Position numbers and translations under genes: made by a program | NCBI GenBank assembly: GCA_965637545.1 | Contig: OZ281498.1 | Coordinates: 8,122,001-8,186,000 of the forward strand | DNA from: Phallusia mammillata | Lineage: Eukaryota | Length of the DNA: 64,000 nt | Reading direction: 5' to 3' | Shown: one piece after another, positions 1 through 64,000 of the stretch | Position numbering within the stretch: position 1 is the first letter of the stretch | Layout of the letters: each line of letters starts with the position of its first letter | Notes under the pieces: generated by a model | Told to the model about the DNA's origin: nothing | Database searches by the model: none | What the model saw: only the letters and a program-made list of their open reading frames with translations

Positions 1-2
1 AT

Positions 3-581
3 AAGAGGGCATTGGATACTAAGTCAACAATTTCCTATCCTGTGGCTGGATGGAAAAACTCACATGACATTCGTAAACCATTGGAAAGACCACACTCATC
101 TAAGCAAAACAGCCGGCCACTTATTAGCCCTGCCAAACTGAACTGGCGCAGGGCTAGTCAGCGAAAACGAACATTTAATGCTTCTGAAATTTTCAAAGAA
201 TCTCCATACAAAAGCGGCAACTCGAATTGGGAACAAAAATCCAATCTTGATATTTCATTTCATGACAGCATTAGTCAAACTGGGGAGACTTTTCGGCCAG
301 AGTTAAGTGATGATGAAGACCACCCAATGTTTCAAACACCACACCGACGCAGAAGCGACATACAGAATGACGTTGATATGAACTCTTCATCACCTAAATC
401 TGTTATCTCCAACTTGTCCTGTGTTACAATGAAAAGCATAGAAGAAGTAGAAAACAGTCGCATTTGTAAATGGTTAATGTTTGGCTGCTTGCTTTTAAAT
501 TTAGTTCTGATAGTGCTGCTAATATGGGATGTAAAGGAAATCAGAGAATCACAGAATTGGAAAGCAAACTCCAAGCTTTAG
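3..581 (+). CDS. TMEM201: 3' end (last exon, partial) of TMEM201/Samp1/Ima1-like inner nuclear membrane protein
   Basis: Open frame from the window start to TAG at 579-581. Contains RPLISPAKLN (recalled vertebrate TMEM201 motif RPLISPARLN), a Ser-rich region and a C-terminal TM helix WLMFGCLLLNLVLIVLLIW. Confidence 0.7.
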   Translation, partial: KRALDTKSTISYPVAGWKNSHDIRKPLERPHSSKQNSRPLISPAKLNWRRASQRKRTFNASEIFKESPYKSGNSNWEQKSNLDISFHDSISQTGETFRPELSDDEDHPMFQTPHRRRSDIQNDVDMNSSSPKSVISNLSCVTMKSIEEVENSRICKWLMFGCLLLNLVLIVLLIWDVKEIRESQNWKANSKL

Positions 582-649
582 TTATCATGTTGTTTGAATT
601 TATTGTGTTTCCGTACCCTGTGTGTGTATTGTTGTACTTGTGACTAATG

Positions 650-811
650 CAGTGGTGGGATTCAGCCGGCTCGCATCAGTTCCATAGAACCATCTCACGA
701 AATTTTATAGCACAACTGGTTACTGTAAATGGACTTTTTGTAACAGACCTGACTGAAAAAATTGACTTTTGTGATACAGCAGGCGAACAAAAAATTTGAA
801 TCCCACCACTG
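650..811. mobile_element. hAT-type MITE, family A (TIR CAGTGGTGGGATTCA)
   Basis: TIRs cagtggtgggattca / tgaatcccaccactg; 8-bp TSD gactaatg/gactactg. Relatives at 2965, 19037, 37269 and 44085. Confidence 0.85.
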
Positions 812-1093
812 GACTACTGCATATTTTCGTTAGGTGTGGTGCAAAATGTTTTTTCTGCTTTGTCTGCAATGTATCTGGGATATCCAGTGTTAATTTTTCG
901 TTCACATGCATATAAAATGAAAGTCTGCTTTTTGGTGTAACCTAATTTTCACTGCCATTTTTTATAATCTTGATTCAAGTTCAGTTTGACCAAATAAGCT
1001 CTCTGCTATTGAATTTTTTTCACATCATTCTTTCTTTTTCACAAGCTAGGGATCAACTGTAAAATAATATGTCAATTTGATAACCCTTAGGCT

Positions 1094-2681
1094 ATGAGTC
1101 TAATCAATGGCTGCACTGAGGTCTCGTCTGAGGAGGAGTTTTATGACAAGGCCCTAGATTACTGGAAGTCTATCCCATCCACTTTGAATGGCATGCTTGG
1201 TGGATACGAACACATTTCAAGTATCGATGTAAGAGGGTCACAGTCCTTCCTCAAATACTTTGTTCAGGTATATATGTTAAAACTTTTGTGTAAAACCACA
1301 CTGCTAGTTTGTTATGTAAGTTTTGGGGTTTGTATTGTGGTCAAGATTACCAGATTGTGCAGTTATATAACTGTTTTTTTAGCTTAAATAGCGAAGTTGA
1401 CATATATATATATTGAATACAACAATTTGGTTTATACTCAGAGTTGCTGCTGAAACCAGGATTGTGTATTTGAAATATCAGGTGTTCTTGTTAACACAGT
1501 AAAAAATTACCTAGTCTTGAGACAGGCCTATAAATGGGCCTGAACACATGCATCTTTGTAAACAGCGAAAAATATTGCCCTACCCTACAAACCAAAATAG
1601 CAACTTTCATACTAGAAGTCGGAACTTACACCATGCAACCCTGGCCCAAACACATGACATTTAATTGACTTAAAACATGGAAAATGTACATTACTTAATC
1701 TTTTCTAGGGTAAACAAAAAATGGCACTCAACCGAGCCCTGGATTGTGGTGCAGGAATTGGCAGAGTTTCTAAACAGTTGTTGTTGCCAATGTTTAAAAC
1801 AGTTGACCTTGTGGAAGTAAACCAGGCTTTTCTTGATCAAGCCAAGACGTACCTTGGAGCAGAGGCTAAGAGAGTGGGCAAATACATCTGCTGTGGGTTG
1901 CAAGACCTGAAATTGGAAGAGAAAACATATGACTTAATATGGGTGCAGTGGGTTACAGGTAAGAAAGACTGGTGATCTGATTATTACATGAAGCACGTAA
2001 CAGTACTAAACAGATTTGAAACCATGAACTAGGTCAAATAACTTTTTCTGAATGTCAACATCGGTGACGCTGGTTCACCTATTAGAAGCCATCTCGGAAC
2101 ATTAACTTTAGCCTCCACAGAAAAGTATAGCGACTTGATACTGTCTGTGCCAAAAGCATTGCTTTTTATACGGTTTCTGGCAAAAGTGTGGTTTAATTTA
2201 ACATTATTATGTACCGTATCTATAATGGCATTTATGCGTAGTCATATTCGGTGATTGTTTGGTCTGTACACAGATAACTTTAGTTTTCTCAATGTTGTAG
2301 CTTTCTGTTACTGAAAAACATAAAACTGGGCTAAATAGAAACCACCTGAAGACAAAAATGCGATTGCTGGGATCCATAAACCATCTTGGTATAATATATA
2401 TATAAATATAATGTTTTTCAGGTCACCTCACTGACGAACATTTTGTAAAATTCCTGCAGCAGTGCAAGCATGGATTGTGTAATGGTGGAATAGTTGTTAT
2501 AAAGGACAATGTGGCTGTTGAGGGTGTAGAGTTGGACTCTGTTGACAGCAGCGTTACGAGAAATATACAACAACTCCAAAAAATATTTGATGCATCAGGG
2601 TTAAGGACATTAAGGCAACAAAAACAGACTCACCTACCTAAAGAGCTTTATCGTGTAACAATGACTGCATTGGGTTCCTAA
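1094..2681 (+). CDS. NTMT1: N-terminal Xaa-Pro-Lys N-methyltransferase 1; exons 1094-1267, 1709-1958, 2422-2681
   Basis: FYDKALDYW..LNGMLGGY..IS.IDV.GS, SAM motif ALDCGAGIGRVSK, YDLIWVQWVTGHLTD, VIKDN, DSSVTR, LPKELY; GT-AG junctions in phase. Confidence 0.95.
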
Positions 2682-2964
2682 CAGTATGTTCACTGAAAAA
2701 GTTTTTATGTTTTTACTTTTGTAATTGAAATTCACAGTTAAACAGTGGGGAAAACAGTAGCGTAAACACACATAGAAGACCAATATTTTAACACCGAAAA
2801 AATGTAAAAGCCTCAGAAAACAACATGATGCTTATTTTCATGTTGGAGCATAGGAAGCAGCATGCCATATTGAAAGTACACAAAAATTAAATCAGTACTC
2901 ACAACTCCCATTACCTCCTATTAAAAGTTTTTGTTCTACCATACACTATTAGTAATAAATAGAC

Positions 2965-3099
2965 CAGTGGTGGGATTCAGCTGTGTTCGCACCGGTTCTA
3001 TAGAACCGTCTAACGAAATTTTGGGAAATCAGCGAACCGGTTAGCATTACTGGTTACTGTCACACACACATCACTGAAAAAATTTAAATCCCACCACTG
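2965..3099. mobile_element. hAT-type MITE, family A
   Basis: Same TIRs as the copy at 650; perfect 8-bp TSD aaatagac. Confidence 0.85.
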
Positions 3100-3491
3100 A
3101 AATAGACTTTAATGGGAATATGCAAATAACTGATATACATAACCAGATTTGTTTGTATTCATATTGTTTGAACTGACAAGGTCCGCAAACGGAAAAATTA
3201 AAAAAAAAATAGAAAAGCATAAGCTGACATTCCAAAGGCCTATTTACACATGTAGTATAGTTTTTCATTGAATTTTAACAAATAACTAGATTTCCTTTAA
3301 GTGTCAGTTTTACACCAACACTGATTTAAGCAAAGCAAAAATAACCCCCATTTGACATTTAACCTGATGCTGTATTTAATTTCTAGTACCCATTATCAAG
3401 AACAACTGTCTGTGAACAGAGAGTAAATTTTAATCTGTTTCGTGCTTTTGCTCGGCAATTGACATTTGTACACATGTACATGAATTTAAAG

Positions 3492-11840
<8,349 letters not shown>

Positions 11841-12539
11841 TTTGATATCACAATCAAAATTATTCAGTACTTACTAAGCAATTAGCAGCTCATTAACATG
11901 TCTATATTTCTGTATGAAACAATGGTATTACCACAAGAATTTGTTTTACATTTATGATGTCTTAGCGTGTAAAAAACAATCTTTTACAGCAGGAGGGGAA
12001 ATCCATTGCAAATATTGGGGGTCTGTTTTAACTTGGAGAGTTTGATGACATAATGACAGTTGTTACACACATTAGGCAATTACAAATGCATAGGAGTTCC
12101 CTTCGACTAAATATTTTGAGGGACATGTCCCCCAGGGATTTGCACTCATGATTCACAGGGTTTCTTTGTAAGTTTATATTGCCACATACGAAATAGAACG
12201 GCCTGAATATAGATATAAACAGTGACAAGCATTATTAAACATTTAGCAAATGCTAGTGCCATATTCTGTAATGTAATGTCGCTATTGACGTCTTTATATT
12301 GACCATTTTCCTTATGAGGCCTAACAAACTCATGTACATGTATACTGATGTACAGCTGCTTCGAATCTGGGCAAATTTTCTGTTTTTTTCTTCCTGTGCA
12401 TGATGTTCAATTGCAGTGGCATAGCCCTTTACGCTTTAATACTTTATTTTGTGCACAAACTACATGCAATTTGGTCATGTTTTGCACTGTGAAGTCAGGT
12501 TTTAAAGGAAAGAGGGATTAAAAATGGAAGCAATGCCGT

Positions 12540-13400
12540 TTACGGCGTTTACGTCACAAACGTCACTTTCACTTGCAAGAGCTTGACACTTTGACGGTTA
12601 GTAAAGTAATGTAGACAATTATCAGTTATATGTGCAGCGAAGGTACGCAACGTAAATTTCAAGGTAAGGCCAACTAACACGTTTTTTTTTGCATTTGTGC
12701 AAACTACGAACAATTCTGTGAAGCGACAGCGAAAGGATATTTTGTCAAACTGTGTGTTATGAATGTCCCTTTTTCGTGTAATTATTGAAGCATGAAAACC
12801 ATCTGATAGTGACGCTGTGACGTAGAAAATCAAGATCAACAATAGTATGGCCACATGTTAGCTTGCAAAATGGTTTACTTCGAAACACTTATTGATATAG
12901 ATTGAAAGACACTATCTGCATATTATTCAATTACTGAGTTGAACGTTTAGAAATATGTTATCAATTCGTTTTGACCTCTGTTGCCACGGAAATAGTACGA
13001 AGGTTTGCTGCAGCGTATCGTCTTGCTCGTGCACTTGAATAAGCAAAAAGTTCTCGAAAAATGCTTGTGTTGATTGCTTTGTAATGCGCTTAATGAGGCG
13101 ATTTGTGTAAAAAAAAGTTGGAATGTGAGGTTGCATGTATTTTTAGTGTGAAATTTCGAGCCAATAGCAGCGGACTTAGCGGTTGTTTGGTAATAAACAC
13201 GCAAAAACGACAACACGTTTTGTGTGTGTTTTTTCAAAATTCTACAGATTCTGCTATTAATGTAGAAAACGTGACCAAACTGTGTTTACAAGATAACTCA
13301 CAACAGCATATTGACCCCTCCATGTGACTTTACACCGATTCTTTCACGTCACCCGAACATTTATTGTGACGTCACTGATTTGTGACGTAAAATAGAAAAA
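12540..13400. promoter_or_regulatory. Probable bidirectional promoter region between divergent DCAF8 and RPRD2
   Basis: Head-to-head gene arrangement and local CpG enrichment. Several CRE/ATF-like TGACGT(C/A) sites: ttacgtcac ~12549, gtgacgtag ~12817, gtgacgtcac ~13366, tgacgtaa ~13383. Confidence 0.45.
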
Positions 13401-13725
13401 AAAAATTAGAAAAAAAAATTTGCAGTTTTTTTTTCTGAAAAATGTTGCACAAAATTGCCTTTTCGAAATTTGTATGCACTTATTTTTTGTTTGTCCTCTG
13501 ATGGTGATGCTCAGCTTTATGCAAAAAGAAAGTTCTGATGCTTAGCACTGACCAATGGTCATATTTAACTCTTATAACGTGCTGTATGAAGCACCATTCC
13601 TAATCTACATATTTTTGTGTATTTCAGAAAGCAATGTGTACCAGATGTTCAATGTGTAAAACTTTGTGCATTTCTGCTGGTTATATCATTTCATAAGGCC
13701 GTAAAATCACACCAGAAAATTCATT

Positions 13726-16700
13726 ATGGCTAAACAGAAAATGAACACAGAGCAACTTGTTAAGAAACTGAAGTCAGTTTCCAACACACAAGACAGTATT
13801 CCGATGCTGTCTCTGTGGATCATTCACCACAAGTCTCATCACAAACTGATTGTGGATCAATGGCTTCAAGTTCTTAAACATTGTGAGTTGTTACATGAAA
13901 GGTCCATTCGTGAATGCTGACTAGAATTCAAAAACAAAGCCTTTAACAAAATTGGTTGAAAATATGTATCGTTAATATTGTCGTGATGCCAATTATACAA
14001 TATTTTTAAAAAAAACACTGATTTCACCTTAAAAAGTGCAATTCCTGAGACTCCAAACTGTTGGTTGATCTTCATTGCTCAGCGATAAAATATGTTGTAT
14101 GGTAATCTAAACAAAATTGATGACTGTAAATCGTGCATTTACATTATTTGTTTTAAATTTTACTAAATGTTATTATTAAAAATAACATTATGCTTTTCAA
14201 TTGTGTGTGTATTTTTTTATCGACTGTGAAATATTATCTGTTTTTTTTACATTTCAGCTAAAAGCCCTCATCGACTGACATTACTTTATTTGTGTAACGA
14301 CGTCATTCAGAACTGCCATCGCAAAAATGCTGATATTTTTAAGGATACATTTTGTGATGTGCTACCAGAAGCAATTACTTTACTGAGGTAAACCAACTAA
14401 TGCACAATATGACTTGCATAGGCATATTTAAAAGGATTACTTTTTTTATTTGTTTCTATTTTGCTTGGTGGTAATAATTTCCTTTTTTAACTGTGGGAAA
14501 AAAATTAAATGTAACTTATAAGTTAAAAAAATGATAATTATCATTGTATTGGCACATTGCTTTATTGATATGTGACATTGAGTTATACCCACTAAAGATG
14601 TGGTAAGGCATTATTTTCAGCCTGTCTGTAAGTGCCAAAATACTAACTATACAAACCTATGCAGTCAATGTCTTGTCACCAGCTGCACTGATGGAACTTA
14701 TAGGTCAAAACGGTGTGCACTGTTTGTAGCTTACTTATCATTGTATTGGCACATTGCTTTAAAATAAAATGTGTTTTTCTGGTTTCAGGGATAGTCTTAT
14801 CAGACCCAATGTGGAAAGAGTGGTGAAGATTTGGTCGAAAAGAAAAGTTCTAGACAGTGAGATTACAGATCAGCTTATTGCTGCATTGTTGACCAACAAG
14901 CCTCCCCAGAAGTTAAGAAACAAGTTGCTGGTGGAATATAAGGTAAAAATCTAATAAACCTAAACCAATATTTTCAACCAAAAGTCAGAGAACTGAAATA
15001 AGTCTGTGAAAAGCTGTTAAGAGTCTGCTGACAACCCAAGACATACAACAACCTTTATAACTGCTCTGTATAGCTTCTGCACAAAGGTTACCTGAAGGCA
15101 AAATGATAAGACCAAAAACGGTAGAAAACACTACTTTAAGTAAATGAATTCACAGTTTTGTAAACAATTTTCATGCAATATTTGCCTTTTTTATAAAATT
15201 GTACATTAAGATCATAATATATACATGCCAAAAAAACTATGCAAAAAGTCATTTGTAGATGTAAGTTTTGTATGTTTTGCTTAACTTGGGATACCTTACA
15301 CCAGCACCTATTTGTTACATAGTTTTATACAGTCTTAAAATTGTTTAGACTTCTCATCTGATCAACGAGATAAAGAAGTTTAAAGACCTGGAAGATGAAA
15401 TAGAAGCTGAACAGCAAAGACTTCGTGCGATGAGAGTAGATGTTTCCAATTATGATGCAATAAGAAGACTAAAAGGTATAAGAATGCTGTTGTTAGCCTT
15501 ACTCAAGTTACAATCTATAATTGTTGTCAGCATCTAATATGCATTGAAAATCAGATGAAATGGCATTTTTTATAATTTATTCGTGTTGAGTACATACAGT
15601 GTTTATTGAAATTTCTGTACACTGTTTATGAACGCAATTTGTTTTATGGGACCATGTTACCTCGTTCCTATGCCATGATAAGTATTTTAGGTCGTAATAT
15701 ATTTCTGGACATATTTTGCCAACAATAAATTTCTTCTTGTACACACAGACAAAATTGGAGGTGAAAAATTTTCCAAGGATTTCGAGGAATCAGCAAGCCA
15801 GGTTGAGTTGTTTTTGAAGCGCTACGATAAATTTGTGGAGAAGCGTAAACAGCTGTTAGAGCTTCTTGATCAGGGATCTGTTTATTATCATGCACAATAC
15901 CATGAAGCACAGATTGTGGTCAATGTAAGTTATAAACATTTGGTTTTATACAAAATATGGTGCTTTTCGGGAAACATGTTTCCTTAAGTTAAATTCGATC
16001 AACAGTTTGTGGAATTTTAGGCAATTAGGCAATAGGAACTGAACCATGTCCTATATTCAGAAAAAAATGTATTTTAAGAAAATAAAATGTCTTACTTATG
16101 CAACAAAAGATGTATGTTAGTTAAAACAATGTTTTTGATGTGTTTTACAGAAAAAAACTCTTACAAACTCATCACTGTTTTTCATAATTTTCTGTTTTAA
16201 ATTAGGCCACAAATTATGATGGCAAACATATAAAATACTAAGGGTTGTTGATAATAAGGTCAAAAAAGACACAAGGCAAAAACAAGTACATTTTTTTGAA
16301 GTAAGGACAACCATTTTTTTAGCATGTTGTCCATGAAGGCCAGGCCAAATCTCCAAAATGATAATGGTATGACAACCCAGCTTATAACACAAATGAAACA
16401 ACAAAAATACAGTTACCAGAAGATTATTTTACAAATTATATTTGGCAGCAGCCACAATGTTAAATGGGAAAACCAATTTCCGCCTTAATTTGTACCTTCC
16501 CCACGCATTTCTGCAGGCTTACAAGAATTTCGAGGGCAGAGTTAACAAAATGAAGAGAGGTCTGGACAAGGTCAAATCAACACTCCCTCCTGCAATCACA
16601 AGTTCCCATAATAATAATGAGGCTTTTCAAATGCAAGCCAAACAACCTGATGGCCAGGAAGATATGGAAATGTCTGATGATGACATGGAAATGGGAAGGT

Positions 16701-19700
16701 ATACATGGTTCTGATCTTTTTACACTAATTATAATGATTGTAACATAAACCAGACATAGTTTTGTGGGCCTATTTGCATAAAAGGTATGTATTTGTAGTG
16801 CAGTGGTTCCCAACCAGGGAATTTGAAAACCTGAGGGGAGGAAATTACTTTATTTTTTCATGTGGTTCATAAATAGACACTTAAGCTCTGGAAATATGGC
16901 CTGAAAATTTGATAAAAGTCCCAATTTTATGTTATCTTTGTATGCTTTAGCGTCTACTATGTAGTATATTAGGGAGGAATTCAGTGGAAAAGGTTGAGAA
17001 CCACTGGGTTAGTGCGTGAAAAATGTTACCATTTATTCACCATTGCAATAAATTGTAATTTATTTTTGAGAGACATGGAATTTGTTTCTGCCACAATATT
17101 CTACTTCAAATGAATAATAGCAGTCAATGACGCCACCATAGTATATAGTATTTCCTGTATCTATTGCTATCTGACATGAACATCTGTTTTTTTTTAAGCA
17201 AACCCTCAAAAATTGTGGCCATCAACACCAGTTTTCTGAAACCTGTCCAGAAAACAAGCCAGGAAAAGCTTTCCGAAACTGAGCAGCTTAACAATGCAAC
17301 TGAAAATATGGTAAGATCTAGTGGCTACATCCTGTTGAAAGAGATTAATTTCCTTTTTCTAGCCATAGCTTCACAGTTTTCAAAATGAGTGAATAACAAG
17401 CGCTTGTTGGAAATTGTCAAACAATTAAAAACACAACCTTGAATTTGAATGAAGGGTTAAATTAAACAAATATATTTGAAATGACTCAAAATTAAATATG
17501 ATTGTTTGTCAATATTGTACACATTGCAAATACTATTCAGCTTGAAATAAACGTTAACAGGCATTTTAAGAAACATGTGCATACTGTCTGTGAAACATTT
17601 ACAAAATTTAAGTAAAATATTTGTTAGCTTAAGTTGCTGGCAACTGGCCTGGATCCTACAAAGTCAAGTTCAGAACTGGTTGGTGATCCAATAAAGAAGG
17701 TTGGGTCAGGACTGATAAAGAGGCCAGGAATGCGAGGGGCGAGTGACCTGAAAACGACAAGTACAACTGTGGTATGAAATCGCAAGCTTATTAAATGTCA
17801 TATATATTTGGCTAGATTTGTCACATTTCAAATCTTGGTACAAAAAGATCATTGCAATCTTGCTGACAGACGATAACCAAACAGTATTGTGTATGGCATT
17901 GGGCAGTGGTTCTCAATCTTATACGGATCGCGTACCACCTGACAACTTGTTCTATTGCTGCGTACCACCTAAACCCTGTTTGAATAGATAAATCAAGAAA
18001 TGGGCCCATTTTCATAACCTGGTTAGCATATTCAGCAGGTTCAAAAGAATGTCCAAAACACGAGATTCGCCCAAACCAGGAGTGATCAGTTTTGTCAGTT
18101 GAGTTGAAATTTTATATCGGACTTAAATTATGTGTTGGCTTTATTCGGAAATAGGTATATCACAGAAATCTACTCACGTACCACCTGAAAAGTTCTGACA
18201 TACCACTAGTGGTACGCGTACCACAGTTTGAGAACCACTGACATAGGGAATATGGGATGTATGTATAAAATGCTTAAAACAGGTGCCACATGTTTTGGAC
18301 ATATCATGAAATAATCGGCTTCTGTTTACAAATTATTGCCAAGTTTTTACAATTGTAAAATATACCATGGGTAAAAACTTGCCCTAATAGTATGTGTACA
18401 GCAACAACATGTCTTAAAAATAACTTTCTCCAAACTAAGGTCCAATTGCACATGTATTTCAGAAAAAGGAAATTCCCATCGGTTCTTTGACCATTACACG
18501 ATCAATTGAACAAGCAGACAACGATTTTCTAAGGTATGAGTGTTTTTAAATTTATTCTATCTATGCCTAAATCCGAACATTGAAGTAGCAGTCTGAAGTT
18601 TTACACATGCATTTTCCTGTAAGCCCTTGCCTTATACAATGGCCTAACTTGACTTTCTCCTGCAGATAATAAATGATGCAGTCACACATTTACTTTTGAA
18701 TGTATAATAATAAATTTTTTTCAATAGATTTCAACTTTAAAGTCGGTGATATGTCTGCTGGACAACACCGTCATGTCAACGAAAAGTAAAGTAGTTTTAA
18801 AAATACGTCTGCGATCCCAAAGCTTTCCAAAGCAGTTACAAAACCCATTTGCTCTTTGCTTGTCAATGTTACATATTGTAAATTCAAATTTAAGTTGTAG
18901 ATGCCTTTCTATGTATAAGAGCATGACACACAGTTTGGAAGCAAAAATCTTGACCAGTTATCGATTATAAATTATATGATTAGAAAAAGTTTAGGAAAGT
19001 GTAATCTAAAGTCAATTTACCACTAATGGTTAAGCACAGTGGTGGTATTCAATTTTTTTTTTCACAAAAGCCGATTCTGTCACAAAAGTCACATTGTTTT
19101 AGCCATTTCATTGCAGTAAATCCATTTACAGTAACCAGTAATGCTAACCGGTTAGCTGATCTCATAATATTTTGTAAGACAAATCTATAGAACCAGTGCG
19201 AACCAGCTGAATCCCACCACTTGTTAAGCAGTAAAGCAGGTGTGGGGAACCTACTTAGTACTGCGGGCCGCATGAATTGCACAACATTTTCGGGCGGGCC
19301 AAATATATTTTTATTTTTCAAATTCCATGTAAAAATACCCTGAGCGCACGAGTGGTTTTATGTTTCATCACTCCAGATTTGATTTTTCTTTGCTGCTACA
19401 TGTTTGCAACTAACAAGGCATACAGGTTTATCACTTATTTCAACTAAAAACTAAAAGTTTGTCTATTCTTTCTGGAACACCCTAGCTCCATTACCGGTCT
19501 GTCTTTTTCCAAGTATATATTTTAAATAACAATATAAGGATCCACGCTAATAGCTCTAAAATCATTTTGAAACTAACACCACATGACACATGATTTGTTA
19601 CTGTTTTGTAAGGAAAGGCAATCAAGTGACTGTTATGTCACAAATATAGCAAGTGGTTTGAAAGTGTGGCAATTTTTATAAGTTTGACGTCATAATGTGG

Positions 19701-22015
19701 AATGGGGAGATTACCAGTAATGTCGAAACATTTTATTGTTTTTTATGCTATGTTGTATACTGTACTTTGACAAAATTGTGACAGGGGCCACATTAAAAAG
19801 GCAAGCGGGCCGCAGGTTCCCCACCCCTGCACTAAAGTTTGCAGCAAATATAATTCCTTTTCTTTTAGACTGGATCTTCCGAATGACATTGATGTTACAC
19901 TTGGCAGTGAATCGCCTCCATCGCCTACAGGTTCACCCGAGCTCAACATCTCAAGCCCACCCCGTCATCAGAGCCTCGATTCGAGACTTGCAGACTTATT
20001 TAACAACGCAACACCAGGCGAAACTGACAAACCAATAAGTGACAGTGAATCTGATGTTGGAGAGATTCCAAAGGATCCTGAAACTAAACCTCAAATACCA
20101 CAAACATCTACATCCTTGCTCCCTGGTTTAGGTGGGCTCACGGAAATAACTTCTTCAATTCCTGGACTCAACGCTACACCATCTGAAACTGTATCTATCA
20201 TTGCACCAATAAACACTACACAAAGCACTGTGGAAGGAAACAGCAGTCACGCTATTCCTGTGATTGGTGGGAGTTTGCGTGCTTTAACTTCAACTACACA
20301 AGATGGTTCATCAACACCCACTTTGGATGAAACTCCATACACAGCGCAATCTAATTTGTCTGCCAGTAGTAATTTTACTGGTATGCCAGCTTTTCTTTCA
20401 CCGCCCAGATTTAGCGGGGGCGATCCTTTGAGTTTCTTATCAAAATTCATGGACCAGGCAACAAACAGTAATTTACCCCTCAATGAGTCCATTACAACCG
20501 AACAAACATCTAAACCGAACACTGAAAATCATGTATGGCCACACACAGAAAAAGCGAATCCTGTCAGCACCAGTATACCATGGATTACAAGTGACTCAGT
20601 AACTTTACCAACTGAGCCATCAATTCCAGTTCCTCCTTCTTGGGACAGCTTTAACAAAAGTGTAGCAAAGATGACACAACCCTTTCCAGCTTCTAGCATT
20701 GCAAATTCTGAGTCTATCAACACATCTGTCCCATTACTGAAACATGAACATCCTGATGACTTACATGAGGAAACTCCAACAAAGAAAGGAAGATGGGCAG
20801 ATAGCACTCATGAGGATACCAAATATGGGTTTGTAGTATAATTTGTGGTGAAATATGTGAACTGTACCAAATGTATGCATTGGAGAATTTTTGTACATTT
20901 GATACAAAGTTAGAGTATAATACTTTTTAGGGGCTTTACTTTTTACGTTTCACTAATCATCACTTTTGATAATCTGAAGCATGTATGAAATACAGGGATA
21001 AAAATTATAGAAATGAATGAAACCTGGATTTAATTTTTAACAATTTGGTTTGCATTTTTTTGACATTTTATTTACCATCCAAGGATATATATGTACCTTT
21101 AAGTGCATTAAATGTTGTTTAACTAGAGTAATTTTGGTATACATATTTAACTACAATATTTTTGTTTACAGGAAAGAACCATTAAACAGACAGGACAGTT
21201 TCCATGCAAAAATAGATGGCAGAAGAAACAGCAATCTCATCACCCTTTCTGGTCAAAGTGCAGACCAAAAACCAGTTACTACACCTACTGAGCCTGTCAG
21301 CACATCAGCTTATGAACCTATGGCCCACTTTAGGGACATCCTTCGCAGAAAATCAGCAGAGCACCCCAGTGCAGCACCACAAACCCAAATCGCTACAGAA
21401 CATGTAAAAAAGGAACCACCCGAGCCTAAAACTGAAAGTGAATCTGATGAAAGCGTAATGCATCTGTCAACACAAGCGGTTATAACTGGCCATAGAAAAG
21501 AGTTAAGAGACTTTAAAAATACACAAGACACGATGCCTGAAAATGATCCGCATAGCTCATCAGTGTATGTAGCTTCTGACAGCCAAGATGAAGCCTTTGA
21601 AATGGAAAGAGAGGTCCCCTACTCAAATGCGGAGTTTTTGCCTCCTCTGTCTCATCACCAGGAATACCATGAAGCTGAGTTACACCGAAACAACGGGATA
21701 ATGGCATCACCCATGCGGGGGCCGCCACCAGGACGAGTCCCAGTTTATCCAAGGGAACCGCACCCTGTGGGACCTCAGATTATACGCAGGAGAAGTTACC
21801 GCGAAGAAGACTTGCTTGACTACGAGTTAGGTTTGATACAAGAAGAGAGGCGAAGGGATGCTGCAATGATGGATTCGATTTTAAGCCACGAAAGACGTTT
21901 AATCCGTCCAGTCCGTCACCCACTAAGGCCTCGTATGCGCCTGAGACACCCAGGTCCAGCACCACCGCCGCGTTTTATGGGCCATCCAAGGCCGCCGAGA
22001 ATGCGGTACTACTGA
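13726..22015 (+). CDS. RPRD2: Regulation of nuclear pre-mRNA domain-containing protein 2 (CID + coiled coil + long S/P-rich tail), about 11 exons
   Basis: CID motifs [50 protein letters not shown]; [21 protein letters not shown]; DMEMSDDD; DGSSTPT.DE; Pro/Arg-rich end PRPPRMRYY. Confidence 0.88.
16801..17006. mobile_element. hAT-type MITE (same family as 7670-8348, opposite orientation)
   Basis: cagtggttcccaacc / ggttgagaaccactg; shared internal aaatagacactt segment. Confidence 0.7.
17904..18240. mobile_element. hAT-type MITE (cgtaccac subterminal repeats)
   Basis: cagtggttctcaa / ttgagaaccactg; degenerate TSD gcattggg/acataggg. Confidence 0.75.
19037..19222. mobile_element. hAT-type MITE, family A (reverse orientation)
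   Basis: Family-A TIRs; perfect TSD gttaagca. Confidence 0.85.
19237..19829. mobile_element. hAT-type MITE
   Basis: caggtgtggggaacct / aggttccccacccctg; TSD cagtaaag/cactaaag. Confidence 0.8.
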
Positions 22016-22605
22016 TGAAGAAAGATGCTACGTTTTCAGTTCGTTTGGAAATGGTGGGTCTTGTATTGTTTTGTTGCGTGCTGCTGCTTTTATGTTTATG
22101 TTCCAAACCACGTACGTGTCGTTTGCAACCGGAATGTATATACCTAAAATGAGTTTTTTTTCGGTAAAGATAACGAATTGTTCGTTTGCTTATCTTGCTC
22201 TGATCCGAGAAATGACAATTTAAGTGACAAAGGGCATTTAAAGACGAAGAAAACAAGGACTGCTTGTTCTTACAAGAAGAAGACGATTACAATAAAGCTA
22301 AATAAACATTTAAAGCGACGTTTTTAGCTTAGGAAAAGCTTCACAAATCGTGTAAGTTGTTATAGGACTGTTACTAACCAAAGACAAAAAGGTTTTGTGC
22401 TAACAAACCTCCTTTTAACAAAGTTTCACAGATAAATAATAGCGCCGAGGTTGCGAAGCATGGAGCAGTACGCCAACTGCCGACGTCCGTAGGTTTCAAT
22501 AAGTAGGGAAACAAAATAATTAAATGTAGTGTGTGCCAAATAGGCGCTTAAAATGATTTTAGGACATCCATTTAGCCCTTAAAATATAGGTGTTTGTTTC
22601 AAATT

Positions 22606-23007
22606 GGAATGCTTGCGAGACCAGCTGATTCGGTACAACCCCTGTAGCCTAATAGGCCTATGATTTATCGAGATATGCTGTGATCGCTGGTCTACATCGA
22701 CGCTTCAGGGCTGACCCAGTATGGGTTCATCTTAGCTGATACGATCGAACTGGTGATGCCCTGCTACGAAGCTGACATGTGCAGCACACAAGGCAGGCAA
22801 CGGTGTTTGTGATTCGACTTTCGACGGATTCTGCACTGAGCCTGTGTAGCTCAGTTGCTAGAGCGCGAGTCCTGGAAAGACTCCTGTCGCGGGTCCGAAC
22901 CCCACCGCAGACTATATTTTTCGTGCCTGTGTCTTGCCATATGGGAATGCTTGGAAGACCAGCTGATTCGGTACAACGCCTTTAATAGGCCTGGCGTACT
23001 ATGATTT
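22606..23007 (+). mobile_element. SINE-like repeat with an internal tRNA-like unit (22840-22913) and terminal redundancy (period ~338 bp)
   Basis: A-box tagctcagttgc, degenerate B-box ggtccgaaccc, cloverleaf-like stems and a following T6 run. ggaatgcttg..agaccagctgattcggtacaac occurs at 22606 and 22944. Homologous copy at 46575-46845 (-). Confidence 0.75.
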
Positions 23008-24481
23008 GTTTTAAACGTTAAGAAAATACGAAAGCAGATTGATTCCTACTTGCCTATTGCACACGGCGGTATGCATATTAATTGAGGGTTCCTGAATCCT
23101 TACTTGACCCCGTTTTAATGCTTTTTCTGCATAGTTGGTGTTTTGCCACTATGTACATTACGTAGGAACGGCTACAGCCAACATTAGATGGGATAAAACC
23201 GCGTTTAAGTTGTCAAAGTAAAGAACTGACTTAAAAGTTGTAAACAAACCACGTGTCCAAGCGTCAAGCATGAGTAACTTTGGTCCGCGAAAAAGTATCA
23301 CTCACGATAAACGTAGATATCACGATAAACGTAGTTAAATGTACGTGTTAATGTGCCAAAATATTGAAATATATGGCTAAAAATAGTAAGTTACGTGTGA
23401 GTAGATCACAAGTTCGTTAAGATGATGAAACTCGTCATCATTGGTAAATAATTGCTCTGATCTTTATAAGTTTGCTACGCTTCGTTGCTTACGAAGCAGA
23501 GGTGCTTGATTTTCAAGTGACGGCGTGAGCCAAGGGTTTGTCAAAATAGAAAGGTTTATATTCGTGGTTGAACTTTTCTGCTACATTTTTGCACACAGAC
23601 TTAGATAAACATTTAACGCGTTTTTAGAAGCACTACTATTTTGACTGGGAGAACGCTAGCAGCCAACGTTAGTTTCAAATAATTGTTGATTGTTTTGTAC
23701 AAATTTCGTATTTTACGTTAGGAGGCTATAGTAGTGTTTCACATAAGTCATTTTTGTAAACACCTTGTGCCCATTTTAATGCAATTAAATCAAGTTTTGG
23801 GAAAATTGATCCCAAGCAAATAAACAATTCTGTCATATGTCATTTCAGATGTTGAACCCATTGTTGGTTTAGTAAATTTCTCTATGCATGGGCTGCAAAA
23901 GTGGAAACCAATATTGTTAAGATTTGGAATTGGCAACTTGCGAAACAAAACGGTAGATAACACATTTTTTGCCATTTGTGGATGTTTGTATGAGATAAAT
24001 GGCCTTACGGCCAAGACAAATTTGTAAACCTTTTTTTCTTTACAAATGAATGGAGGAGTTAAAACAATAAACATATACAGTTTGGTAAAATGCAAGTTAG
24101 TGCAGAGCAAGCAAAACTTATTGAGATGCACTGTTTTGTTTAGTCCCGATTAGGTTTGGAGTAAAAATATAAAATATCATTTATTGAATGTTAATTTAAA
24201 ATTTTCAATCAACTCAATCAAATAAAAAAACATGTAATTTTTTGGACAAAATTGCTCAACTTTAGGGGCTAAAATGTCTTATCATAAGAAGTTGACTTTT
24301 CAATCTGGTGTGTGCATTCAATTGTGACCATGCATGTCGCGTTTTACCTGCTACCCGCTTGTTTTTATATGCAATTTTTGCAGTGTTTTCAAAAACAACA
24401 ATAATCATAGCTTAAAACCATGCACAACCTGCAACATGTTTTTTTCTAGTAATTATTAAATATACAATTTTCAGATCAATA

Positions 24482-27400
24482 ATGGATACTGTAGAAATAG
24501 TAAAATTAGGTATTAGTGAAGAAAACTTGAAAAACCTCGACAAGCACTTTGCAACAAATAGTTACACCTGTGGCTTTAACCCTAGTGAAGCTGATAATCA
24601 ACTTGCATCAAAAATTTTGGACAGTAATCTTAGCATATCTTCATACCCAAATCTACAGCGTTGGTACGAACACATTATTAACTTGGGGCCACACAAACTG
24701 CCAAATTTTGTTGAGGTGTGTAGTATTTTTTATATTAGGTAAAAGGGTTAACATTATCCCGAGCAAAGTTGCTTGAGAAGAGAATATACAGAACATATCA
24801 GCAAAGTTTCTTATTTTTGAGAGTTTGAAACAATTAGGACTTATTGCAAATATATATATACCTGTTAAAAATAAATAAATAAAACTTGGTTTGTGCAAAT
24901 GACCTCAAAGCTTCTCTAGCAAGTGCAGAAAACTGTGGTTTGCAATGTTTGCTTCTTCTCTGAGAAATGTTTCTTCTCAAAATATAACAGGCATGTTAAA
25001 TACTTATCCAGGTTCAGCCAATGTAAATACAATTATTTTATGGAGATACCTTTGTCTTATTTTAAGTGTTTATATTTCCAGGTATCCCACCCAGTTAGAA
25101 AGTTGAGTAATATGGCTGACGTAGATAAAGAAAATGCTACCCCTCCAAAATCTGTTACTCCAAAGGAAAAAAAGCAAAAACAAGCAAAAACAAAAGGTAC
25201 ATATTGATTAAAAAAATAAATATGTGGGTTAAAGTATGTGGCTGCTGATTTTTGTACACATTAAAACATCTGGCCGTGTATAAGTTTGCGCTGGGTTTAG
25301 AAAAAAACACATAAGGTTTTGTTTACATGTGTGTTAAAGAATGCTGCAAGACTCATTACATATATAATTTGGAAATAAATAATTAGGAAATCGATCTAGG
25401 TATTATGCTCCTTAATGCAAACATCTTAATTTTGTATTTGGGAGGGTGGACCTTGCAGTATATTTGAAAAATTTGCTTTATAACAGGCGGAGGTGGAGGA
25501 GCTGGGATAAAAGAAATGCAACCATGGCCAGCTTACATACAGGAGAGACAAGAACTCTACGACAAACTAAAGTTGGAATGTGAGCAAATGCTCAAAGGTA
25601 TTTTTTTACAGCAGAAAAATGAAACCCTGGCTAAAACATTAAATTAAGCCATTCTGCAGAAATAACAAGATAGATTGATCCAAAATATTGCTTTGTTATC
25701 TTGTGACATATCTTGTGACATGACATAATACTTTATTCAGCCGAAACCCTTGGAAAAATTGGTCTTTGCAATACAGTATCCACATAATGTATTTCCAAAG
25801 TTACCAGATTTACATATAATGTCTACATGCGAAATAACACATTGAAAATATAAGCTGCCCTTGACTGCATGTCGCACAATAGGTAGGGTAAAAAACTTTA
25901 TAAGGCCATGGCTTACAATCCAATGAACACAGTGTGTGTAACTAAACTACACTGTGGGTGGAATGCTGCTTCTGTTCACTGTATTAAATTTGAAAATACA
26001 ATTTAAGCCCAAAATACACTGGCTGTGTAAACATTTTCAGAACGCCAGGAGACACAATCTTCACCCATCCAGATCACATTACCTGATGGAAAAGTTGTTG
26101 AGGGCCAGTCATGGATAACCACACCTTACACTGTAGCTCAAGGAATCAGGTGTATTTTACAGTGGCAAATGTATTTTACATTTTTTATAACTGCATAAGC
26201 ATTGATTGATAAGGTTATTATAAGGTATACAGACAAAGTATTCAAATTCTTTACAACACAACAAAAGTTTTAAAAAATTGACAACGAAAATATATATACA
26301 AAAGCTAAAATGTGTTAGGTGTAAATGGTTAAGCACACAAATGCTTAAAATTACAAGTAAAAATAACAAAAGAGAACATTTGGCAATGGTTTTTAGATTT
26401 CACAATACTTGATGAAAAATATGAATGAAAATAGTTTGACATAACCATTTGCATTGATTTTTACTCTTAAGTTCCTTACATGACTGCTGCTTTGTTTGAT
26501 TCTGCTGTGTCAAATTCAACCTCAGTATTTACATTACTGTCAAGCTGTTGGTTATTTTCTACAGAAAATTCTTCTTTACTGTCCCATGCTGCAGGCAAGC
26601 TGTCTTTATCATTGATTGACTTATCGTCAGAAGGGTCTTTCTGCTTGTCTTTCACAGCACCTTGCAACATGGATTCAAAATCACCCAGGATATCCATGTT
26701 AAGTTTCTCCAAGCCAACATGAGGCTCATCGGTCAAACTATCACTGTTTTGTCCTTCATCATTGCTTTCTGCTGGTGATTTTTCTTCTGCAAATTCTTTT
26801 GGAGGGAGGACAAACTCTTTTCCAAGGTCACTGTTGTCTTCAGTTTCCTCAGATTCGCTATCTGTGGATGATTCAGAGTCTTCTTTGTTTTTTTCATACA
26901 CATCAGCAACTGCAATGACTTGATTCTTTTCCTCTTTTGGATTAACCTCATGGATATCTTCATTTGGACCCTGGCTTTCATCGTCCGAGGCATTCTGATG
27001 TTTTGATTTAAAACTTGGTTGCTTGTTAACAGTGGCATAAACTGCATCCTCCAGAGGGTATTGAACTTTTTCCAATTCTTTAGCCACTTTGTCATTGTCC
27101 AATTCACTGGGGGAGTCATCTTTGTTCACATCTTCCTGGTCTTCATCTTCTACGACATTCACTGGTGTGATACTTTCACTTTCTTGCTTGTTTACAGATG
27201 CATAAACACCAACCTCAAAGTCTTCTGGATTTAAATCTTCCAAATTGTAACTACTTTCCATTGCTTTATCCTTTATTTGGGCCGGTGTATCAATTTCCAA
27301 TTCATCGTACACAGAAGGTTTTTCTGAAGTTGTTGCTATGTTGTTTTCAGCATTTTCCCGATCACTAAGACTATTTGCCTCAGCCACACATACTATTGGG

Positions 27401-30400
27401 GTCGCAATACTTTCCAACAAAGGCAATGTTGCATTTTCTGTATTTTCTTTTTCTTGTTCCCCAAGTGACTCCATTGGTTTTTGCATTCCTTCATCCCATT
27501 TTGGGCTTTCCCTCTCATCTGGCATTTCCTGTTCTTGTGCTGTCTCCTGAATCGGTTTCTTGCTTACTGAAGGCCTTTTCTGCAGTTTTTCCTTTGGAAG
27601 ATGGTCCCCATGGTCATAGCTTGCTTTGCTGTTGTACACAAATGCACTGGGAATAGGAGGGCGTTTTGCGAAACTCGTTTCTGCCGTTTCGTGTACATCG
27701 CTTTCTGGTTGCAGAGGCGAAGCAGGACTGGGTGGGAGCATTGATAAGCTTTCTGTAATTTAAAGGAATAACTAACAATTAACAGAAAAATATTACTCTC
27801 TAAATATCTGAGAAAGAAACGAACTATTTTGTGCATAGGCACTCAGCTGTGTGAAACAAAATTTTTAAATTACTGATTACAGCAACTCAAATAAGTTTTT
27901 CCTCCTGTTACCTGGTATATGTTTTTCTAATTATAGATTATGAATTGGAATGCAATAAAGCAATTAGATTAGATTTAGAATCTAATCTAATTTAGAGAGT
28001 GAAATTTTGAATTACTTATCTATATTTCAATGTACTTCCTAATAAGTGGTTTAAGTTGCATGCAGAGCTATCCATGTACACTACCTTTGTGCTTTTTGCT
28101 GAAAGTTGACGGTGGGATAGTGTTGTCATATTCTGATGCTCGTCTCGGTTGTGGCTGCGGAACAACTTGTTGGGCAATCGTTTCATTCCTGTAAGGATCC
28201 ACAACTTGTGGTACCTGCAGAAAAGTTAATTGGAATAAAAAACAAACATTCTCTATGTTTGTGTAGAGCAGGGGTCGGCAGCCTTATACAGTTGCTTAAA
28301 ACCAAGTCCCTTTGGGCCATACTAATTTTTCATGTATGTTTTTGTTCCCTTTACTGTTTATCATGTTGTTAAACCTTCCGAACTTTGGTAGTTATTTTTG
28401 TTAGGCTACTAGTATGCAGAGATACATAAACCAAAATACAACTTTAGGGACATTGATTTCTAATAGACTGAAATCTCAAAAACATTACAATAGTTCCGGT
28501 CACGTCTAAAACTGTGGGCCCGCTAGTCCCAGCACTTGGCACGCCTCATGCAAGTATAAAAACTGCGGGCCGACTTGATAAAGCCGAGGGCATGCCTGTC
28601 ACGTGTCATTAAATTTTGATTTCGACAATATCTGAACGGCAAGCAATGGATATAGTGGGCTCGCAGTTTTTCCTTCCGAGAGACGCGACAAGCACTGGAT
28701 ATGGTGGGCCTGCGGTTTTCCCTCCGAGAGACAGGCCAAGCAATGGATATATAGTGGGTCCGCAGTTTTTATACTTGCTAGAAGTGGGCCTGCAGTTATT
28801 CAATTGCATGGGGCGGGCCAAGTGCTGGGCCAAGCAGGCCAAGTGCTCCAAGTGGGCCCGAAGTTTTAGACGTGACCGCAATAATTCAGTTGTTTGGTTT
28901 TTAGAGTCCCTTATTGAAAAAAATGTCACATATTTAGACTGTTTACCTGTTGGTCATCAAGTTCAGATGCACCAAGAGCTTGATAGATTGGAATATCTGG
29001 TAGTGGTGGGTGTTGTGCTCTGGGTTGTCTTCTAACTGTTGTGTTAACTGGACTGGCAGCTGGTACTGCAAATAGTGTTTCACAATTATGCATTCATGAA
29101 CCTTTATGTTAATGCTGACAGGTAGTTTACTATTATCAAAATGTTAAAACTATTATCACCGGAAAAAAACAACACTTAATTGAAATGTGTTGAAACTGGA
29201 TAAATTTTTTTTTAAACTCCATACACAGATCTGTTCATAAGTGTAACGAGGAAAGCAACTGGCAAATTAGATGTAAAAAGTGACATGCTTATTATTGAAA
29301 TGTTTTAGCAAGTACTCTTGCCATCATCATTGATATTAGGAACCACATCAGTTACACCTGTTTATAACCACTGGATTAAATCTAGCAGAATATAACAGTC
29401 AAAAATTGCCTAAAAAGTGTCATGCCCTATTAATCGACTTTTTCGGCAATCACTGATGATTAAATCTATTTATGATACATTATTTCTGTTCATATAAAAT
29501 GCTTCTTAATGCCTTTTTCCTTTTTTACACTATCTTATATGTCTAATACATGATTCACAACAAAAATGTCCATTTTTAACGCCTTACCTTGAGGTGCATT
29601 TGGAGCCAAATATTCAGCTTCATATGGTGGTGGAAGAGTGCCTAAGTTTTAATAAGTCTTAACATTAGTATTTCATGACATACCAGTGTGGATATTAGTT
29701 TGTGTTTCAAAATACCTTGTCTTTGCAACGATGTATTTATTAGTCTAGGTTCTGGAGCAGTTGGCTGTGTTTCATTCTAAAATACAGTATTTGGTAAATT
29801 GACAAAATTCTAAAATGATAAAATCAACTTCGCATTCATACACTATTGGTTTTGATGCTGCTTGTCAATGTGGTGGGAACACAAGTACTACTGGAATTTT
29901 GTTAGTTGGATAAACAACTAAATTTGGAAAACCAAAGCCATTTATCATGAAAATTGAAATCACACTACAAAAACATAAAAACCTGTTCTTGTAATTCTGG
30001 TTGAAAATCTGGATTTGTCCTTCCTCTATAATACAAGGAATTAAAAAAACACATTTAAAAATTTGCATTACAAGGGATACCTGTCATTGTCTTCTCTTCT
30101 AACTTCGCGTCGAGCTTTTCTTCTGGCGTATTTAATCACCCGTGTGTCCCAGAAAACTGCACTTGTCACCACAAATGACACAACAAATACTGCCCCAGCC
30201 ACTAAAAGAAAAAAAAGCCTGGTATCACAACCTAAAAGTATTATTTTTGCAAATCAAGTTCGAAGATGTAAAAGTACTGGGCTTGTTGGGCTGGTTTGTT
30301 ATAGGAGCATAAAACAGCAACTACATGTGACATATTGCCTAAAAGTCAGCAACGCCATTAGATTTATTAAAATTATTTGTTGTGGATTGTATTTAGACCA

Positions 30401-33400
30401 CTAAGATATATCTGTTATCAATTATCTAAACAAAATTGCAATGTAATACAAATTAAACAAAGCAAATGTAAATCACATTAGGGCAAAACCCTACCTGCAC
30501 CATAAGTATAGTACAAAATCGTCAAAGCAGATGGTTCCAACACCATTTTGTCATGCAAACTTGCTATCACTGTACTTCTCAATAAAATATATCAGAAAAT
30601 TATAAACTGTAAATCTCGGAACAAAAGATCTTTTAAACACAACAATAAAAAATTGCCAGCTTTTATCAAGTTTTTTGTTATGTTCAGAAAAAACTCTCAC
30701 AAGACAAGACAAAAAAACAGACTCTCAAAAAAAAGACTTTGAAAGCTTTGTCTGTCAAATCCCCCTGATGCTATATGGGGTCTGGGTCACATGAACTTTT
30801 TCTCTTTTTACGCTTGAGCAAGTAAAACTCCTCTTTTTTTGTGAGGTGCAATCGTGCGTCAAACTGTGGGTTGTGTTGCAGTTGTGCGATACAAAAATTA
30901 CTGTTGACATGAAAAGTTTCATAAATTGCCATTTGCATACATATATAACACAAACACAAATGTACAAACTTTACTAATGAGGATATAAAATCAAAAATTC
31001 ATTTTTAAATTTTTAAATTCTTACCATTTTTTTGTTTATTTCATTTTTCAACACAAAGATACATTTTTTTGTTTGATGGTGCAGCTATACCTTAAAAAAT
31101 CCTTCTTATATTTATTTTTTCTGTTTTTGCAGTCAAGGGTTGGCTGACAGCTGCATCGTGGCCAAAGTGAACAATGTAGTTTGGGATCTCGATCGACCAC
31201 TGGAGTCTAATGCCAAACTTCAATTGCTCAAGTTTAATGATGATGAAGCACAGGTCTAGTTCATTAACACAAATATCACAAATATAAAAACATGTTTTGT
31301 CACCAATTACGCACACAGATTTCTTAACGTAAAACCAGACTAAAAATATAAGAAGCAAATATACCTGTCACAAAGAATGTTGTATAATAAATATTACAAC
31401 AAAAATGTTAGGTACATGACTGCCTTAATGTGGTGTGCTGGTAATAAATTAACACTTGTATTGTTGTTTTTATAAACAAAATTTAAGAAACAAATCACTA
31501 AAAACTAGGCCTTGGTTTAATGAGATTTTACTAAATTATCCACTACACTTGGTGAATAATTATTTCTATATGAGTACATCAAGTGCTTTTTGTTGTAACT
31601 TACATCTTATTAGATCTTGCTTCTTGGAAACAACAGTTTAATTCACTTTTTTTCTATTAGGCTGTTTATTGGCATTCCACTGCCCACATTCTTGGAGAAG
31701 CGATGGAAAGAACGTATGGCGGTTGCTTGTGTTATGGACCTCCTATCGAACAGGGATTTTATTATGACATGTTCATGGAAGACAGGTAAGAAATCAACCA
31801 AAAATAACAATGCTAATGTTTATTCGAAAAACAGCATTTTTGTTAATTACACTATGTAACAAACACCTTTCTATTGTTTTGATATGTGACTTTCAGACAA
31901 CAAAACTGATAAGATTCTGCTATTTATAAAAAAAATGGTTGCATTTTGACGTGTGTTTTGTTTATTAGAATTGTGTCGGACAAAAATGATTTCCCAGCTG
32001 TGGAAGGAGTCATGAAATCAATTCTGAAAGAAAAACAACCTTTCGAACGATTGGAAATCACAAAAGAAAACCTGTTAAAGATGTTTGCCTACAACAAGTT
32101 CAAAGTAAGCCAACTTTATATTCATAAATTACACCCTAATACATTTTTTGTGTTCTAAAAGGTGCGAATTTTGAATGAGAAAGTCACCACTCCCACCACA
32201 ACTGTATATAGATGTGGACCACTGATTGATCTTTGCAGAGGTCCACATGTTCGGCATACTGGAAAAATTAAGGCTTTTCAGCTGTACAAGGTAGCTAACA
32301 GTTTTGTATTAGATCCTTTGTTCTGAGCAAAAAGACACAAGCCATTATTTGAGTGTAGAAACATTAAAACATTCTGCTGATCGTCTGACAAAAGAATGAC
32401 GACAAAAGTAACTGTTGCAACCTGGTGATGTTTTGCACTCAAATACTGTCTTGTATCTTTTTGCTGAGAATATTTAGAACCATATGTTGTATACCTGAGA
32501 TCCTTTGTTGTTTTTTGTGCGAGAAAATTGCTAAACCAAATACTCTTTCACAGAATTCTGCAACATATTGGGAAGGGAAACAGGATATGGAATCGCTACA
32601 GAGAATTTATGGAATAAGTTTTCCTGACAAGAAGGAGCTGAAACAGTGGCAACAATTTCAGGTCTGCTTGACTAACACAACACAGTAACTTTCTGTTGTA
32701 AAATTACAACAAAAAAGCTTTAAAAATATGTTTTAAAATTACATATTTTTATACAACTGAGTTTCTTTACATAACAAGTACAAAGTAAAATTTTGGGCAG
32801 CACCTACAACTTACATCCCTTTCTGGGCAGAAGTAATTGTTGAGATTTCAGGTGGTAACTGCTTTTTTGTTGTTCAGGATTTGAATATTGTAAGTAAAAA
32901 ATCACAGCTTTTCATAATTTTAAACCCAAGGTAATACTCGGAAAAATCTCAGATGAAACTCTGTATATAAAAAAGTCTTTCCACTAAACATTTTAATGAT
33001 GTTTGTGTTTGTTATAAACTTGATTGTATTCTAGTGACATACATAACAACATGAATAGATGTAAAAAGCGACATGCTTTATTGTTCCAACTTTTCTGCAA
33101 GTACTCATGCCATCATCAGTGACATTATACCCTCCTACTCAGCTGAAACAATGATTATTCTTTTCCATAGGAAGAAGCAAAGCAAAGAAATCATAGGAAA
33201 CTGGGAATGGAACAAGAATTATTTTTCTTCCATGAATTGAGTCCTGGAAGCTGTTTCTTCTTTCCTAAAGGGGCATTTATATACAACACACTCATGAAAT
33301 TTATCAGGGTATTTCTTGCTAAGTTATTTAAAAAAATATCAGGGTTTTATCAATAATATGACACAAGTGAAGTATATTTTTTTTCATTCACATTTTATCA

Positions 33401-36400
33401 ATTTTTTCGTTAACAGTTTCATCAAAATGCAAGGACACTGAATAACATTTGCTATCAAGTCAAGTGTCCTGTTGTTCAATAAATAATGCTTAAAGTGCAC
33501 TGACTCTGTTTGTAACAGACTACACAACTTTATAACATTTGTGTTGCTTTTCAGGAAGAGTACAGAAAACGTGGATTTCAAGAAGTCATTTCTCCCAATA
33601 TTTACAATGCCAAACTGTGGATGACTTCTGGACACTGGCAGCATTATGCGGAAAATATGTTCAGTTTTGACTCAGAAAATAGTAAATTTGCACTGAAACC
33701 TATGAACTGTCCAGGACACTGGTGGGCAAAATGAAAAATTTGTTTGTTGTTGCAAAGTATTAGCTTTTTGAAATGTTTTTGCTTTTGTAGTTTGATGTTT
33801 GCACATCGCAGTCGTTCATGGCGCGAACTTCCATTGCGTTATGCTGATTTTGGGGTTCTGCACAGAAATGAATTGTCTGGTGCCTTAACTGGACTTACCA
33901 GAGTGAGAAGGTTTCAACAAGACGATGCTCATATTTTTGCTATGCCTGAACAAATTAAACAGGTAATATAGTGGTGTAGTTTGTTGATGCCTTCAAAACT
34001 GTACCAACTGCCACATAAAACACAATGTACCTAGGATTATTTTTGAAGTCTATAATTAAGACATAATTACAAGAATTGAAAAAAATCACCAAAAAATAAT
34101 TTGCGTCAATATTGCTATACGGACAAACATTGGTAATCGCATAATTCCCTTAATTGCTTAGAGATCTTAAATCCCAACCATAGCCATTTGTTGGGAAAAT
34201 TATACTATTAACTTTATGCAAAAGCTAAGCTGGCAACTGTTTGTGAAATTAACTTCATTTATTTGCCAACTATGTCATATTTGTTCAAACATGTAATTTG
34301 ATCATAAATTTGAATCTTTTTTCAGGAAATGGCAGGAGCTTTGGATTTCCTTAAAACTGTGTATGGAGTGTTTGGTTTTACCTTTAAACTTTTCCTCTCT
34401 ACTCGCCCTGAGAAGTTCCTGGGTGACATTGAAATGTGGAATGATGCTGAAAAGGTTTAACAAAATTCTGTTTGATTTATTGCCGACTTTATGACAAAAT
34501 TTTTAGTGATGTCAATTAATTTATTGTTTTTTTAGTTGTTAAACTGGATTTGGTTAATCCGGATCTTTGTCTAATTCAGACAAAACTTGATGTAGAAATA
34601 ATTTGTAATATGGCAAGGCTTTAAAAAAAATTCCCAAACGACTCCAGATTAACCAAAGTTTACTGTACTGTACAAAAGTGTTGTGCAAATGATTTCAAAG
34701 CTGTACAAATTCTTTGTTTAGTTAAGTTAACAAGTAACTTTTCAAATGACATCTCTCTGTTTATACATAAAAGTGTCTGTATAATGCTGAACTACATTTT
34801 GGCTCATTTTGTATGGGTAATCTCAATTATAAAAGTTTTGTATGATTAATTTTAATTGTTCTAGCAATTGGAAGAGTGTCTTGATGCGTTTGGACAGCCA
34901 TGGCAGTTAAACCCAGGTGATGGGGCTTTCTATGGACCAAAAATTGATATTCAAGTAAGGGCAAGGTTTTGGTACATTAACAACTATATACATTGCATAA
35001 GACTTTAACTTTTTAGATTATGGATGCATTACGCCGACCTCACCAGTGTGCCACAATTCAGTTGGATTTTCAACTTCCACTTCGATTTAACCTAAACTAT
35101 GTTACGTAAGTTTTTCTGTGGAATACCTTGATGCCTAAAATCTCAAATAGCTAACAGACCAATACAAATTGTATATTCTCACTTCTTTCAAAATGAGAAA
35201 TTGTTTTTTTTTTAGTTTTTAGAGTTTGTGGTACTTCTGAAATACATTTGAAAATAATGAAATGTCGTTCAGCTCCTCACCACACATCAACAGCAATTTG
35301 ACCTTATTTTGTTTGTTTCTTTCACTTTTATACAAAAATCTGGTTCTAAACATGTAAACAAGAATACTGTTGAGTTTCACAGTTAGTTATGTTTTTAGTG
35401 GTGAAAACGATGAAAAGAAGAGGCCAGTCATAATACATCGAGCAGTACTTGGTTCTATGGAAAGAATGATTGCAATTCTTACTGAAAACTATGGTGGAAA
35501 GTGGCCTTTGTGGCTTTCTCCCAGACAGGTAGAACTTTTAAACATATGATCATGCACCAGAACGTCAAATGTTCTGTTTGGTCGAACACCAAGCATCTTT
35601 CGATGATGATGGTACATTGCTGATCACAAACATTACCATTTCTACACTAGTTTTGTAGCTTTCCGAGGCTCCTTACGTTACCTGTAGTGTATTTGTACAG
35701 GCCCCAGAAGTAGGTTTTTCTTCACTATCTAACGAATTTAAAAATTCTATTTTTGTTCTTGGATACCCTTTCGAACACTAGTTTCATATGTTAGCAGGGC
35801 ATTAATATGCAAATTTAATGCTCGGGCCAGTTTGTGCAACCACTTGGCCAAGCACCAAGCGTCAAAAATACTCAGGTTCTGGCTCGGCTCATCTCAATCG
35901 GTGTGTGTACTTACAAACTGATGCTATATTATTGCAGGTGATGATTTTGTCAGTGTCAGTAAAATTTGATGACTATGCAGAGTCTGTAAGAGCAAAAATG
36001 CACGCAGCAGGATTGGAAGTAACACACCAATATGACCATGGGCTGACTTTGAATAAAAAAATTCGAAATGCACAATTGGATCAATACAATTTTATTCTTG
36101 TGGTTGGGGAAAAGGAGCAAGCCAATGGCACAGTCAATATTCGCACTAGGGACAATAAGGTCAGTATTTAAATCACCTAACATGTCTAAACTTTAATATG
36201 TATAAATATGCTATTTTATGTACCTTTTTAGATTGCAAGTTTTATTTTATTTTATTTTAAAATGACTTAAATGTGCATTACACATATATACAGTAAACCT
36301 TGGTTAATCCAAATCTTCGCCTAATACAGATAGAACTCAGGGTACAAATGATACGTATGTGGTAAGACTTGCTCTGATAGGCATCTGTTAAGCTTCGCCT

Positions 36401-36728
36401 AATCCAGGCACATTTTTGGGTCCAATATGGTCCACATTACCTGAGGTTTACTGCTCATATGCATAGCACCCATGCCTATTGTCATTGTTTCTGCTTTATT
36501 TTGATACAACTATACCTTTTTACTCTTAAGATACAATGTGTCCATTCTTAATAATGTCAGGTCAAGCGTTGATGCACATCTTTTAAGTTTGATCTATTTT
36601 AGGTACATGGAGAGTTTAAACTGGAAGCGGTAATCAGTCGCTTGTTGGAGTTGGTTGAATCTCGACACAAACATGCAGAAGACGATTTTGGGGAGGGTTT
36701 AAAGCCCAATGAAAATGCTGCAGCCTAG
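24482..36728 (+). CDS. TARS1: Cytosolic threonyl-tRNA synthetase; long form with N-terminal GST-C-like exon (24482-24715), short form from ATG 25112
   Basis: [12 protein letters not shown] domain (ITLPDGK..WITTPY..A.GISQGLAD...VWDLDRPLE), editing WHSTAH.LGEAME and [109 protein letters not shown]; last exon 36603-36728. Confidence 0.96.
26476..30546 (-). CDS. Nested antisense gene in a TARS1 intron: ~618-aa single-pass (type III) transmembrane adaptor-like protein; exons 30546-30495, 30201-30081, 30025-29983, 29776-29716, 29641-29588, 29065-28947, 28214-28085, 27752-26476
   Basis: Eight exons joined by GT-AG introns in phase into 1857 nt: [35 protein letters not shown] (TM), then ARRKARR, then a long acidic disordered tail with many Tyr motifs. 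Confidence 0.85.
28497..28878. mobile_element. MITE with 17-bp TIR CGGTCACGTCTAAAACT and internal gtgggcc(c/t)g tandem motifs
   Basis: Perfect TIR pair; repeated ggatatagtgggc-like units inside. Confidence 0.75.
36291..36453. mobile_element. Tc1/mariner-like MITE (TIR CAGTAAACCT)
   Basis: ta|cagtaaacct...aggtttactg; related fragment at ~34545-34645. Confidence 0.5.
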
Positions 36729-36983
36729 TTCTGCATCTGCACAGTTTTACCTTTTGCATTGGCATATTTATTAACCTGGTGAAAACCTTGTACATTTTAG
36801 GGATTGGTATTTTTCCTGGGCTGCTGCAGAGTGGCTTAATGTATTTGTAGTCATGTAGGAACTGTTGCTAACATCAAACTAGTTATGTTTAAGCTGCAGT
36901 AGTAAAAGTTAAACATTTGGACCAGCTGAATATGTTTTTTGGTGCAGTATCACATGAAATCAAACAACAAAACAATACATTTA

Positions 36984-39004
36984 CTACCGAACGACCAAAT
37001 AAGGTTCATCCAAAGTTTTGTGCTTGGGGTTCACCCTTTTTTGTTCCGTGTTTGAGTCTGGAGGAAATGATAAAGTGTTATCCGCTTGCAGTCTTAGTTT
37101 TTCAACAATTGGATCAGGTTTCGGCCACTGGTCAGGGAGGCGAGTAGGAACCATTGCATGTGCAAACTTCTCATGTTTGGGTCTTGGTTTGTCCAAACTT
37201 GAACTGTTCCACCTAAAAAATGCAACATATATTCAGCAGTCAGCACAATAACGACATGGAGAAATTCCCAGTGGTGAGATTCAGCCAGTTTGCACCGGTT
37301 GTATAGAACCGCCTCACGAAATTTTATGGGATCAGCGCACCGGTTAGCATTACTGGTTGCGGTCAATGGAAATATAACTTGTTGTAACAGAACTGGTTTA
37401 TGCCCCAAACTGTTTCTTTAGGACCTACAGTAGCTGCTTTTCACATCTTAAAAGCATACTTCAGTTCTTGTCGTTTTCTTCCAGTTGAAAAAGATTATGA
37501 CTGTACAAGTACATATTAGGCATTTTTTTGCTTCCAACTTTATGTCCAAAGGTGTAGGTTAGTTGTCATTAAATCAAAACTACCACTTCATTTTGCTCAC
37601 TTGTTTTGTTCTAAAACATGGTTCCATCGATCTTCAAAACGGACATGTGGCCTCATGTTTATGCGAAACTTTGCATTCCTATACTCATAGTTATCTGTCT
37701 TGTTTAGTGCCACCACTGGACTGCCTTTGGTTTTCTGCACGTAGTTGTTTTTGAGAAAGCTGAAAAGGGAAAAACAGAATATAAATGGATAAACAACTTG
37801 GTATAGTGCATAATCGCCCAACAAATGTAATTATGGAATAGTACAAGTTGTTTGGAGCTACTTTTCCTTTTATGATAGATTCTCATCTAATTTTTTGTGG
37901 CTTATGAATTATGCCAGATTGGAAAGTTTTATTTTTGCGCGGAGGATATTTTTTTCGTCAAAATAATTGCGCGGATTTTTGCGCGGAATTACAATTTTCT
38001 GCGCGGATTGATAGACTTTTGATTGACAGGTGGATTTAACGATTAACGCAATTTGTATGTAACGCCTGCATAACTATCCAGTCGACAAAAAGAACAACTG
38101 AATAAAGTAATAAACACGACGAATCTTCAGTTTTGCTCCATTGCTCACGCAGCTGTTCTGCTAGATTCTACAATTTTTCATTTTCATAACGATTCAAACA
38201 TTTGGCTGATTTCTTTCATGGGGATAGTTTTTGATTGCCAAACTGCCCTTAACTGTTTTTAATTATTTTTCATACAGAAAACATTATTTTATGTAACTTG
38301 CCCAGCCGACAGTCACTTTAATAGTCAAACTACGTCCTAAAAATACAGATAAATGTACTTTTAACGACTACGTTAGCGAAATAGAAATGCTATTTCAAGC
38401 GTGACGATCGAAAAGTTTCGATGTGCTTGACTGATTTGCGTGGATTGTTCCTGAAATAAGGTTTATGACGACATAGAACTTCATTGTGCAACGTAAATAT
38501 ATAATTTTAAAGAAAGTTTATTGTAGTTACCTACGAAAGCTGTGCTAAGTTGCGCGGACAACATTTTTTTGCGCGGATTACACGTAAGAAGCCTAAATTT
38601 GCGCGGATTACAAGGGGAAATCCAAAATATTGCGCGGAGGATAAATCCTCCGCGCAGGCCATTCTTTCCAATCTGGGAATTATGTAGGTCTCATTGTTTT
38701 AACTTTCAAATTTAAGCCACAGAACTATTGAGAGAGAAAAGTGGTAACGTTTACCAAAAATAAATTCATTTTTTTAAAAACAAATTGAGTTAAAAACGTC
38801 TTGTTTTACGAACGCAGCTTACTTTCCCTGTTCAGTGTTGAGGTACGGTCTTGTCAGCCACATTTCATTCGTGCATTCAATCTTGAGGCCTTCAACAAAT
38901 TGTTGTCTGTCCTTTCGGCTGATTTTGTGTGGTTCCTGGTTTTTGCCGGCAAATTTTCTTCCTGGGATGCGGCCATACCGACATAATGCTAATGTTAGCT
39001 TCAT
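36984..39004 (-). CDS. MRPL57: Mitochondrial ribosomal protein mL63 (MRPL57/MRP63), extended to ~189 aa; exons 39004-38823, 37759-37601, 37212-36984
   Basis: MKLTLALCRYGRIPGRKFAGK...LKIECTNEMWLTRPYLNTEQ aligns to recalled human [20 protein letters not shown]...[33 protein letters not shown]..NKW aligns to PPHRFIADQLDHL..KKW; exon phases consistent. Confidence 0.85.
37914..38676. mobile_element. Non-autonomous DNA transposon (TIR CCAGATTGGAAAG, gcgcgga subterminal repeats) in MRPL57 intron 1
   Basis: 13-bp perfect TIR; perfect 8-bp TSD gaattatg. Confidence 0.85.
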
Positions 39005-39276
39005 GGCAGTTTTGTACTGCTAGTTTACCATGTTACTCGAGTTTAAAACCAAAAACAAACAAAAATCTGTGAACATGTTCACATAGAAACTTTACCACGA
39101 TTTACAATAGAAATCAAACATTTTCTCCATTACTTTTTATGGCAAGTACAACTGCTTTACGTGTTTTGAAAAATAGCTTAACTGAACCTTTTGAACCTCT
39201 CAGCACCTGCAACATACTAGGGAAAAAAGCAATACAAATATATGAGTGCTGTTATGTATCCAGATAAGGTCTAGGC

Positions 39277-39591
39277 CAGGGGTGGGCAACCTTTGTCACT
39301 GTGGGGCCAAATACAATTGCGATAATTAGATCGCGGGCTGCACCTTTATATAACGTAATTTTACAATGTGATTTTACTTCATTGCATACCAAAAATGCCT
39401 TACTACAAGTAAAATTCGCAGTTGATTCTATGAGCATATTGTCAAGTCGCAAAAAAAACTACTACCGGGCGCACAAATCTGCCCAAAAAATATAATAATT
39501 GGACTCATTTGCGAGTAGGCTACATTTGAAATCCAAGTGTCTCTGCGGGTCGCACAACTTTAATCAATGGGCCGCAGGTTGCCCGCCCCTG
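39277..39591. mobile_element. hAT-type MITE
   Basis: caggggtgggcaacct / aggttgcccgcccctg; perfect TSD gtctaggc. Confidence 0.85.
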
Positions 39592-39620
39592 GTCTAGGCC
39601 CTACCATGTTTTTATGACCG

Positions 39621-39710
39621 AAGAATGTGGTAAATATATATGCAGTAAATGTGTTTGATAATATGTACCCTATTTTCAAACACATTTACTGCATATTTTT
39701 ACCACATCTT
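39621..39710. repeat. Near-perfect ~40-bp-arm palindrome
   Basis: atgtggtaaa..atatgcagtaaatgtgtttga / tcaaacacatttactgcatat..tttaccacat. Confidence 0.7.
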
Positions 39711-40684
39711 TGACAATTAATGTATATAGCACAGTCAGTGGCGTATCTAGGATCGGTTTTAGGGGGGGGGGCCCAACAGCATAAAATATATTGCGCCACC
39801 TTGCGGCGACAAGTGCGCCACCTTTGCGGTAGACTGTGTAGACCTCTCTGTTAGCACCTGTTGTGCCTATTAAACTCGCAATATCAACTAAATGCTGGTT
39901 AGCCTAAGGCACTGTGAAGCCCTTACTCTTGCTGTAAGTAACGAACGTTATAGTCACGATTCGATCGTGTTCATGTAACACTTTTTACAACAACATAACC
40001 TGTAATTAAAGCGAACAGTAAATCATTCACCACTAGCATTTCACAAGACCGTGTGTACAATGCCGCATATGCGATTTATTTAAATGCCAACCGCATGTTT
40101 ATCAAGTGCAATTCACTTTTTCAATGTCGTCAACCAATTAAATGCAAAACCGCATTTCAAGAGGATTACGTCAAAAACTGAATGGAACATTTCTCGCTCA
40201 GGTATTGGCATGTGAAAAAAGTAATTCACAACGCATGGCACATGCTGGAGCTAACTAAGCTTACCTCAAAGCGGTGTTACCAGTCAGCTCCATGCAGGCA
40301 ACCGTGACAGACTTTTCAGGAATTATGAAAAGGAACAAAATAAATGTAAAACTGTTTTGGAAATTTTGCGTGCAACCAAGTAAATCTTACTTTACTTACG
40401 TGCAAGCCCTACCAGAAACAGATTTTGTTTGTTGGGTGTCTGCAGTTTCTGATCACGGACGCTGATTGTTAGATAACGATCTAGACATTTTGAAAGTTTG
40501 GTATACAATTTCTGGCTATTGTTAGGATCGGATGCTAATCTTAGGTTAGAAATGTTAGGCTGTTAGGACAGATGCAATAGTACAGTAAAGGACTTGCACA
40601 CGTCTGTGCTTACTGGTTTAAGAAGTTGTTTTTTGTTTTTCAGAATATTATTTGATTGTCCACCCTTGAATGCAGTCACAAAAT

Positions 40685-43600
40685 ATGCAGAACGCCTATA
40701 CAGTTGCAGAGTTTGTTTTCTTGACCTTAACGTTTCATATTGGTAAGCAGATTTTGGGTTATAACAGTATAGTTCTCAACCTTTCGTGGACCGTGGCCCC
40801 CTAAAAGTAATTTTTGGACCTCGTGTAGATTTAATAAATTACCATTTTCTCAACTGGCAAAGTGTTTTTTTATTTTTTTTACAAATTCCATCAACAGTAA
40901 AACCTGACGTCAAATAGGTTCTATGTATTAGCAAATATGTAGCTCTGTTTCTATAACAATATGCCAGTGTTTCGACAGCAGTTTCTATAACAATATGCCA
41001 GTGTTTCGATGTCCCGTTCCTGACACCTTCATCAGGGCAGTGACATAAATTGAAAACACTATGTTGTCATAAACTAAAAATTAACAAAGGCAATAAAACA
41101 CAAAACATGCAAGGATAGCAAGATCCTTTGTTTTTTACACGCTTGATGACTTAGTTGTTTTAACTGCAAGTATCTATATTATATTGCATCCTTTTTGAGG
41201 TTGGCTGATTTGGAGTTTTGGGATTTTGCTTTCTTTATTTGTTTTTGTTTGTAGTTTGGTCGAAAGAATGCGGAACGAAATACAGCTATCGTGGTGGAGC
41301 CGCTGTGTTCCAAATAGCTGACGATTGTGAATCGTACACTGCATCATTTACAGCAGACCCAAATAAAACGGTTTCCATCTTTCCCAGAATTGGGGAAATT
41401 GGGAGCAACAGATGCTCGGTAAGATTCGGATTTCTTGATTTGACAATGATTGACAGACTTTCTTTTGTTTTTAAATTGTTTAATTTATGCCCACAAATTT
41501 GGGGACGAATTTTTAGAACCTGCTTTTCTTTCTTTTACTCTCGACTATCTAAGTCAGTGGTCGGCAACGACGGCCGGTCCGTGAGGAGTCGTTACCGGGT
41601 CATATACTTTTTCAGGTTAAACGCTTTGAAACATTTTTTTAGCGGTCCTTGCATCCCAGGGATGATAAACGATTTATGTAATACAATCCTTTTCAAATGC
41701 GCTTCAGCAAATGCTTATGCCATCATCATTGATTTCTTTCCATCTAATATATTACAGCTCAAAGTCCATCCAGTAGCGTTATGTCAATTACAGAAGCTTA
41801 TCAAAACCGCCAACCGCAATGCCATGAGATTACGGCTCTTAAAACTCTTAAATCGCTTGTTTCAGGTGTACGAGGGTTTAAACTCTTCAGGCATCTTGCT
41901 TGGAACTTACACCGATCACGGATTTAATGAGGGAATGCTTAAGACGACATTTAGCAACGAGATTCATATGCTCTGCAGTCTTACCAAGCCACACAATGCA
42001 ATGACCTTTTTTGTACAGCCGTGTAAGTGACCCTGATTTTTTTCATACCGTTTTAAAGCTGTGTACAAAACCGTTTTGGGCGGCAAAACTTTTGAAATTA
42101 AATCTAGTTCATTTTTTATGTATTTGAATTTCACTATTAGGGTTTGTGATTTTGACTGATTCAAGATTAGACAAACAAAAAAATCTCATTAAGGCCCGAA
42201 ATTCGATTACGTTACACTTAAACTGGTTTTACCAGCTAAAATGACTTGTTGCATTAGACAGCAAATCTGATGTATATCAAACTCCATTACCCCTGCGGGG
42301 AATTGTTTAAATCAGCTGTCATGGACCGAAATACCTGTCTATAGGTTAAACTAGAGCCGTTTGTTGAATAACGTGCTGCACAACAAGTTTTTGCCCTATT
42401 GTAAAACATTATAAAACTGTAACAAATTGAAATAATAACATCAAGGTCTCGTACAACCCCATAAAAATTGGTGGTTATTGGATGTATATGTGAAGGTGTC
42501 GGACAAGTTCTTGGTGGTTATAGAAACGATAATGTGTATTATTAGTACTTATACAGTTGGGTTTCATCAGTTAATAATGCAAAAACGTTGACTGGGGTGT
42601 GAGACGACAAAGGACGCTTTGAAAAGTTAAAGACATAATTTACAGCTATATACCTTGTATACCTTTGACAGCATTCGCATTTAACAATGTTTCGCTAGGT
42701 TCAACAATAGTTTATTTCGCCTTTTTGCTTGAGGTGGTTCAACGTAATGAATTAATGACATAACGTCTGCACTGCGCATATCAAAGCAAAATAATTGACC
42801 ATGTACACTTGTGCATTAATTAATCTCTTGCGCTTTTATCAGTATAAAACTTAAGCCTCATCCAATGGAAAATGACATTGATTCGGGTCTAACTTTACAC
42901 CCTGCATTATTTTTGCACCAACTTTGATACTGATTCGGGCACCGTTTTTAATCTGATACTCCATAGTACTTTTGGGTTTGGGTCTAAATTTCAGACCCGC
43001 ACACATATCTGATTGCTTATAATCGCGTTTTCGAAAGCAGGATTTGGCTAAAATAATACTCAATTCCTCATATAAAACAGATAACTTGGATTTTCGTCGT
43101 ACCGCGAAACTAGTTCAGGTCTGATTATTCACTCTGTTTCATTTTTTGCACTAACTTCAAAATTTTCAGGCTTCTTTTTTGGTCACTGATTTTGGGCTTC
43201 TGTTTTTAAAATCGCTTACGTTTTTTTCTGGTACGCTTGTACTTTCGGATTTGGGTTCCACTTTTAGTCCCGCTTCCAAATCTATATTGCTAAAACGGTT
43301 GAATTTGGCTAAAAGCATGCCCCATCACGCTTGTAAAAAAGATACTTCGATTATTGTTGTACCGTAGACGTGAAGACTTGTCGGGACGTGTATCTGACCG
43401 CAAGTAACCTTCCCGCTGACTTCGTCATTCCTGGTGAAGAGGGTCAGTACTTGAGCAACCTGGCGTGTGAGATGATTGTTACGAGCGATCGTTCCTGTAC
43501 CTTCACCCTGTCTTTTGGCAAGGACACGGATATTAGTGCAACGGACGGGCTCTATGTATGTTTTTGGGCTGTGACAAGATTAGTGAATACGCTATTATAT

Positions 43601-46600
43601 AGTCTCCGTAGAAAAAAACCCAAGAAGTGATATGATGTGGAAGCACGGCGAACAGAGAGTCCGTAAATTTCTGCCGTTTTCTCCCTTATTTAGCATATTT
43701 TGTCTACCCCTCCGTACTTAAACTAACTAAACTTAATATTTTTAAAATTCACCACAGTAGAAAAAACAAATAAATGTAAATATTTTGGAATTCAAATCCT
43801 TTTCAGAAACTCAAAATTTAAACCACATTCGACAATATAACTTATCTGTCTAAATTTTAGACTCTAAAACAATTAGAACAGTTAAATTTTAGACTCTAAA
43901 ACAATTAGAACAGTTAGAACTAATAAGGCATTTGTAATGATAGTGGTAAGCATTCTTGTATTAATGTTTGGATGTATATATTCATAAAAAAAGGAGCTAT
44001 TTTTCGGAAATAAAGAGTAAATTTTAATATGTTCATGTTCTCACTACGCTGTTTATTTGATGTAGCAATTTTTGTAGTAGTACCCAGTGGTGGGATTCAG
44101 TCGGTTCGCACCGGTTCTATAGTACCGTCTCACGAAATTTTATGAGATCAGCGAACCGGTTAGCGTTACTGGTTACTGTGAATGGACTTTTTGTAACAGA
44201 ACCAGCGGAAAAATATGACTTTTGTGATAGAACCGACTGACAAAAAATTTGAATCCCACAACGTGACTCTTGTGGATTTCTATTTACAACACTTAACACG
44301 AAAACGACATTCAGGTGACTTCCGATGATCCATCCGAGCTTCCAATCCGCATTGTTTCAAACGAAGGTTCAATAGTTGGAGAAAGGAGCTTCACTTTTAT
44401 CGGAAAAATGCTTAAAGTTGATTTTGTCACGGGCGGTGGAGAACAAAAAAGAGTCCCGAAAATCCGGGTCACTGCAGGTTGGAATAAATTTCTCCTTGTT
44501 ATGTCAATTCAGTATTCTTTAAATTTTTTAACCAGCGCGTCGAATTTGTCCTTTGAGGCATGAACCAATCAATGTGATTGTCAAAATAATAATAAACACT
44601 TAAATCCCCCTTATATTTTATTTTAACTTTAAACTCAAAGAGGTATATGCAGGAATTCGTTCATTTAACTTAATTTTTTTTCCACTGTTGGGGAATTGGC
44701 TAAAAGAGTGGTTCCCAACAATATTCGACAAATTTCTCCCTTAACAGTTTAAAAAAATGTTCATTCCTTTCTAATATACTGTTTAGTAGATGCCAAACCA
44801 CACAAAGAGCATTTAAAATTGCGTCTTTTATCAACTTCACAGGTTATATTCCCAGGGCCTGTCTAAGTGTCTATTTACAAACCACATGTAAAAATTAAAC
44901 ACAATTTCTCCTCCCTTGGGAGGAATTCCTCTCCAGTTGGAAACCACTGGCCTAAAACCTGCCCGGCCGAAATTCAGCATTTAGCCTACCGCAACCTTAT
45001 CTTTCCTAAAATTAAAACAAAATGCCTTATTGCTACCTAATTGTTATTGCCCTACAAGTCCAAAAATTGAAGTCAAAGCGTTGGGTTTTGGTACAAACTC
45101 TTAACTGAATTTTGTTTTTCATAGAGTGCGAGGCGTCGAGGGCTCAAGTAGCTTGTGGTGACCGAATAACAATCAAGTACGTATTCAGTGGATTTTTGTA
45201 TTTCACAACCAAACACTAAAATGATGAAACAATTTCAGTGTTACGGATTTGGAAACAGTTCATGCCGAAAGGGGAGATTTGATGTACATCTCAAACACAG
45301 CTCCACACGATATGACAAGTATCGGAAAAAACTGCAAGGCGATTGTCGGAGATTTTGCTCTATTTTATTTCGACATTTCTGAATGCCAGTCTGTCAGTCA
45401 GGTAAACGACTGCAACACTGATTGCTGTCCGACTGTCTGTTGACTTACTGTAAATCTGTATGGATAACCGACAGTCTGTCTGTAAGTTTCTGTGTCTTCT
45501 GACTGTCTGACATTTCTACAATCAGTCTATTTTCCGGCCAGCTGTCCGCACGTGTGACGGTCCACAATTGCAACTGACCGCCAGCATAATTTGTCGACTG
45601 TCTGTTCCCCTTGTGTGACTACCTGTTTGTCCGCGTATGTCCAACTACTTTGCTGTTGGTTTGTTTGCGAGTATGACTGCTGTCTGACTGATTGTATGGT
45701 TGTCTGTTAGCTTCTGTGAATGTGCGACTACTTGTATGTTTGTCTGTTCGCTTTAATGTCCGTTTACTTGGATGTTTGTCATATCGCTTGTTCGACTGTC
45801 CACATTATCTTTTTTTATACTGAAGAGAGGTAAACCAAGGTCTCTACACCTTTGTATCGTTTTTTTTTTACAGGAAACAGAGCACAGACTGGTTTACACC
45901 TACACCGTGATGAACACGAAATCTGGATACGGAAAAGATATGATCTATCGACAAGCTATCTCTTATTATTTCGAATTTACCTGTAGTTATCCCAAATCCC
46001 GACTTTTGCAGAGTGCACCCGAGAGATTAATCCCCATAATCAGGTTGGTGTCGTAAAAATCGGTAAACATTTGTTAAATTATCCAAAATGATTTTTGTAT
46101 ATCTCAATTGATTTTAAAGGGTAAAATAAACGATAAGAAGCTTTCTGGTCAAACGTTATGCTTCTGTCTAAGTTCGTGAACTTATAACCGCAAAAACGTT
46201 TCAAGCACTATTCAATCCACTATTCAAAAATACAAGCATGACATTATTGTGTCGTCTATAACTTATGGTTGATTGAGTTTGACTTAGTATTTGTTTTGCA
46301 GCAAAAAGCAACTTGCCCCAGAGATTGAACTCGGTAATTTGACAATCGCATTCAATCTTTATGAAAGTGCTGAAATGACGACACCCCTTGCATACAATTC
46401 TGTTATCAATGTCCCTGATTATATTTATGGAAGAGTGGAACTCTCCAAAATATCTCCAACAGAAAGGAGATTCATCATGAAGGTATAAAACACGATTGTT
46501 TAGCTTACCATGATTTTTAGAAAATACTTTTTTGTCAATGATACTTTAAGGACACATATAACTAATGTAAATTAAAGTACGCCAGACTTACCCAAAGCGT

Positions 46601-49444
46601 TTTCTCATATCGCAAGGCATAGACTGAAAAAAATCTAGCCTACGGTGGGATTTGAACCCACGACCGAAGCCTATACTGGCCTTGCGCTGTACCAACTAAG
46701 CTTCACAGGCTCAGTGCATGGTAATGCCAAGCAAGCACCACTGCCTGCCTTGTGTGCTGCACATGTCAGCTTCGTAGTACTGGATCACCAGTTTGATCAT
46801 TATTGTGCTGAGATGAACATTCTTTCATAACTGGGTTCAACAAAACGTATTAATTAGTTTTTCGAGATACCGAGGAGGAAAGTGACCATTCTTGTCACTA
46901 TGTGCCGGCGCACATAATACAATTTGGCCTCATTGCCAACCAGCTTGTATTTTAAACAGATGGAAGATTGTTGGATCACTATCGACAGAAGCCCGAACGC
47001 TGCGAGGCGATACAACGTAATCAAAGATGGGTAAGGCAAAACAAATTAAAAAACTTAACAGGAGTTGACGACTTCATAAAAATTCATAAAAACACCACAG
47101 AAAACTTTCATAGACTCATTTAAATCAGCGGAATCGGGTTTAAATACTTAACTAACCACTCTTTCACTTTAGTGGCGGAGCTCATTTAACTTATCCCATG
47201 ACAGGTGCAAGGTCAACCACGATTACGACCCACAACAAGCTATCAATGTAACCCGAAATCACGAGCCAAGATTCGGGACGTTCAACTTCCAGTCGTTTGT
47301 GTGGACAAACATCAGTGACTTGGATCAAGTCATATACGCTCATTGCTTTGTTAAAGTTTGTGATAGTAGCGCGGCTTTCTGCTATAAGCCGGTAAGTTCC
47401 GTTTGTCTGGAGCCAATTGTTTATAGGTCAAGACACAAGTGTTACAGCTGATCACGCTTGCCCAATTATTCTACGCCCTCTTTGGCAGAAACCTGTGACG
47501 CTTAATTGTAGTACATTGCAATTTCAGGTAGAGCTACTAACACCGCAACGCACACGACACCCAAAGTCGATTAGGGGGCGTAAAGAGCTGAATTTTTTAT
47601 TTAGCGGCTATAAATGGGTTGGGTTGGGAAATAAGTTTTTAAATTTTTTACATTAGTAACTAATTTTTTGGGTTAGTTTTATTGAATTTTAAGTGCTAAT
47701 ACCTTACCCCGACCCTAATAGCCCTAACCGTGAGCATTTTTGGAGATATAACCAAATCGACTTTGGATGTCGTGTGCGTTATGGTGTTAGTAGCTCTACC
47801 GCAATTTCAAGCAATGAACTCCTCAGTTACCAATAGAGATCCTATTCCATAAAAAGTGACTGCCTTGGCATCAGTTCCGCATATTATTTACGACATATCC
47901 AGTTGACTCTTCTTTCCTGAGTGCTTAGTTAAAGGATGGATTAAGCTCAATTTGCTTTAATGGCACATCGATCGTTGGAAGTTCTGCATGGGTGTATTAA
48001 TATCATACAAGCTCTTTGTCAGTTTTGTTTGTACGAAAGTCAAACTCATCCAGTTTTTACGTGAAATCCCATTCTATAAAACTTCTACATCCGTTTTACA
48101 TCCAAACGGACCCCTTTTTATAAATATTTAAATCTGACGGCATTTAGAAGGCTTGAAACCTTGTAAGTTGTTGCATTTTACGAATTCCTTTAACATCTCA
48201 CGGAGCAGTTGGCCGTTCGAACACCCCAAGTTGGGAAGCGCTGGTATATAATCTTTTTTCGTTTGTGATTTAAGAGCTGCACCAATGCAAGGAAGCGGCG
48301 TGACGTTGAACGTTCAGTCGGCCGCGACGAGACTGTATCAGTTGGACCTTTGATATTGTCCAAGACATGGAGGCAGAATTGCTCAAAGGTAACTGTTTAT
48401 CGTGGATTCACTAAAAAGCCTAATTCATACCGAACATCGATTCAATACTTGGATCTGCTCGCTTATGTAGACCAGCGATCACGGTACACTCATATATAAA
48501 TCACAGTACGCCTTCAATCGGCCCGGCGTACTGAATCTAATTCTTACTGTATACTGGTTTGAGTCTTGAAATTTACTGAATTACTGCGACCCAGGTTCAG
48601 TTTGTTGGGTTTTATAAATCGTAAGTATGATAGACAGCAGTAGTAAAGTCACCGAACCTTTGCGGTATAAAATTTTTTGACCACGAATGTTGCATGTAAG
48701 TCAACAGCGAAAAGTGCAATTTCCCACAATCTGAACAATACTGTGGCTCCCTGTTTTTAACAGATTCGAGTTTAAAGTTAAAATTTAAGCAGGACATTAA
48801 ACAAATTAAGCCACAGTGCAACAAATCCTTCCATCTTTAGTGTTCCGATTTGTGCCGAGCCTTGCGGGATGAGGTGATATGTTCATGCAGGCCTGGTAGA
48901 GATCTGGCAGCAAACGGAAGGGATTGTACAGGTTTTAAAATTCCTTGTCAAACATACATTATTATGAATGCTTTGAAGAATACATATCAAAATAAATAAC
49001 TTCAATGAACTGAATACAGTGCAATTTGGAATATTTTTCTAGATAAAATATGTGCAAAACGAGCCAAAATATTCTATTTAATTTTAAACCTTTCAAATAA
49101 AAAACATAACTGCCAGAGAACAAAGAATATAAACCCCGTCTTAGGCTCAGTTATCAAAACTGATGATTGTACTGTTGATGACTACAACGATTGTTGAAAA
49201 GTCTGCTTTTTTAAAAATTACTGTATAGTTTTTCTAAATCTTTATACATTCTCAATTCTGACTTTTTTGATTTAATTGAATAAGTCCAGGTGTAACAACT
49301 TTATACTGCTCAGATAAAATGATTTCTTCACCAAATGTCTCGGATTTACCAAACCAGATCATCTTTATCTTGGTGGGAGTCATAGCACTTCTGGCGATTG
49401 TTGTGATCCTTCTTGTCCTAAGATGGCGGTGCACATCAAAGTAG
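40685..49444 (+). CDS. Signal peptide-CUB-CUB-ZP-furin site-EGF-TM protein (CUZD1-like architecture); exons 40685-40742, 41255-41418, 41866-42022, 43368-43555, 44315-44477, 45125-45176, 45239-45401, 45874-46043, 46302-46482, 46960-47030, 47205-47391, 48275-48388, 48841-48931, ~49314-49444
   Basis: Phase-consistent exons. CUB motifs (VYEGLNSSGILLGTY; QYLSNLACEMIV..FTLSF..DGLYV; LKVDFVT), ZP motifs (FEFTCSY, EDCWIT...YNVIKDGC, FNFQSFVW, IYAHCFVKVC), RKRR, EHP VSVGPLIL, EGF (C..CSDLC....VICSCRPG..L..NGRDC), TM IIFILVGVIALLAIVVILLVL. The 3' end could extend by one more exon. Confidence 0.85.
40996..41039 (-). ncRNA. Degenerate Penelope-type minimal hammerhead ribozyme motif
   Basis: Minus RNA: UGCC-CUGAUGA-A-GGUGUC(loop)GACAUC-GAAA-CACU-GGCA. 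Stems I and II pair, but the cleavage triplet is non-canonical. Confidence 0.5.
44085..44260. mobile_element. hAT-type MITE, family A
   Basis: Near-identical to the copies at 650-811 and 2965-3099; right TIR eroded. Confidence 0.75.
44706..44949. mobile_element. hAT-type MITE (family of 7670-8348)
   Basis: Internal sequence matches the host element at 7670 without the nested insert; TSD ggctaaaa/gcctaaaa. Confidence 0.7.
45410..45800. repeat. Degenerate (CTGT/GTCT)n low-complexity intronic tract
   Basis: Dense ctgt/gtct/tgtt tetramers. Confidence 0.55.
46575..46845 (-). mobile_element. Second copy of the tRNA-like composite repeat (tRNA-like unit 46637-46710)
   Basis: Shares ctacgaagctgacatgtgcagcacacaaggcaggca and tgcactgagcctgtg with the 22606 copy; B-box ggttcaaatccc followed by a long T run. 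Confidence 0.75.
47527..47800. mobile_element. Mutator-like MITE with ~45-bp TIR and 9-bp TSD
   Basis: ggtagagctactaacacc...caaagtcgatt is mirrored at the right end; perfect TSD gcaatttca. Terminal fragment also at ~59841. Confidence 0.85.
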
Positions 49445-51204
49445 TTTCATTGAATTCTGATATTAGGCTTATCTTCTTGCTTTATAGCTGCACTGAAATA
49501 TATATTAACTCGTTTAGCCAATAACGATTAAACATATATGTGGCCACAATCCATACCTATTCAACAGAGTTGTAAGTCGGATCTGGCCTTCGAAGTCTCA
49601 AAAACATGGGCCTAAGTTTCAATTTTCCCACACTTCAGTTTCCCTTATTGGCACCGATATGCATATGCTAAGATGTGTGTATTGATTTGATGCAAAATAC
49701 AGTACATTGTGCGGATATTACTGTCGGTTATCTAACGTATATTTCACATTTTTTGCTAGAAGTAGCTTTCGGGGCGCATTTGTGCTTGCTTTTTCGGGTT
49801 TAAACCTTGATGTTGGAGCAAACATTACAACTCAAGTTTTTGGTACCTTTGGTTTTTGCGTGCTACATAGGGCGTGGACCTTACAGACAATTGCCCTTAC
49901 TGGCCTTTCAGCAGGTGGCTTTTTTTTGTCTCTTCGTCTTACGTACAGTAGATACAGTAGAGCGTAGGAATAAAGGAATAAACCTGGTCTAGTAATTAAG
50001 TGTTTGCATTTGTTAGTAGGACAATGGTTCACATTTTTTACAACGTCATTGGTAATTAAAGGCACGCATTTTTAGCTTTAAGAGTGAGATTATTTTGGAG
50101 ATATTGCATTCTAAAGCTAAGCCAACGTATTTATAAGATTTATATCTACCCAGTCAGAAAAATTATCTCCAGCCATCTATGATTTTCCCCCCGAAAACCC
50201 AGGGAAAAAGTAGGATGAAAAGTTGATACTGAGCCAAATGATATCAAGAACCTATATCTACCGAACTTGCCATGAAACTTGACGCCCACAGTTAAATCAC
50301 AGATAAGAACTTTGTATGGTTTATCTGCGGGCCTTTATCAGCTTTTATCTGTTTTTTCTTAGGACCATTTTCGGTTACCTGACAATTTCACCATTTTAAC
50401 TATGAGCAATATATTTTTAGCGCATAACGTTTACACCATTGACAGTACTCACAATTCGACAAACAAAAGTTCGAGGTACAAAATAAACAGCCCAGGAAAC
50501 ACCTAATAAACAGCATCTTCCAATTCACTTTATGACACAGCTGGATAGTTTGTTTCCCTTTCATCTCGCCTACGGACACAAACAAATAGTTAGATTACAA
50601 TTGTACAGGAAAAATAAGTATAACACTAAGAAGGTGATCCTGGCTTGCTTGTATTAAACTTACCATAACAAAAATATATTGTGTGAATCAGACTTCTGTT
50701 GCCACGTATCGGTTTTGACAAAACTGAATCTAAATACTAGTTTTCACTTGTCTTTCCTCATTTACTTTATGAATAATAAACAGACACTTTCTGGAGTAAA
50801 GCTGTTGTCACCAAGACCACTCACGGTGCATTCTTTTGCCTAAGGTTTTGCATCACTGAGCCCTACGTTTTTAAAATTTCTTAAACCGTATTAGAAACCA
50901 TGCGACAACCGACTTTCGGAGAAAGTTGTTGCCTCATTTTTCAGCACAAAACGATCATGCACGACTGAAACCCCCAAAACTGCTGCATTTCAATCTGCCA
51001 CTGTTGATATGGCAAATTTAAAGCAAACACTGTTGGATGTAAAAATTAAAAAGAGTTATGCTCATGCACCTGCAAGCATGAGCATAACACATCTGTGATA
51101 ATTTTTAAAAATAGCATAATAAACGGTCGGTTTATTAGTGCTGATAATGATTATAATCATATTAATGATAATTATTAATGACAACAACCCGAAATGAATA
51201 AACG

Positions 51205-51293
51205 GTTGCTGCCAGGCATAATGCTCGTATAACCGAGTGTTGCTTATCCAGCAGTTTTATTGTAAACAATCGACGTTTCGACGTCCTATACAA
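51205..51293 (-). repeat. Truncated copy of the hammerhead-bearing repeat (3' half only)
   Basis: Near-identical to 61975-62058 (atccagcagttttattgtaaacaatcgacgtttcgacgtcct) but lacks CTGATGA. Confidence 0.65.
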
Positions 51294-53372
51294 CCCCAAA
51301 TGTTTCGGATAAATAGTATACGGAAGAGCATTTGGCGATCTACCTGTCATATCTGGTGTGTATGTTTGTGCCATGTTTGGCTTTGATACGCATGGCCCAT
51401 ACCACTGCACAACACAGATTTATCTTTCACGTTGGTTTGTGTTATACAAACATGGCAGAAGGTAGATGTCGTAAGGATATGTGGGGAAATTTTGTTTCTT
51501 GCCTGGAGAAAAACACAAGAAAATTTCTGACTGGGTAGGTACTAGTTGTAAAATAACCAGCTGTATCTGTATGTATAAACAACATATTTTTACCACATTA
51601 TCTTTTGATGATGGAGTGTTACAAAACTACTGTTACTTTAATAATAGTGTGCCATGACATAGTTTTAGGATTCAAATTGTTTTGTTTTTATTTGATTAAT
51701 AAGTGGGAAATCAGTTATTGTAAACCCTTAATTGTTCAGGAGTGAGTTATAATTCGGGTCTGATATAGGCTAAAGTTTTTTTAAACAAATAGGCCTGACT
51801 TCACATTCTCTCTCCGCAATTACAAAGAATCACACGCAGCTAAGTATCTAATTGGATGATACCCAGCGGGGCTTCTTAAAAACGATATTGTGCCGGGTTT
51901 CGGCTTTATGATTTTGGATTCGATTCCGGTTCGGTGTCGTTTTTCGGACCCTACTACAAGTCTGGTTTGGCATACATATATACGGACAGAAACAGATTTT
52001 TTTTCATTTCCAGCTGGGCACCGACTCCTACAAATACACCTTTGGCCAAAAGTACAAGACGTGAATTTCGCGCTAAATATTTGGGAATGATAGGTGTCGG
52101 TATGTTCGATATTTTGTTGTTGTATAGAGGTTGAGGTGCAGCAACTTTCTTAACACAATAAATGTGTCACTTGGTGTAGCAGTAAAAAAATTTATCACTC
52201 ACAAAAAATGTTGGACAGTTGCGAATTGCAATGTCATGTCATAAAACACATTTCACAATTTGTTATTTTCTTAACGATTTAAAAATTCACAGGTTAACTT
52301 TTTGTAAGTAACCCCTAAATAACTAGAACGTGTTTGAGTTAAAAGTTTCACAAATACTTCGGAAAACAATGGAAACTTAAATCCAATTAAGCTATGAGCC
52401 ACTCCACAAAAAAACTCCAATAGGTGAGTATTGTGCGAGGACAGTTATATTTATATTTTTCTGACCTACTGGATCTTACATTCTTTAACAGAAATTATGA
52501 GCAATCTAATGCCAATTTATTAGGGTCTTTCAACAACAGAGCATAAGAAACCATATTGCAACCCACGGATTTGAATTTACAAATGAACTACTTAACTCAA
52601 TTTAGATCTATTTTATTAGCATGAAAAAGAGTTCATTTGTGTAGAATAAAATCAATTACATGTTTGACAATAATGTTAATATAAAGCAGCTCAAATTCCA
52701 GTTGTGACCAGCAAGTATCTAAGTCAGCTTCAAGAGTAGCATCCACTTTTACATATAACAGCTGAATGTGCGCATAGCAGGTGTAGACCCGTAAAAACAA
52801 GCCATCTTAAACATTCTGCGAAATCAATTGCATGCGCAATCTTTCCATATATACAAAGTTACACAAAATACTCGGTTTAGGTCGTTAACAACGCAAAAAC
52901 TATATTCAAGATTGCGTTTTCGCTTCAGGGTAATAACGTTTGATTCCAATACAATCAAGCTAACTTCAACACAAAGAGGAAACGGAAAACAGGGATACTA
53001 TAATAAGGAAAATACTATAATAGGTACAGCGTCTGTGAGTAAACAAAAAAGATAAAGGATCAGAAATTTGATGCCTTTACACATTTCCAAATTACGTGTG
53101 ATGAACGCACTTGTTGTGTACATGAACAAAAAAGTTAATCTTCAAAATTAACCGGGCCAATTTAGGTGTCATACGGAGTCGAGCTGGTCTCCCAAGTCTT
53201 CCTATTCGTAATTTATGTTTATCTTAGAAATATTGAATATTGAAATATTTACATCGTTATACGTTTTTTTGCATTCAAAATGTACATAAAATCAGAGCAG
53301 AACAGTACAAAATATCACACTAGTAGCACCACATTGGGATTTATGCGGGTACCAGTCTTTCTTTGCAGCATT

Positions 53373-55203
53373 TTATATAGCAGCATCGTCTTCTTCAGAA
53401 GAGGTCAGTTCTTCTGCTGAACTCTCCCAGTCATTTTCTGCAACAAGCTGTTCCATCTGCATTTCTGCAATAGGCTGGTCTTCCTGCATCTCTTCAATGA
53501 CGTCATTAACTTCTGTTGCTTCTGTAGCATGTTGCAGTAATGTATATCTATGAAATAAAACATTTATAAACAGGGATTGGCAATACTGTTTATTGATCAA
53601 AAAAGGGTAGAGCGAAAGTGACAACAGAACGATTGCTTTTCATGAATTGCCGGGAGAATAATTAGTTCTTCGGTAATTATAGTGACAGCCAGTTTTGACC
53701 AATTGTTTTTACAAACGCCAAACTTCTTTTTGTGACTTCTCAAAACACATTCATTGTATCATTGTGCATTTTCTGGCTAATTTAATCGTGCTATAATTCT
53801 TAATGAGTGGTATGTAGTCTTATCCTGCACTAGGTGTTTGGCCAAAAGCTACTAACTGCTTCCGTTTGTATGCATGAAGATTGGAAAAAAAATCAGACAA
53901 CAAGTTTTCTGCTCACCGACCTGTTTAATGGACGTTTTTAAGGTGGTTAAATATTGCGTAAGTGCTAGAGCGTGTGGTTTTAGAAAACGCAACATCTAAG
54001 GCCGGTAATATTTGAAGGAAAGTAAAACTGCCTTGACGTGCGTGATGTGCCGCTGAAAAAAAAAATATATGAAATACACATTGCTACACGGTAACAACAA
54101 ACCTGCAATATTCTTAGAACACGCCGCTAGTGTGGTTGAAAGGTTCAACGTGTAGCAATGTATATTTTTTTGTGTTTTTTATTTTAGAGGCACATCAGAC
54201 ACGTCAAGGCAGCTTAACTTTGCAAATATTCGGCGCCTACGGTTGAAACACATCGGCGTGTTGTTACAACACACCGGTTCTTGTAGCGTGATGGTCAAAC
54301 TGGCTGTCAAGAAGCAGCATGTACTGTAGAGCAGGCTATGGTGTTAGGACAGGCCAGCTATTGCGTTTGGGCAGGCCATGCTGCTGGTTAGTGGTATGAC
54401 AAGCTTCCCACGTAGCCTTTGCCAATTCCAACCCAGACCAGGTTTTTCTAGCCTATGCTTTGTGGTATTTAACAGGCTGGATTTAGCCAAAAATGCTTCT
54501 AAAATATTAAAAATATTATGTGATTTCTCATTACATTTATTCGCTCCAGAATTACACAATAGTTAAATCTACTTCCATTTGTTTTTTCTAAATTTTTCAT
54601 GTTACCATAACTTTCAGGTCAAACTTATTCTTTACTTTTCAAACACATATTTCGTAAATTCGCAACAGTTTTAGCGTTCCAAACAAAAAACAACAGATTG
54701 TACTTAACTTACAAGCGAAAAAATAAAGCCCAAGTGTATTCCCAAAGAATTTCCCTTATTTCGTCTCTGTATATGATAATGCTGACCAACATAAGACCCT
54801 GACAAAAAATAGTGCTTAGTATTCCTTAGTATTTAAGTCGATTTCGGAGCAAAATCGTCGACTATTACTAATTAAACTTTGTTTTTGAGTTATAACAACT
54901 GTGATCTTGTACGGCTTAAAGCAGCAACACTAAAGCAGCAACACTTTTGCTCCAAAATCAGTCAACACTAAACAGAATTCATAAAGCATCTTTTTTACCC
55001 AGACTCTTATTCAAATAGAATCTGAAAACAAATATGTTTGTTTTTTAGTTGGTGTCATAAGTGTTAAGAACCGTTTATTGTTGACTGTTATATTAAAAAG
55101 ACGTATACCACAAGTCGCATACCACAATTTGTTGATTTAGTACAACGAAAAACGATCTTACCCAAATGCCAAAAACTTCATCCGAGAATAAAAAAAAATA
55201 CAT
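53373..55203 (-). CDS. Orphan small protein A (100 aa, hydrophobic N-terminus, acidic tail); exons 55203-55162, 54798-54713, 53547-53373
   Basis: MYFFLFSDEVFGIW|GLMLVSIIIYRDEIREILWEYTWALFFRL|YTLLQHATE...EEDDAAI; gtaag donors and phases consistent; exon 2 is homologous to 61185-61100. Confidence 0.7.
53683..54309. mobile_element. Inverted-repeat element in an intron of orphan A
   Basis: tgacagccagttt(t)gacc / ggtcaaactggctgtca ends, plus internal inverted repeats (ctgccttgacgtg / cacgtcaaggcag; cattgctacacg / cgtgtagcaatg). Confidence 0.6.
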
Positions 55204-57605
55204 TTTGCTTTTATCCAAAAAATATCAAAGTCTTTCTTTGGCAATTATTGGTAATCGGTCAGAAATCGAGTTTATACGCATCAACAGGGTTGTCACTGTT
55301 GTTCGAATGAAATAATCTAGTTTGACCTCGAAAACTATCTGGAATCGTCGATCTAGATTAAAAAAAAACACCCAAAAATATATCTAAACTTAAAATACTC
55401 CAATTTAATGTAATATAACAGGCAAACAACAACACATATGAATGTTTTATTATAAATTGTTCTATATTAGATGTTAAAGAAGCTTACTTCTTTCTTATAA
55501 TTACTCTATTTTTACTGTTACAGTTATAACATTATAACGTTAAGGCTTTTGTGGTTATCTGGGTGGAAAGTTTGTCGGCTTGTACTGTTCCTATGGTGAT
55601 AACAAACGTTGAAAAATCTATCTAGATTTTATAGCCATCATCCAAATCACAAATTTTACATCTAGGCTTAAACAATCTAGATCTAGCTATAAAATTTCTA
55701 GAGTTGCTGCCCTGCCCATCAAGGTCCAACCGATGACTAGGTTTTCCAATTGAAACCAGTGGTGCGTAACCGTAATTAAAAAATTAAAGTTTCAAATAGT
55801 ATAGGGTACTTTAAACACAGTTTTAAGTTAGAATGTTATAGCAGCAAAACTTATTATGTGCCCCAAATTTTTTACTGAATCACGTGACACATCTAAGCAA
55901 GCGGAAATTTGGACTACCGTTATGTAACCCTGACGTCATTAAGTGCAGATTATTTATTATTTTATAATTTCATTTTTTGTTAAAAAGTTGATGCGTCGTA
56001 ACAAATTCTCACAATCTGAATTTATTAGAACATTTTGTGTTTCGTCATACAACACAATGGCCCCTTGTTTTGTGGTCTTGCGAGTCCTTGGTTGTACACC
56101 TATTGTCTTTCGTAGGTTAGCATAGTTTAAATTACACATCAAAAAGCATTGTTGTATTGCTTATGTCAAATGAATCTGGAGGATTAAACATCTAGCCAAG
56201 TATATTTGAATACCCTTGGGATAAAGGTCATCCAGCTATTCAAACGTGCAGTGCTGGTTGTGTGCTACTGTCCATATTCATTCTTGTGCTAAGCAGACCG
56301 CTTTAAGCCCGGGCAATATTTTGCTAATCCCTTCGACAAAATCACTAACTTTGGGTGCAACAAGTTTGTTGTTAGGCCATGTCTCGCCTACATAATGTAA
56401 TGCTCCCGCCCTGGTCAATTTTCCTCACAGACCGGCACCAGACTGTACACTTGCATCGTCTGTGTAGTGTAGCAAAGTAAGACTGACGGAATTTGTAACT
56501 TACATGTTTGTTATAGGCAGAGAAAGCATATTGTGTTTGTCCGTTTTTTTCTTCTTTTTTTGTCTAACTCTGGCTTGTACAACGCATTGGTAAAAAAACA
56601 GAGATTTTAAACTTATTCAAAATTACACACATGTCAGTTAGCTGTAAAAAATTATTCTCCTGAAGTTTGACCCCAGATGACCTAGCGGCTCACTCACAGA
56701 TCACCAAACATGAATTTTAAACGACTATCTTACTGAAGTACACGATTCAGGAGTTTCATACTTTGATGGTTTGTGCATTGTAAAGTATTTTAAAAGGTTT
56801 TGTAACTTTCAGATGTCCCCATTTTACCTCATAACCCAGAAATCTTCGTTTTTAGGTTCACCAGTCCTTTAGGTCAGAAATACAAGCCCCTACGTGCTAA
56901 AATGTTAAACAATTGTTCTTTGTCTGTTGTTTTTAATTTTAGCCTGATTATCCCAATGGTTACCTTTACAGCGCGTAATCTGTGCACACTGGGCAGTCAG
57001 ACAGACAGGTGTCACTAGAGATTCACTAGTTGTGGCGGTTGCAGACCGAAAAGTCTCTGCTTCACCACCCAAATAAGAGGGAAATCAACTATTTTAGCAC
57101 AGTAATTTTATGTGGTTTTATTAAATAAGCATGTGCATTCCAGTTTTGACGAAGATTTTATACTTCAGACGCGATTTAAACTCGAAAAAAGATACTTCAG
57201 GTGATACTATATCAGACAAAACGTTGTTAATTAAAATAAATGTAAAAAAATGGACTTTTTCCAAAAGCCCTAATAAATAGTCAATAAACGGCCATTGTCA
57301 GTGTTACATCTTTTTTGTCCAGTAATTGCCGATTTCTATTGATTCCCGCTTTTCCTCGCTACAAATTGTGCTGTAACAAGTTGTAATCTATTGCGTTGTG
57401 TGACGTAACAATTAAATGTCAATTTTGTGTGATAACGCAACGTGGTTTAGTTCTTTTCGTTTCTGACATCCGTGGAGCACGGCGCTATGTTGTTTATTGT
57501 CGTATTGGCGGTTATTATTGGTGAGTCACTTTTGTATACATGTGTTAACGACTCCTAAATGTAAATTACCATAATGAATGCCAACTTAACTGCAATGACC
57601 TAAAT

Positions 57606-58062
57606 CAGTGTTTCCCAACCTATGGGTCGCGACCCAAAGTTGGGTCGCCTGACAATTCTGTTGGGTCGCCTGCTTTTGTGGCAATAAAAGCATCTACTGC
57701 TTGACTTCGTTTCGTAGCGTTATTTTATTATTTCCCAAGGCTATAAATTGTTGCCCAATAATAATCTATGACAATTTGGCGTGGTAGTGGTTAATTCTGA
57801 TTGTGACGCCATAATGTTTGTGTGAGATCACTGTTAAGCGTTGTCTGGCTCATAATGCTTTGAACCAGCTCTAAGTTGGTTAAAAATAAACGAGTATTGT
57901 TTGATTTTTCAAATTGGCGCAGAAATTTTCGAAAAGCCTCCCTGATTTACAAACAAAAATCAACCAAAAATAGTAAGAATGTATGTTTATGGGTCGCAAG
58001 AATCCATAAAACCAAATTTTGGGAAGTATTTGGGTCGCGACAAAAAAGGTTGGGAACCACTG
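57606..58062. mobile_element. hAT-type MITE (gggtcgc subterminal repeats)
   Basis: cagtgtttcccaacct / aggttgggaaccactg; perfect TSD acctaaat. Confidence 0.88.
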
Positions 58063-59344
58063 ACCTAAATAATACGTCATTTTGCTTTGTAATAGGCCTA
58101 GTTGTATTGTACCTGTAGTTGGGTTTTAGGCAAGTTGCTTAAGTTATATTTGTTCAAGCTGCGTTATTGTACGATACTCACGTGAAGCGTAATTTTTCTA
58201 CACTGCCGCTTTACATAGCTCGGTAAGCATTGTGTATGACGTCATAATGGCATATTGTGGTCTCATACTTTCTTGTGTATTTAGGTATGTGACAGTGATT
58301 TCTGGCAATGCCCGTGTTATAGGTTTTTTCCGGTTTCTAAAACACTTGGTGAGCTTTAAGTTACATTCCTACATTTTAAGCGCAGTGTTTAATGCCCTGC
58401 TTTACGTAGAAACCGTTCCTTCTGTTCACCTTCTCCCCTCGTATAATGTTCCGGGCTTTACGGGTGTGTGTTAACAAGGCGTTACAGTCAGCTTGACCGC
58501 TGTAAGACGATAGGTCACTATAAATAATCGTACCGTTTTTACGGTAACCAATTCGCATATAACACGTGAGTGGGGCCATGTCCACTTATTCGTGTTTATT
58601 TGCAAAAAAATGTATAAAAAATCAGTAAATAGAGTATGCAATATATGAAGTGCAAATTTTTCGAAATGCCACGTTTCTAGTTAAAAGATAATTGCCAGCA
58701 CATTCAAAGAGGTTTTAACTTTAACCTAACTGCCTTTATTTTCAACATAGCGTATTCTGCAAAAAAATTTATCACACTGCTCATTTTACTTACGCTGTAC
58801 GTCGGTGTTTCTCTTTGCCATCGTTTTCCATTTTCTATTTCCCGAATATAACTTCCGCGTAGACCGATGACTATCCATGAGCAAGCTTTCAGTTGTAAAT
58901 ATTTAGTTTTGTATATCGTCCTCTTTTTAGGAATTCGAAGTCATCCCAAGTACAAATCCCGATAACTTTTGAACGCCTATTTGATTCTGTGCAACACTTT
59001 GTGGTCATATCTTATTATTTCCTTTAAACTTGCGCAGCCGTCCACCGGCCCTTTACGTTGACAAATACATTTGACGATGCGGGGCGGGTAATGACTGTAG
59101 TAAAGTCGCTTGGTTGTGGGGACGCTATCATTGTTATTTAATACCTTTTGTTGTCACAAAGGTTTAATTTAAATAATAGCATCTTTTGTTTATTGTAACG
59201 CCAATAAACGAAGCGATACGAAAAACTCAATGCGATAATAAAAACAAACAACGAAATCATCAGGCCGATGAATTTCGGGCACGTCACGCCTGACAACGCG
59301 GTGCCGTTACCCCTCGGGGTTGGTCAATAAGAGAAGAAGAAAGC

Positions 59345-59710
59345 CAGGGCCATTACTCCCCGCCTTGGCGGATATGCTTGGGCCCTGCGAGAAGCGGCGC
59401 GAAGTGAAAAGAAAAAGGTAAAGACGTCACGAGTACCCGACATAGAAATCGTAGTACGAATAACGAAAAATAAAACACGCACGCACGAATATAAAAAACA
59501 AAAAAAAAATGACGTCACCGGTACACGACATAAAAATCGTAGTACAAGAGACACGCACGAGAAAATAGAGAGCGAAACAAACAAGGGTCACGTGAAGCAC
59601 GCAAGAAAACAAAAACGGTTGAGAATTGTAAGGCAAAAAGACAGGGTCTTCGCTCCCCGCCGACGACGGGTATGCATTGACCCTGGGAGAAGGGCGAAGA
59701 GGGAAGGTAG
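59345..59710 (-). other. Two covarying GC-rich stem-loop motifs flanking short tandem repeats (probable mobile-element-derived structured RNA)
   Basis: Motifs at 59345-59387 and 59642-59685; between them, duplicated gacgtcac..gtac.cgacata.aaatcgtagtac units. Confidence 0.4.
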
Positions 59711-60476
59711 AAAGGAGCATTGCATACACTAATAGGTTGTAAGGTTTTGGAAACTTTGCCGACACATTTTTACATCGCAAAAATGAGAGCTCGAATCAAA
59801 TGTAGTTTGCAATTTTTGCGTTAATGACAAGTCGATATATGTAGAGCTACTAACACTATATCTCCCGTCAGACATATGTTTATCTCATTTTCGATAGGTG
59901 GCGCAAAGAAGTGAATTATTTATTAAGCAGCTGGAGAGGGGGAGGGTTAGGATGTAAGATTTAATAAATTATACTTTAGAAGAGGGTGCACGCACCGCTA
60001 TGGGGTACGAGAACTGTTCCTAGGGGGTGCGGGGATGCTGAATCATTAAGGTTGGTTAGGTCTATTCTATACAAGGAATTACAGAAGGGAGTGCGAAAAT
60101 TGGTGATTTGAAAGGGGTGCAGCAAGGATAAAGGTTAAGAACCACTGTTTAAACATCTTCCGTGTGACCTTTCAAGTGATACAACAACACCTCCGCGAAT
60201 TGCCCAAAGTTAATACTTTTCGTAACTATAAGCGCACACATGTAAGCATGCGTTTCGAATAAAAAACATACACTTTCAAAACACATTAGGTATACCACTG
60301 AACATACGATCTTTATTTGGAAAAAATGAAAGCAAATTTTACGAATAAATATTTCGATTAAGCTTGACAACGTTGTTATGCGCAAAACGCAGAAATAATT
60401 CTACGGAAATATCACCAAATGCTTTGCACAAAGTTATCGTAATTGTCATTGTGGTCCTAAAAATTATATATTTTTT

Positions 60477-61408
60477 TTAATTTTCGACACCAGCCTTTGC
60501 GTAGCCCACTGGCCCAACACCATTCCTATGTGCATCTGCTTTAACACCATTGCTCTGTACATCTGGTTCAATACCGTTGCTCTGTACATCTGTTTTAACA
60601 CCATTTCTTAGTACATCTGGTCCAGCACCATTCCTATGTGCATCTGCTTTAACACCATTGCTCTGCACATCTGGTTCAACACCGTTGCTCTGTACATGTG
60701 TTTTAACACCATTTCTTTGTACATCTGGTCCAACACCATTCCTCGGTTCATCGTTTTTAATACCATTTCTCTGTACATCTGGTCTAGTATCATTCCTTGG
60801 CACATCTGGTTTAACACCATTCCTCGGTGCATCTGTTTTAAAACCATTTCTCCGTACATCTGGTCCAGTACCATTCCTTGGTACATCTGGTTTAACACCA
60901 TTACTCAGTGCATTTGGTCCCACACCGTTCTTTGACTTAAGTTTTTCGTATCTAACAAAAAAAGAGTTTGTCAGTCCGTTGCCAATATTTAAACCAAAAA
61001 GTTGTCACTTAATAATCCAGATAAATTTAACCTAAATTTCTTGCTCAATCTTTAAAGAAACAACCTGGTAAACTTACATCCAACTGACGCTCCACATACA
61101 AAAAACATACTAAAAGCTCCGTACAATTCCAAATAACTTCTTCAACTTGGTCCCAGTAAAGTAACAAATAGAAACGAACGATATCCTGGAGTTAAATATA
61201 GCATTGATTAGTATCTGCTTTTAATGTGACAAATGCGCATAAACTATGTATGTACAAAGCCTATTTTGCTCCAATGCAGAACAACAGCATATGCTATACA
61301 CGTTTAAGGATTTTAAAGTTTTGCGTCAAACTAGTTTAGGCGTTTTTTTAGGTAAAAGAATCAAACTAAATGCACACACGGAGTACTTACCAAAACAATT
61401 TCCAACAT
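60477..61408 (-). CDS. Orphan protein B (192 aa), paralog of A with a 9-aa Asn-Gly repeat tail; exons 61408-61391, 61185-61100, 60951-60477
   Basis: MLEIVL|DIVRFYLLLYWDQVEEVIWNCTELLVCFL|YEKLKSK followed by about 16 NGVxPDVxR-type repeats; phases 0/2 identical to orphan A. Confidence 0.68.
60498..60930 (-). repeat. 27-bp coding minisatellite (about 16 units)
   Basis: Units such as aatggtgttaaaccagatgtaccaagg; includes a 4-unit (108-bp) higher-order duplication. Confidence 0.9.
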
Positions 61409-62033
61409 TTTTTAAAACCGCTTATCTCCAAGTAAAAATCACTAATTTTCTGAAAATAACAAACAAAACGTTTTCTGAAGAGAACAAACGCAACGCTAAA
61501 ATTTGTTTCCTATGCACCCAGTTCTGCGTTACATAGGCCAGCTGTTACACGAAATCAGCTTACACCAACGCCAAGAAAAGTCACAGAAAAGGTCTTTTAA
61601 ACTCGGCGCGTGACAAAAAGCGGGCCCCTGCAGTATTTTGCCTCATGTTTCACGAAAGGTAAATCCCCTCATAAATGTTTTCGGTACGAGCGGTGAACAT
61701 TACTTTCGAAAACCACCGTCATTTCGCCGAAATGAGTTTTGAACTTTTTTATGGGAAATTTTGCAATTGAACTGATTACCATATACCAGTTTCAAATTTT
61801 ATTTTTAGCTTACGACATAAATTATTATTTTATTTTGGTTTACGTCATAACTCGGATACGTCACTATGGCGTCATCATCGAATTATGCAGGCCTTCGTCA
61901 TTTTGCGAAATATTCATCGTAACGAGCCCAAACTTCATTCATGACGTCAACATGCCTTCTCATGAAATAAGCTATTGCTGCCAGGCATAATGTATGACGA
62001 AGTATTGCTCATCCAGCAGTTTTATTGTAAACA

Positions 62034-62075
62034 ATCGACGTTTCGACGTCCTGTACAAGACGCCTTCATCAGGAT
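62034..62075 (-). ncRNA. Penelope-type minimal type I hammerhead ribozyme motif
   Basis: Minus RNA: AUC-CUGAUGA-A-GGCGUCUU(GUAC)AGGACGUC-GAAA-CG-UC/GAU. 8-bp stem II, palindromic ACGU stem III, GUC triplet, AAUAAA just downstream. Confidence 0.7.
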
Positions 62076-63303
62076 AATGACATAACTTGCAGGACAAATT
62101 TCTTTTAAAGCGACAAAGTGTTTTGCATTTTGTCGGGCCGGAACATAATTTCGTTGTTCGTCAAACTTTTAAAAAACGTCAACTTTGATAGGCCCCCTTA
62201 AGAAAATGGAGCACATTGAAGTGCTAGGGGTGGTACGTTGTAGACATATTCGTCCGATTTTTATTGCTGAATTGGATAGTACCCTACTATATGTTCTTAA
62301 AACACTGGTCAAAGTTTTACTTTGAAAAAACGTTAAGTGAGATAGGCCCCCAAAAGCAAATTTGGTCATGTTTACCCACCTAGGGGGGTACGTTGTAGAC
62401 ATATTCGTCACTTTTTTATTTGAGAAATTGATAGTATACTAGTAGACCTTTTGCAAACAACTGTCAAAATCGTGCCTTCGGGGCCGGAACAAAACATTAA
62501 CTTGCGATATAATAGACCTTGCTTTCACTGTACCACTCATTTGTATTCATTTTTGTCGTAAATCAATAGTTTTCAGACAGATTTTGTTTTTGAAATATTG
62601 TTTGTTGCTGAAAATGGAACGAATTTGTGATTTGCTTTCTTGTAATCGAGGATTTGCTGCGAATGGCAGAATTCAACCGTTATGTGGTAAACTGTGTAAG
62701 AAAAAAATTTCGTCTAAAACTTTTTCGAGTTCTATTTCGGCGAAATGACATTTGTTTTTGAAAACAATAAAATGTTAACTGGTAGCGCAAAGCAATGCCC
62801 AGTAGACTGTTACAACATTCCCTGACACACGACCTATTTTGTTCTCTAACATTTGAAGAGGTATTTCACCAGTTAAGGGAAATATAAACAAACAAACCAA
62901 TGAAATCAGGTCTAAATTAAAACCCTTAAATTCCCGAATACGCCTGCTGCTCTCAAACCAAGGTACATGATTAAAGGTTTTGGCACAAAACAAAGCAATG
63001 ATATTTCCAGTATTTCTAGAGCTCAACCATTCAAATGTTGTCAACACATTTTGTCATTTTGTTTTTTCTTTGTGTACAAACGAATAAAACAAAACTGACT
63101 GACTGCATTGCCTAAAGAGCACATGCCGATTTTGTAATGTGGCGTCCAGTTAATACTTTTACCATACTACAAGTGACAAACACCTTCTGTCGGCAAAGTT
63201 TGTTCCTACATCGAGACATATTTTAATGGTTTGTTTTGCGACGTCGCACCACAGTATTAAAAACTTGCTGAACATGGTGTAATATCTCTTTATTGTGCTT
63301 GAG

Positions 63304-63795
63304 CAGTGGTTCCCAACCTTTTTGTAGTCACGGACCCCTTTTGTAAATTTTATACGCCTGCGGACCCCCAATGTATTTTACAGGAAGTCTTTGTTTTTTG
63401 TTTCTTGTATTATACATATATTATCGTTTTTAGGCAGCATTTTAATCAACCTTCACAGTCCTTAAATCTCAATGACATTATGTACTGTAGAAGTCAATCC
63501 AAGAAAGAGATAAATTTTCTAGTGTACAAAACATGAAACAAAGCACTATAAAATTCATTGTTGATGTGTGTTGTGATGCCACAATGGAGATAACAATCAC
63601 AAAAATGTAATATTTCCTAATGCAAAGGTTTGATAAACAATCTGCACTCATAAGCAGGATTGCAGAAACGGTTTAAAAACTTACAAATATGTTCTTGTTG
63701 GTTAATGCTACTACAAGTGTTTGCCTCCACGGACCCCCTAAAACCATCTCACGGACCCCTTGGGAGTCCGTGAACCCCAAGGTTGGGAACCACTG
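63304..63795. mobile_element. hAT-type MITE (cggacccc subterminal repeats)
   Basis: Perfect 16-bp TIR cagtggttcccaacct; perfect TSD tgcttgag. Confidence 0.9.
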
Positions 63796-64000
63796 TGCTT
63801 GAGCCTTTACCAGTTGGGCCGCAATGGCGTTATATGACATCACAAACAATAATATGTAAAGTAGTCTTGTGGAATACAGTATCAGTTTACCCTGCGCGTT
63901 TCGTAATCGTTACACATAGGTCTGCTTTTGGTAAGTCACAAAGATAGATGGTGTTTTAACCTGCGCCGAAATAGTTGGTAAGTGTGGTGGTTTATCTTCG

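What the first reader, a model, noticed from the sequence alone, without database searches (positions are those of the whole stretch)
24482..25196. Threonyl-tRNA synthetase with an N-terminal eEF1B-type GST-C-like domain and a second, short-form start codon
Seen: exon 24482-24715 encodes [28 protein letters not shown]...[11 protein letters not shown]. It ends at a phase-0 donor (GAG|gtgtgt) and joins in frame to ttccag|GTA at 25082. From there 10 open codons ([10 protein letters not shown]) lead to ATG 25112, which begins an ordinary ThrRS N-terminus. Known: the pattern L..L..+L...SY..G+.PS.AD...LRWY.HI is the N-terminal GST-C-like domain of eEF1B (human EEF1B2 [20 protein letters not shown]...LRWYNHI). 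It binds eEF1Bgamma and also occurs as the alternatively spliced insert of human CysRS. GST-like appendages are documented on Val-, Cys-, Met- and Glu-Pro-tRNA synthetases; I know of none on ThrRS (vertebrate TARS3 uses a coiled-coil extension). Inference: a lineage-specific, possibly switchable tether docks ThrRS onto the eEF1 complex or the multisynthetase complex, with long and short isoforms from one gene.
Basis: partly seen in the sequence, partly recalled or inferred. Interest (0 to 1): 0.85.

Follow-up and report, generated by a model that had tools for sequence, protein, structure and literature searches.

The report
Threonyl-tRNA synthetase with optional docking domain
This sea-squirt gene for the enzyme that loads threonine onto tRNA splices on one of several front ends: a mitochondrial address tag, little or nothing, or a small domain copied in shape from elongation factor eEF1B-alpha that probably plugs the enzyme into the elongation-factor complex; the same undescribed add-on occurs in other sea squirts and in copepods.

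Summary
Real. Exon 24482-24715 encodes a 78-aa GST-C half-domain most like the N-terminal domain of eEF1B-alpha (profile vs PDB 5DQS, E 9e-9). The 24715|25082 junction stands in transcript-like contigs of three studies. So this is a probably dual-targeted ThrRS gene with alternative N-termini: GST-like (816 aa), mitochondrial (761 aa), short (728-739 aa). The module sits upstream of ThrRS, in the same phase, in four other ascidian-like loci, and Ciona has it as a mis-split fragment. It is not tunicate-only: 14 of 120 mostly copepod ThrRS proteins carry it, and RefSeq Eurytemora has GST, presequence-like and short isoforms. Capitella lacks it. Related modules sit in SerRS and HisRS genes of other animals. 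The residues matching eEF1B-alpha's contact surface for eEF1B-gamma are conserved, so docking on eEF1B-gamma is the best guess (about 0.55), untested. No paper found on a GST-like ThrRS. The scan's notes on this genome held no earlier report of it.

The parts
24475..24715 (+). Alternative 5' exon 1b: acceptor at 24475, ATG 24482 in strong context (A at -3, G at +4), 78-aa eEF1B-alpha-type GST-C half-domain, phase-0 donor
23849..23952 (+). Alternative 5' exon 1a: short uORF at 23849, in-frame ATG 23884 in weak context, 23 codons; with the linker gives a 33-aa leader with 7 K/R and no D/E, a predicted mitochondrial presequence
   Evidence: junction 23952|25082 in runs X5 and X6; translation; composition
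22040..22053 (+). Donor at 22053 in the 3' UTR of the upstream gene, directly after an ATG (22051-22053) that is in frame with the common exon; either a distal first exon or read-through splicing; true 5' border unknown
   Evidence: joint in one run, X5, 30 letters on the short side; CpG-rich zone 21800-23800
25082..25196 (+). First common exon: 10-codon linker, ATG 25112 (strong context, start of the short form), M..D/N-K-E-N motif and Lys-rich tail
25487..36728 (+). Remaining 16 exons of cytosolic-type ThrRS (N-terminal helix, TGS, editing domain, class II core, anticodon-binding domain); stop at 36726-36728
21800..23800 (.). CpG-rich zone (observed/expected 0.9-1.4 against 0.1-0.6 around it), likely promoter region
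   Evidence: promoter role inferred

Best explanation
One ThrRS gene serves cytosol and mitochondria and picks its N-terminus by alternative 5' exons joined to exon 25082 (shown for three junctions). Exon 1a gives a mitochondrial precursor from weak ATG 23884 and, by leaky scanning, a short cytosolic enzyme from ATG 25112 (inferred). [quoted passage not shown] This half-domain has no glutathione-binding half, so it is a binding module and not an enzyme. [quoted passage not shown]
For: Junctions. Best solved relative of the module is eEF1B-alpha in its complex with eEF1B-gamma (E 8.8e-9) ahead of AIMP3 (2.4e-4); many sequence neighbours are eEF1B N-domains. Fold: four helices, GST-C-like (pLDDT 74; Z 6-8 to GST-C domains incl. 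yeast GluRS-N and AIMP3). PMC9458455: eEF1B-alpha contacts eEF1B-gamma by D21-V29 and C50-I59; these map to residues 25-33 and 56-65 here, which hold 8 of the 16 residues invariant in 7 tunicate sequences (19 of 78 positions, P 0.012); G31, R60, W61 and D38 are invariant in all 22 tunicate and copepod modules. Arg stacking is essential in the equivalent yeast Arc1p-GluRS interface (PMC1557820). Conserved exon position and phase in L001, L002, L004, L005 and Ciona H2XM78. Single dual-targeted ThrRS genes in C. elegans (PMC10196762) and Drosophila (PMC4826098). Same three-way N-terminal choice in Eurytemora RefSeq isoforms.
Against: No binding data at all. The conserved residues are also the fold's core, so their conservation does not single out a partner. 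The same surface type (interface 2) links EPRS to AIMP3 in the multisynthetase complex (PMC6760448). Structure search alone does not rank eEF1B-alpha first (Foldseek rank 29, none significant). A presequence exon could not be identified in the other ascidian loci (candidates at chance level). The context of the second ATG is not uniformly strong in relatives. I could not search this genome for a separate mitochondrial ThrRS gene.
Confidence: 0.55

Rival explanations
1. The module docks ThrRS on the multisynthetase complex through the GST-like domains of AIMP3, EPRS, AIMP2 or MetRS, a parallel to vertebrate TARS3, which joins that complex by leucine zippers.
For: AIMP3 is the next translation-related PDB hit (E 2.4e-4); Pfam's best model is Arc1p_N_like; fold hits include GluRS-N, EPRS and AIMP3; EPRS-AIMP3 use the same loop-plus-helix surface (PMC6760448); a ThrRS paralog in the complex has precedent (PMC6794377).
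Against: Sequence and extent match eEF1B-alpha much better; the module lacks the helices needed for canonical GST dimer interface 1; the interface-2 sites in the complex are normally filled by EPRS-AIMP3.
Confidence: 0.25
2. The module acts in cis or on itself: it self-associates across the ThrRS dimer or between dimers, stabilises the enzyme, or regulates activity or location, without a stable link to eEF1B or the multisynthetase complex.
For: Interface-2 homodimers of EPRS GST domains occur in crystals (PMC6760448); ThrRS is a dimer (established knowledge), which would favour self-pairing; the module turns up at different positions in SerRS and HisRS genes.
Against: eEF1B-alpha's own N-domain is known as a heterotypic binder; the CysRS insert is titled an elongation-factor-associating domain (Kim et al. 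2000, cited in PMC1557820; paper not readable here).
Confidence: 0.15
3. The exon is a drifting relic of an eEF1B gene fragment, spliced in as noise.
For: Below Pfam cut-offs; 38-47% identity among ascidians against 75-95% for the catalytic exons; minor path in two of four runs.
Against: Open frame, start Met, acceptor 1-7 nt before it and phase-0 donor kept in six ascidian-like loci; invariant core residues; main assembled path in two runs; same module in copepods.
Confidence: 0.05

Closest known systems
Human CysRS (CARS1) splice variant with an eEF1B-type insert (Kim et al. 2000, PMID 10908348; known to me from memory and from its title in PMC1557820)
   Same: Optional, splice-controlled GST-C-like module on a synthetase outside the multisynthetase complex, linked to the elongation-factor complex
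   Different: Here it is on class II ThrRS, as an alternative first exon that competes with a presequence exon. I could not compare the CysRS insert directly.
eEF1B-alpha N-terminal domain bound to eEF1B-gamma (PDB 5DQS; PMC9458455)
   Same: Same half-domain extent and motifs; contact loop and Arg-Trp helix conserved
   Different: Fused to a synthetase, no exchange-factor domain; binding not shown
ValRS-eEF1B complex (PMC4394549, PMC9458455)
   Same: Synthetase tethered to eEF1B by an N-terminal GST-like domain, proposed tRNA hand-over
   Different: ValRS has a full ~210-aa GST fold, constitutive, binding eEF1B-beta (delta); this module is 78 aa, optional, and predicted to bind gamma
Vertebrate TARS3/TARSL2 (PMC6794377)
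   Same: A ThrRS form with an extra N-terminal interaction module beside a plain ThrRS
   Different: Separate gene, leucine zippers, binds AIMP1 and ArgRS
Dual-targeted ThrRS genes of C. elegans (PMC10196762) and Drosophila (PMC4826098)
   Same: One gene, presequence-bearing long form and short cytosolic form from two ATGs
   Different: No GST-like third form reported
Database-only records: Eurytemora carolleeae ThrRS isoform X1, Tigriopus californicus X1, Ciona intestinalis UniProt H2XM78
   Same: Carry the module at the ThrRS N-terminus (Ciona: module plus start of the common exon)
   Different: The copepod records show no GST domain in precomputed Pfam; the Ciona record is a 97-aa stand-alone fragment. 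In copepods the module replaces the short form's first exon, in ascidians it is added in front of the short form's Met.

Membership tests
eEF1B-alpha-type GST-C-like N-terminal domain | Profile similarity to the eEF1B-alpha N-domain | tested here: met
   5dqs_D best PDB hit of the 7-sequence profile, E 8.8e-9
eEF1B-alpha-type GST-C-like N-terminal domain | GST-C helical fold without the thioredoxin-like N-half | tested here: met
   Four-helix model, pLDDT 74; aligned only to C-halves of GST folds, Z up to 7.9 (middling Z); Atlas TM 0.59-0.70
eEF1B-alpha-type GST-C-like N-terminal domain | Conserved contact loop and Arg-Trp helix | tested here: met
   also core residues, so not proof of binding
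eEF1B-alpha-type GST-C-like N-terminal domain | Binds eEF1B-gamma | not testable with these tools
   No complex prediction or assay available
Pfam Arc1p_N_like / GST_C | Score above the curated cut-off | tested here: not met
   24.5 of 27 bits and 17.8 of 20.7 bits; explains the missing annotation
Catalytic glutathione transferase | Thioredoxin-like N-domain with glutathione site | tested here: not met
   Only the C-half is matched; no other GST part found by six-frame scan with the module profile
Eukaryotic cytosolic-type ThrRS | TGS, editing, class II core and anticodon domains in one open frame | tested here: met
   Exon-by-exon matches to L006 ThrRS (Pfam TGS, tRNA_SAD, tRNA-synt_2b, HGTP); stop-free GT-AG exon chain
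Dual-targeted synthetase gene | Spliced in-frame basic, acid-free N-terminal leader | tested here: met
Dual-targeted synthetase gene | Import into mitochondria; no separate mitochondrial ThrRS gene | not testable with these tools
   No targeting predictor or genome-wide search; moment of the best 18-mer only 0.39
Multisynthetase-complex GST-domain synthetases (EPRS, MetRS) | Full GST-like domain with interface-1 helices | tested here: not met
   Module covers only about residues 97-165 of AIMP3 by sequence

The most novel reading that the evidence does not exclude
The eEF1B-alpha N-domain is a mobile docking exon that animals have repeatedly fitted onto synthetases outside the multisynthetase complex (ThrRS in ascidians and copepods, SerRS and HisRS in other invertebrates, CysRS in mammals). 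eEF1B-gamma would then be a second, splice-regulated synthetase hub, with each lineage choosing which enzymes plug in, and in ascidians and copepods one ThrRS gene would switch between mitochondrial, free and eEF1B-bound pools.
Probability: 0.4. Interest if true: 0.85.

Novelty: new variant of a known kind. Interest (0 to 1): 0.68.

Why it matters
Reviews list GST-like appendages on GluRS/EPRS, MetRS, ValRS and CysRS and treat ordinary ThrRS as a free enzyme. A conserved, optional eEF1B-alpha mimic on ThrRS in two distant animal groups, hidden just under Pfam's thresholds, breaks that list. It also gives a clean test of an old question, why only some synthetases are tied to elongation factors and whether tRNA channelling matters: the tethered and free enzymes differ by one exon of one gene in tractable animals (Ciona, Tigriopus).

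Tried and rejected
Word-index homolog search with the single exon found nothing. Foldseek gave no significant hit. Locus look-ups for Amphiura and Lingula ThrRS failed, so echinoderms and brachiopods are untested; their listed isoforms (X2) lack the module but other isoforms were not seen. A scan for presequence exons in relatives was uninformative: the strict version missed the positive control, the relaxed one gave chance-level candidates. My first reading of the copepod exon as an internal cassette was dropped because transcript-derived proteins begin at its Met. The tree cannot tell one origin from two: tunicate (98/94) and copepod (95/89) modules are each a clade, their union is neither found nor rejected (p-AU 0.50; 83 columns). 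Kim et al. 2000 was not held. Paper searches for a GST-like ThrRS gave nothing relevant; the library lacks most subscription journals. The only joining was local, of exon 1a with the start of the common exon (about 40 codons), to count charges and check frames. No human contig was met, and no N stretch was involved.

Full report
Observation. The coordinates are right. ATG 24482 opens 78 codons ending at a phase-0 GT donor (24715); the acceptor at 25082 leads through 10 open codons to ATG 25112. The rest is a complete cytosolic-type ThrRS: 17 exons from 25082 to a stop at 36728, all with AG and GT borders and no internal stop (exon 11 runs 33555-33721, the script's anchor stopped early in the same phase). 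That gives 738 codons from 25082, so 816 aa with the new exon and 728 aa from ATG 25112. The organism is an ascidian: the only named close relative is Ciona intestinalis, and earlier scan notes call the genome Phallusia mammillata (not checked by me).

Expression. Contigs from four transcript-like runs of four studies were laid on 21300-27200. The junction 24715|25082 is present in X1, X6 and X7; X5 holds the exon without the junction. Nothing lay in the intron bin 24846-25042. Two further junctions end at the same acceptor. 23952|25082 (X5, X6) comes from an exon starting at acceptor 23849; its ATG 23884 is in frame and gives, with the linker, a 33-aa leader with 7 Lys/Arg, no acidic residue and an Arg-x-Leu-Ser end, the make-up of a mitochondrial presequence (targeting inferred). 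22053|25082 (X5 only, 30 letters on the short side) uses a donor in the upstream gene's 3' UTR directly behind an in-frame ATG; it lies in a CpG-rich zone (21800-23800), so it is a distal first exon or read-through. The main assembled path runs through the GST exon in X1 and X7 and through exon 1a in X6, and exon 1a's joint is much the deeper in X5. This hints at sample-dependent choice, but contig depth cannot measure it.

What the module is. Pfam gives Arc1p_N_like (E 3.5e-5) and GST_C (E 0.004), both under their cut-offs. A full HMMER scan found six close relatives at 40-47% identity and a tail of eEF1B N-domains and unnamed exons. A profile of seven tunicate-type sequences hits human eEF1B-alpha from the eEF1B-alpha/gamma complex 5DQS first (E 8.8e-9), then insect GSTs and AIMP3. 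The model has four helices (pLDDT 74) and aligns with the C-halves of GST folds (Foldseek not significant). There is no thioredoxin-like half, so it is not a transferase.

Conservation in ascidians. In L001, L002, L004 and L005 the exon lies upstream of ThrRS exons in the same order; L003 ends before them. All keep an acceptor 1-7 nt before the Met; the four complete loci keep the phase-0 donor and a common exon with 10-15 open codons before a second Met and an N/D-K-E-N motif. Ciona H2XM78 is the module plus the start of that common exon, filed as a 97-aa stand-alone protein. These loci come from metagenome assemblies without host names; I take them as ascidian from their similarity. The second Met is kept in all of them although the linker is not, which favours its use as a start. 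The presequence exon could not be traced.

Beyond tunicates. A distant hit (P0057) lies 60 nt before a ThrRS reading frame in a compact-gene locus (L006). Searching with that ThrRS returned 120 proteins, mostly copepod-like; 14 begin with the module, none with a GST annotation. RefSeq Eurytemora carolleeae has isoform X1 (module), X2 (presequence-like) and X3 (short), and Tigriopus californicus X1 has the module. The Atlas shape search independently returned an 870-aa arthropod ThrRS cluster (TM 0.61). The Capitella locus, bounded upstream by another gene, has no such exon, and none is reported for C. elegans, Drosophila or vertebrate TARS1 in the papers read. Patchy presence and a different exon layout suggest two gains; the tree cannot decide. 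Related modules sit within SerRS genes (L007, L011, L012), in a HisRS gene behind the WHEP exon (L008, L009), on Perkinsus MetRS and in a diatom AsnRS cluster. Splicing of those exons was not checked.

Mechanism. Shown: alternative splicing to one common exon, domain identity, conservation. Inferred: exon 1a yields the mitochondrial enzyme and, because ATG 23884 has a weak context and ATG 25112 a strong one, also the short cytosolic enzyme, as in C. elegans tars-1 (PMC10196762); exon 1b, with a strong ATG, yields the tethered form. In 5DQS eEF1B-alpha touches eEF1B-gamma through D21-V29 and C50-I59 (PMC9458455). The matching segments here hold half of the invariant residues (8 of 16 in 19 of 78 positions, P 0.012), and the Arg-Trp pair is invariant in all 22 ThrRS modules; an interface Arg of this type is essential in yeast Arc1p-GluRS (PMC1557820; the equivalence is my inference). 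So the best guess is binding to eEF1B-gamma in place of eEF1B-alpha, with hand-over of Thr-tRNA to eEF1A as proposed for ValRS (0.55). The same kind of surface joins EPRS to AIMP3 (PMC6760448), so docking on the multisynthetase complex is the main rival (0.25). These residues are also core fold residues, so sequence alone cannot settle the partner.

Comparison and novelty. It works like the spliced CysRS insert and the ValRS tether, both known. GST-like domains are listed for GluRS, ValRS, CysRS and MetRS (PMC8319005; PMC4394549), not ThrRS; TARS3 uses leucine zippers (PMC6794377). Ten paper searches found no GST-like ThrRS, within a library that lacks most subscription journals. The sequences are already in public databases but unrecognised. 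Verdict: real, conserved and apparently undescribed; a new variant of a known kind; interest 0.68.

Limits. No complex prediction, targeting predictor or genome-wide search was available.

Noticed in passing
L007:382-768, L011:248-739, L012:320-811: The same eEF1B-alpha-type module is encoded within the 5' part of cytosolic SerRS genes of unnamed animals (nematode-like by my reading), in the region of the N-terminal arm. I know of no description of a GST-like SerRS.
   Followed up: partly
L008:475-1008, L009:541-1074: The module lies right behind the WHEP exon of a HisRS gene of an unnamed animal, bounded by an acceptor and a donor like a cassette exon.
   Followed up: partly
L006:403-1480: Copepod-like ThrRS gene with a short-form first exon, the GST-like exon and a common exon, all phase 0; neighbours are eIF2-gamma and mitochondrial GluRS genes.
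   Followed up: yes
window:22051-22053: An ATG ending exactly at a used splice donor, 36 nt after the upstream gene's stop and inside its 3' UTR, in frame with ThrRS; one run only.
   Followed up: partly
window:22600-23010: Repeated element with matching ends around a tRNA-Ser(GGA)-like sequence (22839-22914, ARAGORN); many unrelated transcripts carry pieces of it. Probably a tRNA-derived SINE.
   Followed up: no
window:26476-30546 (minus strand): Nested antisense gene in the 5-kb ThrRS intron (421-codon acidic ORF at 26476-27741); no contigs on 26422-27200 in the four runs laid, no Pfam family above cut-off.
   Followed up: partly
L001, L002, L004, L005 upstream of the GST exon; window:19900-22015: The four relatives have an intronless SH3BP5 gene upstream of ThrRS; the window has a different, low-complexity gene with an Arg/Pro-rich end there, without Pfam match.
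   Followed up: no
P0036 (Dermamoeba algensis): 156-aa amoebozoan protein made of this GST-like module plus a coiled coil resembling the AIMP1/ArgRS leucine zipper (resemblance from memory): a possible adaptor between the two complexes.
   Followed up: no
P0124-P0129, P0175: Some crustacean-like ThrRS proteins of 774-810 aa are long without the N-terminal module; six have an extra Pfam hit (PF12745), so the extra length is probably C-terminal.
   Followed up: no

Follow-up and report, generated by a model that had tools for sequence, protein, structure and literature searches.

A spliced antisense gene within a threonyl-tRNA synthetase intron of Phallusia mammillata encodes a candidate membrane-anchored docking scaffold

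The window analyzed here, a stretch of 64,000 nucleotides from Phallusia mammillata, contains a nested gene that lies on the minus strand within a single intron of the threonyl-tRNA synthetase (ThrRS/TARS1) gene. It is a genuine, spliced, transcribed, single-copy gene whose ortholog in Ciona intestinalis is LOC108949706. From the sequence, an adaptor role of its 618-aa product is plausible. The explanation that we prefer, and to which we give roughly an even chance, is that the product is a lineage-restricted, membrane-anchored docking scaffold resembling the transmembrane adaptor proteins (TRAPs) of vertebrates, i.e., a functional analogue of their non-palmitoylated kind with no detectable homology to them.

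The host intron (26150–31132, plus strand) interrupts the TGS-domain region of the ThrRS gene and encloses the whole nested gene. In all four RNA runs the host transcript is spliced across exactly 4983 nt with GT..AG borders, confirming an earlier note on this DNA that had placed an antisense gene within a 4983-bp TARS1 intron. The exons that border the intron match those ThrRS exons of Ciona between which its own nested gene lies. The same note had joined eight minus-strand exons in phase into 618 residues, and this model agrees with the splice borders, the translation, and the RNA junctions. All eight exons have AG/GT borders, all introns are GT-AG, and the coding sequence of 1857 nt ends in a single terminal stop. 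All seven junctions (27752/28085, 28214/28947, 29065/29588, 29641/29716, 29776/29983, 30025/30081, and 30201/30495), for which RNA support had been sought, are present on one 2056-nt contig of run X3 (record 15), and some of them recur in runs X12 and X1. A 'TC..TA' junction call at 30024/30080 leaves the intron length unchanged (55 nt) and is consistent with a synonymous AGA>AGG change at 30025. The 5′ end of the transcript contig is at 30669 in X3 record 15 and at 30677 in X12 record 13, so that the 5′ UTR extends at least to 30669–30677; the 3′ UTR extends at least to 26418. Since an in-frame stop occurs at 30594, upstream of the ATG (30546–30544), no upstream exon adds to the ectodomain, and a large ectodomain from further exons, which had been raised as an objection, is absent. 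Only the last exon appears in the open reading frame listing, as a 421-aa ORF, just as had been remarked, and no paralog of the 618-aa protein was found.

The gene had been described as hidden, which does not hold: the protein is already in UniProt and GenBank, and its Ciona ortholog is in RefSeq. The deposited P. mammillata protein A0A6F9DJQ4 (“uncharacterized protein LOC108949706”) has an exon structure identical to that of the nested gene, which is thus not new to databases. Compared with the window model, the public, cDNA-derived 618-aa Phallusia protein is identical over residues 1–468 and differs at 12 residues within 469–617; none of the allelic differences falls in a Tyr motif. An exhaustive phmmer search of 1.84 billion representative proteins detected a single relative, Ciona LOC108949706, with an E-value of 4e-8 library-wide and of 1e-18 in the pairwise comparison. 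The similarity is reciprocal, the Ciona gene also lies antisense within the orthologous ThrRS intron, and the first exon junction falls at the same place in the aligned proteins. The locus also cleanly illustrates the retention of a nested antisense gene in one host intron across two ascidian families.

The protein begins with a stub of about 8 residues, which is encoded by the coding part of exon 1 (30495–30546) together with the first half of a transmembrane (TM) helix. Exon 2 (30081–30201; 46% identity to Ciona) provides the second half of the helix, with the conserved G16xxxG20 and AVFWDT, and a basic juxtamembrane stretch. An acidic tail of about 560 residues follows, 425 aa of which are encoded, along with the stop codon, by exon 8 (26476–27752), a region of low model confidence. 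The hydrophobic stretch spans 28 residues (19-residue Kyte-Doolittle mean of 2.2); the stub contains no basic residue, and about 11 Arg/Lys occur in the 20 residues right after the TM helix. The best reading is that of a signal-anchored, N-out/C-in, single-pass membrane protein. AF2 predicts one continuous helix at residues 5–60 with pLDDT < 50 nearly everywhere else, the pLDDT of the Atlas model is 0.39, and profile searches found no Pfam domain in the 618-aa protein. Judging from these models, the tail, with 124 acidic versus 62 basic residues and an acidic Ser/Thr cluster at about 485–500, is probably intrinsically disordered, and it has no enzymatic domain. Hydropathy and charge, the AF2 model, and the Pfam search thus support the architecture proposed earlier, namely a short ectodomain, one TM helix, a basic stop-transfer sequence, and a long, acidic, domain-free tail. 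Likewise, the juxtamembrane CxxC motif is indeed missing, as the sole Cys is residue 315 (424 in Ciona); because there is no juxtamembrane Cys, raft targeting by palmitoylation is not expected.

Two other fates of such an N-terminal segment were considered. Given that the hydrophobic segment is N-terminal and that six N-x-S/T sequons are present, it might be a cleaved signal peptide of a secreted, N-glycosylated acidic protein. This is highly improbable, since the run of ~28 residues greatly exceeds the h-region of a signal peptide and lacks a basic n-region, the dense basic cluster directly after it is kept in Ciona, the sequons are not enriched, and the AF2 helix is continuous over residues 5–60. 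Outer-membrane signal anchors such as TOM20 have a short N-terminus, one TM helix, and a strongly basic C-terminal flank. This shared layout and the acidic excess of the tail would suit an anchor in the mitochondrial outer membrane or the ER, with the tail used for ion or protein buffering or for tethering and not for phosphotyrosine signalling. We regard this as unlikely, because the hydrophobic stretch is long and fairly hydrophobic, the conserved PPPY and PxxP-Tyr motifs would have no obvious use, and most of the language-model neighbours are adaptors of the plasma membrane or of viral envelopes.

Conservation was compared between two species, Phallusia and Ciona, and is a weak test to that extent. 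The TM helix with its GxxxG is the best-conserved long block, and the elements kept in both ascidians are the TM and juxtamembrane block, NP, PPPY, YLAP, and the R-R...PLP..PIY block. Exon 3 (29983–30025) encodes NPDF, kept in Ciona as NP, and exon 4 (29716–29776) a poorly conserved linker. The exons that carry PPPY, YLAP, and the PIY block share 45–56% identity with Ciona: exon 5 (29588–29641; 56%) contains YLAP and PPPY, a PY motif of the WW-domain type that lies 60 residues from the membrane and is among the best-conserved cytosolic motifs, and exon 6 (28947–29065; 45%), orthologous to Ciona exon 7 (PLPLDPIYASI), contains R-R...PLP..PIYQAL...E, so that the conserved PIY site reads YASI in Ciona. 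Exon 7 (28085–28214), with the YxN-type motifs PYRNE and EYDNT, is weakly conserved, and the last exons align no better than shuffled sequences, leaving the distal tails unalignable. The expectation that the Tyr motifs would be kept in the ortholog was accordingly borne out for the PIY block, along with PPPY and YLAP, but not by position for YDEL, VYASVNK, VYATVNK, VYEK, YRNE, and EYDNT. Because the distal tails do not align, the VYA[ST]VNK pair, which was not found at an alignable Ciona position, and the other distal motifs are taken as lineage-specific.

PPxY motifs recruit Nedd4-family E3s in NDFIP1/2, PMEPA1/LDLRAD4, and WBP1/VOPP1. The conserved PPPY near the membrane and the GxxxG helix, together with the acidic Ser/Thr cluster and the lack of enrichment of generic SH2 motifs, point to a PY-motif adaptor or trafficking regulator as a possible, though not a probable, alternative. 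PPPY would recruit Nedd4 E3s, while YxxL/V, NPxF, and acidic Ser/Thr clusters would act as unphosphorylated sorting signals for AP complexes, EH domains, and PACS-type proteins, and the protein would then control how it, or a GxxxG-bound TM partner, is ubiquitinated or sorted in endosomes. However, CK2-type sites are not significantly enriched, only the NP of NPDF is kept, and recognition by kinases or SH2 domains accounts better for the duplication of Y[A][ST]VNKQ and for the [IV]Yxx[LV] bias. A Nedd4 or trafficking role is the main rival explanation and is compatible with the docking-scaffold reading.

Every motif on the list of the earlier note was found in the 618-aa translation. The first VYASVNKQ (V376–Q383; 27184–27207, minus strand) resembles the PAG1 Y317 site and CagA EPIYA-A. 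The second copy, VYATVNKQ (V431–Q438; 27019–27042, minus strand), differs from it by two synonymous changes and one S/T difference, whereas the flanks are unrelated, which suggests that the peptide is under constraint. In Phallusia, [IV]Yxx[LIV] occurs four times against an expectation of 0.20 (0/5000 shuffles), a bias absent in Ciona; YA[ST][VI] occurs twice in Phallusia (0/5000 shuffles) and once in Ciona (P 0.015), with the motif statistics being partly post hoc. Generic SH2-class motifs (YxN, YxxP, YxxM, and Yxx[LIVM]) are not enriched over shuffled tails in either species. The noted resemblance of Y[AS]xVNK to both known sites was confirmed: it matches AMYSSVNKPG of human PAG1 (PMC6277618), being identical to the Csk site at five of six positions, and STEPIYAKVNK of CagA EPIYA-A (PMC4011759). 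YSSV is the Csk SH2 site of PAG1 (PMC3492796), and EPIYA-A also binds the Csk SH2 domain (PMC3593179). YASVNK and YATVNK in Phallusia and YASI in Ciona fit the YSSV type by sequence, with their positions not conserved.

For the preferred docking scaffold, we infer a plasma-membrane location, phosphorylation, and all partners from these features. The membrane-proximal PPPY, YLAP, and PLP..PIY would engage WW-domain (Nedd4-type) proteins as well as SH3/SH2 partners. Src-family kinases may phosphorylate the [IV]Yxx[LV] sites PIYQAL, SVYDEL, GVYASV, and AVYATV, after which both VYA[ST]VNKQ sites could dock a Csk-type SH2 domain, and the YxN sites could possibly dock Grb2. A bolder version, which we put forward tentatively and consider rather doubtful, is that ascidians possess a TM Csk/SH2-docking adaptor of their own, either an analogue of PAG/Cbp in function or an ortholog diverged beyond recognition, which would have arisen outside the vertebrate TRAP families and been kept in the ThrRS intron since the Ciona–Phallusia divergence, with a conserved PPPY/YLAP/PIY core and tail SH2 motifs of fast turnover.

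LAT, PAG, LIME, SCIMP, and LAX have been described from vertebrate leukocytes, and Csk recruitment to membranes in invertebrates is poorly understood. If a Csk/SH2-docking adaptor is indeed encoded here, it would reveal the membrane organisation of Csk and Src-family kinases in an invertebrate chordate. An ascidian protein combining the TRAP layout with a PAG-like Y[AS]xVNK would offer a tractable test case in embryos of Ciona or Phallusia and would bear on how scaffolds that signal through motifs alone evolve convergently and on how motifs turn over in disordered tails. The function is read solely from short motifs, and an annotation of the gene as uncharacterized already exists, so that for now the finding amounts to a well-founded hypothesis.

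Among known systems, the protein has the layout of the TRAP functional class, as defined and listed in PMC5033326: a short ectodomain, one TM helix, and a motif-bearing cytosolic tail without an enzymatic domain. The language-model neighbours of both orthologs are also membrane adaptors (A36R, UL135, SCIMP, LIME1, and PAG; Atlas scores of 0.78–0.90, to be taken as leads only). Layout and neighbours agree with the proposal that the protein is homologous or convergent to vertebrate adaptors; its homology part found no support, as neither Pfam nor phmmer gave a vertebrate match. No hit to the PAG, LAT, LIME1, or SCIMP profiles (PF15347, PF15332, PF15234, and PF15050 included) was obtained by hmmscan with the full-length Phallusia protein at E up to 5 or with its residues 1–200, the Ciona protein, and Ciona residues 1–240 at E up to 10, and the exhaustive phmmer search returned no vertebrate relative. 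Homology to PAG1/LAT-type families is therefore unsupported.

PAG1/Cbp (PF15347) is nonetheless similar in its single N-terminal TM helix, short ectodomain, long, acidic, unfolded-looking tail with about 10 or more Tyr, lack of a catalytic domain, and, by sequence, Y-[AS]-x-V-N-K site like AMYSSVNK. This likeness, and the mixed PAG/LIME1 clusters among the language-model neighbours, would fit genuine orthology, after extreme divergence, to PAG1/Cbp or another TRAP such as LIME1 or LAX1, a reading that we consider very unlikely. Besides the negative searches, neither ascidian protein has the two juxtamembrane palmitoylated Cys that target PAG1 to rafts (PMC3492796); YEE[IV] motifs are absent in Phallusia, with YEEP and YENI only in Ciona; and the ITRL-type C-terminal PDZ ligand of PAG1 (PMC6277618) is replaced by AAVM (window model) or AALM in Phallusia and TIEL in Ciona. 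The Csk-like site is duplicated in Phallusia, and no copy can be placed by alignment in Ciona. Short motifs of this kind are also known to evolve convergently, as in bacterial EPIYA effectors (PMC3593179).

SCIMP and LIME1 (PF15050 and PF15332) are TM adaptors with a short stub and bind both Csk and Src-family kinases, but they are much smaller (~150–300 aa), palmitoylated, and vertebrate-restricted. LAX1 carries several YxN and Yxx-hydrophobic motifs. With LAX1, SIT1, and TRAT1, the non-raft TRAPs (PMC5033326), the ascidian protein shares a non-palmitoylated TM adaptor layout without homology; its stub is much shorter than that of LAX1, its tail is much longer and more acidic, and it has GxxxG instead of ectodomain cysteines and hence no disulfide dimer. 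Ciona DPIYASI, Phallusia DIPIYQAL, and VYA[ST]VNK resemble the E-P-I-Y-A-x-V(NK) of CagA EPIYA-A/B and Pragmin at the motif level only, as Glu-Pro is not strictly kept; as in bacterial effectors, these motifs are duplicated and lie in disordered regions (PMC3593179). NDFIP1/2, PMEPA1/LDLRAD4, and WBP1/VOPP1 likewise combine a membrane anchor with a conserved cytosolic PPxY near the membrane, as PPPY is in both ascidians; they are not homologous, PMEPA1 and NDFIP have two or three PPxY motifs instead of one, the NDFIPs are three-pass proteins, and the ascidian protein has no Smad-interaction motif. Although viral, much shorter, and not homologous, vaccinia A36R (OPG164) and HCMV UL135 rank first among the named language-model neighbours of both orthologs (Atlas 0.83–0.89, again leads only), and both are N-anchored tails with no known fold that work purely via short motifs. 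In A36R, tyrosines phosphorylated by Src/Abl recruit Nck and Grb2.

The nested gene consists of eight minus-strand exons in window positions 26476–30546: exon 1 (30546–30495), exon 2 (30201–30081), exon 3 (30025–29983), exon 4 (29776–29716), exon 5 (29641–29588), exon 6 (29065–28947), exon 7 (28214–28085), and exon 8 (27752–26476), each with AG/GT borders. Translation of the window over the joined exons gives 1857 nt, i.e., 618 codons with one terminal stop, in agreement with the earlier note, which had also observed that the mechanical ORF list contains exon 8 only (a 421-aa ORF). Contigs of four public RNA runs were placed on window 26000–31300. All seven junctions, whose support had been named beforehand as a check, are present at the predicted bases in a single contig of 2056 nt (record 15 of run X3), and runs X12 and X1 carry subsets of them. 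The listed junctions read CT..AC on the forward strand, corresponding to GT..AG on the minus strand; the sole exception, 30024/30080 (TC..TA), keeps the 55-nt intron length and can be explained by that haplotype having AGG for AGA at 30025, a synonymous change. In the same runs, the host ThrRS exons are joined over exactly 4983 nt (26150–31132, GT..AG), the intron originally proposed, and the runs therefore represent cDNA. Word depth in the RNA contigs is more than 10 times higher for the host stretch than for the nested gene, a measure that, by the tool's own caveat, cannot rank genes.

The transcript contig starts at 30669 and contains an in-frame stop at 30594, 16 codons upstream of the ATG at 30546. 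Thus, no extra upstream exons add an ectodomain, and the very short ectodomain claimed from the sequence holds. A 10-codon upstream ORF (30522–30554, minus strand) begins at an ATG at 30554, 8 nt ahead of the main ATG; being out of frame and overlapping the latter, it may damp translation of the nested gene. Intron 6 contains a G+C-rich, MITE-like element of about 400 bp (28480–28895). Its terminal inverted repeats measure 45 nt and its internal units about 49 nt, and at least 40 near-full-length copies of the element (76–90% identity) are spread over the chromosomes. RNA contigs on this element have loose ends, so these reads probably derive from other copies.

With the last exon as query, a word-index search retrieved one protein only, A0A6F9DJQ4 of P. 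mammillata (618 aa; CAB3263260.1, “uncharacterized protein LOC108949706”). This match indicates that the gene is real, yet not new: databases already list it for two ascidians under the label uncharacterized. A0A6F9DJQ4 is identical to the window model at residues 1–468 and differs at 12 positions between 469 and 617, the same allelic differences as in run X3. The last ~30 codons (26476–26570, minus strand; codons 590–617) are hypervariable between haplotypes, with 11 of the 16 non-synonymous base differences and nine of the 12 residues that differ from A0A6F9DJQ4, versus none in codons 1–247; the extreme C-terminus thus appears to be under relaxed constraint. A0A6F9DJQ4 served as the query for full-length searches, the exons being searched individually, and the joined window translation was used for coordinates, composition, and shuffles. 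The literature searched yielded nothing on LOC108949706, Phallusia transmembrane adaptors, or Ciona Csk in hemocytes.

When 1.84 billion representatives were searched exhaustively with phmmer, a single relative emerged: LOC108949706 of Ciona intestinalis (E 4e-8; 624 or 625 aa), with 35% identity over residues 7–146. Two profile searches (A1 and A2) found no relative beyond Ciona; A1 was swamped by acidic words, scoring 8000 candidates without returning Ciona itself. A search of the Phallusia genome found no paralog. The Ciona gene lies inside a ThrRS gene on the opposite strand, and its host contains the Pfam domains TGS, tRNA_SAD, tRNA-synt_2b, and HGTP_anticodon. The Phallusia exons flanking the host intron match Ciona ThrRS exons at 15609–15475 and 9546–9424 of L001 (AP043567.1), which bracket the Ciona nested gene at 10001–13289. 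Since matching ThrRS exons enclose both nested genes, the intron is orthologous, and the proposed examination of this intron in a related ascidian thus located the gene there, again antisense. The Phallusia host exons (26039–26149 and 31133–31254, plus strand) encode the TGS-domain region, with 73–88% protein identity to Ciona. Nine coding exons are present in Ciona versus eight in Phallusia, with corresponding contents, and both proteins have the first junction at one aligned position, after a conserved G-A, with the next Val codon split by the intron. The extra Ciona exon encodes 83 aa of imperfect Ala/Pro/Gly/Met repeats (MAPGA-like) absent from Phallusia. The two Ciona isoforms are distinguished by a single residue where exons 2 and 3 join, suggestive of a NAGNAG-type alternative acceptor; earlier RefSeq models covered only ~100 aa.

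The protein has no basic residue at positions 1–8, a 28-residue hydrophobic stretch at positions 8–35 (19-residue Kyte–Doolittle mean of 2.2), and about 11 Arg/Lys within the 20 residues directly following. By the positive-inside rule, it is predicted to be an N-out/C-in signal-anchor protein with a cytosolic tail. The tail contains 124 Asp/Glu versus 62 Lys/Arg, and the sole Cys of the protein is residue 315; the juxtamembrane CxxC is indeed missing, as first noted. AlphaFold2, using a three-sequence alignment, predicted one helix (residues 5–60) and pLDDT values below 50 almost throughout the remainder (mean 40), in agreement with the ESM Atlas model (pLDDT 0.39). No Pfam family exceeded its threshold in the exon pieces, full-length A0A6F9DJQ4, the Ciona ortholog, or N-terminal parts; matches to DUF2201_N, ESSS, Vpu, and DUF4381 were all under their own cut-offs and were rejected as noise. 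Hydropathy, charge, fold prediction, and Pfam thereby bear out the described layout of a short stub, one TM helix, a basic stop-transfer, and an acidic tail without a domain. The motifs named in the earlier note are present as well. The hydrophobic N-terminus could also belong to a secreted protein, a minor alternative; the length of the hydrophobic run and the basic cluster immediately behind it make cleavage of a signal peptide unlikely. An organelle protein, likewise a minor alternative, would share the signal-anchor.

Conservation between the two ascidians is concentrated in the membrane-proximal part. Identity to Ciona is 46% in exons 1–2 (stub, TM, and basic region), 56% in exon 5 (PPPY and YLAP), and 45% between exon 6 and Ciona exon 7 (PIY block), against 22–36% in the linker exons 3, 4, and 7. 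The TM helix retains G16xxxG20 and AVFWDT, and the cytosolic invariants are NP, PPPY, YLAP, and R-R...PLP..PIY...A.E at an exon end; of the four cytosolic Tyr up to residue 150, three are shared with Ciona. For the last exons, alignment does not exceed the shuffled level (z = −0.5), and the MAFFT pairings of Y377 with Ciona Y368 and Y432 with Ciona Y575 were consequently rejected as positional conservation. Conservation of the Tyr motifs, named as a check in the earlier note, is therefore partial: PPPY, YLAP, and the PIY block are retained, and the distal YDEL, VYASVNK, VYATVNK, VYEK, YRNE, and EYDNT have no alignable Ciona counterpart. Ciona has Tyr motifs of its own, including YASI at the conserved PIY site, YVPM, YEEP, YENI, and YNVE.

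In neither species were YxN, YxxP, YxxM, Yxx[LIVM], or any of these enriched over shuffled tails. Enrichment of CK2 sites and of N-glycosylation sequons was not significant. In tests that were partly post hoc, Phallusia contained four [IV]Yxx[LIV] versus 0.20 expected (0/5000 shuffles), a bias of [IV]Y absent in Ciona, and YA[ST][VI] occurred twice in Phallusia (0/5000 shuffles) and once in Ciona (P 0.015). Between the two VYA[ST]VNKQ cores, whose flanks are unrelated, two changes are synonymous and one exchanges Ser and Thr, a pattern suggesting that the peptide is constrained and not freshly duplicated.

The best reading, held with middling confidence, takes the protein for a docking scaffold anchored in the membrane, an analog of non-palmitoylated transmembrane adaptor proteins (TRAPs). 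The conserved GxxxG helix would engage a TM partner or dimerize, the proximal PPPY would recruit WW domains, and YLAP and PLP..PIY would recruit SH2/SH3 proteins; the fast-evolving tail would provide SH2-type sites, in Phallusia including two putative Csk-type sites. The conserved PPPY could also be the center of a Nedd4/trafficking adaptor, with Yxx-hydrophobic motifs and acidic clusters as sorting signals; this main rival, not exclusive of the scaffold, is considered less likely. The TRAP-like scaffold assignment constitutes a new, unproven functional proposal for LOC108949706.

Among known adaptors, Cbp/PAG1 combines a single N-terminal TM and two palmitoylation sites next to the membrane with nine Tyr, four Src-SH2 sites of the YEEI/V type, and YSSV as Csk-SH2 site (PMC3492796). 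In a peptide array, the Csk-site region of human PAG1 reads AMYSSVNKPG and its C-terminus ITRL (PMC6277618), and CagA EPIYA-A is STEPIYAKVNK (PMC4011759). The Phallusia Y-[AS]-x-V-N-K shares five of six residues with each, so the resemblance initially pointed out is accurate. A truly diverged PAG ortholog, a minor alternative, could account for this likeness; unlike PAG1, however, the Phallusia protein has no profile match, CxxC, YEE[IV], or ITRL-like end, and homology to PAG1 is thus not supported. The homology to vertebrate adaptors that had been entertained was accordingly not borne out. The Csk SH2 domain is a binding partner of phosphorylated EPIYA-A/B, and convergent origin of EPIYA-type motifs in disordered regions is known (PMC3593179). 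Although the Phallusia and Ciona proteins are only ~30% identical, their language-model neighbors are of the same kind: vaccinia A36R, HCMV UL135, SCIMP, LIME1, a LIME1/PAG cluster, and C1orf185, with scores of 0.78–0.90, a range that the calibration of the tool treats as no more than leads. As leads, we read these neighbors as a class-level resemblance among N-anchored, motif-only scaffolds rather than as kinship.
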